A DNA stretch of 63,961 nt, filler included, from Rhabdomonas costata (lineage: Eukaryota), in assembly GCA_019059605.1 (NCBI GenBank). It is 39 parts of 39 records of this genome, joined end to end, with 100 filler letters (N's around TTAATTAATTAA, not from the genome) between each part and the next. Parts side by side here need not be neighbours in the genome. Positions count along the whole stretch, not along the records: positions 24,651 to 26,192 come from JAHMHO010013409.1; positions 26,293 to 27,835 come from JAHMHO010013410.1; 37 more parts are not named here. One strand, given 5' to 3'. Shown in pieces: positions 1 through 63,961 of the stretch. The translations under genes were made by a program, and so were the position numbers. Numbering within the stretch: position 1 is the first letter of the stretch; each line of letters opens with the position of its first letter. The notes below the pieces were generated by a model. That model ran no database searches, was not told the DNA's origin, and saw nothing but the letters and a program-made list of their open reading frames with translations.

Positions 1-1543
1 TCATGTGCACAGGAACGGGAGCAGGAGGCAACTTGGGGTTGGGTTATCGGGGGGATGCCAAGCCCCCCTAGAAGAACAACAAATCCAGCGGCCCTGCAAT
101 CGAAAAAATGATTACACTCAGTAATGTTCACTGGTTTCCACCGTTTTCGCGACAGCATAATAGCAGACAGCCCTGTGAACAAAAGGCCAGCGTTCCAAAT
201 GCCACGTAGTAATCGTTCAGCTTTTGCGTGCTACGAGTTTGTAGTTGGTGAGTTTTTGCAACATTTGCTTTTCTGTGGCGGGGGGGGGTGCCCCGAGGAG
301 AACTCGGACTTCTGTTGTTTCCAGTCATTTGCGTTTCATCACATTGACCCCATTTGAGGAACCTCCTCACCTATTACTCAATGTACCTATCTGCGTGTTC
401 CGCTCCCTCTGGCCTGCATCGTAAATTCTCTGAGCTTTCCTAACGCAAGTATCGTTTCCCCCATCCCCGCTCGCATTGTTCAGCCTCAGGCTGCACTGGT
501 CTCCAGCCCAAGGGGGTGGACCACCGCTTCCTCGTCCTCCTCCGCGGCCCCTGCAGGGGTCGGCGGGAGCTACGCCCCGTATCGCTCCCTGGCAGTGAGC
601 TCCCGGCGTGCCGCCAATGTCACCAGAATGGGCCGACTGCCGCCCGTCTCCTGTCTAAACCCTGATCTGGTGTGGTACACTGATACTCGCACGGCCGTAC
701 GCAAAGGCACACGCGCTGCGAAACATAGGACGAAATTGGGGAGTGTATGTGCAAGGTGTGGGGTGTTTGGCGAGCTGTTTGGCAAAGGGCTGCTGTGTGC
801 AGCGTAGTGTCGTGTCGAAATGCGCTCGTACCGCTCCCTCCTATCCTGCCCACTGTCACTGTCCCAACCTCCTTCGCTTCCCATGCTATGTTGTGTCATC
901 TTCGGAGTCTTACCCCCTGCTTTCGAATACTGTTATGTCCCAGGCAATGAATATGAGGCCAATTCCTTTCCTTGTCCAGGACACCGTGCCGTCCTCCGCT
1001 GCCTGGCAGCCGCTATGCACAGCTCCCCACCCCACCACCGAGGGGAAGGAATGCCCCTTTCACCCCACCGTTCCTGCGACAAGCTCGGTAGATGCAGCGG
1101 AGGCACCCCCTTCGCCGAGCGCAGGCCGCTGGTCCTGCGGTGATAGCTCCACCAGTACCCCCCGGAAGCTGTTCCAGCGCAATCGCCCATCCGCTCTGGT
1201 GAAGCTCTCCCCCGGCGAAACCGCTCACACACTAGTGAAGAGACTCTCAATGAACGCAGCGGCAGCCTGTAACCCAAATGTAGAAGAAGCGCAAGTCTGA
1301 GACACTTGCGTGACATGCTGCTGTTGTGGTCCGACAGAGAGGCCGGGGAATACGCCTATGGATTCCCATCCTTTTGAACTCACCCAAGTATGGCTGTATT
1401 CCTGTGCCTCCCTTATGGAACCAGGCCAACATCTGTCAAGTTTGCAATTCCGGTGTGACTTACGTCGGTCACCTGTATCCTTTCCTGGCTTATCATCCCG
1501 TACATCACACGTTCGTGCAGTGCTAGGCATTATCCCAACACCC

Positions 1544-1643
1544 NNNNNNNNNNNNNNNNNNNNNNNNNNNNNNNNNNNNNNNNNNNNTTAATTAATTAAN
1601 NNNNNNNNNNNNNNNNNNNNNNNNNNNNNNNNNNNNNNNNNNN
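1544..1643. other. Artificial contig spacer (N-run + TTAATTAATTAA + N-run); first of 38, recurring every ~1.64 kb
   Basis: The same 100-nt spacer with six-frame stops recurs from 1544 to ~62415 and separates similar-length contigs with unrelated content. Confidence 0.99.
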
Positions 1644-1659
1644 TGTTTGCGGAGACACA

Positions 1660-1696
<37 letters not shown>

Positions 1697-1698
<2 letters not shown>

Positions 1699-2816
1699 TT
1701 CCACTCTTGCACGGCGACCTCCCGACGCACCCTGGTGAGCTTTCCCTCGATCCAGCCCGAGACCACGCCCACCCGACCCTCCAGCTCCTGCGTAATCATA
1801 CGGCCCCGAGCGCCTTCCTCCGACCGCAACAGCTCCGCAAGCAGCTCGTCGTGGAGCTGCGAAACAGCCGGTGGGGAAAACGACGCAAAGGCGGCGGGTT
1901 GAATCATAGATAACCCCCATGGAATCATGCTGGGCAAAGGAACACAGCAATTATAGTGAGTGGTTTCATTTCTCTTGGAATGCCAGGGCTGAGCCGGCAA
2001 GGCATTTACAGCAGGTCTCACGAAAAGCTGCGAGGTCGGCCCTTGGGGTCAGAGTTTCCTTTCACCCTCGGCCATGGTGGTGCCCTTTGGTGGTTTCTTT
2101 GTGCCCCTTTCGCTTTGCTTGTGGGAGCTCTTGATATTGTTTCTCTGAAAACTCATGCGCAAGCGTTGCCTTGCTCAACCAGCTCGAAACCTCTGCATGC
2201 GTGTGGGTTCGTTATGAACCGTCATGGGTCATGGAAATGGATGGTTGCGGTTTGTGTGAGTGTTTGTCTTGCCTGTGAAGTGTGTAGTTCAGCTTGACAA
2301 GAGCCTCGTCCTCAACAAAACCCTCCCCCTTCCCCAGAGGGCAATGGTGCTGCCTATCGGATGATGGCACAATCATCTCGAGATGATGTTCGAGATGATC
2401 GGAGGTATATCGGAGATGCTCGAGGGTGCCACCCAGACCGCAATAGTCCGTCATAATTCATCATCGCTGTCATAGGTTTCCTCACATTCCACTCCATTCC
2501 ACTCCACTTGCTGGGATGGGATCGGGTTCAGAATTTTGCTGAGGACCCTGTGAGCGGGTGCCTGTTTGAACCTCGCACAGACCTGTGCTCTGGCGGAGGT
2601 CCAGAGACCCAGCCGTGCCTCCCCTTCTTCGGCAATGATGTCCTCGCGGCCCTTCTGCTGCCCAGGCAGCAGCTCCGCGAGCTTCCGCTGCACCACCACC
2701 TTGGGGTCCAGCACCGTGCGGACCTCATGGAGCTCCGCCAGCACCAAGGTCAACAGGTGCCGCGTGGCACACTGGTGCGCCACACGGTGCACTCGCCCCA
2801 CGGCGTGCGGCGGGTC
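1697..2816 (-). CDS. Two exons of an uncharacterised coiled-coil protein (partial)
   Basis: Exons 2816-2583 and 1856-1697 have AG/GT boundaries and join in phase: ...REDIIAEEGEARLGLWTSARAQ|LHDELLAELLRSEEGARGRMITQELEGR...; GC-rich codons and repeated EExAR motifs. Confidence 0.6.
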
Positions 2817-5800
2817 CTACGCCCATACGGGAAAGCCTTCAGGGGAGTGTCGTTGGAAAAGGTTGCAGAGCCCAACTTTGATGCTGTCGAGTTCTTGTTG
2901 GATCTTTGTCTTGCGATGGTTGCGGTTACAGCTTTTCACTTTCCCTCCAGCAAAGGCCTCGGACAGCAAAAGAAACATCGTAAATGAACAAACCTGCACA
3001 TGAAGCATAATGAAAACAAATCTCATCACATGTATTCATAGAAGCTCAACCCCAACGTTCACATCACTTCAGAGCCCCTCCCTTAACCCCAACTTCACGC
3101 GTTCCGTGTCACCCAAAGCCTCACTTGTTCACTCTCCCGCGCACACGCTCTGCTTCTCAAGCCCACCCCAACAACCAAACACACCCACACNNNNNNNNNN
3201 NNNNNNNNNNNNNNNNNNNNNNNNNNNNNNNNNNTTAATTAATTAANNNNNNNNNNNNNNNNNNNNNNNNNNNNNNNNNNNNNNNNNNNNTGTTGGGGGG
3301 GTGCGAATGGCAAAAACTGGGGAAGGAACCGAAAGTTTTTTTTGCCGATCATGGGGAAGCCGGCGTTGTCAGCTTTCAGGATGGTAAGAACACGTGTTCT
3401 CCACCCGAAGAGAGGCGAAGCGCCTTGTCAAGCGCAGGGCCGGAGTTTTTTCACTTGACGGCAGGCCAGGGAGTCGGGCGGAAAGGAAGGTCGAGTCCAG
3501 GTTCACTGGGGAAGGAGGAAGGGATGAGACGTTGAAACGCAGCGGTGCCTCTGGTGGTTCTCCTCTCTCACAACCCCCCACCTTACTCTACCTCCGCCAC
3601 GCCCGACACCTCACTCAACTCGCGGCTGACCCACGAACCCCTGATCACCTCGTCAACTGTTTGGGTTCCAGCGGTGGAACTGCGTGTGGCCGGATCACTG
3701 TGCACCATTTTGGTTTCGCACTCCTTGCAGTTGATATTTCTGCCCAGGTTCCCCTGTTGCTTTGCATGGTCTGCATGTGATAGAATGCTTTGCCCGTGGA
3801 GAAGCTGCAAGCAAGTCGTACACTAGCATTTTGGGCAGCGTAATTGCCTCCAGGCCTCGCCTTTTTTGCGTGGTGCTCTGCAACTTTCTGTTTTTCTTCT
3901 GATCTTCGGGGTGTCATCCACTGAGGTGCTGATTGTCGTGAGTGACATGACATAGCGCCATAGTTGTGGGCCTCTTTGCCAGATAGTTACCTAACTGAAG
4001 TTTCTTTTCAAACTGAAGTTTTTTGAAGGCCCCGATCACAAAAAACTCAGCAGAAGCAGAAGGAAGTCACTTGGGGCATCCCTCGCAACAGGAGAGAGAC
4101 GCAACGGGGACTGGGAGGAAGCAACGCAACCTCAGATGATCTGAGGAGCACACAATTCCAAGAAGATTTATCTTCTAATTCGGCATTTTTTGAAGGCATT
4201 TGCATTACCTTCACGTCCTGTGCCCAGGAAGATAACCCCATCGACAAAGGAGGCCTAAAAAGGGCCGAAAATTACTCATCCCAGGGAAACGAGCTATAGC
4301 AGGCAAAACAAAACCAGGAAGGGAGACGCGATAATACAGGGAGGCCTGGCAGGACACGCACGTAGAGTGGCAGGAGGGGGGGGGTCAGCCATAACTCCTC
4401 TCTCTTTTCTCCCCTAATTTACTCTCAAAGGTTCGCCACGTCCTGTTTTCTCCCGGTGAGGATTGAGAAAAATTGCACTCCTTAAGCCTTGACGACTGTC
4501 CGAATTTCTTTATTTTTTTGCATTACCTTCACGTCCTGTTCGGGAGCGTCCTATAGGGTCACGTGGAGTCGGTCTCATATTTGGACCGGTGGCGAGTATC
4601 TTCCAAACCTCGCATGCCCCATGGATCACCAACATGGCTTGCCCGCACAAAGGGAGCCCCACAATGGTTTGGTGGCTACTGCGCCGCCACGAGGCAGAGC
4701 AGTGGGGTCTTATTGCTTCAACGTAAACACAACACATAAACCCAGCGGTTCAACACTCACGTTCACAGCACTGTGCAATGTTCACCGCGCAAAACAGTGA
4801 GGCACAAGAACATTTTTTTAACACAAAACCAACNNNNNNNNNNNNNNNNNNNNNNNNNNNNNNNNNNNNNNNNNNNNTTAATTAATTAANNNNNNNNNNN
4901 NNNNNNNNNNNNNNNNNNNNNNNNNNNNNNNNNTGTTGGGGGTGGAAAATGCTTGCATACGAACTTGTCCCTTGTATCCTGGAGCTAACCACTTTTACTG
5001 TGTAATTCGGCCGTTACACTGACAATCCGTAATCTCGGTCACATTATGTCCAAACAAATCTGATTATCGACTCAGCACATGTTGCCAGTGACTGCTTTCG
5101 TTTGCAGATGATGAAGGTTGCACCCAAGAGATTGCGGAGATGTGCAAGCTGTGCGAGGGCAAGCTGGCCAGGGATGTCACCGGGCAGGTCCGGGCCATCA
5201 CCCGAGATGATATCGCTGGGTGGGTGGCGCAGCCGGACCTGCCAGTTTGACTCTGTCCAGTTGTCATATCCACTTGTGCATGTCTGGGCCCCCCTTTGGG
5301 GGACTTTGGGGACCCGTCACGCGCCTTTGTGTATATTTTATGGAGTGGCGGTCGCCGCAGTAGGTTACGCAGCCGAAGGCGATAGTCACCCCATTCGTTT
5401 CTCTGTGGTGCTTCCTGTTCAGGAGGAATCAGCACACAACCAGACTAACCGGGTCTGCTTTCTAGGTGTATCCCAATTGCGAAAAGTTTTTGTGCGTTGT
5501 GAACTGATTGTGTCACAGCGCACAACCCTTCCCCGCACTCACTGAGAAAATCCTTCGTGTGTGTGTTCCTGCTTGTTTGGGCCACGTGGCTCGTGGTTGG
5601 CGCTTGTCTCCTTCTCTCTCCTTTTATGTTTGCCTTTGGCTGAGCAATGGGCTGTGGGCTGTGGGCTGTGGATGAAACTCCTCCCTTTGTCTCCAAACCT
5701 GATTGCCGCACTTCGAGCGGCTGGGGCCCCCGTCTTTTCTGCACGCGTTTTTTTTCCTCTTCCCGTGTGTGACGATGGCACTCATACTGCGGTTATGCGG

Positions 5801-8800
5801 TAGTGTTTTGCGATGGGCTTGCAGGGAAGCTGGGCACATATACACAGACGCACTTCCTCGTTTACGCTGTTTTGTGTCCCACCAAGTCAAGCCTTCCTGT
5901 CTGAAACCGCACCAAGTGACAAATTCTTTTGGCTACTTAATGCTGCATCAGGATGGTTGTTGAGCTGAACTGCCGTTTGATTGTGAAATGTTCATATTTT
6001 GAATTAGGGACCCTTACTTCCTATCCCCCGCGATATTATTACATTTTGCCCCCAATAGCCACATTGCCTTTTTTTCATTGCACTTGAAAAAGTGGGCTGC
6101 AATCACAGTGGTCGAGCTCTTTTCGGGTCTAGCGCAGCCAGTGAGCAAGCCTTTGTTGTTGTTTATTGTTTATTGTTTATGCTGTGGACGAAGTCCGGCA
6201 ACCCATAACAAAAGGTAATTAGTATACCAAAGGACAAAATATTTCGTATGAAAATCAATGCACAAGGAGGAGGCCTCACCTCACAGGCACCTCCTGTAGT
6301 ATTGGCGCAAGACGTCACATTCACAGCTTGCATGAGTAGAGCGGGTATAGCTCAATCACGAGTCTGCCTACATTGGTGAGTTTTGAGATTTCAGCAGTAG
6401 GGAATGACGTTTTGCTTTGAGCTATACCCGCTCTACTCATGCAAAACGTCATTCCCTACTGCTGAAACCCCAAAACNNNNNNNNNNNNNNNNNNNNNNNN
6501 NNNNNNNNNNNNNNNNNNNNTTAATTAATTAANNNNNNNNNNNNNNNNNNNNNNNNNNNNNNNNNNNNNNNNNNNNGGGTGGGGTTCCAAAGCAGGATAA
6601 ACCCATTTCTCGTCATTTTCTGCACGGCCAACCGCATCCCCTCGCATCATCTGGTAGACGATGTTTTGAAACCGCCTCCTCCCACAATTCCATCACCAAT
6701 ACCAAACGAAAAAGAGGAATAATTTTCCAATTTGACGAAACGATAAAGACGAAAGGACAAGATACGATACAGAAGCGCAAGATATTCACCCCAACCACGG
6801 GCATTGCAATGCTTAGACGTCAATAGGACGAGCTATGCAAGGAAGTTTGACGTTTGCATCTTCATTTTCAAAACTTCTCTTTTGAACAAAACAAGGTGGG
6901 TTAGATAAATAGAATATATCTTTGCGGTCAATATCTTTGCAGTTCTAATGGTATATATATTTAAGCCAACACTGGAATGGGCAACATCGCTGCTTTATCA
7001 AATTGGTTATATCGCTCGCTATAACGTGTCCAAGCCCATATATTTGGCAAGCAGTTGGCTCTCTAACTCTATCAGACAATAAGCGCTGCTTCGGTTGGGG
7101 TCAAAGAGATTCTTCCAACATCTGCCAAACCAAAAAAGGAACGACAAGGAGTCATCCAACGGCACCAGTTCTACTCGTTCGCCACTGCACGCGTGCCAGT
7201 GCTCAGGTGCAACTGTGCGTGTTGAAGCGGCCCGTAAAAGCGGTGCATGTCTGCATATGAGTGAGATGGTCGCAAGTGACCAATGAACAAAAACATCACA
7301 AACCACGATTAAACAAAATACCACAAAGGGGCGCACACGAACGCACGGTGAGCATGAATCAAAAGCCGTGGTAAAAACAAGAGCGACAGTGACTGTCGGC
7401 CCTGCACAATCGGCCACAAGCTGAGCCCTGAGGCGCTAAAAAGAAAAGCAGCGCGTCAGGAGACCGGTGCTGGAGGGTATGCGTGAAAACAAAACTGTGG
7501 AAGCCCCCACATAGAAGCGCAGTGCGTACCCTGCCGGCCAAAAGGGTGCCTTTTCCTCCACGGGGACACCACAATACGCCTGTAATCTATTCTGCTCGTC
7601 TTCCAAAATCCAAGCAACATGAAGGTCCATGCTGGTTGATGCTGGTCCTTAAACTTTAGGATTAGAAATGTTTGCATCCTCTGGACCCCGGCAAATCGTT
7701 TGCGTTGCACCGGCAAAGCTTATGATTTTCTCAAAAATAATGAATAATTTATTAAGAAAAATGTTGATAATTACCTCTAGTGACAGTCACCAGGACGATT
7801 TGTCTCACTGGCCTTCTCTACCACCAAAGTTGGTAGCAGGAAGGGCAGCACAGCACAAAAGCCACGAGAAACAAGTGGTGATCATGACGGAGTGGGTTGA
7901 AGCCTATTGACATCAGCAATGTTCACTGTAAAGCACACCTGATGCAGGATATAGCGCGAATCACAAAAAACCAGCTAGAGAGGCTGCTGCGTCGCAATCC
8001 CATGGAGTTTGAAAAAAAAGAGGCCAAAAAACTGGGATGACAGGAGTGACGGGAGGAGACCTAAGAAAGCGAGCCCAAGTGATCCACAGAGCGACCTCGG
8101 GACCACTTCACCACCAACCNNNNNNNNNNNNNNNNNNNNNNNNNNNNNNNNNNNNNNNNNNNNTTAATTAATTAANNNNNNNNNNNNNNNNNNNNNNNNN
8201 NNNNNNNNNNNNNNNNNNNTGTTGGTTGGGGACGCTTTTTGGTGGAAAACGCTATTGGACTCGGTCCAGAGCAGGCTACAGGTAGTGGTTCAACTGCGGT
8301 AGTGGTAGTGGTCATGGTAGTGGTAGTGGTTCAACTGCACTCATGGTGGGAGTTGAGAACAAGTACCAGAACGCTGAGGGTTCCGGGCGACCAACCACTG
8401 GCCGTTCTTCTTTCTTAGACCCTGCGTACGTCCCTTTCTCCTTCTGTTTTAACGCTGCTGAGAAAAGTTCCCAAAAAGATAAGCCGAAGCAAAGTCTCAG
8501 GGTATGATGCACTCCCACAAGCCCACAGATCACCGCTTCGTCTTCGTAAAAAACAACTGGTGACACGAGTCCCATCCGAATAAAGCAAATGACGCTGCGC
8601 TCATTCTTGAAGTCCTTCAGCATCATAACCCTTTCCCAAGGTGATGCACATCAGTCTCGACGGGCACCGCATGACGGAGAGTAGGTTTCATTGCTCACTT
8701 CTCCCTCCTGTTGTAACACCTGTGCCGTGTCCCATTTCTGGTACGAGGCGTAGTCGGGAGAGACGGAGGAGGGAAACCCCTCGGGAAGGAAGGCCGCGTG

Positions 8801-11800
8801 GAACACAGAGTAGCAAAATCACGTGTCTTCCCCAGAAAAGAGAGCTTTCATAGCCAACTGCACAAGGTGTGTGTGTCTTTAAGATGAGTTCAAATGAGGC
8901 CGTCGAGCAGCAAATGCAGGCTGGGCAAGGGAAGAAGGCTGCAGCTCCCTGGAACCGCGGTCTCATGCGCCAATATGACTTCCCAAATACCTTCCGGCAG
9001 CTGAGGGGTGATTCGCACCCCCCGACAAGCGACCAGGCAGCGGGAGAGCATTGAGTATGGGAAAACCCGCAGGAGGCAGAAAGACCTCCGCCAAAGCCAT
9101 GCCTTGTGCACGTAGCGTGTGTGTGGTGCATGCGATCCGCGAACAACAACGACACGCCCCCCGAGCTGCCAATCGTGGGGATGCGGCCGAATGCATATGT
9201 AATGTGGTCTTTGCGTGCGTGTCTCCGCAATGCAATTAAATATGAAGGATTCCAAGGCCCGAAAGGCCCAAAGCTTTTCTCAACGCGCTGGCAAAAAGGA
9301 GGCCATGCACCTCATACTCCAACTCGTGCACCCTTTCGTTTTGGGGTAAAAATATGCTGTGAGTGACTCTCCGACTGCGCAAAGGGAAGAAGCTGCACAA
9401 CAGTGGCAGAACAGAGTGCATGACAACCAACGATACTACGACGAGTAAAATAACCAAAGTGGGTAGAGTAAAAAACAAAAAAAACAGACAACATCACACC
9501 AATAATCGCCTTTTCGACTTCGCGCGCGGAGGCTGGGCTCGCTGGCGACTTCTCCAAAGACCTCAGTGCCCTAAACGCTTCCGATAACTAGCGCCCGAAG
9601 GACATGCATTCGGCGGCTCCTACGGAGAAGTGCAGGCTCACGCAATGGAGCGATGTGATGGTTGGTAAATGATGTTTCTCTCCTCTGCTGGTAATGCACT
9701 ATGATAACAGGAACACCACACAACAACACATCTAGTGATATCTACCTCTGGGGGGACATCGGNNNNNNNNNNNNNNNNNNNNNNNNNNNNNNNNNNNNNN
9801 NNNNNNTTAATTAATTAANNNNNNNNNNNNNNNNNNNNNNNNNNNNNNNNNNNNNNNNNNNNGCTTTTTCTGTGTTGGGGCAACGGCTTTTTTTCTGCCT
9901 TTTGATTGTCGGGACTTGGAATTTGCGCAGATGGGCAGGAGGGAGTGGGGGAGCTCGTAGCGAGGATTTCCCGTTGAGGCGACCCATGAGCCCCACGGTT
10001 TTTGGCTTGGGTCGTTTTTGGGGAATAGCATGGGGTGAAAACGCCGACAGCTACGCAACTCCCGGAAGATTCTGATGCTCTCCGTTCGGGGTCCGTCTTT
10101 CGGGGTCGGTTCTGCTCAGGCAACCCCCAGAAGTGTAACCCTAGCAACCCCGTGCAAGTCCTTGAGAACCCCAGGCCGCGGTGAGGTTGCCCACCGCACC
10201 TCTCTACCTGCCCTGTCCCCGCCGCATGCAGCCCAGAGCGGAGAGCTGTAAGGCCACGCTGGATTCCCATTTCCCTTCTCACTGTCACCAAGAAGTGCTG
10301 TTTTTGGTCAAGGGGGTGTACCAAGGAACGAATGGAATCTTCCTCTTCGCACTCCATGCACTACGTCGATGCTTTTTTGCTCTTGCTTTTTGCTTCTTTC
10401 TCTTCTGCCCTGGCGCTACCTCGGCTGCATGCCTGATGTAGATTCATTTGTTGTGCCTTTTACGTGGCCATCTCTTTTTCCTTTCCTTTCGCCGCGGTGT
10501 GTCCTTGCCCCGCGTGACCATCAACTGTGCGTTTTCAGTACTTTTGGCATGAAGATCGATTTTCTCCTGCACCGCTGTGCATGCTTTGCAGCGTTCCCGC
10601 GCGTTCCTGTACCTTTCGATATGCAAGGTCCCTTCTCTTGATCATGCAGTGTTGAGTGCGTATATGCCTTCTCCTGTGCTGTACCGGAGACTCTTTGCCT
10701 CACACCAAGATGTTTTCCCTCAGCTTTTGTGTACTTTATGTAGAAAAGCGTGAGATTGCGAGCGGGGGGGGGGGTGAAGTTTGTGCAGTAATGGGTGTGC
10801 ACTGGAAGTTCTCAAAACACCGCGTCGTGTTCGGCAGAATATCCTACTGCTGGTTATGGCGCTTTTCGGTGCAAAGAAAGGACGGGGATCGTGTACACCT
10901 GTGTTGGTTTGGTTGCCAGTGGCGTGGCTGCGTAAAAGTACCAACCTGTGTGATGATCAGCACAGGAAGAGCAAAACGGAACCAACGGGAGCTTTTGTCT
11001 CTCTGCGGCGTTTCCTTTTTTCTGCTTTCTTTTGGGATGGTTATGCCATCACAGCGAATCGCGCTGAACATATTTTTCCCGTTTTTCTGGAGGTGTACTG
11101 CATTGCGGAGTGCTTTTGTTCCGTTTTTCCTGCTATTGGGTGAGCTGCTTATTCTCAAGTGCAGCACTCGTAGCAATTTCATGCATTTCGGGCCATGGCT
11201 GCTTTAAGATACCATTTTGCTGTGGAATTTGTGGAACACCTTTCCTGAACCATCCACGTCTGAGCAAATAGCGTCTGTGTGTAAAAGTGTACAGGGCGAA
11301 ATAGTAATATCACTATTTACAGCTGTACAAAAAAAGAGGTTTCTAAAGTTTGCGAAATAGCAACTGCAGTTCAATGTAAGAAAAAGGCCTGTCTAACCCC
11401 AACCCNNNNNNNNNNNNNNNNNNNNNNNNNNNNNNNNNNNNNNNNNNNNTTAATTAATTAANNNNNNNNNNNNNNNNNNNNNNNNNNNNNNNNNNNNNNN
11501 NNNNNTGTGTTTTGTGGATTAACTGGGAGAGCATTAATATAGGGGCGGAAGCCAGTCCGCTGCTGGATGGACGAAGCGGGACGTGCCATGCAGGGGGGGG
11601 GGACTCGAGCAAAAATTTGACTTTGGTGTTTGACGGTGTTAAACGATGTACACTGTTTTTTTTTCGTATTTTCGCGAAGCTATTTTTCGAGTACGGTACC
11701 AGATGATGTTTACTGGGGATTTAGGTATATTTTCCAATGGCCTGTGAGGCACTTTGGGCCTTGAACGGCCTCCATACTTACGAGGGTGGCATAGGTAATT

Positions 11801-13316
11801 TAGGATACCCTGCGCTTCGTGCTGGAGAATTTCAGTCTGCAGATAAGTTGGTGTTGCCAGGCCCAGGCCTTTTCAAACTGGCAGCAGGAATTCGTGTTAA
11901 TCAGAACACAAACATCGCTCCAAAGTGTGCTAACGGCTGATCATTTCTCGTCTCGTTCGTGTGCTTACGTGTTTGCTTACCTGCTTTTTGGAAAGCGCTG
12001 CTGTGCGCTGCTGTGTGCATTTTTTCCGTTGTCCAACCTTAACCTCCGCTTGGCCTGAGTACACGAATTCTCTTCTCTTCATCCCCCCCACCACCTTTCT
12101 TTTCGTTCCCATTTGAAAATTTTCCTGCGATGCATTTTTGTCCTGAAAGCGTTTTTGTTCCATGAAAATTCTGGCTGGAGCCGAGCCGCTCCGGCCGCTC
12201 ACGCAGTGAGGCCACCCCACTTACACCTAAACACAACAGCGGTGGCATTCTTTTGGCCCAAGAATCCAAGAGTCGGCCACAGCTTACGGCTCAAAGACTA
12301 CGCATTAAGAACCTGAAAAAGAAGCCAGCAGGTCAGTAGGTGGAGAAACCGTTCTGGATTGGAGATTCGACCCCAACGGCCACCCCCATCTCCTCAACTA
12401 GGACACCACCTGGCAGAGAGCCAAAGGAGGAGGAACCGAAGAGGAGCTGGAACAGCCAGGGGAGAAGTCACAGGGGTCCCCGCCATTGGGAAGTCGCAGG
12501 TGGTAGTACAACACCAGGTGGTGCCGCTGGGGCGAGGTGGGGGGAGCCGTGGCTTCCGGAGGGTAGCAACTCTCCCACAGGCACAGCAACTCCGGCGCGC
12601 AACCAGCGGCAACCTCGATTCCTTGCGTAACACGCAGATACACACGCAGGTAAGCACACAAACATACACACACGCAATTCTCACCCAAGGAACTGAAGAT
12701 GGACCATCACAAACCCCACCACCGTTTGTGTGTATGTGCGTGTGTGCTTTGGCGGTCAGGGCGTTTCCCTCCAGTTAGTTTTTCAATCTCTTTCCCTCTT
12801 AAATGGTGGACATTATTTCACACGCACAACGCACGCAGTCAAGTACCCGAGACACACGCGATTTGTGGGCGACGGGAGCTGCAATCGCTCAGTCTATGTC
12901 GCAGAGCCCGATTGCCACGATACTTTGAGTTGGGTGACTGCTGAGCCTGGAAACCCCGCGCGCCCCGAGACACACATGGCGCGCCTCCCACGCTACCGTG
13001 ACACACAAGACGCGCATCTCAAGGATCCAGCCTCCTTCAAGCCACCCCNNNNNNNNNNNNNNNNNNNNNNNNNNNNNNNNNNNNNNNNNNNNTTAATTAA
13101 TTAANNNNNNNNNNNNNNNNNNNNNNNNNNNNNNNNNNNNNNNNNNNNGTGGGGTGGGTAAATGGGGTAGACTGTGTGAAATAGTTTAGGTAGGACGATC
13201 AATGGACGATTTTTCTTTGTCTTTGTGTTTGCATTCTTTGTTTCCTCTTTTCAAGTGCAAGGCAGAATTTTCAGAGCGGAGTATCCTTTTCAGAGAGGAA
13301 GCGTGTTTCCAGAGAG

Positions 13317-14691
13317 TTGTTGTCACAGCTTCCAGAGACGATGCAGTGGTTGAAGTATTTCCCTAGGGCCCCGAAGCCCCATCCACAGGCACCAGTTGCA
13401 AATCCGTTGGAAGAGATTTTCCGAAAGCTGAAGAAGGGTAGTGGACAGTTGGTGGAACCTCCCAGAGGATGTAATGCAAAGCAACTGACGGGAACCACAA
13501 TTGCAGGTGTAGACAGAGCCATGCCATTGACTTTCACAGAGAGTGCAGTTCCCAAGGCGGATCCAGAGACAGTTCCAAAGTTGAGGCCAGAGTTGTTACA
13601 GCATTCGGTTTCGGAAACCAAGAGGTAGCGTATCGAGGCCTCTGGCTCAGTCTACAAGCATACTTGGGCAGGGACCAGTTCCATATCGGCGGCTAAGTTT
13701 CCCAAGCCTAAACAAAGCCTGACGACCCCGATTGAAGGGATTTCCACAGGCAACAGACCGTCATCATCCACATCCACATATGCGGGAGCTGTTCAGAAAG
13801 TTGGTGAGAATACTCGTACTGTGGTGGTTTGCGACCCTGCAGAGGTGGGTTGGGGTTGGGGAAGTGGTGGAAATGCAGCGATGCAGACCGATGGACAATG
13901 GTTTGTATCCATCCCACCAGCCACTTCTTCCACAGTTACACAGGCCGGACCCACGAGGTCATCCATGTCAGTACCCAGTGAAGCTGTTGCAAAGCCCAAA
14001 CAATCTACAGTTACAGAGTCATACCCAATGGTAAAGAAGAGTGATAGCAGACACTTCCAGATGGAGCTTTGCCAAGAGCAAATGATGCAGATTATTGGCA
14101 GGCTTTGCTTTAGTTGATTCCAGTGGATATCTTGTCAGGAAGACTCCCGATCCTTCAAGATCAGTGCCATCTTCCACCACAGACCAAGTACGAGGTTGAG
14201 AGGCGTTTCACAGTGTTGCAGAGTTTGAAGACCCATCCCCATAGGGCGATTAATTTCCAAACTAAGGCGTTTCTGAGGAGAGAGCGCAGAGAGGAGTTCC
14301 ATACAGAGATTAATGCAGAGTCTCTTTAGCCACAGCAGTTGAGCTGAGAGCGCTGTTGGATTCGTGGAGTTCCAGGGGAGTGAGTGGAACAACCGTTGTG
14401 GAATGAGACTAACAGGCTTAAGGCGTTGTTGAAGGTTCTCTATCCAGACACTATGATTTACTATTCCTCCAAAGTGCCAGCTTATGACAGAGTAGAGCGG
14501 TTTGTTGGATACCATACAGAAAATGGACCTATCAGATACGTTTACAGGTGTCGCAAGGAGGATAAGTTGTCCACCCAGGCTTAGAACCAATGGTGATTCG
14601 CCCAGTACAGACCCGTGTGGGTTTTTCGCAGATGCTATCATTGTGATTCCACCAGAGTGGAAGGCCATGTTGCGCGGGTTGCATGAACCCC
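13317..14691 (+). pseudogene. Intronless decayed ORF, possibly of retroelement or viral origin
   Basis: Frame 13317-14117 is open except for one TAG at 13626-13628; further shifted coding-like segments follow. No diagnostic domain recognised. Confidence 0.3.
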
Positions 14692-15283
14692 NNNNNNNNN
14701 NNNNNNNNNNNNNNNNNNNNNNNNNNNNNNNNNNNTTAATTAATTAANNNNNNNNNNNNNNNNNNNNNNNNNNNNNNNNNNNNNNNNNNNNGGGGTTGGG
14801 TGGACGAGTAATTCAAAACTGCGTTCTTGCGTGCTTGCATTTGTGGGGCCTATTCTGGATAGCTGTGAGTGTCCCCACAGTACGTGCTAGATTGCGTTAT
14901 GGACTCAATAATGAGTCTTCAAAGTGAGCTTTTTTCAGTTCAAGCTCTCTACTAAATGATATTGCGTATTGACCATTGACCTTGGCGCTCTGGGAGCGCC
15001 CAATTGGGTATTGTAACTTCATGAGTTTTAACCCTAGGATGTCCAATGCGCTACAAACGGGTAGGGACGAGGGGACATTCCAGGAGATCCGTCGATGGAA
15101 GCTGCAGCCCTCTTTTTGGGACACCGAGTTGTTTTGTCATCCGCTCTCCTCCTGCGCAGCTTGACCAAAAGGAAATGATTGAAACAAGTCCTGTATTTCG
15201 TAGTTGATATCTCATCTCCAGCTTCATTTCATCTTTTTCTCTTGGGATGTTTTCGGAAGCAGTGCCTTGGCGGGCGTCCCCAG

Positions 15284-16196
15284 CGAATATTTTCCTGGTG
15301 AGTGGTGCCTTGGTCCTGCTAACATCGATCATTGTCCTGTTTTGGAACGAGAATCGCTCGGTCTCTGCTGCCTGCCTCTGCTCTTCTCTGCTGGTTGGTT
15401 TTGCCTGCGAACGACTCTGTCGTTTTCGGCGACACTTGTAGCTATAAAATCTTGCCTTTGTAAGGCAAAGCCCACCGCTCCTGAGGTAGTGAAATTTTCT
15501 AGCGCCTTGCAGCCAGAGGCGTAAGCGTTCTTTTTGTTGCCTTTCACTCACTTCCAGGTCCGATTTTGACGTGGGACAATGAGGACGTAGTGCTTATAAA
15601 AGACCAATCGGGGTTTTTCGTGCGTTGCGTTGCTGTCAGATGGGCCCTTGCCCGACTCATGGTTGTCTGCACAGGTGTACGTACCCAGGCTACTGTCTGA
15701 TGCTGAGGAGAGGGCCGTCCCCGCCTCTTGCCTGGAGGTGTTCCATGGCAACGAGGGCGCCCTGGTGAGACACGCCCCCCCCCCTCTCTTCTATCGCGGT
15801 CTGATTTTGTGAGTCTTGCGTGTGGCCGGTGGGGCGGCTTATGTTGCTGTAAAGAGAAGGCTGCGGGGTGAAGGGAGGCTGCAGGGTTGTGTGTTAACTG
15901 CATAACGATTTTTTTGGTACATCAGAGTTTAACGCGTTTGACACCCACTTCACTGGGCGCCTTCAGTGGGGCGATTGTCCATCGTTTACATGTGACGTTC
16001 TGTTTTGCTTGCTCTGTAGCCTGCATCCCAGCCTCAGTGCAGTGGTTTCCGGGCCTCTGGGCATTTTCTGCCATACACCTAGGTATACGTGCAATGTGAC
16101 TTGACGAACATGCAAACCTACTCCGAGGTCCCCTCGTTTAACATCACCGTGAGCGCCGTGTGGGTGCGCCGGATCGTTGAGATGTATCAATGGCAG
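15284..16196 (+). CDS. TMEM43: TMEM43 (DUF1625) family membrane protein, three exons (partial)
   Basis: Exons 15284-15360, 15675-15764 and 16083-16196 (GT-AG, in phase) give IIVLFWNENRS|VYVPRLLSDAEE...NEGAL|VYV...VWVRRIVEMYQWQ, matching the TMEM43 motifs LFWNEGR, NEGxLV and RxVEMYQW. Confidence 0.8.
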
Positions 16197-16806
16197 GTGG
16201 CAATGCTTTCTGTATTTGGGAGGTTTGGGCTCCGGGTGGTTGGGAACGTCAACTTGCTCTTCAATGGGTTCTGGATTTTGTTACACTGTGGATTCCGTTG
16301 CAGAGCAAGTTGACGTTCCCAACCACCCACCAACNNNNNNNNNNNNNNNNNNNNNNNNNNNNNNNNNNNNNNNNNNNNTTAATTAATTAANNNNNNNNNN
16401 NNNNNNNNNNNNNNNNNNNNNNNNNNNNNNNNNNTTTTGGTTTTGCCTGAGGAAGGGCTTAGGGTGGAGGTTAAGGTTAGGAAATTTGGAATTCGCGACC
16501 TTAGCAGTGGGCGAACGTATCCTTCCAAATCCTCTTGTCCGATCCAACAAATACTCTTGTCCGCCCCCCCCCCCTACTAAAAAATTGCTGCGGATTTGGG
16601 ATATAAATGTTTTTTTCCAACATCGCTGTTTTTTTGGGGTGGGGGGTGTCCCAAATATTGGCAAAATTTGTTGGCCAACCCCTCACAATGGTCAGGGTGG
16701 GGACGGGAGATTTCCCTGTCACTCGGCAGTCGCAGGAGTCCATCTGAACATTTTTTGGAAGTATGGGCGGAAATGTTGACTGGGTTTCCTCTGGCTTGCA
16801 TTTCAG

Positions 16807-17680
16807 GTACAACCCGTACACGGCGTACCACACCTACACCATCCGAATGGCGAAGTCGGGGATCTCGTTCTACATCGACGCCCCAGGAGGCGGGTTTGAC
16901 GTCGACGCCGTCACCCCGGTGCAGCACTTCCCCGCGTCGGATTACCCGGGGATGCAATGTATGTGAGGGGATGACTTTTTCTAGCTGTCTGCGTTCGCGT
17001 TCTACCTCAAAAGGAAGAGATCCCCGACACCAACCACCGCATGACGGAAACTGTCCTTTTTCTTTAAATCTGCGAGTGATCCAGCAAGTATCCATCGGTG
17101 TACCTTACCGGATAACGGCTTCAAGAGCAGCCACGACAACCACGTCAAACTCAGGACCCAGGCAAAGGGCGATCATGCTCCGCGGGTGCTTACAAACTGC
17201 AAGCCTGTTGGAACCCTAATGCGCGCATTTATTTCATAAAGGTTCGGTAAACTTTGAAGTGAAAGGGGCGATAGTTCTTCTCTTGTTGGGGAAATTCGTT
17301 GGTATTGCTTTCGTTGTTCTCAAACAAAATCCTCTTCGGCCACTTTTTCAAAGCCGGCTCAGCATTTAGCGTTTCAGAAACCTTTGCTGTGAGGTCTCTT
17401 CTCTGTGAAAGAACAACCGAAAGCAAAATATTGTGTATCTTCTCTGTTCATTGACTTGTTCGGGCGAGAAGGCTGTTGGATGCAGATTCTATCTGTCTCG
17501 CTTCTTTGGGGGCTCGCCGTCGTTTCTGTTTCGTTTTCGCTTTCTTTTGGCAAGCCTTCCCCACGTGCACACAGCCATTGGGCCGCAGATGCCCGGAGGG
17601 GAGATCGAGTGGTTCCCGCGGTACGGCAGCTACATCGGGCAGAACTGGAGCCTGGGGTGCTCGCAGTTCATGATGAACAT
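16807..17680 (+). CDS. Probable GH16 / ConA-like glucanase, two exons (partial)
   Basis: Exon 16807-16958 (YNPYTAYHTYTIRMAKSGISFYID, cf. GH16 FHTYxIxWxxxxIxFYVD) joins exon 17575-17680 (...FMMN) in phase 1. The catalytic ExDxE motif is not in the contig. Confidence 0.5.
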
Positions 17681-17900
17681 GTGTGTATCTGTGTGTGTTC
17701 ACGTGCACGCGCAGGGGTTCCGGGAGGTACCTTGAACTTTGAAGGTGGTTGTGGGAGGGTTTGAAACCGTTCATTATGTGTAAGTATATAAGGCATAACT
17801 TCGGTAGACGGGTCATAGGGCGAAGCACGAATTATATCAAGAGTCACTGGAAGTAACCATCAAGGATACAGCAGAGTAGTGCAATAAGGGATCAGCACGA

Positions 17901-17962
17901 TACCCCTACACCTACACCACCTACCCCTACCCCTACCCCTACACCTACTACAAACAGCCTAC
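17901..17962. repeat. Degenerate CTACAC/CTACCC hexamer microsatellite
   Basis: Visible tandem cctaca/cctacc units. Confidence 0.8.
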
Positions 17963-18861
17963 TACACACAAAACACANNNNNNNNNNNNNNNNNNNNNNN
18001 NNNNNNNNNNNNNNNNNNNNNTTAATTAATTAANNNNNNNNNNNNNNNNNNNNNNNNNNNNNNNNNNNNNNNNNNNNGTGGTGGGTGTGTTTGGTTGGTG
18101 GTTGAAAAAGTAAACATGGAGATCAGGAGCAAAGCGAAGCCAAGGGGATAACTATGCGCAGAAGCAACACATGTTGTGAGCTAGGATGAGGGATGAAGGG
18201 GGGTGGGGGGCGGAACGTTACAGGCAAGGTAAGAGTGACGTACACATTATTGTTCCCTGTAGCCCACACTGGTCTTCCTTGCCTTTCTTCTTCCTGGTTT
18301 TTTTGCTGACTCCTGCTACCGCAAGAACTTTTGTGCCGCAGTGCTGATGTGTTTCATTGTCCCTCTAGCGTTGTACGGTGGCTAGGTTTTTGAGGAATAA
18401 TTGTGGTAGAGGGCGAAGCCCCACCCCACTTTTTCTGCTGTATTATGTCAACTAAAATATTCTTAATATGTGGGATCTCGGGATCTTTGGTTCGCACACC
18501 ACAATTGACATGCAATAGCAGGCTTTGCCTCGGGCGGCCAGCTTAGTCGGAATTAGTATTATGGTGTCCAGTTGGGCCAACACTACCTCATCCTGTTCGT
18601 GGAGAGTCTCTCATGCAAATCCGTTACTTAACATGAAGCCGGAGCATTTCCTGACCATTTTGTCATTCTCCCAATGGGTTGGCTCTTCTGCGAAGTTGAT
18701 GCCTTCCCCCCTGAGCGCGCGATGTTCAGTGTCGCCAGCGCATAAGTATGCTTGTGGTCGTGGGCTGAGAAACCGAACGATGGAGGTTGAAGTGAGTAAG
18801 CAAGTGCGTTGAATTTGCAGGGATCACCGTTCCTTTCATTTATCCTGTCGTCCAATCGCAG

Positions 18862-19433
18862 TACTTTAACGAGAACACGGGCTTGGTTGAGCTGGGGCTG
18901 GACTACGGCATCCCCACCACGGACATGCAGGCTGCCCATCGCATCTCCATCTTCACGACTGTCTACACCGTCAGCAGTTTTCTGCAGAGCTTGCTGGACT
19001 CTCCCGATCAGAGGCTCTTCGTGTTCTTCCGCACTCCTGCGGGGACACTGATCGGGGCCTCCCACGGGAAGTACTTCTCGCACAGCGACGTGGACTTCAG
19101 CGAGAACAACCCCATCACCAATCCTCCTCCCGTGGGGGAGTTCCAGAGGTCCATTTTCGTCAGTCTTCTTTCGACTCGCTTAGCAACCAAACTGCCCTTC
19201 TTCGATGCGCGATGGCTGTTTGTTGTGGTGCCCACCCATCCACCTTAACCATTAGTACAACGCACTTTGTTTTGTGGCCACGTGTTGTTAACCTGTTGTT
19301 TAGGTACACCCCGGTGAACTCCACTGACCTCACTATTGAGGCCGCAGGGTCCTGGCTGCTGGCGACGTTCTTCTCTTGGGCGGCCATCCCGGATCTGGAC
19401 ACAGTGCAGGTCTTAACCGGCGAGAGCTACTGG
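18862..19433 (+). CDS. Two exons of a putative extracellular (Cache-like) sensor region, possibly of a receptor-type cyclase
   Basis: Exons 18862-19148 and 19304-19433 join in phase 2 (AG|gt...ag|G): TVSSFLQSLLDSPDQRLFVFFRTPAGTLIGASHG. The function is a weak inference. Confidence 0.4.
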
Positions 19434-20152
19434 GTGCATGCAGCTGTCATTTCCTCGAAGGTGTGATCCATTCAATTGCGTTTCTTTTGACTTTACAACC
19501 ATTTCCTAACACCGAAGGTGCATTTTTCTTTGAAAGGAAAATATTGGTAGAAACGGTAGAGAGTTTGGAAACATGAAACGTTCTGTTGCTGTCCCCTGGA
19601 GTATAAGAGTGTGCCACAAANNNNNNNNNNNNNNNNNNNNNNNNNNNNNNNNNNNNNNNNNNNNTTAATTAATTAANNNNNNNNNNNNNNNNNNNNNNNN
19701 NNNNNNNNNNNNNNNNNNNNAGTGAGGGGACATGCAAATAAGAAGAAGAAGGCATGGACGCCCCACAAAAGGAGTGAGAGGTGGTGCAAGACTGAGTTAC
19801 CCCCCGTGTTCTGCGTTACAAGTCCCAAAACCTCATCACTACGCTAAGTTGGGCCGAAGTTGGCGTTGGCAACTTGCGTCAGGGACAAGATCCAAGGGAA
19901 AACAGGAAAATGAGTGAGTGGTCAATGAACAAATCATTAATGCATGCAAGAGGTAAAAGGTAGACCAACTGGGAAAGTGCGTGTGTGAGTGAGGGGACAT
20001 GCAAATAAGAAGAAGAAGGCATGGACGCCCATGCCTGATATCAATGCAATTGCATGCCAGATCGGTTCTCGCTGGAGACGTGTGTGGCCGCTCGACTGAA
20101 CGACAGGTGAAAGTAGGCAGCTGGGAACAAGGAAGCTGACGCACAAACATAC

Positions 20153-20316
20153 CATTGCCGTCTGAATGGCACGCAGCTTGGCCTCCGTGTACATCCGCGG
20201 GCCTGTATAGGATTCCGTGTCACAAGAAGGTCGTGCAGCCGCAGGGACACATCCCTGGTCTCCAACACCACCCTGTGGACAAGCAACATTTGGGAGTATG
20301 AGGTCGCCACCCACAC
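20153..20316 (-). CDS. Single exon, unknown protein
   Basis: cag|GTGTGGGT...GCAATG|gtatgt with an open frame VGGDLILPNVACPQ...EAKLRAIQTAM. Confidence 0.35.
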
Positions 20317-20521
20317 CTGCAGATCATGGAAAGGCAGCACAAAGGGATTCGGGTGCAGAACTATGCTAGCGCAAGCGACAGGAGCTCCGCTTCCCACCAC
20401 CCCACTGGAGAGTTGGTAAAGCACAATCGCCTCATTTTTCTTTTGTTGCACCACAACCGCGCTCACTTGATCTTCATACTATCTCTTCTGTTTTTATCCA
20501 TTCTAATGTATGACTTTTCTC

Positions 20522-20557
<36 letters not shown>

Positions 20558-21379
20558 ATTGGCTCACCTCATTTTCTACCCTTAAAGCCTCGATCAACCC
20601 GAAAATCGGCACTGAAATACAAGAACCGCATCGTGGGCAGTGGTGGTCCGCTCGCGGTGGATATACTTTGGATGCATGGTCAGACAAACGAATGGTGGGT
20701 CCCACATGCAACAGGACACTCAAACTATTCTCTAAGTAATCTGTGTGAATGGATCGCACCGAAGTATAAGGAGCACCAAACAGCATTTACAAGAAGAAAC
20801 CCAAGGAAAACCAGCAATGATTTACACCAAAACTACTTCTCTAAGTAAAGGAATAGAGAAAAATGTTGCCGCACCGGAATTATTCAGATGCGAAAGGCAA
20901 GGCAAGCAGGAGTGACCTGTGAAGGAGCCACAGCTTGTCCACACTTCTTTGCATAGACCGTTTTCTGGGAACGGGAAAAAATACATGACGGAAATGAGCA
21001 ATCGGAGCACTTATCTGGAAGCAAATTGCTGGTGAGTTTCGAAAATGTTGCTGTGCCTCACAGAAGGCAATGCAGAGCATGCCTTTCAAATGTCACATCA
21101 GTTGCCACGGATGACCATGTCGCCTTACCCTTATCAAGATGACACAATTGCTGCCTTTCGAAAGAGTGAATTCTGTGGGGAGAAGTTAAAAACGACAAGG
21201 TGCTAAAAAGCTGTCAGATGCTCACTCACATTCGCACCGTACCCCCCCCACCAACACCACCACANNNNNNNNNNNNNNNNNNNNNNNNNNNNNNNNNNNN
21301 NNNNNNNNTTAATTAATTAANNNNNNNNNNNNNNNNNNNNNNNNNNNNNNNNNNNNNNNNNNNNTTTCTTAATTGGTTT

Positions 21380-22340
21380 TTGTTTGAAGATAGGGGTGCG
21401 GCGTGCGGAGAAACCAGTTCAAGGGGGTTTCGGAGGTTGAAAGGGAAGGAGCAGTTGGAGGAAAACGAACATGTGAGAGGACGGGAAGGAAAAGGGGCGT
21501 GGGTGGAACTTGTCGCAGGGATGGAACCTGTGAATAAGTTTCGTTTCGGGAAAAACAAAGCAGCCGGACTTGAAGGCAGCATTCGCGAAAAAAAATTTTG
21601 GAGGTCGTAGATCACGAAAAAAAAACCACAAACTTTGGAAGCTCGAAGGTACCAATTTCAGCAGAAAAGGCCTAATTTTAAGGTTAACATGACCGTTTCC
21701 TTCGGAAACTTTGTGATATGCGGCAGTGGAGTCCGTGATGAGGCACAGGTGACTGAACTTCCTCAGGCAAGCTTGTCGTATACAATGGAAGAGACCCTAC
21801 AGCTCGCTTTTGGCTTTTGACCCACCTGGGCGCCACAACGGAGGTCAGCATCCGAGAGTGCTGGTTTGTGCCAATTCGAAAGGTGTATCGGGGGCGGGGT
21901 CCAGATATATGGGTGGGAAGGAAAGTGGATATGGAGGAGAAGGTAACAACGCAGGGAGGTGCACGAGGATAAAGCGCTTGAGCAAGGGAGGCCAAAGTTG
22001 AAGTGGAAAGCAGCGTGGAAGCGTTTTCCTCTTTACAAGGTGATAAAGAGGGGCAAGGAAGCCACTTCAGTAGATGGCCGGGAAAACCATTGACCGAACA
22101 CGGAGAAGGCGCACACACGATGCAGCGCAGAGAAAGAGGGCTGTTGGCGAAGAGAACAGTTTCGAGAGAGTGGAAGAGGGATTGGAATTCAGATGGAGGA
22201 TGGAGGATTCGATTTGCCTAGCCAGATGATATTTGAGATAGTGGAACTCTTCTCGTACAGCAAGCCAGCTCTCTGCGCAGAAGTGCGTGCAAAAGGTCAT
22301 TGTGTGACAGAAGAAGGTCAACGCTGTACTGAAAGATAGT
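21380..22340 (+). mobile_element. Heavily decayed non-LTR retrotransposon reverse transcriptase relic
   Basis: Intronless and purine-rich, with degenerate motifs in the expected order: KNKAAGLEG (cf. KAxGxDG), LAFGF*P (cf. QxGFRP), FA*PDDI (cf. YADD), QLSAQK. Many stops and frameshifts. Confidence 0.4.
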
Positions 22341-23009
22341 CGGGGAAATTGCATTGGAGAGGTTCATGGAGAGACTGATTGTGAGTGAGCAAGGAGAGGA
22401 GACCAGGTCCAGCCGAAATGTAACCGCAGAGAAGAGAGTATTCGTTAATCCGATCCAATGCTGAGTATTGCTGAGTAGGGCCCTCCCTCCGCGGCACCTA
22501 AGATCGGGAGGTGTCCCAGTGCGTGCATGTTCCCTCTCGGTGGATGCGTCCCAGTGGTGCGTGCGTGCGTCCTCGAGTCGGGATTTCCCCGACGTACCCC
22601 CCACCCCCCAAAAAAATTGCGCGGAAATCTCTTCTTCGATTCTATACGACGCCAGAATAACTCCCTCTTCGGGTTCAGGCCCGCTGAGGACAATGCTCAA
22701 CCGCCCGCACTTTATCTCCAATCCCCACAGGCAACTCGCCTTCAAAAAACTAAACCAGGAAAAACCCCATGATGCTATACCACGGAGGAAGCAACCAGGA
22801 AGACCTTTGGTGAACACAAATAATAATCTGTTCATGACACTGTCTTTGAGGAATGTTGCTGAAGCACTGGATGGGAAAAAACCTTCCGCCAAACGTCCCC
22901 CAACACANNNNNNNNNNNNNNNNNNNNNNNNNNNNNNNNNNNNNNNNNNNNTTAATTAATTAANNNNNNNNNNNNNNNNNNNNNNNNNNNNNNNNNNNNN
23001 NNNNNNNGG

Positions 23010-23847
23010 TTGTGTTGCGGTGGTAATCAGTCAATCAATCTTCTCGTTACGGACTTGGTGTCTGCTGGGCTACTCAAGTCTGCGCCTACATGCTCTTGCT
23101 GCCCCGTGACGATGGTTCTTTATCCTTCACACCCGGGGAAATGGTATTGTCCTACAAATAAGTGTTCCTCTACGAAGGCCGTGGTCACTGAGGGGTGCTT
23201 TCTGTAGAAGAAGCGGAAGTTCTTCAACGTTTTTCTTGTGTCAGTGGAGTATGGGCCGTAGTCAGAACGACACCGTACGGAGAGTGGCCTGTCTCGACGC
23301 GCCGTCAACTCCCTGCTGCAAGAATGGAGAGATGTAATCAGCGAGTTTTTCCCCTGTGAATTTGGGGTTCGACACACTGTTGGTTGAGAAAGATGAGTTC
23401 GCGATAGGAAAAAGAAAATATTAGCAGGGCAAGAGGCAGAGGAGTGGAGGGATTGCTTGGGTTCAGTCTATTTTAGAGGTTGACGAGTCGCGTTCCGGAG
23501 AGAGATCTGCTCAGAGGTTGCGTGCTTTGGTTGTTCCTTCCAGAGACACCCACACGTGAAATGCAAACATCCTCGAAACGGTCTCTCCTGGTATTACTGT
23601 ACAGAGGGATGGTTGGGCTGCGTATCATGGGTCGAAGAGTGTTCAGCACGACTCTGTGAACCACTCTAACAGCTGGGTTGTTCACAGAGACGGCAGAGAA
23701 ATCACAACAAATACAGTGGAAGGGACGCATTCTTCCTTGCGGAGACTGTTTTACGGTTGCCCTTCTGACATGCTTCAGAAAAGAGTGTTCAAATTGAATC
23801 ATAGAAGTGAGAGGAGCAACATGTGTTTTTTCGCTTACTTTTGTTGA
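23010..23847 (+). mobile_element. Merlin (IS1595/ISXO2-like) DDE transposase pseudogene
   Basis: N-terminal Zn ribbon GLLKSAPTCSCC...WYCPTNKC; VEKDEFAIGKRKY*QG; VVPSRDTHT*; VSPGITVQRDGWAAY; HDSVNHS...TTNTVEGTHSSLR. Stops at 23205, 23422 and 23557, plus a frameshift. Confidence 0.85.
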
Positions 23848-24914
23848 AATACCCTTGTGTGCCTCTTGAGTCCGTAGAACTGATGTTTGCGAAGTTGCAT
23901 TTATGACTTCTGAACACATCTGCCGGTATTTTATGTGGCCTTCTTCCGACTTCAACTCTCGGTGGGACCTTAGAATCCGATGCCTCTATCTATTTTCCCA
24001 AGACTCAACACACACACACACAAACACATACACACACGCACTGGCTTCCCACTCTTTCCCCCATTTCCTCATTCCTCTGCTCGTCACCGGCATTTCATAC
24101 TTCCGGTGGTTCGGAGGCTTTTCTTGTCTTCTCGTTTTCTGCCAGGAATACTCAACCCTGCTTCCTCTGACCGCGGGAGTAGCACCGTGGCTTGGTTCCC
24201 ACGCTCTCCGCGGGATCACCCACTATGGAGTTTTGTTAGATTCTTTCCTGCGCCTTGTATGGCTGCTGCAGGACTCCTCTGGCTCGTGTGCCATGGAGGC
24301 TCCGATTTTTCAATTCGGGGAACTCGACACACACATAGTGCACTTGCCCAAGCCGACTTTTTTCCGGGGAAGACTGGACACACACATACACTTGAGCTGA
24401 CTTTTTGCGAAGACAAAACACATAACCATCTTAACAGGCAAGCTGCAAAAAGCACCCTGCACGGGAGAAACAACGGTTTCACACACACACACACACACAC
24501 ACACAGAGCTGGGTGTGAAGGGAAAACCCAACCCAAACACACCTACCACANNNNNNNNNNNNNNNNNNNNNNNNNNNNNNNNNNNNNNNNNNNNTTAATT
24601 AATTAANNNNNNNNNNNNNNNNNNNNNNNNNNNNNNNNNNNNNNNNNNNNGGTTTTGTGGGTCAGAAAAAATAAAGATTCGGAAGGCAAACTCTGGCGCA
24701 GTCTTAGATTAAGGAATAGCAATCCGATCAAACCACATGTGATGAAAGCTCGTGGATGGATGGGAAGGAAAAATCCATGGAAACATTCATGATACAGTGC
24801 ACCCCAGGAACAGAACACATCTACGTCGTGGCTCCTTTAACCCCCTCCCCAAACCTCCTGTCATCGCTGCTCCTGCTCCGTTGCGGATCCTCTATCAGCC
24901 CCAATCCCAAAAAC

Positions 24915-25224
24915 CTGAGAATGAGTGCGACAGGGCCCGCGCTGGCCTCTACGGAGGGCTGCGCCTGCAAGTCAACAATGGCTGGCAAGGCGTACGCCAA
25001 CGTTTTGCCCGAACCTGCAAAAAAAACACCCACAAAACCTCAAGCAGGAAATACAGGCATGGGCATCGATACTGTCGGGCGCAGAAATCGGCTCGAATCC
25101 ATCACGGACGATGGAAAGAGGAGGAGAAAACAAAATGAAAAGCTACCTGTCTCAGCCAGTCCGACACAGTCCCGGCCGGACAGCAGCAGGGGCCACAACA
25201 GAGACTGGATCGGTGTGGGCCCAC
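24915..25224 (-). CDS. DEAD-box RNA helicase, DDX5/DBP2-like, two exons (possibly degenerate)
   Basis: Exon ~25224-25147 [25 protein letters not shown] joins exon 25014-24915 [20 protein letters not shown]...GPVALIL (Q motif plus Walker A) across a GT-AG intron. An in-frame TGA just upstream of PTPIQ makes the 5' edge uncertain. Confidence 0.8.
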
Positions 25225-26309
25225 CTCACCGAAGCGCACTCCATCAAAGCTGAGCACGACCTGTCCGCAACAGTGACAGGAAACCGTCCACCCCGAGCCA
25301 AAAAAAAGATGAGAGGGGACGCGAGATGAAGTGCAAATAGCCTATGTACAGAAAAGCAAACAAACTGTTTGATTGTCCGGGACATTTTGCCGCCAACGAC
25401 CAGGAATCATCCTTCGTTCTCCACTCCAAGTCAGGGGCGGAAAAAAAACTTGAACAATGTGTTGAACGACCAGATCGCTACTCTTTCTCAGTTTATAAAA
25501 AACTGCGTGAAGCTGGCGGCAATTCCTGGAACCCTCTATGCAAACCTCAACGTTTGAATGTCCAGTCCCTGTTGATCTGGTTGACCTGCGCCTGCATTTC
25601 CAACAAAAACAATGCCTAGTCTGTCACGGTGGGACAGACACATGAAAAAGAAAAGAGAACGGAAGCCCTGACCTGCCCCAGGGCGTTTGGGTCTGAGGCC
25701 TCCACAGCAGCCCGAGCCAAGAACTCTTCCCGCTCTGGGGGGGTGGGCCGGTGCGAAGTCAGCGCTCACCAGAGAAGTCCCGCACAAACCTCGCCTTTGG
25801 GGAAATGGGAAACCACACAGCAACAAATCCATGGAACGGAGGGAGTTCATGGAGTTCCTGGAGCTACTGGAGTGCATCTGGTGGGGTTGCTTGCACTGCT
25901 GTAGTGGAATTGCTGGCGATCTTTACTGCTTGTCCAAGTGGCCACTCGAGCCAGGCCAACACAGTGGGTAAAAAGTAGCTGAAAGATGTTCAGGGTTTTC
26001 CTCGCCTGGTGCTGAAGACCGAGATACTTGTCACCCACATTATTCCAACAAAATGCTGCGAAAATTACGGATTTTCGAAGGGGAGGACAGCAATACACCT
26101 TCCACTCCCACTCGCAAGTACGCGTCACCTATCAGGGAAAGGAAAGCACGCGCCGAGACGAGACGAAAAATGCTCGCAAATGAACAACAACCNNNNNNNN
26201 NNNNNNNNNNNNNNNNNNNNNNNNNNNNNNNNNNNNTTAATTAATTAANNNNNNNNNNNNNNNNNNNNNNNNNNNNNNNNNNNNNNNNNNNNTGTGTTAG
26301 GTGTGTCTG

Positions 26310-26659
26310 GTTTTGTTGTGTCATTGGTTACAATACATACATCACCTTCATCTACTGTAAGCGCATTTCCTTGTGCTGTAGTGTGAACAGATGCTACAGA
26401 TACTAACAGATGCAACTGTACAATCACTGAGAGATGCAAGAGATGATATTGATGAAACTGATGCATTTATCTATTGTGATAATGTTTGATCATACTGTAA
26501 AACTTGTTTATCAGTTGGATCAGTTAACGCTACATCTGGTGATGATAACGGAACATCTATTTCACCGAATACATCTGTTGGTATTTTATTAATTGAGATT
26601 GATATAACCTTACCAGATGTAGTTACAATAGCATTACCTGATGACAAAAAAGGGTTCAT
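26310..26659 (-). pseudogene. Fibre/tail-like virion protein, interrupted
   Basis: MNPFLSSG...DVALTDPTDKQVLQYDQTLSQ*INAS...LASLSDCTVAS, then frameshifted ALTVDEGDVCIVTND. Resembles the DVxxxxPxxGQVLxYxxxxxxWxN repeat of viral fibres; TAG at 26471-26473 sits where Trp is expected. Confidence 0.5.
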
Positions 26660-26703
26660 ATTATTATAATATATCCGAGATAAAAATCTAATTATATTAT
26701 ATA

Positions 26704-27492
26704 ATGAATTCTCTCTATGTGAATAATACACCTGAATCAAACAAGTATGTAAACTATAGGGGTAGTACGGTAAGAGTACATTTAAACCCCCCTATTGATT
26801 TAGACCCAAAAAAGAAATGGCAACTAAGGGTACTTCAAGCCAATGTTGTTTATTGTCAACCCAACGTAACAAGTTCATATACTGGTTTTTCGTACAAGGT
26901 TAATTGTGTAACATATAATACAACTATACCAGTTGGTGTCTATGGAATAGATGAACTTAATACAACAATAAATCGCATAACAAGCTCACAAAATGGGGCT
27001 CAGCTGTTTAAATTTGCTGGAAATCCCGCAACTTCAAAAACAATTGTGTATTTTAGTCAACCTAACACATATATAAACTGCACTAGTAACTCATTTATGC
27101 AATTATTAGGGTTTGCCAATGATGGAGTACAAATAGGAGGAGTAATAAGTACTAATTTGTCAGTAGAAAGTCCTCAACAGGCAACACTAAACAATCTTCA
27201 ATTGATTTTAGTGAGATGTAATATAACAAGTGGATCATATTTAAATTCAAATCAAAATAATATTATTTGCGGTATACCTGTAGATGTGGCACCATTTAGT
27301 CAAATTCAGCGATCATTTGTTCATCCAACCAGAAATTCTATTTTTGTGAATCGTATTGAAGTTTTAGAAATAACTCTTCTAGATCAAGACGGAAAAGAAC
27401 TTGATTTTAGCCTTGGTGGCACTTACTCTACACCTGAGGGATGGAATTTAACAATGGATGTAACCGAGTACGATCCAAAATCATTATTATGA
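26704..27492 (+). CDS. Minor capsid protein (penton, single jelly-roll) of the Polinton/PLV/adintovirus type
   Basis: Intact 262-aa beta-rich ORF with penton-type motifs in order: LNPPIDL..KWQL, IPVGVYGIDELN..IN, LLGF, ILVRCNITSGSYLN, IEVLEITLLDQDGKELDF. Confidence 0.8.
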   Translation: MNSLYVNNTPESNKYVNYRGSTVRVHLNPPIDLDPKKKWQLRVLQANVVYCQPNVTSSYTGFSYKVNCVTYNTTIPVGVYGIDELNTTINRITSSQNGAQLFKFAGNPATSKTIVYFSQPNTYINCTSNSFMQLLGFANDGVQIGGVISTNLSVESPQQATLNNLQLILVRCNITSGSYLNSNQNNIICGIPVDVAPFSQIQRSFVHPTRNSIFVNRIEVLEITLLDQDGKELDFSLGGTYSTPEGWNLTMDVTEYDPKSLL

Positions 27493-27540
27493 TCATGTGA
27501 TGAAAAAATATAATAATATTATCTGTGATATTATTATATA

Positions 27541-27835
27541 ATGGTTTGTCATGGCACTAACTCAAGAATAAAAGGTAGTGGAGTAATCGAAACGCTACTA
27601 TCACCGTTTACGGTTCGTAAATATGATGAAGAGATGCACACTAGATCACTTGATCCAGGACATTTTTTTTATAGAAAATGACAGCTGGGTGGAGCCGAAA
27701 ACGGAAGTTCGGCTTCGCCAAAAGTTACACGATGATAAACCACTTAATGATCTTGATGAAGCAGCAAAAGAACATGATCTAGCTTATTTACGCGAAAAAG
27801 AAGAATATGAAGAGATCAAGATAAAACAAAACACA
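27541..27835 (+). pseudogene. Parvovirus-type phospholipase A2 domain protein (adintovirus PLA2X-like), frameshifted and cut off by the contig end
   Basis: Removing one T from the T8 run at 27663-27670 joins MVCHGTNSRIKGSG...EEMHTRSLDPGHFF to IENDSWVEPKT...KPLNDLDEAAKEHDLAY (PLA2 PxNxLDxAAxxHDxAY). The Ca-loop GPG position reads EPK. Confidence 0.75.
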
Positions 27836-28121
27836 NNNNNNNNNNNNNNNNNNNNNNNNNNNNNNNNNNNNNNNNNNNNTTAATTAATTAANNNNNNNNN
27901 NNNNNNNNNNNNNNNNNNNNNNNNNNNNNNNNNNNTTTGTGGGTGCTGCAGATCGCCTCAGGTAATCCAAGTCCAAACCCCTCGACCCCTCCCCAAAGGG
28001 GAGGGCCGACTCGCAGCCCCATCTCCAGCACATACACACAATTCTGAGCAATCCGATGGTCTGCACAGTTGCCCTTCAGCCCACACTGCCCTCACCCCAC
28101 GCGTGACGCAGTCCTCTCCGC

Positions 28122-28810
28122 TCAGTCGTCGGGGCTGAAGAGGGCGCCGAACTGGGCCTCTCGGCGGGCGCGGGAGCGCTGCACATCGGTACGCTTTTGG
28201 GTGTCCTCGCTGGCCTGCAGGCGGGTGGCCTTCTCCGCCTTGGTCTCCGTGCGGGCGGCCCCGCTGAGGTCGACCTGGACCTCCAGGATCTCGCGCAGCA
28301 GGGGGTTGAAGATCAGGTGGGGCCCCAGCCCGGGCCCCAGCAGCCCACGGAAGGCGGCCACCTGTGGCCGGCACAGCAGACAAAACGAGAGCGTGTAGAG
28401 GTATGTGGGTGTCGTCTCTACAAAAAAAAACGTTGAGATCTCAAAGAAAAATCGAAACACTTGAGGCCCCATGCATTGCAATTCACCCGGAGCAGCACAA
28501 CCCCGTCTTGCTGTTTGAGTCCTCCAAGAAAACCACAGAAACAAACGCAATCACAAACGCAATCAGGTGCACAACTTGCATGGCTTCGTTTCGGTCTTGA
28601 GTAGACAACGAAAGAGTGTGGGACACATACTGATCTACCCAATGACCCCTACAATGCCCGCTCCCGCACGTACCCGCTTTACGCCGACCCATGTCGGGAA
28701 CTCCAGGCTGAAGTTCTTCAGCTTGAGCTTCTCCGTGGGGTACTCATTCTCCCCAATCGTCTGCAGCACTCTGCGCACCAGTGCAACCACTTCAGAGACC
28801 GCGCTCTTGC
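28122..28810 (-). CDS. IFRD family protein, last two exons
   Basis: Exon ending 28674 (RRVLQTIGENEYPTEKLKLKNFSLEFPTWVGVKR|gt) joins exon 28361-28122 (VAAFRGLLGPGLGPHLIFNPLLREILEV...stop), resembling the IFRD C-terminus FxxVLGxGxxxHLxxNxxLRxVF. The 5' edge is approximate. Confidence 0.7.
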
Positions 28811-29953
28811 CACCGGATCGGACCGGACCGGACCAAATTGGTTCGACTGGGTCTTTATCAGAAAAAGTAAAGCACTTAAGCTTTGTCCGCGCTGAGAGCA
28901 TTCAACGTCGATTGCCCGCTGGGCAGCGAGACCTCCTCTGACAATTTCCTACATCCCTGAATAAGAGAATGATGGTGGACCGACTAAGTAACTTCAACCA
29001 GTCGTCACTCCCTCCGCTCCGCTCCGGTCGTTTCTCCACCTCAATGTCGGCTACGCCTCCGCTCCAACCTCCTACTCCGCTAGGCTCGTGCCATCCTACT
29101 ACGGTCATGCGCTACGCTCGAAATGCCCTACGGGTATTCAAAAGCCCAAAGTGAGGGAGTGATGCTAAATGGAGCCCGCAGGGCCCGACGCCTGCGCGCT
29201 ACGCTTTGTCACCGCATTCCGCGCTACACTCGGCTCGTGATGTCTCAACCCCCATGCCAGCGGCGACACGACAAAAGGTATCCATTATCCAAGCGAAAAG
29301 CGTCAAATGCCAAATGGGATAGGGAAAGTCCCAAATCTAAGAGATGAAAACTTCTTGGAGAGGCGCGCGGGTGCAAACGAAGGAAACAGGCGTTCTTCTT
29401 GCGTGGTGGAGGTTCCAGCTACACTGTCTGCTGGCTAGTTTGGCGCTTCATTGTGCTTCAGACCTCGAACCCACAAACNNNNNNNNNNNNNNNNNNNNNN
29501 NNNNNNNNNNNNNNNNNNNNNNTTAATTAATTAANNNNNNNNNNNNNNNNNNNNNNNNNNNNNNNNNNNNNNNNNNNNGGGGTGGGGGGGGGCGAGGAAA
29601 AGTGGGCACGCACTGGTGTCAGTCGCAGCAGACTGTTGTTGGATGCCGCGGGCAGGAGGGACCAGGACTTGAGTGAGCTCCTACGGCCGAAGGCAGGCAA
29701 AGGGTCGGAAACAAAGGCTTTGGAACTTTGTCCTCAAAGACTGTTGGCGTTGATTTGTTCGGGCAACAAGCAGACCCGGACCCGCAACAAGAGGTCAGCA
29801 ACAGCTCAGTTCGGAGCGAGCTAAGTTCATGGTTCCTGACTCAATAGACCCAACGGGGCTCGATCGGTGGATAAAATTAAAGATGAAAGATTATGGCACA
29901 TCTAACAAAGGCACAAGGGGGACGACGGATTGGGGAAATGGGATCCTCCGCAC

Positions 29954-30142
29954 CAGGCACTGGCGCAGGCTGGCGTAGACCTCGGCCAGCCCTTGGACCT
30001 CCCCGCTGAGAGGGGTGGGTTCCCAGATGGCCTCCCAGTGCCGGAGCATCTGCCGCACTTCCCTGGCCAGGCTGCGGGGAAGCTCCCCGGAAGTGCTGCG
30101 CTGGGCCAGCGCTTGCAAGAGGCTTCCTGCCTTGGCAACGTC
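29954..30142 (-). CDS. Single exon, helical protein (weak VHS-domain resemblance)
   Basis: ag|GAC...CTG|gt, 63 codons, containing EVRQMLRHWEAIW...LAEVYASLRQ. Confidence 0.35.
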
Positions 30143-31456
30143 CTAAAGGATACGCAAATGCACACCTACAGGCCCACCCACACCAATGGGAAAAGCCCAG
30201 TGTTGCCCATGACGCACCATGTGGGGAGACAAGTTGGGAGGTCGGCAAACACAAAACCCTGCCTTTCGGTTCCAAACACACGCCAGGTACAGGTAACCCG
30301 ATGACCGGCAGGGGGAAGTCGAAGCTCACTCAGGTTACCATTATGTCACTCCAATCCCACACGGAGGTGTCTAAGATTGGGAGGGCAGCGGTCATACATT
30401 TGGGTGATCATTCTAGTTGAATTCGGTAACCTTTGCTATGATGACGGACCCTCACCCAAGGGCTTAGAAATGGACTACCCACACCCAGATAATGACACCC
30501 GCAACCCGAACTTACCGGCATTGCCGGGTTTTGCGCAAAAGTTCCAGCGGCTCTGCTGGAGTTGAAAAGCAGACCAACAAGGAAGGACGATGTAATGCCT
30601 TCTTGTTCAATTGTTTCACAAACCTGTGCTTGCCTTGATAGTGAATTTTCTCATGCAAGATTCTTTCGGCTCTTTGCTGTGCGACGATAGCGATCTCTGC
30701 TTCCGCAAGAGGCCACAGGCTGAATACCCATTGACCGGCCAAATAAACCAGCAGAGTGTGGACAATCCATATGAAAAGCGGGGTTGTCTGCGTGTTGAGC
30801 CGCAGTAGCTGCTTTTGCTGGGTTTCACATGGCGTCCTGCGGTTCAATCCAGGTGTTTTCTGACGCTTGACCACGGCTTGCATTTTTTATGTAGATTCTC
30901 CCTTTTGAGACAAACGGGGGCCATAAATATCCGCAACCGACCAAGGGAGATGATTGTTTATCTAGCACATCAAGATGGAAAAATTTCCGGTCTGAATCAA
31001 GGGGGCTGCCGACCTCTAGGCCGAGGGCCTCGGGGAGGGCAGAGGGGTGGGCTGCGCGGCGCAGCAGCCCCATGGCTCCCCCCACGGGGGTCTCCAGCAG
31101 GCCCTCCACGAAGCACCCCCNNNNNNNNNNNNNNNNNNNNNNNNNNNNNNNNNNNNNNNNNNNNTTAATTAATTAANNNNNNNNNNNNNNNNNNNNNNNN
31201 NNNNNNNNNNNNNNNNNNNNTTTGTGTTGTCATTCTCTCACGCTCATATTTTCGTTTAACGTTGGTGTGACCACCCCTCCAATATCAGTGGCACCCGATA
31301 CACGCTGCACCGGATGCTCTCATCATTCTGCGCAGTTTTCTTTTCAATATCACCTTAATGGGGGTGATTCAAGGAGGCAATTCGGAACTGTTCAAAAAGA
31401 ACATGAGGTCTCAGCTCTGTAATACAGAGGGGATAGGCTTTGGTTTTGGTTGGCAG

Positions 31457-32521
31457 GCAACAAGATGGACGTCCTCAACCAGAAAACCATTGAGACCTTG
31501 CACCAACTTATCCGTGGCCAGAACTTCTCCGACGCCCATTGCGCAGCGGTTATTCCTGTGATGCTGCAGTTCTTCGCCAAGATCTGTGCCGATGGTGTGA
31601 CATATTACCTATGCTACTTCGCCGCTCCCTCCAAGTTTCGCATGCTTGTACTCGACATTCTCGTGGTGCGGCGTCATTGTGGGTGTGGATAGTGGATAGG
31701 AGGACTTATCCTTGTGATTGCCGGAATGGAAGGTGGACTCTGTTAACTCTTTTCTTCTTACCGGATTGGGTGTCAGGCAAGAAATTGTGTTCCGTGTGGT
31801 TAGTTTCATCATGATGCTGCTGATTGGATCGAGACAGCTTTGGCAGAAGATAGGGGCATTACTTTTAATGATGGTGTGAAGAACCAGGATAGGGACGGCA
31901 TTTTGCCTGACCGATGCTCATATGTGTGTCGGTTTTTGCCGAGTACCCGACTTCTCTGCGCCACTTTCTCATCGTTATTTGCTTCCTTACTGTATTCCCC
32001 TTCCACTTTCCGGTGCTACTCCTTCTGTGTGATTCGATTTTTTGAAAATAGTCCCATTAACATGCTTGAAGTTTGAGCTGTGGAGCAGTACTTCCCACCC
32101 CCGACTGTCAACATTCCAAAAAAAAAAAAGCCCCCAAAAGGGCTATCGACGAGTTTGCCACGATTGTATTGATACTGTTAACGCAGAATTGAGTTAATGA
32201 CGAGTTTCCCTGCCTGTATGATGTGTGTTTTCGGTTGCTCTTTCTGCATCGCAGCTGCTTTGGCCCCGCTAGCCGTGACTCACGACCTGCTGGGCTGCCT
32301 GAACACCGCTCTGCGGTGGGTTCTCCGCTCGGGTGCGACGAAGGAGCTGCAGACCTGCCTGTCCATGGTGCAGGGCTTGGCCGCCTCCCAAGGCGCGGAT
32401 CCGGCTTTGGTTTTTCCGTCCCTTGTCGCAGGACTCTCTGACGCCAAGACCTACTCCATGCTCAGTACGTCTCTGGCACTGCTTTCTGCCGCCTTCCACT
32501 TCCAGCAAAAATCCAATGAGG
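31457..32521 (+). CDS. Exons of an unknown alpha-helical (ARM/HEAT-like) protein
   Basis: Exons 31457-31594 and 32255-32521 join in phase 1 across a GT-AG intron and have GC3-rich codons. Confidence 0.55.
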
Positions 32522-32863
32522 GTAGAGGGTATGTGAGTCCATTCAGAAACAGTCCAGGTTTTGGAGATGCAACGTTGCAGCCGCAGCACCCGTACCCTCA
32601 CTCTGGTGGACACTTTCACCCGCACGCACCACTGTGCTGCAGTACCTTTGCCCTGCACACCTACACAGACATCAAAGCACAAACGTACACATAGTCAAGT
32701 GCAAACGGATAATTTTGCAGATCTTTATTCGGTTCACCACCCCACCAAACACACCCACCACNNNNNNNNNNNNNNNNNNNNNNNNNNNNNNNNNNNNNNN
32801 NNNNNTTAATTAATTAANNNNNNNNNNNNNNNNNNNNNNNNNNNNNNNNNNNNNNNNNNNNGG

Positions 32864-34110
<1,247 letters not shown>

Positions 34111-34505
34111 CTATCAGTGCGTGGGTGGCGGATGGGAGTGAGGGCCCCTCTCCTACCCATTAGGTGTCTGCAAATGCCATCTGACCCCATCTGCCGTCAA
34201 CTAACACTATGTGACGCCATCCGAATCTCTCAGGAAGGCCACTGTGTGACTTCTTACATCTTCATGCTCCTTTGCCCTTTGCTGTTGGCCCAGGAGTCCG
34301 TCCCTCTTTCCAAGTGTTTGGTCGGCGTTTCAGCTGACAATTGCAGCCCATTGCAGCCCTCCCACTCTGCACACACAAGGGAGGGTCGATACACCACCCA
34401 CAANNNNNNNNNNNNNNNNNNNNNNNNNNNNNNNNNNNNNNNNNNNNTTAATTAATTAANNNNNNNNNNNNNNNNNNNNNNNNNNNNNNNNNNNNNNNNN
34501 NNNTT

Positions 34506-34633
34506 GGGTTAGGAGGCGATGCACGTGTCCCATAGGACTGGTTATTGATCTCGCAAGGGGTTAGGAGGCGATGCACGTGTCCCATAGGACTGGTTATTGA
34601 TCTCGCAAGGGGTTAGGAGGCGATGCACGTGTC
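34506..34633. repeat. 52-bp tandem repeat, ~2.5 copies
   Basis: TTAGGAGGCGATGCACGTGTC recurs at 34509, 34561 and 34613. Confidence 0.9.
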
Positions 34634-35540
34634 TCGTAGATCTACGGTCTTCTTTAATCGTTTTCACAGACGGTCTCAAAGCTTATCGCGTTCTTCCCTC
34701 TCTCTCAGACGTGACCTCTGTCGTCGTTTTGTGCGGCATCGGGCAAAAGAATTTGTTCGTTTAGTTCAGGTACAAAGTGTTCCTCTTGTGGCCGGGACTC
34801 AGGTTCTCGACGGCACACGGGGTACCGTCAAGAATACTCTTCGGGGTCGTCGTGGCGTTCTCTTGCACGTGCAGAAGCAATAGAATAAGAGCGGGGGGTC
34901 ACAGGATAAACTTGCTTCCATACTGGGGGGCCACAGGTTAAACGTATAGGTATCCCGACTAACATTCCTGATTGAGCCGTGCCCGCTTGCTGCTCCCATA
35001 CACCCATGGGAAGAGTTTTTGAGGGTGGTGCGCACGGATGTTCTCTCTTTGTTTGCCTTGTCTTTTCTGTTCAGGAGTGTGCGCACACGAGGAACCAGGA
35101 GGCCAGCAACGCCTCATTACAGGTAACTTCTGGTGAGGATGTGAGAGTCCGATGAGTTACCGGGAGGAGGACGGGGCAGGGGGACGTGAAGCAATTTCGC
35201 TTTTCCAAATGGCCCGATTTGCCGCATATGAGTGGCGAACAGAAATACAGAGGCATCCTCACCCTTCGCGACAAAGCCGGCGGCCGAGGGTTACGGTCCG
35301 CCCATGTGCGGTCAACATTTCCGACAACATTCAGGGGATTGCCCTTGCCTCACTGTTCACTGGGAGGGGGGGCCTTGTGTGTGTGTGTGTGTGTGCCGAC
35401 CTCGGTGCCTGAGAGTATCCGTACCAGTGTTCTCCCTTCACCCATCTCTCTCTCTCTCTCTGTATGCGTTTATGTGTGTGTGGTTGTGGTGGCAGCAGAC
35501 AGGCGGACGTGGCTGGCTGCTGTTGGCTGGGGGTGCACAG

Positions 35541-35985
35541 GTGGACCTTGGGATTGCGATCCACACCGGTGACCTGATGCTGGGCACCGTGGGGGACCAG
35601 CACCGGATGGAAACCGCGGTGATTTCCGAGGCCATGGCCGTCACTCTGCTGGTGTGGCTTCCCCTCCCCACTCCCTTTTGTCCGACGGAGTCCGAAGTCC
35701 TCGAAGAAGATCGGTTGTCGTGTTGGTGGCAAGTGCTTCCAGAAATACACTCCTTTCCTCGAGTTGATTACCTCAGGACTGCGATTCGTTCATAGCAAAG
35801 TCGAACTTTTCTTAGTTCTTAGTTTCTTAGTTCTTTCTATTCTTTACATTCGCGTGCATGACTTTAAACAACCTATCTTGTTGCTGTTTCGTTTTTGGGT
35901 CTTCTTTGCCAATGTGTAGTGCTGATCCTTTTCGCAGATTACTAACCTTACTTCCACGTACCAGGCCAAGATGCTGCTCTCCCGG
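35541..35985 (+). CDS. Class III adenylate/guanylate cyclase domain, C-terminal part, with degenerate catalytic motif
   Basis: Exon 35541-35651 VDLGIAIHTGDLMLGTVGDQHRMETAVISEAMAVTLL joins the exon from 35938 ITNLTSTYQAKMLLS (cf. GIHTGxxxxGxxGxxxRxxxxVIxDAVNxASRLExLTKxYxxxILIS). Confidence 0.8.
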
Positions 35986-36146
35986 GAGAGCAGCATCTTG
36001 GCCTGGTACGTGGAAGTAAGGTTAGTAATCTGCGAAAAGGATCAGCNNNNNNNNNNNNNNNNNNNNNNNNNNNNNNNNNNNNNNNNNNNNTTAATTAATT
36101 AANNNNNNNNNNNNNNNNNNNNNNNNNNNNNNNNNNNNNNNNNNNN

Positions 36147-37116
36147 CCGCATCAGTAGGACCACAGTCATTGACCTTCCGGGCAAGGATTGCCCATAGGT
36201 TTTCCAAAGGATTTAGGTCTGGCGATCTTGCAGGCCAATTTTCCAAGGCACGGATGCCCATTCTGGCAAGAAATTCACTTACAACTCCGGCTGTGTGTGC
36301 CCTTGCCCCGTCGTGCATCAGAACTTTGTCCTTCAGGATTTAAAGATTGGCTTTGAGGCATTTATCACGGTAAACCTCGGCATTTACAGTCGTGGTTGGA
36401 AGAACAATAAGCTTCTTCACACCAACTCCAATCAAACCCCAGACGTGAACTTTGGGTGCCCAGCGATCCCTGCCAAGTGGCTCCACTGTCTCTCCAGGCA
36501 TGACCCATTCCCATGCACATCCGTGGTCATTGCAGTCGAAATACTTTTCGTCCGTAAAGAGGAGTGTTTCACAGTCAAGCCCCGATCGGATTTTCTGACA
36601 AAAGTGCAGCCTTTGCCCGATGTCGCCTACTCGGATTCGAGGAGCTTTTGGCCTCCGTCTGGCAATGGCTCCCAGAGACCATAAATCCCGACGGACAGTC
36701 ATTGCAGTAACAGCAATGCCATCCGTACATGCCAATTTCCTGGCAATTGCTGCACAAGACGGGAACACTCGTCTTGTTAATGTCACCGGCCTCGCTTTTG
36801 GTCCTCTGACATTTGAATGCTGGCGCTTGACAGTTACTTTCTGGCCTTGATAACATTTGACTAACTGGCGCCTTTTGCGTATCATAGACTGCATGGACGC
36901 GCTAAGACGAGGAGGGCTCGGACAGTATTGCCTGGATGATGGAGGTAACTTCTTCCTAAGATGGTCTCGAATCGTGCGCCAGTCAACACCTAAACGCTTG
37001 GCAATAAAATTAATGCTTCGCCCCTGGGAGCTCCACTCGTGGGCCAAGAAATATCCTGTATCCGTCATTCTCCCTTTTGGACATCGATAACGAACAGATG
37101 GGCGAACAGCAGGCAT
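36147..37116 (-). mobile_element. IS630-Tc1-mariner transposase, DD35E spacing, one in-frame stop
   Basis: HTH (SINFIAKRLGVDWRTIRDHL), second HTH (AIARKL...TVRRDL), LFTDEK, VHVWG, MHDGARAH and WPARSPDLNPLENLW; 35 residues lie between the second D and the E. TAA at 36340-36342. Confidence 0.92.
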
Positions 37117-37937
37117 TGAAAGGAAAAATCGAGCGTTTTGGGGAACAACACAATCAAAGGACAGTCTGCCCTGAAAAAAGACTACAGGCGCTTCGAAAAA
37201 ATATTGCACGCAGGGAGGGCAACAAGTTTGTGCAGTCTTTTGTCATCAGCACGATCCTTCCTGTCACGCTCAACAATCACAAAACTTGCACCGTAACTTG
37301 AACGACGCTTGGAGCTCCACAGGCACACAACAGTTCCAGGGAGCTTTTTCACAGGACCGCGTCCAGAAGCAATGACACGCCGGGCCAAAAGAACAGCAGT
37401 GTCAATGGCACGATCCTGGGCAGATTTTTTCGCACGCCACCGTCGTGTTCTCTCTGCCCCCGAGGCACCAGTGCCCCACCGCCGCCGCGTTTTTCGAACA
37501 TTGCGGCCGCTGGTATCCTGGCTTCCACACTCAAAAAGAAAGCGCTTTTTAGCCATTATGAAGGAAAATAACTGCACAGAATCTGTCACATACCATCGCA
37601 AAGTACGTTACACCGTAAACTCAGAACTCCACCAAAAGCTGCCCCCAGATTCAAACACGAACTCTATACACCCCAATCCTCAAATATCCTTNNNNNNNNN
37701 NNNNNNNNNNNNNNNNNNNNNNNNNNNNNNNNNNNTTAATTAATTAANNNNNNNNNNNNNNNNNNNNNNNNNNNNNNNNNNNNNNNNNNNNCAAGTTCTT
37801 GTTGTGCCCATCCCTTCCTTCTGGATGTCAGCCTCTGTATCAGTGGGTAAAAATCTTTGTCTTTACACTTTTCTGCAACGGGACCAACATGCTCCCTGCG
37901 TGTGAGAGAGAGGTTTTGGTTTCTGTTGCTACTGCAG

Positions 37938-39289
37938 TACCGACCTCCTGCTGCTCCTGGAGAAGGACTCCACGGTGCTGGTGTACCTCTGGGACCACGG
38001 TGCGTATGAAAACGGAGAGGAGGGGTAGCAAGCCTAGCTGAGGAAGGGAGGGAGAGGGGTTATAAGTCTTAACGCAGTTGGTTTTCGTCCGTGAAGAAAC
38101 CCATCGGAATGCCTTAGCACATTACCAGATGTCAACGGTGAACGACCTCCCCCTCGCTGGGTTGGCAACGTCGCTGGCGCTTCTTTTTGTTCTGTCTGCC
38201 CACGTAACTGCCCTCACTCTCAATGTAGTGCGTGCGTTTTTTGTCCCTCTCCTCTCATTGCTCTCTCTCTGCCTGTGTCGGTTCCATCCCAACCTGTCTG
38301 TGGTAACCCCGCCGTCCTCAGTCTTGTGCCGTCTTAGATGGGTACAGCTTCGCGTCCAGCGCGGCGCAGAGAATACCGCTGGGGCAGCGCACATCGGGGG
38401 CGGTGGTTGGGCTCACCGCGGCTGACTTCGACCTGGACGGCCGCGCCGACCTCCTGGCCTCCACCCAGGCACCCCTCTCCAAACCACGGCACTTGCGCTT
38501 CTTCTTCTGAGCATCTCACGCTGTTTCTCATAAACACAATAAGCATCGTCTTCCTTGCCCACAGGCCTTCCAGACTCTCACGAGATCGATGCGTTTGGGG
38601 TGTGCCACCAGGGAGCTCAGATGGGACATGAGCCGGGGAGAGAAAAAGTGCTCGCGGGAAACCAGAGGCACTGCACCCCCCCCCTCCCCCAAAAAAAAGC
38701 AGCGGCTTGCTCGGACCTTGTTAAGGCATCCACACCCAGGATTAAACCAAAAAGCAGGGAAACGGAGTGAGGCTTGCAATCGTAAAAGCACAATCACTGC
38801 GTCATTTTGCAAGGTGCCCCAGTTAGCGCTGGGTTGCGGTTTCAAACGTGTTGCCCTTTGGGTTTCTCGCCGCCGGTGCGCTGTGTTTGTGTGTACGTGT
38901 GTGTGGTGTGCTCAGGCTTCTGCGGACTCCACCGCTCTGCAGCACACGCTGTACTTGCAGCGCAGTGATGGCACAGTGGGAGGTATGCCATACCACAGGC
39001 AGGAGGTGAACCCGATGAGCACTCTCCGGCAATCGCGCTGTTAGAAACGGTTTTCGGTCGGGCGGTTCGCTTCCCCTCTGCTGCGGTGTGTTATGTACTA
39101 TGTGTGGTGGGTATTTTGAGGAGGGGGGTACTCAGGTCCGCTCTCCGTGGGGGCCTCCACGGGGCAGGTGCTGGCCAGCAACCTGTTTGGCAGCGGGCGG
39201 GTGGACCTCTTTGGGGCCTCCACGGACGGCACTCGGGTGTTCTGGAAGAACGACCTCACTGAGGGCGGCGGGGGCTCCTTCGAGATGAG
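37938..39289 (+). CDS. ITFG1: ITFG1/LINKIN (TIP)-like FG-GAP repeat protein, four exons (partial)
   Basis: Exons 37938-37999, 38338-38468, 38916-38982 and 39136-39289 splice in phase: TDLLLLLEKDSTVLVYLWDHDGYSF...AADFDLDGRADLL...GRVDLFG...VFWKN. The second intron needs a GC donor. Confidence 0.7.
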
Positions 39290-39433
39290 GTCCTGAGCCC
39301 CCTGGCCTTTTCGTAGTCACCTGCCCCCCCCACNNNNNNNNNNNNNNNNNNNNNNNNNNNNNNNNNNNNNNNNNNNNTTAATTAATTAANNNNNNNNNNN
39401 NNNNNNNNNNNNNNNNNNNNNNNNNNNNNNNNN

Positions 39434-40900
39434 TCAGGGCAAACATGGCGCTGCAGAATTCGTTGGTAGTCGTGACCACAAGTTCAATCTGAACAAAGAA
39501 AAAGAAAACCAGTGAAACAACGTCAACGATATGATCCCGCGCCTCTTGGACCCAAAAAACTCGATTTTCCCTCAAGGACAAGTAAATCGCGGGCCAGGCA
39601 AAAGCACCTTCATGCTCAATGCAAGGAATATATTCCGTGGACGCTTCGCAACCACTGTGAACCCAACCGCATCTCAACAAAATCCAACGCAAAGGGACTG
39701 GGACCCACTTCACACCTCGTGGGAGGACATTGTCGTGGCGAGGACATCCCGGTGCTTCTTGATATCAAGCTCAGTTTGATCCAGGAGTGCGGACCGCGCT
39801 GGGGCCACCGCAGCCCCGGATGCGGCAGGTGGTGGCAAGCTCCGGTTTCTCTCAAAGTGCAACTCCGTAACAGCCTGACACAGGGATGTGAGAGGAACCT
39901 CACAGGAGGGGTACTTCACCATCAGCTGCTGCACGATGTGATGCTGCGTGGCTAAAAGTCCGCACGTCTTCGCGCTTTGCGCGTGGCTCTGCAGTGCATG
40001 CAGGGACAGTAAACTGCCAGTCTTCCACATACTGACGAACACCTCGGGCTTGCAGCGGTGAACTACACGAAAGGTGCTCATCCACTGCGTCACCTCGTCC
40101 ACCACCATAGGCCGTGGCTTGCCATTCTTCTCGAACCACGCTGAGAGTGTGTTCTCCAGGCCCTGGCGGTTCTGAAAAAACAGTGTGCGGATCTCCTTCT
40201 GACCCTCCTTCTCAAACATCTTCACCATAACATTGTGCCCGTACACCGGAGAGGGAGGAATCGAGGGCAGCGGGTGCGCGAACCGCTTGATGTGGTCCAG
40301 GACGTGCCTCTGCAAACATTCGCCCTTGTCCTTGCACAAGGGCCGGATGTCGGGGATGCCCTTGTGGGTGTACGTTGAGAGATGGATCTCAGTGAATGTG
40401 CCACCAGAAAGGTCGCAGTTGTCGCCGAAGAAGCAGTCGTGGCAGATGACATGAATGGACTGCTGTTGGTGCTCCGGAGTTGTGTCTGTGCAGCTTCCTC
40501 CCCAGCTGCAAACGTGGGCCGTTCTACCCAGGTGGCCCTTGTCGTCGCGGGAGCAGTTGAAGGGAGTCTCGGCACATGGCCTTCGAAAGGGGTGGTGGAA
40601 CTCAGCCAAGTGCCGGTTGTCCGAGAAACGCCCGCAGTGGGACCGGAAGTAACACGCCCGCTCTAGATGGCGGAAATTGTGTCCCGGATGCCCGATCATG
40701 GGGCACCTCAACCCCTGAACACAGACAGGGGGGTGAAGAAAGTTCTTTACGTGCATCGGGTCTGCATCGCGAGAGTCCACCTGTGGGCAAGGCAGTGGGT
40801 GCTCAAACCACTTCTGATGCCATGCCCTGGCCATTTCATCGGAAGCCCAGTAGGCGATACACTCTCCCTTTGCAAGGCAGGGGGTTTTGTGGCGGAACAT
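39434..40900 (-). CDS. Protein with tandem PBZ-like (CCHH) zinc fingers followed by a putative ART-like segment (partial)
   Basis: A long exon ends at 39716 (GAG|gtgtga) and the next is 39488-39434. Six C-x5/6-C...H...H units (e.g. CYFRSHCGRFSDNRHLAEFHH, CKDKGECLQRHVLDHIKRFAH) precede VVHRCKPEVFVSMWKTGSLLS. Confidence 0.75.
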
Positions 40901-41454
40901 TCGGCGGTGGACCGAGTCGCTGGGGCACGAACTGACACTCAACTGGCAGGGCGCCGGATGTTCCGCCACAAACCCNNNNNNNNNNNNNNNNNNNNNNNNN
41001 NNNNNNNNNNNNNNNNNNNTTAATTAATTAANNNNNNNNNNNNNNNNNNNNNNNNNNNNNNNNNNNNNNNNNNNNGTGTGGGTGGGGGCACGATTTGTTC
41101 ACACTGTGGTACGCGAGTGTACCAGTGGTTCTGGCTTTTATCCCGAAGTATTGGGGGTTCATGCAAACAAGATCTTGGTCGTTGGCAAAAGATTGCTCAC
41201 CATCGCGCACTGCAACGATCGCATTGCAATTCTAATCGACTAGCAGCGACGGATTCCCATGTACACAGGATGCGCATCTATTGGTGCAGTGGTGCAGCGT
41301 CCAGACGCTGTGACAAACTTTCACCAGCGCACACGGTGCGACGACCATTGCACAACCATCACAGGAGAGGTTGCATACCGGACCAAAGCAAAGAAGATGG
41401 AACACTGGAGTTGCAAACAATATCAGCTGCATACACACACATACACACACACAC

Positions 41455-42132
41455 CAGGTTCGTGATCACATTAAGTCCCAGCTCGTTGAAGCCGCTCTCG
41501 CCGCCGCCCTCTTGCGCGACCCGAATTTGCTCCTGCAGAGCACGTACTTCCTGAGTGAATGAGGAAGGGAAAAAGGCCTTAAGCCGGGCGTATTTACCCA
41601 GACTCTTCAGCGACCACGTTGAAAACCAAAAGAAGCACTGTCGGCAAAGTTCATGTGTGGAGACCGACAACAGGGCACAGTTGTTTAGAAAACCAGAAGA
41701 AACTCGCAAAAATGAAAGCATGCACATGGCAAGGTCAAACACACAGTGGGGTCTGCGAAGGCTGATACTGATGGTACACGACTGGAAAGAAAACTGCATG
41801 CAGACGTGGAGTACTCTTCCCATCGCCCATAATCCTCGCCCATATCTACCGCCATCTGATGCAAGCCACGCGGAAACATCACTAAGGGGAGCGCACACCA
41901 CACGCCCCCTGACCCCCTGAGTGGACGCGCCCAAAAGGGCACCACTGACGACTGGTAACAAACCCACTAAAACAGACCCACCCACCCACATGGAGGGAAC
42001 TGCAACCTCCTCGTAGCGCTGGGTCAGACGGGCCCCCTCCTGCTCGCGTTGCCGGCGGTACTCCAGCTCACGGCGGTCCAGTGTCCGCGACAGCACCGCC
42101 CGCTGCTGGTCCTCGCGGTGTGCCCGGAGGTC
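41455..42132 (-). CDS. Two exons of an unknown coiled-coil protein
   Basis: Exons 42132-42007 and 41550-41455, phase 0, GT-AG: DLRAHREDQQRAVLSR...RYEE|EVRALQEQIRVAQE. Confidence 0.55.
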
Positions 42133-42750
42133 CTTTGGGGGTTTAAGAGGTTGGGCGGCGTTTAAGACATTGAGACGCAATTTTTGCAAATTGTGGGCGA
42201 CCCACCGGGCATTTCGATAATCCCTGAACCCAAAACAGGAGTTGGTGTGAGCCCATCGGTGAGTATGCGCGCGTGTCGGCGGATCTGTGTCTGGGCGGTC
42301 TGGGTATGAATGACAGATGCATACTAGCAAAGTCAAGTTGTCCATTGTTGAAGGTGCAAAATTAACAAGCAAATTAACAAGCACGAGAGAAGTACGGGAG
42401 AATACGGGAAAACAGCACATTGTGAGGGAGGCAGCGCAATTATGAATTTCCTTGTGGAAGAAGCCAATAATTGTGAATTCTGAATTATGAACGCCCCTCA
42501 TGCGAAGGTAAAAACACACTCCTCGATCTAGGAGGGGGGGAGAAACCTCAGATTCCATGAGGAACTGCGCAGGTCTTCCCTCCAGATGCACAACCACCCA
42601 AACCAAACACACCCACCACNNNNNNNNNNNNNNNNNNNNNNNNNNNNNNNNNNNNNNNNNNNNTTAATTAATTAANNNNNNNNNNNNNNNNNNNNNNNNN
42701 NNNNNNNNNNNNNNNNNNNATCTCAGCCCCCCCCCCCCCCCCGAAGACAC

Positions 42751-44259
42751 CGATTGTCTTTATCTTGTAGACCTTGAAGTATTCCGCGACCGTGTCCATG
42801 GCACCTGGGAAACAGTGAAGGACTTGTACCCCAACCCAGAAAGAATCGACCTCAAAAGAAAACAGTTTGTTAGGTGCACAGAAGAGATTTCCTGCCAGTT
42901 TCCTTTTAGAAGGCTTCAGCATCTTCAGTGTGTGGCGGTCCAAGCGAAGGTGAATGGAAGTGGTCCTTTCCGGAGAGATACGGCTGGGATCTGCTACTGT
43001 TCGCAATGAAGCAAGGATTCAAGTATTCAATACTGGAGGATAATCCTCCCAAGGCAAATCCTATCCCACTGACCTAACAGCCGAGCACCCAAAACAATAA
43101 ATATCGGCATGGCTGACATGATCAACATACAGACTTCGACGAGCTGTTGACAAGGTGGAAAACGAAGAGAATTGAGAGAGAGAGAGGACGCCTGCCACAA
43201 ACCAAAGCTGTAGCCAATCCACTCCACCAGCTCCATGGCTGTCAGGGCAATGGAGGTGGCGGTGAAGTTACATATGTCGGAGAAGAAAACAGTGGCCTGA
43301 GTATAATTCCCGCCCCGCAATAGCACACATTCCCTGTTCTGACGAATCAGTGAGCCGAGGTGCTCCGCAGTTTGCGCTTGAGTTCTGAGACACGTTAATC
43401 CCCCGTGAACAACCCGTGAACAGCAACCGAATATAGTCAAATGTCCTCTAGGGGTTACGGTTACGAAGGGGGCTGCAGCCTTCACTGTATTCCCGCGTCC
43501 TCTATCAGGGATGGCAGAAGAAAGCACCTCTATGTTTTAGGTCTCGTATTACAAACAGACGTTCAAGAGATATCGCTCTTTCGTCTCTTCCAGACAAGAC
43601 TAGAGTCCTTGATCAGCGCGTTACTCCTTCCCTCCCTAATTTTGTGCCGGTTGTCCGCACACACACTGCGTGTTCTTATGTAATTTCCTCCATGCAGGGG
43701 CGAAGGCGGGTATGCCGGGTTTCAGCGTCGTGTCCAGTTTACTTTTATTTTTTGATGATGTACAGTTTTATTTTCTTCCTGCGTTTATCGCCTGCTTTTC
43801 GAGGGAGGAAAGGGCTCCGGGCGGGACACTTCCGTACCACTGGTGGGCGAGTTGTGACGCAGGTGGGAGGTCACCCAAACCATGGGCGCGAACTAAACAG
43901 CGCGCTTTCACAAAAGACAGCTGTTGGCATAACTTTTTCGACCACCCGATGCGTTTTGAGCCAGAGTGGTCAAAGAAGGAAAGGCAAAAGTGGAAAACTT
44001 CCTACCTCGGGAAGCTGCAGCACAATTTGCTTGTCCCCCTGCAAGATCCGCTCGGTGGCGAATGACGGGTACAACCCCGAAACCAACTGTGGAGATGGGG
44101 GGGGATAAATAAGGAATACAAAACAAAACGATATTCCAAACCCCTCCCCTCCCCTCCCGCACCGAATATAAACGATAAGTACACCTCCTGGAACTTCTCC
44201 TTCTGCTGCTGCACAGCTTCCTTTCCTCGCTGCCACGTATCCATCATCGACCGAAGCAT
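42751..44259 (-). CDS. Class III adenylate/guanylate cyclase, N-terminal half of the catalytic domain, four exons
   Basis: Exons 44259-44185, 44086-44006, 43296-43203 and 42804-42751 give QQKEKFQE|LVSGLYPSFATERILQGDKQIVLQLPE|ATVFFSDICNFT...|GAMDTVAEYFKVYKIKTIG; FSDIxxFT and KIKTIG motifs, all GT-AG. Confidence 0.92.
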
Positions 44260-47200
44260 NNNNNNNNNNNNNNNNNNNNNNNNNNNNNNNNNNNNNNNNN
44301 NNNTTAATTAATTAANNNNNNNNNNNNNNNNNNNNNNNNNNNNNNNNNNNNNNNNNNNNGTTTTGGGTGGATCCCATTCTGCCCCTATGGACATCCTGCA
44401 ATGCTGAGGACTATGTAGAGCAGTGCGCTTCGGGTTGTTCGGCGTGAAATATAGAAAGGGGGGAGGGGATGGTGGCCCACGGGGATGCAGAACACACTGA
44501 CCAAACACCAAACCCGTCGAAGGAAGAGCACGGGGAACAGAAGGGGAACGTCAGAAAAAGGGAAAGAGGAAGAGGGGGGGCAACACTGTGCTCCCGGGCT
44601 ATGTGTGGCGGTGGGGTGCTCCAGTTGAATTCGTGTGTGTGTACTACATGGATTACCAGAAGTAAGTACCGGCACGAGCGGAGCGGGTGCAGGCTTGTCG
44701 CAGCAGGAAAACTCCGCTGACTATGATGCATCTTCAAGTCACTCTCACGACTATACACCCACAAGGTAGTGAGTGCAAGAGAGAGAGGGGGGGACGAATG
44801 ATACGCAAATACATAAGCCACTCCCCAGCCTTCACAAGATCGCAGGGAGAAAACATGAACGAAAGAAGCAGCGGGACGATAGATCTCCCAGCAGGGCACT
44901 CCCGGTGGAACACTGGGAGCGCTGCAACACCCGTCAAGCAATGACGGCGGATGAAAAACAAAACAACTCAAGACAAGGGCATTGGTGAAGAAAAAAAGGG
45001 CCGGTGCGGGAGGACACGACGAAAAAGTCGCAGTAAGCTCCTTGTCACTCCCTTTCTCCAGTGCTTAGGGTTGTGGGTTCGAGTCGCAGAAGCGGACGAT
45101 CTTCCTCGGCCTCTCCTGCATGCGAGGGGAGGCCTCCATGGAGGTCAGCCTGACACCCCAACCCCGTCATTCTGTTAGGCAAAACGTTTCCTGCTTCAAG
45201 TTCGCAGCGCCAACTAGAGCGGGTGTTGCTGGGTTTGCTCATGTCACTGAAATTTCTTCATCCCGCTCGCTTTCTTACCCAATTTTGCCGCCTGGTGCAC
45301 GCGCAAAGGATCACCTCCAAACAAACTTTCCCAACTCATCAACCGACCAGTATTAGTCTCTCTTGTACAACGGGAGGAGACGCTCAGCAAGAAAGCAACT
45401 ACGCCGCATCCTCCCCAAACATTACCACATTCTTCAAATGCGCACACCCACACATAATTTCTTCGTCTATTGATACACGAAGTTTTATCCATCGTTGATT
45501 GTGCTGCAAGAAAAGCCGGCTAAATGCGTGCAAAGGGCTCCCTTAGAGCCACAACGTAACCTGACCATGGCATACAAAAGCAAAACACACTCGCAGAAAA
45601 GGAGAAAAAAACTATCGATACATACGTTGACGAAAAAGCACCAAAGGCCGTGGCGGACTCAGAACTGCGAACCTTTCCCTGATGAAAAAAGTATATCTAG
45701 CCCCATTTTGCTAAAATGCATCTCGAGGAGGTTGACATGGTTACCTAATCCCCGCGTAAAATTAAAAGTAGCGCCAAAAAAGTCACCGGTTCGGTCGTTT
45801 AGCGTTTGCCCACCATGGACAATTTCAAAAATCCGCAAAAGTCAAAAGCGTGCGAAACGTTTAACGCCCCCCCCACACCAATATAATCACCCCACANNNN
45901 NNNNNNNNNNNNNNNNNNNNNNNNNNNNNNNNNNNNNNNNTTAATTAATTAANNNNNNNNNNNNNNNNNNNNNNNNNNNNNNNNNNNNNNNNNNNNAAGG
46001 CAAAAGCGTGAGTCCCTGCCACAAGAAGGCATTGAAAGGCAGTCAGCTCGTTAGGGGGTGTGGCACTTACCACCCTCAGCAGCTCCCATCGTCGAAGGAC
46101 CTCCCAGAAGTGGTTCCTCCGCCGCTGAAGGTGTTATAGGCCAGCTGAGAGAAGACGGAGGCCGAGGTCGCGGGCGGGACCCAGTCGAAGGTTCCGGTGT
46201 AGCCATGGGACCCCCACCGGCCGATCTGATCCTCCATCAGCAGAGTGGGGTACAGGTCACGAAGCCTCCACAACCGAAACGTCGTCTCCCTCTGTACACT
46301 CTACGAAAGAGGGATTTCATTTCTCACGAATGGGCAGTATAACGACACCACTCCAAGCGAGAAGTCCAAGCCTTTTATGACACTTTACGACAGAGGGATT
46401 TCACTGCTCAAGAGCAGGGGAGAAACCGTCAGCAGGCACAGTTTTGCCCGCAGCGAGAAACCATATATTGTAGGCCCCACCGTAAACTGAGACTTTTTGT
46501 TGACATAGACAGAATCAGGTTCTCCGGTTAAACCTTGTGGCTGTGCCGCGATCCCAATAGGAGGATGGATTGGGGGCAAATGGCAGCTTCTACGCCGAAA
46601 AACTTACGCAACCACTTCATCTCGCGACACATTCGTTGTTCGCCAAGCTACACTGCCAACTGGGGGTACGTCCCTCTACTCAGAGATACCCATTCGAAAC
46701 CAGCGGCAGGGATATAAGGGCAAAAAAGACTGATCGCAATGTCACAGACTAATCTCTAGTTTGCGGGTGGAGCTAACCTTAGTTGTACGAAAATCGGGGA
46801 CACCGCAGCTGAAACGACCTCTCTCTCTCTCTCTCCGCATAAACGCCCACATGCCCGCCCGCAAATAAACATATAGCAAGGCCGTTAAGTGAAAGAAGGG
46901 GGACGAGCATGCCTTTCAATGCCCCTGGGCCACCTTACAATATTCCTTCAAAATTCCTTCACAGTGTGACACAGCAAACTTGAGCGCTTTCACCTACAAA
47001 TGTACATATGCCCCAGCTGAGCGGGAACGAAGCTTAAATTCGTAATACAGTAGGCAACCACCGCCAAGGCGGCCTTGCGAGGTAGAAAACCAATTAGAAA
47101 ACCCTTTAGATGTGGTCTGGAGCCGAATTGCTGTGGGTTTTGCAGCTGGTAGAGGGGTACTCTGTTTTGGCTGCGGTTGTGCCCGATAGTCAGACCGCAA

Positions 47201-47650
47201 CCGCACGAACACAGGAAATTCTCAACAGAAGGTGAGCTGCCGAGCATTGTATGTATGTAAAAACTGTTTTACCGGTATGTGCCACCCCTAATTCCACCAC
47301 AACCACAACACAATCTCGTGGCCGCGTAGGTCTAAATGCGAGAACAAGGGTCTTCCTCAGATATATGACCAGCGTATTCCCAAAAGGTAGGGATAGGCGC
47401 ACCAAGAACATACCAAAAAAAAGCAAAATCACCTCCAGCACCCGTTCTAACCTTCCGAGTCTGACAATCCCTAATATAGAGTGCGCCCAATTCGGTTGTT
47501 AATGCCGACGCTGAAGTCGTCAAAATTATATGACATTNNNNNNNNNNNNNNNNNNNNNNNNNNNNNNNNNNNNNNNNNNNNTTAATTAATTAANNNNNNN
47601 NNNNNNNNNNNNNNNNNNNNNNNNNNNNNNNNNNNNNTGTTTTGGGGTAT

Positions 47651-47850
47651 ATTACGGTATAAATGTAACGGTGCTATATGGTATTAACGGCGTTATACCG
47701 TATACCGGTGTTTTATCGTATAACGGTGTTATCTCGTATAACGGCGTAATACGGTACAAAGATTCATACCGTATAACGGTGAAACACCGTATAGGGGTGT
47801 TGTGCAGTATAACGGCGTTATGCCGTATAACAGCGTTATACCGTTTAACG
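47651..47850. repeat. Degenerate array of short quasi-palindromic TATAACGGYGTTATA units
   Basis: Repeated ataacggcgttat / tataccg motifs occur in both orientations. Confidence 0.75.
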
Positions 47851-47996
47851 ACCCCCCCCCCCAATAGAAAAGGAAACCGGTATAAGAGGCAGTCAAGGGA
47901 TAGAGAAAGCAGGTAAGGGGTGAGAGTCAATGCCACAAACCCGATGATCGGCCTCTATTTTTGACGAGAGGTGGGCGAGCGGGGCGGGGGGCATTC

Positions 47997-49100
<1,104 letters not shown>

Positions 49101-51539
49101 CTAACTCCATGGATATCCATCACCACTGGCAATCGTAATCCACCCCACCCACGATCCCACTGAAGGGTCAACCCCACAANNNNNNNNNNNNNNNNNNNNN
49201 NNNNNNNNNNNNNNNNNNNNNNNTTAATTAATTAANNNNNNNNNNNNNNNNNNNNNNNNNNNNNNNNNNNNNNNNNNNNCGTGAGTAAATTGCCTCATTT
49301 TAAATGGGACACCTGGTATGGACGGAAGCCTTGATGAGAAAGCCATCTCGCTTTCTTAATGCGAACGCGCATGGCGAATGCGAATGAGATGTCATGTCAT
49401 GTGCAATAAAGCCATGGCCAGATTCCTCAAGAAATAGGAGCAAGGGGGGGGGGGGACAAAATGACTGGAAACGTCGAACAATTCCCCGCGATTTTTAGTT
49501 TTTCAGTGATCATAAATGAGTTCCAAAGAAGCAATACGCAAAGGGCACAGTCTTCATCCGAGTAACTTCCACCAAGAGCAAGCAAGCAGAGGAGTATAGA
49601 GGTTTGGGATAAATGAATGGTTAAAGTGGGGCCACACGAGTACGCCCAAAGGCAGTACCTGCAGCGGCAGTTGGTGATGGGAGGAACTGTCCTGTAAAAC
49701 CAAAAGAAAATTTTTTCGTGCACAGTATCGCTATCGCAAGTGAAGGCTGATTGAAAGTCATCCCGAACAACACATATTTGGGAATTAACAGCATCGTATG
49801 TTAATGCTTTGCATCGATGTCTCCAGGAGGCAAAGGCCAAAAGCACGTTTGTAAGCGAAAAAAATTTCCGCCTTCCCATCAAGTGCACGTGATTTGCCTT
49901 GTACATGTACAGGCGCGCGGTCGCTCAAGCGTAATCTAGGGGATCATACAGCTCCTTTGATAGCCTTTTTAGAGTGGTGTGTTGGTCACCCTCTAGTTTC
50001 CACTCAAATGCGCGCGTTCAAGCAAAACAACTCGCCGTCGGCGAGAGAGTAAACGCGAACCCACGAGCTGATATCCCCTCCATAAATCATGGCACACCTG
50101 CGCCTGTAATCAGTGCTCCGCCAGCGCCACCCGACATTACAGCGGAAGCTAACAACAAAAATAAACCGCAGAGAAGCACCTCCCAATTAAGCAGCAAACA
50201 CGGCGGACAGCTCACTTCATCGTTGACTTCCGAACTAATAATGACCACCGAAAAAATTGGGCAAATTATCCATGGAAGCCACCATCCTCCACCAATCGAG
50301 AAACAGGTAATGGTATGCAAAAACATTAGATAAGACGAAACCATCGCGATCCAAAACAAGACCAGAAACAGAAAAACTAAATCTAAGATAAAAACGATAA
50401 CCACACATCACACCGCTCGGGGAAACGCACACTGCAGGGGCCGTGACCCGAACTGCAAGGAAATAACAAAGCTCAGACGCGTGACGTGCCACCAAACGGG
50501 TGCAGGTATGAAAGAGCCATTGGCGTTATCAGTCGTAAACCTTTGTTGGTAAAGTCCCCCCCTCACCTGAGGGACAGGCATAAGTCGCTTCCTGTGCTCC
50601 ACAGGTGGATGCGCGTCCCAGGGGTTGCATGCAATGCTGAGAAAAATATTGGCAAATCAATCTTAGACAGCTGTTTACGATCAAAAGCAAACCTCTGCTA
50701 CATATGGGGGGGGGTGCCCGTTATGTGTGTGTGGGAGCTTGCCATCGCCAAAAATTTTTCCCATTGGACTATGCGTTAAAAAAAAACACCGTCAGATTGG
50801 TTGACCTTCGAACCCAAAACTNNNNNNNNNNNNNNNNNNNNNNNNNNNNNNNNNNNNNNNNNNNNTTAATTAATTAANNNNNNNNNNNNNNNNNNNNNNN
50901 NNNNNNNNNNNNNNNNNNNNNGTTTTGTGTGTAGATGACTCTAGACTATGTGTTCTGACTATATGACTCCACGACGCAGGCTTTTGCTTTTGGTGGCCGA
51001 AATTGATGCAAGGAAGAGAAAGGTACAAGCGGTACTATTTTCAATGATTGGAAATTAGGCCGTTGAATCATAGTGCGCAGCAATCCAAATTAGTGACCCG
51101 CGCCCCGCCTAACTCGGTGTAGTTGTGTCTGTTGTTCATTTTTGGTTTGCGTCTTTTCCCGCAAATTTCCGGTTTTCCGGACAAAGGTGCAGGTAAACTT
51201 CCCGACGCGAGCCAGGACCAAATTCCGCATTGTGTTTCTTCTCTCGTTGTTGTTATTCTCCTGCCTTCTTGGGGAATCTTGCGTCGTTCAACATATGTTT
51301 ATCCCCCTTTTCTCTGTTGTTGTTTTTGGGCTGGTCAACCCCGGCACCTGCCCACAAGGGGAGGCGTACTACTATCATAGAACATTGCGACCGTTTGTAT
51401 GGTGCGACCCATCACCCGACTCCCCTCCGGTCGTGCTCCCTCTTCTTCTCTTCCTCTTCTTCCAATTTGGGACCGCTCCCCCGTGGACGTACGCGCTTGC
51501 ATCCGCCGTCAAGAGTGCACCACTTCTTCGTCACCACCA

Positions 51540-52463
51540 GCACTAGCCCACTCATACTCCCCAGCATCCACCACCACCAAGCACACCACAAATGCCACAC
51601 ACAACCCACATCCAGCAACCCACAGTAGCACAGAACCCCATCGCAAAGTAACCCGCAATGCAAACGCATGCACCAAAGGACACCAACCATGCAACACCCT
51701 ACATCAATGACACCTGTACACGTCCACCCAACCCGCCTGCACAGTACCCACACCACCAGCCAACCCCGTAGCAACCACAGCACACACCCTGAACCCAGAA
51801 CACACCCTGACCACTGCACACACCCCAGCACACGCACACACCCCAGCACACGCACACACCCCAGAACACGCACATACCACACCTGCAGCCATCCCACACA
51901 TAAACTCTCCCAGCACAACAAGGAAACGGAAGAAACCACCCACACCAAGCCCAAGCACCACAAACCCATGCAAGCCCACGCCACAAAGCCAAACAAAGAC
52001 ACCATGCAAGCCACAACCAGCACCACTTGAGCACATCTTGACACCGTAGAAACCGTGAACGTAGCGAAGGAGATCATGAACACAACAAAAGCGAGCACCC
52101 CCAACCACGAACACAGAAGGCCGAACCCGAAGACGTTCCCAGCACCACAGAAGCAGAAGCAAAACCCAGAATCAAGCCACAACCTCACGACCACCACGGA
52201 ACCCACACTGACCCACACAAGCACCACAAAAGCACTAGTACACACATAAGAAGAAGCAGACGTAGCTAAAGAACCCAGAAAACAAAGGAACCTTGAACCC
52301 TGACCAATAACCGTGAACCCAAAAACGAACCCTTTGAGACACGAACCGCGCAACCACCCAATTCACTGCAGAACCCTCACCCACACCTACACTACACCTA
52401 CGCCCACACTCACCCCCAAGCCCACACCCACAACCACTCCAACCACAACACAGTCCTCCAAAC
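51540..52463. repeat. ~0.9-kb A/C-rich, T-poor low-complexity tract with short internal tandem repeats
   Basis: Strong strand asymmetry; an 18-bp unit CACCCCAGCACACGCACA is repeated around 51820-51875. Confidence 0.8.
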
Positions 52464-55093
52464 NNNNNNNNNNNNNNNNNNNNNNNNNNNNNNNNNNNNN
52501 NNNNNNNTTAATTAATTAANNNNNNNNNNNNNNNNNNNNNNNNNNNNNNNNNNNNNNNNNNNNTGTGGGGCTAAAGAAAAGTCGCACAAAACTCTGCACC
52601 AGAAGTCATGGCGACAGGGAAGAGGACGAAATTAACATGAATGTTGGCATATGGTTGGGGTCGTTGTAGTTGTTGTCTGGAACCCCAACCATCTCGAGGG
52701 ACTCGGAGTGATTTGGACGAACCCATCACTGCCTCGAACCGGGACACACAGGTGGACGTACAGAAGAACACCAGGTCGCTCTGGCTGCAGCTGCGGTTGA
52801 TCCATGGGGCGGTAAATGTGATTAAAAGTTCCGCCGTACTCCACCTGAGCAACAATGTGGCAAAGCATCTGTGCCATTTCGAACAAAAATGCATGTCATC
52901 AATATGATCTCCCTGACATCGGTCGACTGCCAATTGCCACACGAGGACTGTCGAATTCAAAAAAACTGGATCAATGTAAGTTCTGTACCTGCAGTTGTTA
53001 CTGACCTCGGGGCTTCAACAGGGGTCAGTTTCAGCAGAAGGATTGAGATGTCAGGTTCCCCTGGGGCATTTCGGGTGGAGCGGTTACCCAGAACGTTGTC
53101 CAGAGTGCTAAGAGCAGTAGCCAGGCCCAAGATCAGCGAATGCGTGGTGACAAATGCAGGGCTCTGTGGTAATTTTCTTTTGGTATTAGTCCCAAGCGGA
53201 TTTTCTTTTGGGGAAGGACTTCGGAACATAATTGGTGAGTAGATACCTTGGCGGTTATTGTTATGTGAGAATAAAGGACGTCTCCGCGTCCCTGAGCGAC
53301 GAGCAAGAGACAATGGCTGCGAAGGCACCGACTTACGTGTCGGAGAAGAGAAGAGAAGACCACTTCCCGCCACCCCCTCCAAACGTCAACCGCGTATTCG
53401 GGTACCTCCTTCGCCTTTCTTCTTTTTATTCGAAGCTTGCCTTCGGCGCGATAGAGCATTCACTGCGCAACCGGACACTGCGACTCGCCGAAAACAAAAA
53501 GAAATAAGTGGCTGCCTCCCCCCCCCTCCCGCACTCTCTGTGGCGAAGGGGAAGAAGCTTGAGCTCACATTCCAAAGCACTGCACAAATGGTCGGGACGC
53601 CTCTGCAATCCCCACCCTCCCGATATATAATCAGAGGGTTTGTGGTTTGTACTCTCGTATCCTTCAAATTGGGCCACGCTGACGAAGGGCAAGCACGTGG
53701 TGGGAAAAAAACAGCAGTGTGGGGCAAAATAAAGAGAGGGAGATCAGTCATCCCTAGCGTGCAGTTTCCGGCCCGGGTCTGGTCGGCTGTACCAGTTCGA
53801 GTTGGGGGGAAGGGACCAGTGCGAAAACAGCTCTCCCCGGCCCCCCACCGAGATCTTAATTGCTGAGCTGGCGAATCCCCCAAGCACAACCCCACTCCCC
53901 CCTGTCCCCTTAAGGGGCACACTGAAAGACCTACATCTCGAGCTAGAATAAACCACTTTTCAAAATATTTCCGCTGAACACAGGGGTGGTTCCAGTAAAC
54001 TGTACAGAACCGGGTCATGTCCCGGAGGATCTTTTATTTTGGAAGCGATGGAAAGAGGTCCTGGTGGGCGGGCTCCCGGACGTAAACGTTCGAGAATCAT
54101 CATGANNNNNNNNNNNNNNNNNNNNNNNNNNNNNNNNNNNNNNNNNNNNTTAATTAATTAANNNNNNNNNNNNNNNNNNNNNNNNNNNNNNNNNNNNNNN
54201 NNNNNGGGGTGGTTGGAGCAAACGGTGCCGTGGGAACTGGACGAACGTTCCACATACCTACAGGGTGTCCCACTTAACTCTGGGAAGTGGAATTTTTTTT
54301 TAAGAAAATTAAACAGATGACATATCATGGCTGTATTATTATATGGGTATGTGGTACATGATACATAAGATATGTTATGGTATGGTATGGTATGGCACGG
54401 TGTGGTATGGTGGTATGACATGGTAACTTCCATTCTGTCATATGGGTACCTGGCCTCTGTCGCGCACCTGTTCTTTTCCAGCGGTAACCGCATTGCTCCA
54501 TTGCTGCTCAGGTCTCTGAGACTCCACATTCCTTCTTTGGGGGGCTGGGGCCTTTTCTCGCGGGAACAACCCTTGGAGCTTTTCTTTCGGATGGATGAAC
54601 GGGTGGCACCGGTATCTACAGGGGTAGCCGTGCCAGCACATCACTCTATAGTTGCGTTGCATGCTATTCCTGCCCTCTTCCGCTGAGCCTCCTGTACCTC
54701 GGGATTGCCTCACTGACTCTTTGCCCTCGTGCGTCTGCGAGTACTGTCGATTCCGTTGGCCCTAGCATAAGAATCTTGCTCCTGAGTGTGTATGGGTTTT
54801 CGCCCCCCCCCCCCTCAACACACACACACATCTGGGTAAAACTCAACAATTGAGACATTGATCCTCCAGATCCAATCACGGCCAACTTTCTGTCCAATTT
54901 GGTGTACTCCACGGTTATGTTTGTGAAAGAATGAGTCTTGGAGGCCCGCGGCAGAGCCACGCGGGAACGACGAGAAGTGGGACGAAGCACTTATAGAGTG
55001 GTACATTCGATTCTTTGGATACGAGGTGCTTTGGGGCTGCATGGGAAAGACCCTGCTGGGAGCGGAAGCGTGTGGGTGCGGGCGCACAGGGAC

Positions 55094-55378
55094 CTGGGTG
55101 TTGTCCTTGAGATCCCCGGAGGACGTGGGCTCGTCGTCCTGCCCTCCGCATAGCTTCCTGCGCAGCCAGCTCACCGCGGGCAGCTGCACCCCCGTGCGGC
55201 GGTAGGTCTCAATCACAGGCACGGAGCGCCCCCTGGTGGCCATGAGGTTGCCGTACTGGCTGACGATCAGAGTGACAAAGTAGATGGACTGCGCGCGATA
55301 CACCAGCTCGTCCAGCTCCCCCGGGGTGAGAGGGGCGTACACCTCGGCATCCCCCCAGGTGCTGAACGCCAGCACAAC
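55094..55378 (-). CDS. P-type ATPase IIC (Na/K or H/K-like) C-terminal membrane region, one exon
   Basis: ag|GTT...CAG|gt, 95 codons, containing AQSIYFVTLIVSQYGNLMATR (cf. AQSxYFVTLVxxQxxNLxxxRTR). Confidence 0.75.
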
Positions 55379-56196
55379 CTGCGAGTCCGTCCAGAGATTG
55401 CGCGGGATGTTGCAAGAAAATCTTCGTAGCAAGTACTAATCTCTGCCCATGGAAAGTCGACTGCCGCAGATACGTGCAGTCTCGCAATGCAATGTTTCCT
55501 GTCCACAAAGACAAACATGCAATCATACCCGAGCCGAAGAGGGACAGTCCGTGGTTCCCATGAACGTTAGGGCTTGTGGTTAAGAACATTATTGGATGTA
55601 TGATATGGCCACACCCTTTATGGTTTTCACAATGAACTTGCGAAAAAAGCCAGGGGCCGCAAGTGCAATTTTACGGAGTTCGTGAGTGCCGAATTTATGG
55701 TAAGACAGAAAGCAATCCCAGGCCGGGACCAATGTCACCACACCCCCNNNNNNNNNNNNNNNNNNNNNNNNNNNNNNNNNNNNNNNNNNNNTTAATTAAT
55801 TAANNNNNNNNNNNNNNNNNNNNNNNNNNNNNNNNNNNNNNNNNNNNGTTTTGTGTGACACTGTAGCGTCAACTTTGTTTGAAAATATGCTGAGTTGTTC
55901 AAGTTTCGCACTGCGGCTGTCTGGCTTTTCCAGACGCTACCTGGCGGCGGCACTAAACGAAGGGTGAACGATGAATCCGTGACACAAGGAATGTAACCCC
56001 TTGCTAAGAATGCGATGGGACGGTTTTTTGATCTTTCAAGTTATTCCTGCCATGAGGAAGTTGACACGGTTGCTGTGGGGTTGTGGGAAAAGAGAGGGGA
56101 AAGTGGTAAAGAATGGCTGCATCCTCCGCTGCTCTCAATGAATGTGCTTGTGCATTATACGGTTTTGGTTTGGCTTTGGGCTTGTCTCCCCCTCAG

Positions 56197-57098
56197 AAAT
56201 ACCGCCTTCTATACGTGCCCTCCACGGTTGTGGTGCGGACGGTCACGATGCACACCACGCCGTGCCTGCGGTGCTCGATCTGTCACGCCCGGATCAACCC
56301 CTCCACCGACCTCTACGAGCTCACCGAAGAGAAGGAGAAGGCCACCTCCGTGCGTTACCTCCCCTACCACAGCAACTGCCTGCACGCTCGCCGGGTAGCC
56401 AAGGGAGAGGTTCTGCCTCCCATTTCCCTCTCTCCCCCCCCCCCTCCTGGCCCGCGTTCGGGCCCATAATGCCGGGTGGTGTGCTCCAGAACGTGCTCTT
56501 TTCTCACATGATATGAATAGCGCCTATCATGGCTGCGTACTGTCGAGGAGAGGACCGCTGTGTGCGCTGCTGGACCTGTAAAAGAAACAGAGTTGGCCAG
56601 GAAGGGACCATGAAGTGCAATGGATAAGGATTACGGTTCCTACGTGCAGGGAATAAGGCACCGCCGCCGAAATGCTGTAGTATACATACTTCAGTCGTTC
56701 AGTGAGACCCCAGGGCGTGGTTTTTTTCTCTGTGGAACAGATCCGACTCCTCAGGCAGGCCCCGCTGATTATGGGGGAACCCAAAAGCGAGAACCAGAAC
56801 AACATGCTCCCTGCGAGCTGGGGAGAGATCATCAACATCATGGACATGAACCAGGTCTTTCCCCCCCCCCTTCTCTCTCTTTCGCGCCCATCTTGAGAAA
56901 TGGCCGTTGTGTGTCGTGTCAAAACTGCCACTACAGTATCGGAGTCTTGTCTTGTCTCCTTTAGGATGCCTACTATTGCGAGGGAGTGAAGCTCCCGCTG
57001 ATCGTCACCTTCTTCAAGCGCAGCCCCATCTCCACGGAATATCACATTCTGGGCTTCCGCGAGCATATCTTCACCCACACGCAGTCCGCGATTGGAAG
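56197..57098 (+). CDS. 1,3-beta-glucan synthase, GT48 (FKS/callose/paramylon synthase-like), catalytic-region exons
   Basis: Exon 56741-56854 (PLIMGEPKSENQNNML...GEIINIMDMNQ) and exon 56965-57098 (DAYYCEGVK...ILGFREHIFT) match GT48 GEGKxENQN, DMNQDxY and LGxRExIF. Exon 56197-56409 joins in phase 0 but is less certain. Confidence 0.88.
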
Positions 57099-57575
57099 GT
57101 AGTAGGCTTTCTTCTGACCAACGTTGGTTGGGGGAGGGGGTTCCTGATGCCAGGAAAATTGAGCTTTCCATTGAGAGTCAGAATAACTTCATCTCATGCC
57201 TCTCATCAAAGGAACCCAGACACAGCCACATCTTGTGTACAAGTCTTCCGAAGGCCTATGTCCTCTATGTATAATGGCATATGTGGAATTGTGGACCCAC
57301 GCTAACTAAATCGTCAACTGAAAACATTATAAAAAGCCTGTTGGAAGGACACAGAAAGAGCATCCTAACCCGAAAGCCCCCCCAACAAANNNNNNNNNNN
57401 NNNNNNNNNNNNNNNNNNNNNNNNNNNNNNNNNTTAATTAATTAANNNNNNNNNNNNNNNNNNNNNNNNNNNNNNNNNNNNNNNNNNNNGGGGTTGTGTG
57501 AGAATCTTTTAAAGAACTTAATTGCTTCGTGAAAGGATGACACCATTCAGCTAGCAGCGTTTCTTTTGATATCAG

Positions 57576-58608
57576 ACTTGGCCACCGCCAACCCCATGAC
57601 GCGGATCCGGTGGGTCTCCAGGAACGAGCTCACTAGGCTGCTCCGCACAAACCGCACCGCCACGGTGGTGCTGGTGTGTTTGCTGTGTGCCTGCGTTTTC
57701 CCGAGGTATTCCAGCTACCAAAAATAACAGAAAAATCGCATTTCACGGGGGCACCCAGCCCAGGTCAAGGTGAAAGGCTCTCTCTGCAAAACGACGTTGC
57801 GCACGAAAAAGGAACAGACTCGCTTCTAATTTGACTACCGTTAGAATTAAAAACACTTTGTTTCCAGCCAAAGGCATAAGTAATGTTGAAGCTCTGAATC
57901 CCCGCAGGACGAGGAGTATTTTCCTACCTAATTGTTGGCGATAGTCGCTTGGATGTTAACGCGAATTGAATCTGCGTAACATACCAAACGCTGGCGTTTG
58001 ACACACGTAACCACACCTGGTGGCTTTCAGACACTCTTCCCATTTCAGCCGCATCCAGCGAGCCGGATAACTAGTTTCGTGTTCCACACAACCCCCAAGG
58101 GTCATTCTGGCTACAACGATCCAGTAACCTGCTGCAGAAGCTCGCAACCACGGAAAAGAAACAACGCGAACGTGGAGCAGGAACACCAAACTTTTTCTCG
58201 CCGTTACCGAATGCCTGCTGATGTGAATGAATTGCAATTGGAATGTTCTTCGTTTTGAAAATATGTCATGTCTTCGCTTGATCTTTTTACACAATGTTAA
58301 TCAGGTCTGCAGTATCGGCACTCTTTCATTTGGAGACAAGGTGCGGCTATCCATCCAAATAAATGGCACGTTTGGGTGTGCTGGAATTACACGTTGACTG
58401 CCCCCCCCCTCCACCTCCCACCGTTGCTTGTGTGCAGTTCTACAGCAGCAGTTGCAGCTTCTGTGAGGCCATGGTGGATGTGCTAGAGCTGGTGACCTGG
58501 GCCTTCCCCACGCTTCCTGTGGTGGCAGTGAACGGAGGGGCGGCCCCGCTGCGGAGTGTTGGGTACGGCGTGGTGGCCTACCCCACAGCGCTGATTATCG
58601 AAGATGAG
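57576..58608 (+). CDS. Thioredoxin-fold protein (TXNDC15/APRL-like), two exons
   Basis: Exons 57576-57673 and 58438-58608 give TATVVL|FYSSSCSFCEAM...WAFPTLPVVAV...YGVVAYPT, with CxxC and the cis-Pro motif. Confidence 0.75.
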
Positions 58609-59192
58609 GTGGGTTGTCCCTCTCCCAACTTCCGCTTTGGTTCTGGTCGATCTAGCACCTAGCATGAAACGCTCCAGTGTGTTCAAGAATATATACATTT
58701 TCTGTAGCATAAAATTGGGTTCATATCTTGCTGAAGTTTTATCCCCTTTAGGTTTTTAGCTTCGTTCCTAAACGCTGAACAATACGCTATATGTAGGGAC
58801 TTCTCTTTCCTTCGCATCGGCAGTTGGCTTTTGTGTGGTTTTCAGGAACGGCACCCCAAGGACACGTTTTTTTGCAACTCACCCAGCTTTGTTGCAGTTT
58901 TATGTTTTTTCTACTCTTGGCGGCCTTTAGCCATTATGTTTCCCTTTGCCTGGCCAGAGTGTGGTGTCACGGTTCACCAGCCGAAAGGGGTACTCATTCG
59001 AGGAGATTTCCGACTGGATCACCCACACCACNNNNNNNNNNNNNNNNNNNNNNNNNNNNNNNNNNNNNNNNNNNNTTAATTAATTAANNNNNNNNNNNNN
59101 NNNNNNNNNNNNNNNNNNNNNNNNNNNNNNNGGTGGGTTGTTGAAGCTTTCTGTTTTTTTGTTGATGTGCATGTGGGGGTGCGTTCCTTCAG

Positions 59193-59324
59193 GCGACCAG
59201 CGCGATTCAGGTGCCGTCGAACAGCTTGTACTACGTCGACGTCCCGTACGCCTCCACCCTCACCCTGCGGATGTTCCAGATCCACAACCAGACCACCCTG
59301 GTGCTCAGCGCGTGCAAGGCCTTG
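59193..59324 (+). CDS. Single exon, unknown protein
   Basis: cag|GCG...TTG|gtgatg, 44 GC3-rich codons. Confidence 0.45.
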
Positions 59325-60773
59325 GTGATGCCCTCCGTCAAGGTTTTACCTTTCGCCCTCCCTCAGATCCCTTCTTTTCCTGCTTAGTTGCCGATGTGAG
59401 GCTCTACTGTCATTACATTGATAATTTTCTGTGAATGCTGTTTACTAGTCAATGTCAATTTCTTGACATCTTGCATCAGCTAAAATCCTTCCCCGCCCCC
59501 TGCCTCCCTTCCGGGCATCCACACTTTTCCAGTATTTGGTCAGTTCCTGTCCTCCTAGGAGATCAATGACTTGCAGGCATGAACTGGAATGAAAGGAATC
59601 TGCTCGCCAACACTACATACGCGGCCAACCACCGCCATCAAACCTGCGAAGCAACACTTCCCTTCGCTGTTTTGGAAGATCGATATTTTTCCGTATTTTG
59701 GAAGTAGATGGGACCCCCTGCGGTCGATTGGTAATTTGTTGATTTTCAGGGGCCCCCGCTGGTTATCTCCCACTTCAGCCCGGTTCGAGTGGTGGCATCG
59801 GCAACCACCCCTGTGCGAAGGTGCATGCTGAGGGGTTTTCTCTCTCTTTTGTTCTGTCTGGGGGTGGGAGACTTGAAGACGTCAGTTTGGTCATGTGTTG
59901 CTTGCGTCAGATCGAAATTGTAAAAGCATTGGTTGCGGTGACTTCGGATTTCAGATAGAGGCAAAACGAGGTATGAGAGTGGGGACTTGATTAGACTCAA
60001 CCCAACACAACAGCTGCGTGCTATTCAAGTTCACTGCGCTACAAGCAGATTTTCAATCCATGCTGCAGCCCTAATCGTAACTCTGGCATAAGGGCACTGT
60101 TGAGGCGCTTCCTCCTGTATTGGTCGCCAGCCCGAAAAACGGACCGATCACATTTTGTTCCAAAGCCTTCAGGCAAGCAATGGGTGAATTCCCCTCGGTG
60201 TTTTTTCGGGAAGGCTGTTCATTAGCCTCTTCCCCTTTCCCCGTTTGAATTATGAAGAAGAAGCCGTGCAACGGGTCGGGGCCAGGGAAACCGGGCCGCG
60301 GCTGCTGATCTTCATCCGTGCCGCGTTCTCGCGTACTTCGGGGGGCTACGAGGTCCCCAACGCCCGCTCTCGGGGCAAGCTGCCTACCTCAACTTCCTCT
60401 GACTGCCAGTACAGGTCTCCCCGCTTGGGCCCGGATTCCCTTCTTCTTCTTATCATTTTGGGAAGGAAGAATTGCTTCTTCTTCTTGCGCAAAAAGACTC
60501 TGAAGTGATTGCAAGCTATTGAACAGGTTTCTCTCATCGTGTTGAGAGGATGGAAGGACTCTGATGCGATCAAGCGACTTAGAATGATCTGATCTCGAGA
60601 GTCCAGGACTTTCGAGATCAGATCATTCTAAGTCGTTCGTTCGCATCAGAGTCCTTCCATCCTCCCAACACAANNNNNNNNNNNNNNNNNNNNNNNNNNN
60701 NNNNNNNNNNNNNNNNNTTAATTAATTAANNNNNNNNNNNNNNNNNNNNNNNNNNNNNNNNNNNNNNNNNNNN

Positions 60774-60929
60774 GGGTGGTTGTGCTGCAGACCAGCGACA
60801 AGAAGGAGTTTGTTCTCTCTCGCAGGGCCATCGCCCTTTCTAAGCTTCTGAACGACCTCCTGAGCGATGTCTCTGAGGACGAGAGCCACACCAGTGTTCC
60901 CTTGGCTTACGTGGACGCTCCTACTTTCG
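60774..60929 (+). CDS. SKP1-like protein, N-terminal POZ domain exon
   Basis: VVLQTSDKKEFVLSRRAIALSKLLNDLLSD...VPLAYVDAPTF matches SKP1 LxSSDxxxF...SxxIxxML...VPLxNV; GT donor at 60930. Confidence 0.8.
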
Positions 60930-63247
60930 GTTCGCGCTTAAGAATTGAAATGTCTCAGGACCGCCTTGCATATGGGCAACTGGACACCTTCGGAAGGAAA
61001 AGTAGCCTCACTTGTCCCTCAGTGCTAATTCCTGATTCTCTTACACGAATTGCCCCGGATGGATTCCACCGGTCTTTTGTGCCCTGCCGTGCTGCTACCG
61101 AGTTTCTAGTCATGGGAGGCGTCCCCTTGTTATCCTTGCTCAGCTATAAACCTTGCAAGGACATTGAGTCAGTCGGCTCACACAGAAGGTTTAAACAGAG
61201 AGAAACAGGACAAAGAAGACTGAGAGTGTGACGTAAGGGGGGGGGGAGAATTGGATCTTTGCCACGTTTCTGACAAATGTTTACACAAACGTTAGTGGGC
61301 GAAACAGAAGGATTGGGCGAAATATAATTTAGGCGAAGTGACGATTAGGCAAAGAAATACGCAAAAGAAAAAATTTGCAGCTTTATGACCCTCCGTGCGA
61401 GCACCCAGGCTGCGCGCGTCTCAGGTTAGGGGCAGCTTTTCTTTTCTTTCCATCGTCGCTCTCCTTCACGTGTGTGTGCATGTGTTTCTTTCCTGTCTTT
61501 ACATCGCACAAACATACACAAACACTAACAAACAGACACAACTGTAACCCTAATTCAAAGAATAAAAACTGAACAAAAGTCAGGGGGAAACCAGGGGGAC
61601 CACCGAAAGGTTCAACTTTGAATAATTAACGTCCAGGGAAAATGAGATCGGAAAGACCCTTGTCATTGTTCATTGCTAGAATGGCACGAGAGCACAGCGT
61701 GAAGCAGATTTTCTCTTTCGTTTTTGTGACTCCTTTTCAACCATTCCTCCTTCTCTGGTTTTGTCGGCGCGTCCTCATCCACCTCTCCTCGAAGTCATTG
61801 TTGTCAATATGCATTAAACGACATGCAAAACCTCCGAAAGGGGCTCCCCTGTCTCCCCTGTTCCCTGTTCCCTGTCCCTAGTTGACTTGGTTCAACACCG
61901 TCAACACGTGGCTTACTCCAGCAAGAAAAGGGCAGAACACTGAACACTGGTAACACTGTTAACCTACAACACACGAAAACTCTCCTCAGGTTGGACGCTC
62001 GCACACTTAACAACCGCTTGTAGCATGAATTTTCTTTAAGGCAGGAGGGACTGGCAAAATTGCTAAATCACACTAAATCACGCAAATTACACAAAATCAT
62101 AAATCACCTGAATCCACCGGTCATGCGCGACCGTCTTTCAAATGTAGCGCACATTTAAAGGGCATTTATTGTCCACCGCTTCCTGTGGAAACCTCCGTTC
62201 CTGGCTTTTTTCTGTGGTGGGTGCTCTTTCATCCCAGTCAAGCGCGCACGCGAAGCGAGAACAAAAGGGGAGAAAATGGGACGTCCTCAGCGAAACGCAA
62301 AACCGAAAAAAAACANNNNNNNNNNNNNNNNNNNNNNNNNNNNNNNNNNNNNNNNNNNNTTAATTAATTAANNNNNNNNNNNNNNNNNNNNNNNNNNNNN
62401 NNNNNNNNNNNNNNNTTTTTTTTTTGTTTTTATCCGCGACCTTGAGGTGCGCGTTTGGTTGTGACTGTTTTCCACACGCTCCTTGAATGCGCCCCGGGAC
62501 CATTTCATTGGTTACTCCTCTGTTCTCTCATTGGCTGTGACCTTCTGTTCCGCAAACACCCAAGTGGAAGGAAGGAGCTGCGTGTCGTGCAAGAACTGCG
62601 TGATGTTTGCCACGGTGAAGCAGCTGCGCCCTGGTTGGTGTCACCCCACCCCCGTCCGCTTTGTGCGGGCAGCTTTTTGTGGTCTAGGTGTTGGGTGTCG
62701 GGTGGTTTATTTTCCGTGAGGGAAACCTCGGAAGCCGGAGGTCTTAGATGAGAATAGATGAGAATTGATGTGACACGAAAGAAACGTTGATGCAAAAGAG
62801 TGCCAGTGCATGCGCCGCGGCAGCTGTCACAGCAATAGCTCACAGACAGCCAAAAGTTCCTGGACGTTGAGAAGTAGCGCTGGATTGGCACAGAAAAGGA
62901 GGATTCCCATTCAACCCCGGTTCAAATAAACCAGTGAGGGATCGTCACTTTATTGACACTGTACCGTCCCTGTAAGTTGCTCCGCCTCCTCCCCCAACTT
63001 CGTCCACCGCCTTTGCCCGGTGCCTCCACCGGATACAATCTGCCCCAACCCGAGGCATCCATCGCGAGGGAGTTCCGGTACTGGACCCAAACCTCCCACC
63101 ATGGCCCTGGAGGAAAAACATAATAGCTGCGATGGAGAGTATAACCTGAAGCCCACCGAATGCCTTTTTACGACCTGCCTTGCCCAGACAGAGTGTGTGT
63201 TTGTATCGTTGGCGTTTGCTATCGCTGCACGCCTTCCCGCAAATTAG

Positions 63248-63941
63248 GGCTGCACCCCATGGCGGGGATCCGGGAAACTCTGGAGCTGCTGTGCCATGCC
63301 GAGGAGTTCGCGGAAATGCGGATCCGTCTGGGCGAGAAGCTGAAGCTGAATCGGCTGAATGGGGTGGGCGGTGGCGACACCAAGGCCGGGGCCGTCCGCT
63401 TCCCCTTTCAGGTTGGCTTTGGTCCTGGACGGGTTCCAATGCTCATTCCTGCGATGACGTACCGGTTCTTAGCCACAGCCACAGTCACACACCAACTGCA
63501 CAAACTCCCTGCTCTCCTGCTCATTGTGAGCCTTTTTTGGAGGAGCGAGGTTCGCAGCCTTCGCATTCTCTGCCCCCTTCCCGACATATACCCCCGTTCC
63601 CTTCTTTCGTGAATGCACTCCCTTGTTCTGTGCCAGTTATGTGTTCGGACTCCGACCGAGTTCGAGCTTGGCGGGATCATTCAGCAGCAAAACGTAGTTG
63701 CATCATCGGCGGCCATTGCACGCCATTCGGAGCATTCCTTCCTCTCTCTCTCTCATTTTAACTTTTTACCTGCCAAAAAGTTAGGTGTCACCGCTCGCAC
63801 CCCCCTCCTTCTGCCCCTTCAAAGGGTAAGGTGAAGGAGGTATGGCAGAAGGTCTTCCTGCTGGTGCAGGCCACACTGGGGGGGTTGCCTGTGGAGGACC
63901 GCTCCCTGGCCACGCAGGCCAGAAGGGTGGCGCAACGCGCT
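63248..63941 (+). CDS. HFM1: MER3/HFM1-like helicase, Sec63-domain exons
   Basis: Exons 63248-63411 and 63825-63941: LELLCHAEEFAEMRIRLGEKLKLNRLN...VRFPFQ|GKVKEVWQKVFLLVQATLG. EKxxLNxLN, RFP and QAxLG favour Mer3 over Brr2/ASCC3. Confidence 0.72.
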
Positions 63942-63961
63942 GTGGGAGACCTCCACCCATA

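Follow-up and report, generated by a model that had tools for sequence, protein, structure and literature searches.

A single contig in the genome assembly of Rhabdomonas costata (GCA_019059605.1) carries a cluster of virus-like genes, which raises the question of what kind of virus they come from and whether this copy is integrated in the genome of a cell. The window, i.e., the whole stretch of DNA that was analyzed (63,961 nucleotides, filler included), consists of 39 contigs of 1537–1547 bp each, joined by N44-TTAATTAATTAA-N44 spacers, and the locus at 26293–27835 is exactly one whole contig of 1543 bp. This contig probably represents 1.5 kb of the particle-forming vertex module of a small dsDNA virus of the double-jelly-roll type (the polinton, adintovirus or “MELD virus” kind), present as a recently disabled copy.

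The original prediction had described an AT-rich contig with three tightly packed genes and no junction with host DNA, and the analysis agrees on all three counts. The GC content is 33.4%, compared with a mean of 51.9% (sd 2.7, range 46.9–58.0%) in the other 38 contigs, and thus lies 6.8 sd below them. A fibre-like, a penton and a PLA2-type gene are separated by spacers of 44 and 48 bp (Table 1), and both contig ends fall inside viral genes. Each of the three genes has a TATA-like element adjoining its start codon. When the contig is taken together with four related loci (L001–L004), such an element is found at most 12 nt upstream of 14 out of 14 gene starts, as against 48 of 384 ATGs on both strands. 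This shared arrangement suggests that the three genes are co-regulated late genes. The spacer downstream of the penton gene includes a perfect inverted repeat that may form a hairpin at the transcript end; the corresponding spacers of L001 and L003, which are shorter, showed no counterpart (printed sequences read by eye). Rfam returned no matches over the whole window, and PHROGs gave a single weak match (E 0.019) for the three window proteins. The other contigs show a CpG observed/expected ratio of 0.76; a Pfam search with five of their long ORFs gave one sub-threshold helix-turn-helix (HTH) of the Tc3-transposase type, and a 419-aa ORF had no usable match in the protein atlas.

Table 1. Position of genes, spacers, repeats and lesion sites along the contig (window coordinates).
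Feature	Position	Strand	Remarks
Fibre-like gene, 5′ part	26293..26659	−	Start codon at 26659; runs off the left contig end
Direct repeat (D5), 12 nt	26386–26397 / 26405–26416		Near 26386–26416 the fibre gene switches frame (−1 to −2)
In-frame TAG	26471–26473	−	In fibre gene; Trp in relatives
Spacer, 44 bp	26660..26703		AT-rich; between divergent fibre and penton genes
Penton (vertex capsomer) gene	26704..27492	+	Intact; 262 aa; TGA stop
Spacer, 48 bp			Between penton and PLA2X genes; contains the inverted repeat
Inverted repeat (I3)	27508..27539		Perfect, 12 nt, with 8-nt loop
PLA2X-type gene, 5′ part	27541..27835	+	About 97 codons; runs off the right contig end
T8 run	27663–27670	+	PLA2X gene passes from frame +1 to frame +2

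As judged from its modelled fold, the 262-aa ORF is a real penton, as had been predicted. An AF2 model built from a 108-sequence alignment (pLDDT 95.8, pTM 0.89; an earlier model from 5 sequences, with a pLDDT of 57.3, was set aside) has the fold of a single jelly roll with an added insertion domain, and most of its chain matches solved pentons. Three structural comparisons, the check that the prediction had set in advance, all favor a penton. In VIA-align the 30 best matches among solved structures are without exception pentons, with Z scores of 9.8–14.5 and 137–248 of the 262 residues aligned (at least 209 in 29 of the 30); the match that follows has a Z score of 7.8. Foldseek searches of the PDB also recovered pentons (E 1.4e-9 to 1e-5), with the mavirus penton 6g41 giving the best figure (E 1.4e-9) and adenovirus penton bases, Sputnik and PBCV-1 among the matches. 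The best match in BFVD is a protein of Tetraselmis viridis virus S1 (TVS1; E 1.4e-17, TM 0.65), with giant-virus proteins and adomavirus LO5 also ranking high; adintovirus pentons come in at positions 29 and 42, and the matches include a DUF5901-named protein of Pyramimonas orientalis virus. At the sequence level, the penton family profile shows a weak link to PBCV-1 chain 8h2i_bG (“P1v1”; E 7.2e-4), and the 108-sequence profile is linked to a protein with a match to Pfam DUF5901 (PF19254).

Directly downstream of the penton gene, as the original prediction had it, lies what sequence similarity identifies as the 5′ part of a PLA2X-type gene, in which a parvovirus-type PLA2 is followed in relatives by a weak tail resembling adenovirus pX. 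The PLA2X architecture is characteristic of Alpha adintovirus virion modules (Starrett et al., PMC8502044). The PLA2 family (PF08398) was found in 14 of 14 PLA2X relatives, including the L003 orthologue (28.2 bits, above the 23.9 cut-off); the window piece, cut off and frame-shifted, scores below that cut-off (22.4 bits, E 1.5e-4). The window copy ends before the C-terminus, and the pX-like tail is seen in relatives only: Adeno_PX matches 3 of the 14 at E ≤ 0.01, the best with 20.1 bits and all three below the cut-off of 25. Aligned by tblastn, the L003 protein covers the contig in two frames (E 6e-25; 20/35 residues in frame +1, 29/48 in frame +2). Both the HD catalytic pair and the xGP loop can be aligned with the VP1 unique region of AAV, and the HD pair is kept in the window copy (EHDLAY). 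In contrast to parvovirus VP1, however, the PLA2 of the contig is encoded on its own instead of forming the N-terminal part of a capsid protein, its gene is frame-shifted, and Glu replaces the Gly of the [YFW]xGP loop, which is invariant in 31 of 31 relatives. By analogy with parvoviruses, this Gly would be part of the calcium loop.

For the divergent gene, the original prediction stands as far as the gene itself is concerned, since 4 of 4 related loci keep it upstream of the penton; its identity as a fibre is a lead only. The encoded protein begins with a conserved N-terminal motif, MNPFL, and its reading frame is open as far as the contig end. The L002 fibre aligns with the contig in frame −1 (tblastn, 36/88 residues, E 3e-16), with the contig stop facing a Trp, and residues 155–189 of the L001 protein align in frame −2 (16/35, E 4e-5). 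“GLD..(S/A)KIP”-type repeats are visible in the fibre proteins of L001 and L003. A feature search of the protein atlas points to phage tail fibre, Mtd_N and PTR clusters (scores 0.92–0.94, 136–155 shared features), by which the gene would be a candidate phage-type fibre; the protein has no Pfam match at E ≤ 0.1 and no meaningful PDB sequence match.

The contig comes from an AT-rich lineage that has no name and is found widely across metagenomes. Its relatives are metagenome sequences of 27–32% GC with the same gene order, and PLA2X lies downstream of the penton in all three related loci that reach past the penton. In public metagenomes the penton family comprises 1225 representative clusters at E ≤ 1e-3. 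No source gives the relatives a name beyond “hypothetical protein”; a word search with the 108-sequence profile led to nine proteins, all nameless. No Pfam family covers the penton, and one of the 108 members touches DUF5901. A genome contig collection that was searched for relatives yielded nothing, and IMG/VR gave no match to close pentons, PLA2X sets, a single PLA2X or two distant penton triplets. The lineage is almost absent from IMG/VR, where one distant locus was found (L005, a contig of 7376 bp). Its penton matches the family profile at 20% identity (hhalign E 1.4e-47) and is followed immediately by a PLA2 protein (hhalign E 1.9e-8, probability 95%). Near this pair are a P-loop ATPase ORF (Pox_A32, E 0.007, 16.3 bits, below the 22.8 cut-off) and an ORF of 571 aa in which Capsid_N is faintly suggested (E 0.1); neither has a PDB sequence match, and the 571-aa ORF used as a query in IMG/VR retrieved L005 again and nothing else. 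Beyond these sub-threshold hints, no MCP, ATPase, protease, polymerase or integrase was seen in the lineage loci, the longest of which span 2.3 and 7.4 kb. Within the sources searched, the predicted undescribed lineage is supported.

Together, these data support the reading of the contig as a capsid module of polinton/adintovirus-like type from an undescribed lineage. Like the Alpha (Mayetiola-class) adintovirus/polinton module, the contig has a penton gene beside a PLA2 gene, to which that module joins an adenovirus pX-like C-terminal tail, weakly matched here in relatives; the module likewise consists of compact, intronless genes and occurs as degraded copies in genomes (PMC8502044). The narrower assignment to adintovirus-type Polintons in the original prediction finds no particular support in the penton structure, the best matches of which are the Tetraselmis polinton-like virus (PLV) and adomavirus LO5. 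The penton is no nearer to adintovirus pentons (BFVD E 1.7e-8 and 1.5e-6, TM 0.40–0.47) than to others, the pX match is below the Pfam cut-off, and all relatives are metagenomic, with no known animal link. The TVS1 protein (M4QZG2, 300 aa) is the closest structural counterpart and of similar size, but its identity with the contig penton is just 15%. The pentons of mavirus (6g41/6g42) and Sputnik (3j26_N) and the adenovirus penton base (e.g., 1x9t) share the jelly roll and insertion domain over about 236–248 of the 262 residues (Z 11–12.9), although their identity is 10–14% and the adenovirus protein has about 200 residues more.

In adenovirus, the penton is paired with a fibre that docks through its N-terminus, and pX is a core peptide. 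The 262-aa protein, whose fold comes from the model, would assemble into the pentamers that occupy the five-fold vertices of the capsid. The divergent gene may encode the vertex fibre, the conserved N-terminal tail of which (MNPFL...) probably docks on the penton, while the distal part, variable and phage-fibre-like, would bind the host. The PLA2X protein, as in the rest of its family, is expected to be packaged in the particle, where the PLA2 domain would breach the endosomal membrane on entry and the C-terminal pX-like tail may act as a core or membrane-active peptide. With two of its three genes broken and the penton gene intact, this copy is unable to make these particle parts.

Two other kinds of virus have to be considered as the source of such a module. 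It is very improbable that the piece derives not from a small polinton-like virus but from a giant virus (Nucleocytoviricota) or a giant endogenous viral element. The top VIA-align Z scores do belong to PBCV-1 penton chains (14.5 and 14.2), but PBCV-1, mavirus, Sputnik and adenovirus pentons differ by just 1–3 units and all span the whole protein; similarly, many BFVD matches are giant-virus minor capsid proteins, but the best one is a polinton-like virus. L005, the sole relative in IMG/VR, has been assigned to a giant-virus MAG; however, it is a lone 7.4-kb contig with a morphogenesis set like that of small viruses, and so the assignment may reflect mis-binning. Giant endogenous viral elements have been reported in Euglena gracilis (PMC12455990). 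The pairing of PLA2 with a pX-like protein, by contrast, has been described for adintoviruses (PMC8502044), and the literature found on the PLA2X architecture concerns polintons, adintoviruses and parvoviruses, with none on giant viruses. It is improbable as well that the element belongs to a virophage-like, giant-virus-dependent hyperparasite as opposed to an autonomous polinton-type virus. The solved pentons of mavirus and Sputnik are among the best matches, and with the TATA element abutting the start codon at all 14 gene starts, leaders would be very short. This position is typical of genes read by viral, not nuclear, transcription machinery. Against this, the motif may merely reflect AT-rich spacers, and no virophage-specific gene was seen on the contig or the related loci. 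PLA2 genes are moreover rare in the one survey of polinton-like viruses considered (2,355 PLVs), where a single PLA2-like auxiliary enzyme is mentioned.

The lesions that had been predicted are features of the sequence as assembled, namely one TAG and two frame changes (Table 1). The TAG stands in the fibre gene, the frame change of the same gene lies near a short direct repeat, and the frame of PLA2X changes within a homopolymer, the only one of the three sites of this kind. Two benign explanations were rejected. Reading of TAG as a sense codon is at odds with the Trp of relatives at this site and with the PLA2X gene of L003, which terminates in TAG, so that TAG is a true stop in the lineage; a programmed frameshift in PLA2X is at odds with 31 of 31 relatives, which use one continuous frame. 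No lesion was found in the fibre, penton and PLA2X genes of L001–L004 (about 6.7 kb in total). Partial decay, as originally proposed, stands with respect to the three disabling lesions and the replaced invariant Gly, but there is no general excess of change. The PLA2X piece departs from its relatives at 1 of 24 columns conserved at ≥90%, while the relatives' own range is 0–8. Relative-rate tests, the penton tree and dN/dS likewise gave no excess in the window lineage: in the tests against P0001, the penton has 9–18 unique changes against 13–23 (p 0.18–0.48), the tree gives it a short end branch (0.098), and dN/dS is 0.06–0.38, with dS saturated (0.9–3.3). Decay thus rests on three or four sites of the assembled sequence.

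With two of three genes broken and the penton untouched and no faster-changing, the simplest reading is a recently disabled, integrated copy, which would have been inherited passively in the genome of some cell; on balance we favor such integration. That the carrier was the sequenced organism itself is somewhat doubtful. The GC content, 6.8 sd off and near that of the metagenomic relatives, together with the lack of any 14-mer shared with the other 38 contigs, makes the contig look foreign to the assembly; a euglenid spliced-leader motif had no match in the window, which is uninformative. A free, non-integrated virus, or a virus-carrying contaminant of the culture or library, is rather unlikely, and the lesions would then be assembly or sequencing errors, or a defective genome assembled by chance. 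The composition, the viral genes at both contig ends and the intact penton with no faster change are in line with such an origin, the T8 run is a classic error site, and adintovirus-like sequences in some organismal datasets are environmental in origin (Starrett et al., PMC8502044). However, two of the three lesions are outside homopolymers (the TAG for Trp and the frame change at the 9–10-nt repeat region), the four related loci, from other assemblies, have the same genes free of lesions, and the consensus assembly of a replicating virus would be expected to show working genes. A low GC content relative to the host, moreover, has been reported as common among integrated polinton-like elements (PMC10120064).

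Taken alone, the finding of part of a polinton-like virus in a fragmented assembly is nothing unusual. This lineage, though, pairs its penton with a PLA2X gene so far described for animal adintoviruses. Adintovirus virion and accessory genes have been reported as apparently restricted to animals, except for the MELD viruses, whose Alpha-adintovirus-like virion proteins were found in Capsaspora, Monosiga and Trichoplax datasets (PMC8502044). It is a bold and so far unlikely proposition that the contig represents an undescribed, widespread, AT-rich PLV clade combining a small penton, an adintovirus-type PLA2X and a phage-like fibre, with one member having become endogenous in a protist outside the animals, perhaps a euglenid. 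If true, this would extend PLA2X-bearing polinton-type elements for the first time beyond animals and their closest unicellular relatives. Integration in the sequenced organism would mean a small-virus insertion in a group where the surveys found describe only insertions of giant viruses. If the hosts of the clade are protists, membrane-breaching PLA2 entry proteins would be older and more widely distributed among polinton-type viruses than has been reported.

The window consists of 39 contigs of 1537-1547 bp, separated by N44-TTAATTAATTAA-N44 spacers, and is not a single locus. One of these contigs, 1543 bp long, can be assigned securely to the vertex part of a virion module (fibre, penton and PLA2X, a gene type that joins a parvovirus-type PLA2 domain to an adenovirus pX-like C-terminus) of a small polinton/adintovirus/MELD-type dsDNA virus whose lineage is AT-rich and unnamed. 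The analysis covered this contig and its relatives in public collections. The original prediction of three tightly packed genes on an AT-rich contig is borne out by the ORF layout and the short spacers, and by a GC content of 33.4%, compared with 46.9-58.0% in the other 38 contigs (mean 51.9, sd 2.7), which places the contig 6.8 sd under their mean. No 14-mer is common to this contig and any of the other 38. Those contigs, of about 50% GC, show a CpG observed/expected ratio of 0.76 and include several (CA)n microsatellites, a 289-aa ORF that matches a Tc3-type transposase HTH below threshold (E 6.5e-6) and a 419-aa ORF without a Pfam or protein-atlas match.

Positions of the features discussed, along the whole window unless a locus is named
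Feature	Position	Strand	Remark
Window contig	26293-27835		exactly one contig
12-nt direct repeat	26386-26416		near fibre frame change
In-frame TAG, fibre gene	26471-26473		Trp in L001, L002 and L003
Fibre N-terminal motif	26645-26659	minus	L001 near 599, L002 near 387, L003 near 583, L004 near 202
Fibre-like gene	start 26659, off left contig end	minus	N-terminus MNPFL...
Fibre-penton spacer			44 bp
TATA-like element	within 26692-26703		
Penton ORF	26704-27492	plus	intact, 262 aa
Penton-PLA2X spacer			48 bp, contains the inverted repeat
Perfect 12-nt inverted repeat	27508-27519 / 27528-27539		8-nt loop, between penton stop and PLA2X start
TATA-like element	within 27529-27540		
PLA2X-type gene	start 27541, off right contig end	plus	
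T8 run	27663-27670		contains PLA2X frame switch
(CA)n microsatellites	1661-1696, 20525-20554, 24480-24505		examples
289-aa ORF	36340-37209	minus	
419-aa ORF	39710-40969	minus	
L005 PLA2 protein	2571-3839 of L005		motif twice
L005 ORF8, 98 aa	6782-7078 of L005		motif once

The 262-aa ORF has no usable match in Pfam or PHROGs. A word-based search recovers four close homologues (58-74% identity), and an exhaustive profile search yields a large family, with 1225 representatives at E <= 1e-3, of which 330 reach <= 1e-10 and 24 reach <= 1e-30; most of its proteins are 250-290 aa long. The AlphaFold2 model, built on a 108-sequence alignment, reaches a pLDDT of 95.8 and a pTM of 0.89; a model built on 5 sequences (pLDDT 57.3) was set aside. 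Among solved structures, Foldseek ranks the mavirus penton at the top (6g41/6g42, E 1.4e-9), followed by adenovirus penton bases, the Sputnik penton and a PBCV-1 capsid chain. The best 30 rows of VIA-align are pentons without exception (Z of 14.5 for PBCV-1, 12.9 for mavirus, 12.3 for Sputnik, 10.5-12.1 for adenoviruses and 9.8 for EhV-201) and cover 209-248 of the 262 residues in 29 rows and 137 in one short PBCV-1 chain; below them come one row with Z 7.8 and then unrelated folds at <= 5.6. The best match among predicted viral structures is a Tetraselmis viridis virus S1 protein (E 1.4e-17, TM 0.65), with adomavirus LO5 proteins and many giant-virus minor capsid proteins in second rank, and adintovirus and "MELD virus" pentons lower (E 1e-8 to 1e-6). 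Against sequences, the family profile finds the PBCV-1 chain 8h2i_bG (E 7.2e-4) and a DUF5901-bearing protein (E 1.5e-14). The ORF is thus a penton, as had been proposed; the lack of any penton match that would have spoken against this did not occur.

The gene directly 3' of the penton is, judged by its domain matches, of PLA2X type. The window piece matches PF08398, the parvovirus-type PLA2 family, slightly below the cut-off (E 1.5e-4, 22.4 bits against 23.9), while its full-length orthologue of 232 aa in L003, a related metagenome locus, exceeds it (28.2 bits) and gives a match to Adeno_PX below the cut-off of 25 (E 6e-4, 20.1 bits). The 43 relatives found are exclusively metagenomic; PF08398 was matched in 14 of the 14 scanned, in agreement with the parvovirus-type PLA2 originally called here, and Adeno_PX in three, each time below its cut-off. 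The PLA2 region can be aligned to AAV VP1u over the xGP loop and the HD pair. The combination of PLA2 and a pX-like C-terminus, named PLA2X, is described in parts of Starrett et al. (2021; PMC8502044) as typical of the virion modules of Alpha (Mayetiola-class) adintoviruses, and the L003 orthologue appears to have the same arrangement, its pX match being sub-threshold. The abstract of that paper describes adintovirus-like virion and accessory genes as apparently confined to animals. The term also occurs, most likely in the viral sense, in an adomavirus preprint and a leafhopper-microbiota preprint; a genome-map legend in Yutin et al. (2013; PMC3671162) includes a PLA2 domain, the maps taking in insect genome fragments (T. 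castaneum, A. pisum), and in a marine survey that covers 2,355 polinton-like viruses, a passage on their auxiliary genes names just one PLA2-like enzyme.

A scan of JGI metagenome contigs revealed four related loci (L001-L004), with pentons 52-77% identical to that of the window. Upstream of the penton, each of the four has a divergent gene that shares one N-terminal motif (MNPFL, MASPFL, MANPFL), and the three that reach past the penton have a downstream PLA2X-type gene. Their GC content is 27-32%, so that AT-richness belongs to the lineage as a whole. A tree of 31 pentons places the window sequence with L002 and its sister P0001 (support 100/100) within a well-supported clade of ten. The sources name these relatives as "hypothetical protein" at most, in keeping with the undescribed lineage that had been suggested.

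The upstream gene is indeed divergent and kept in all four loci; its proposed fibre identity is a lead. Neither Pfam nor PDB sequences gave a match. A language-model feature search with the L001 protein points to phage Mtd_N, PTR and tail-fibre clusters (0.92-0.94, which the tool itself grades as a lead), and the L001 and L003 proteins contain "GLD..(S/A)KIP"-type repeat units. All five proteins begin with (M)(N/A)(N/S)PFL, with P, F and L invariant, and beyond this motif are merely 29-52% identical. The motif is reminiscent of the tail by which the adenovirus fibre is attached to the penton base, and a constant N-terminus in an otherwise variable fibre would fit a putative docking on the penton.

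A TATA-like element (e.g. TATTATATA) abuts the start codon at all 14 starts of the three genes in the window contig and L001-L004, against a background of 48 of 384 ATGs (both strands counted), and may be a lineage-specific, almost leaderless late-promoter or initiator motif. By eye, it is not evident in the upstream sequences of the distant locus L005. The inverted repeat may represent a transcript-end hairpin; in L001 and L003, where this spacer is shorter, no counterpart was seen by eye.

L005, the only relative from IMG/VR scans, is a lone contig of 7376 bp whose label assigns it to a giant-virus MAG. Its penton aligns to the family profile with E 1.4e-47 at 20% identity (hhalign), and the gene directly 3' encodes a protein of 423 aa with a PLA2X homologue as its N-terminal part (hhalign probability 95%, E 1.9e-8; PF08398 E 4e-4, below cut-off). 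The pairing of penton and PLA2 is thus an old trait of the family. The neighbouring genes are suggestive of a small-virus morphogenesis set and are, in order, a P-loop ORF of 222 aa that matches Pox_A32 below threshold (E 0.007), a Bro-N protein (E 2.7e-29) and an ORF of 571 aa in which Capsid_N is faintly hinted at (E 0.1). L005 has the look of a small polinton-like virus that ended up in a giant-virus bin. The motif G-L-(N/K)-P-S-G-G recurs in its PLA2 protein and ORF8; in adenovirus core proteins, Gly-Gly motifs of this sort are sites of adenain-type processing.

The fibre gene of the window is read in frame -1 and, past an in-frame TAG, its likeness to relatives persists in the same frame; then likeness to the L001 C-terminal region continues in frame -2 up to the contig end. 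TAG serves as a genuine stop codon, since the L003 PLA2X gene terminates in it. PLA2X changes from frame +1 to +2 after about 41 codons, in contrast to the single uninterrupted frame of 31 of 31 full-length relatives, and its [YFW]xGP loop has Glu in place of a Gly invariant in those 31. The same three genes are lesion-free in L001-L004. Because just one of the three lesions sits in a homopolymer, most are probably real rather than errors. The partial decay originally proposed holds for the stop, the two frame changes and the Gly-to-Glu change, and does not extend to broad decay: PLA2X differs at one of 24 columns >=90% conserved, the loop Gly (relatives, 0-8), and the penton has 9-18 unique changes versus 13-23 in P0001 (five outgroups, p 0.18-0.48). 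The end branch of the window penton is short (0.098), and dN/dS across the clade is 0.06-0.38, with dS saturated.

The copy is probably a recently disabled, passively inherited one, integrated in some cell genome; this is favoured because working genes would be expected in a consensus assembled from a replicating virus. That the genome is that of the sequenced organism is a more tentative proposition, somewhat short of even. A free or contaminant virus is a slightly less likely source again. The contig does resemble the free relatives in composition and is distant from the other contigs, and parts of PMC8502044 document environmental carry-over of adintovirus-like viruses into organismal datasets; however, integrated polinton-like elements often differ from their hosts in GC, according to sections of PMC10120064. 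There is a slim chance that the contig is a giant-virus fragment or a virophage-like element.

As to the host of an integrated copy, "Euglen" does not occur in the main text of PMC10120064, a large survey of protists, and the one Euglena paper found deals with giant-virus insertions (PMC12455990); the supplementary tables of both may bear on the host. A fragment so short and unanchored cannot bear the claim of an endogenous element in a euglenid. What it does reveal is a large, unnamed lineage, nearly missing from IMG/VR, in which the penton is paired with an adintovirus-type PLA2X, and which merits a survey.
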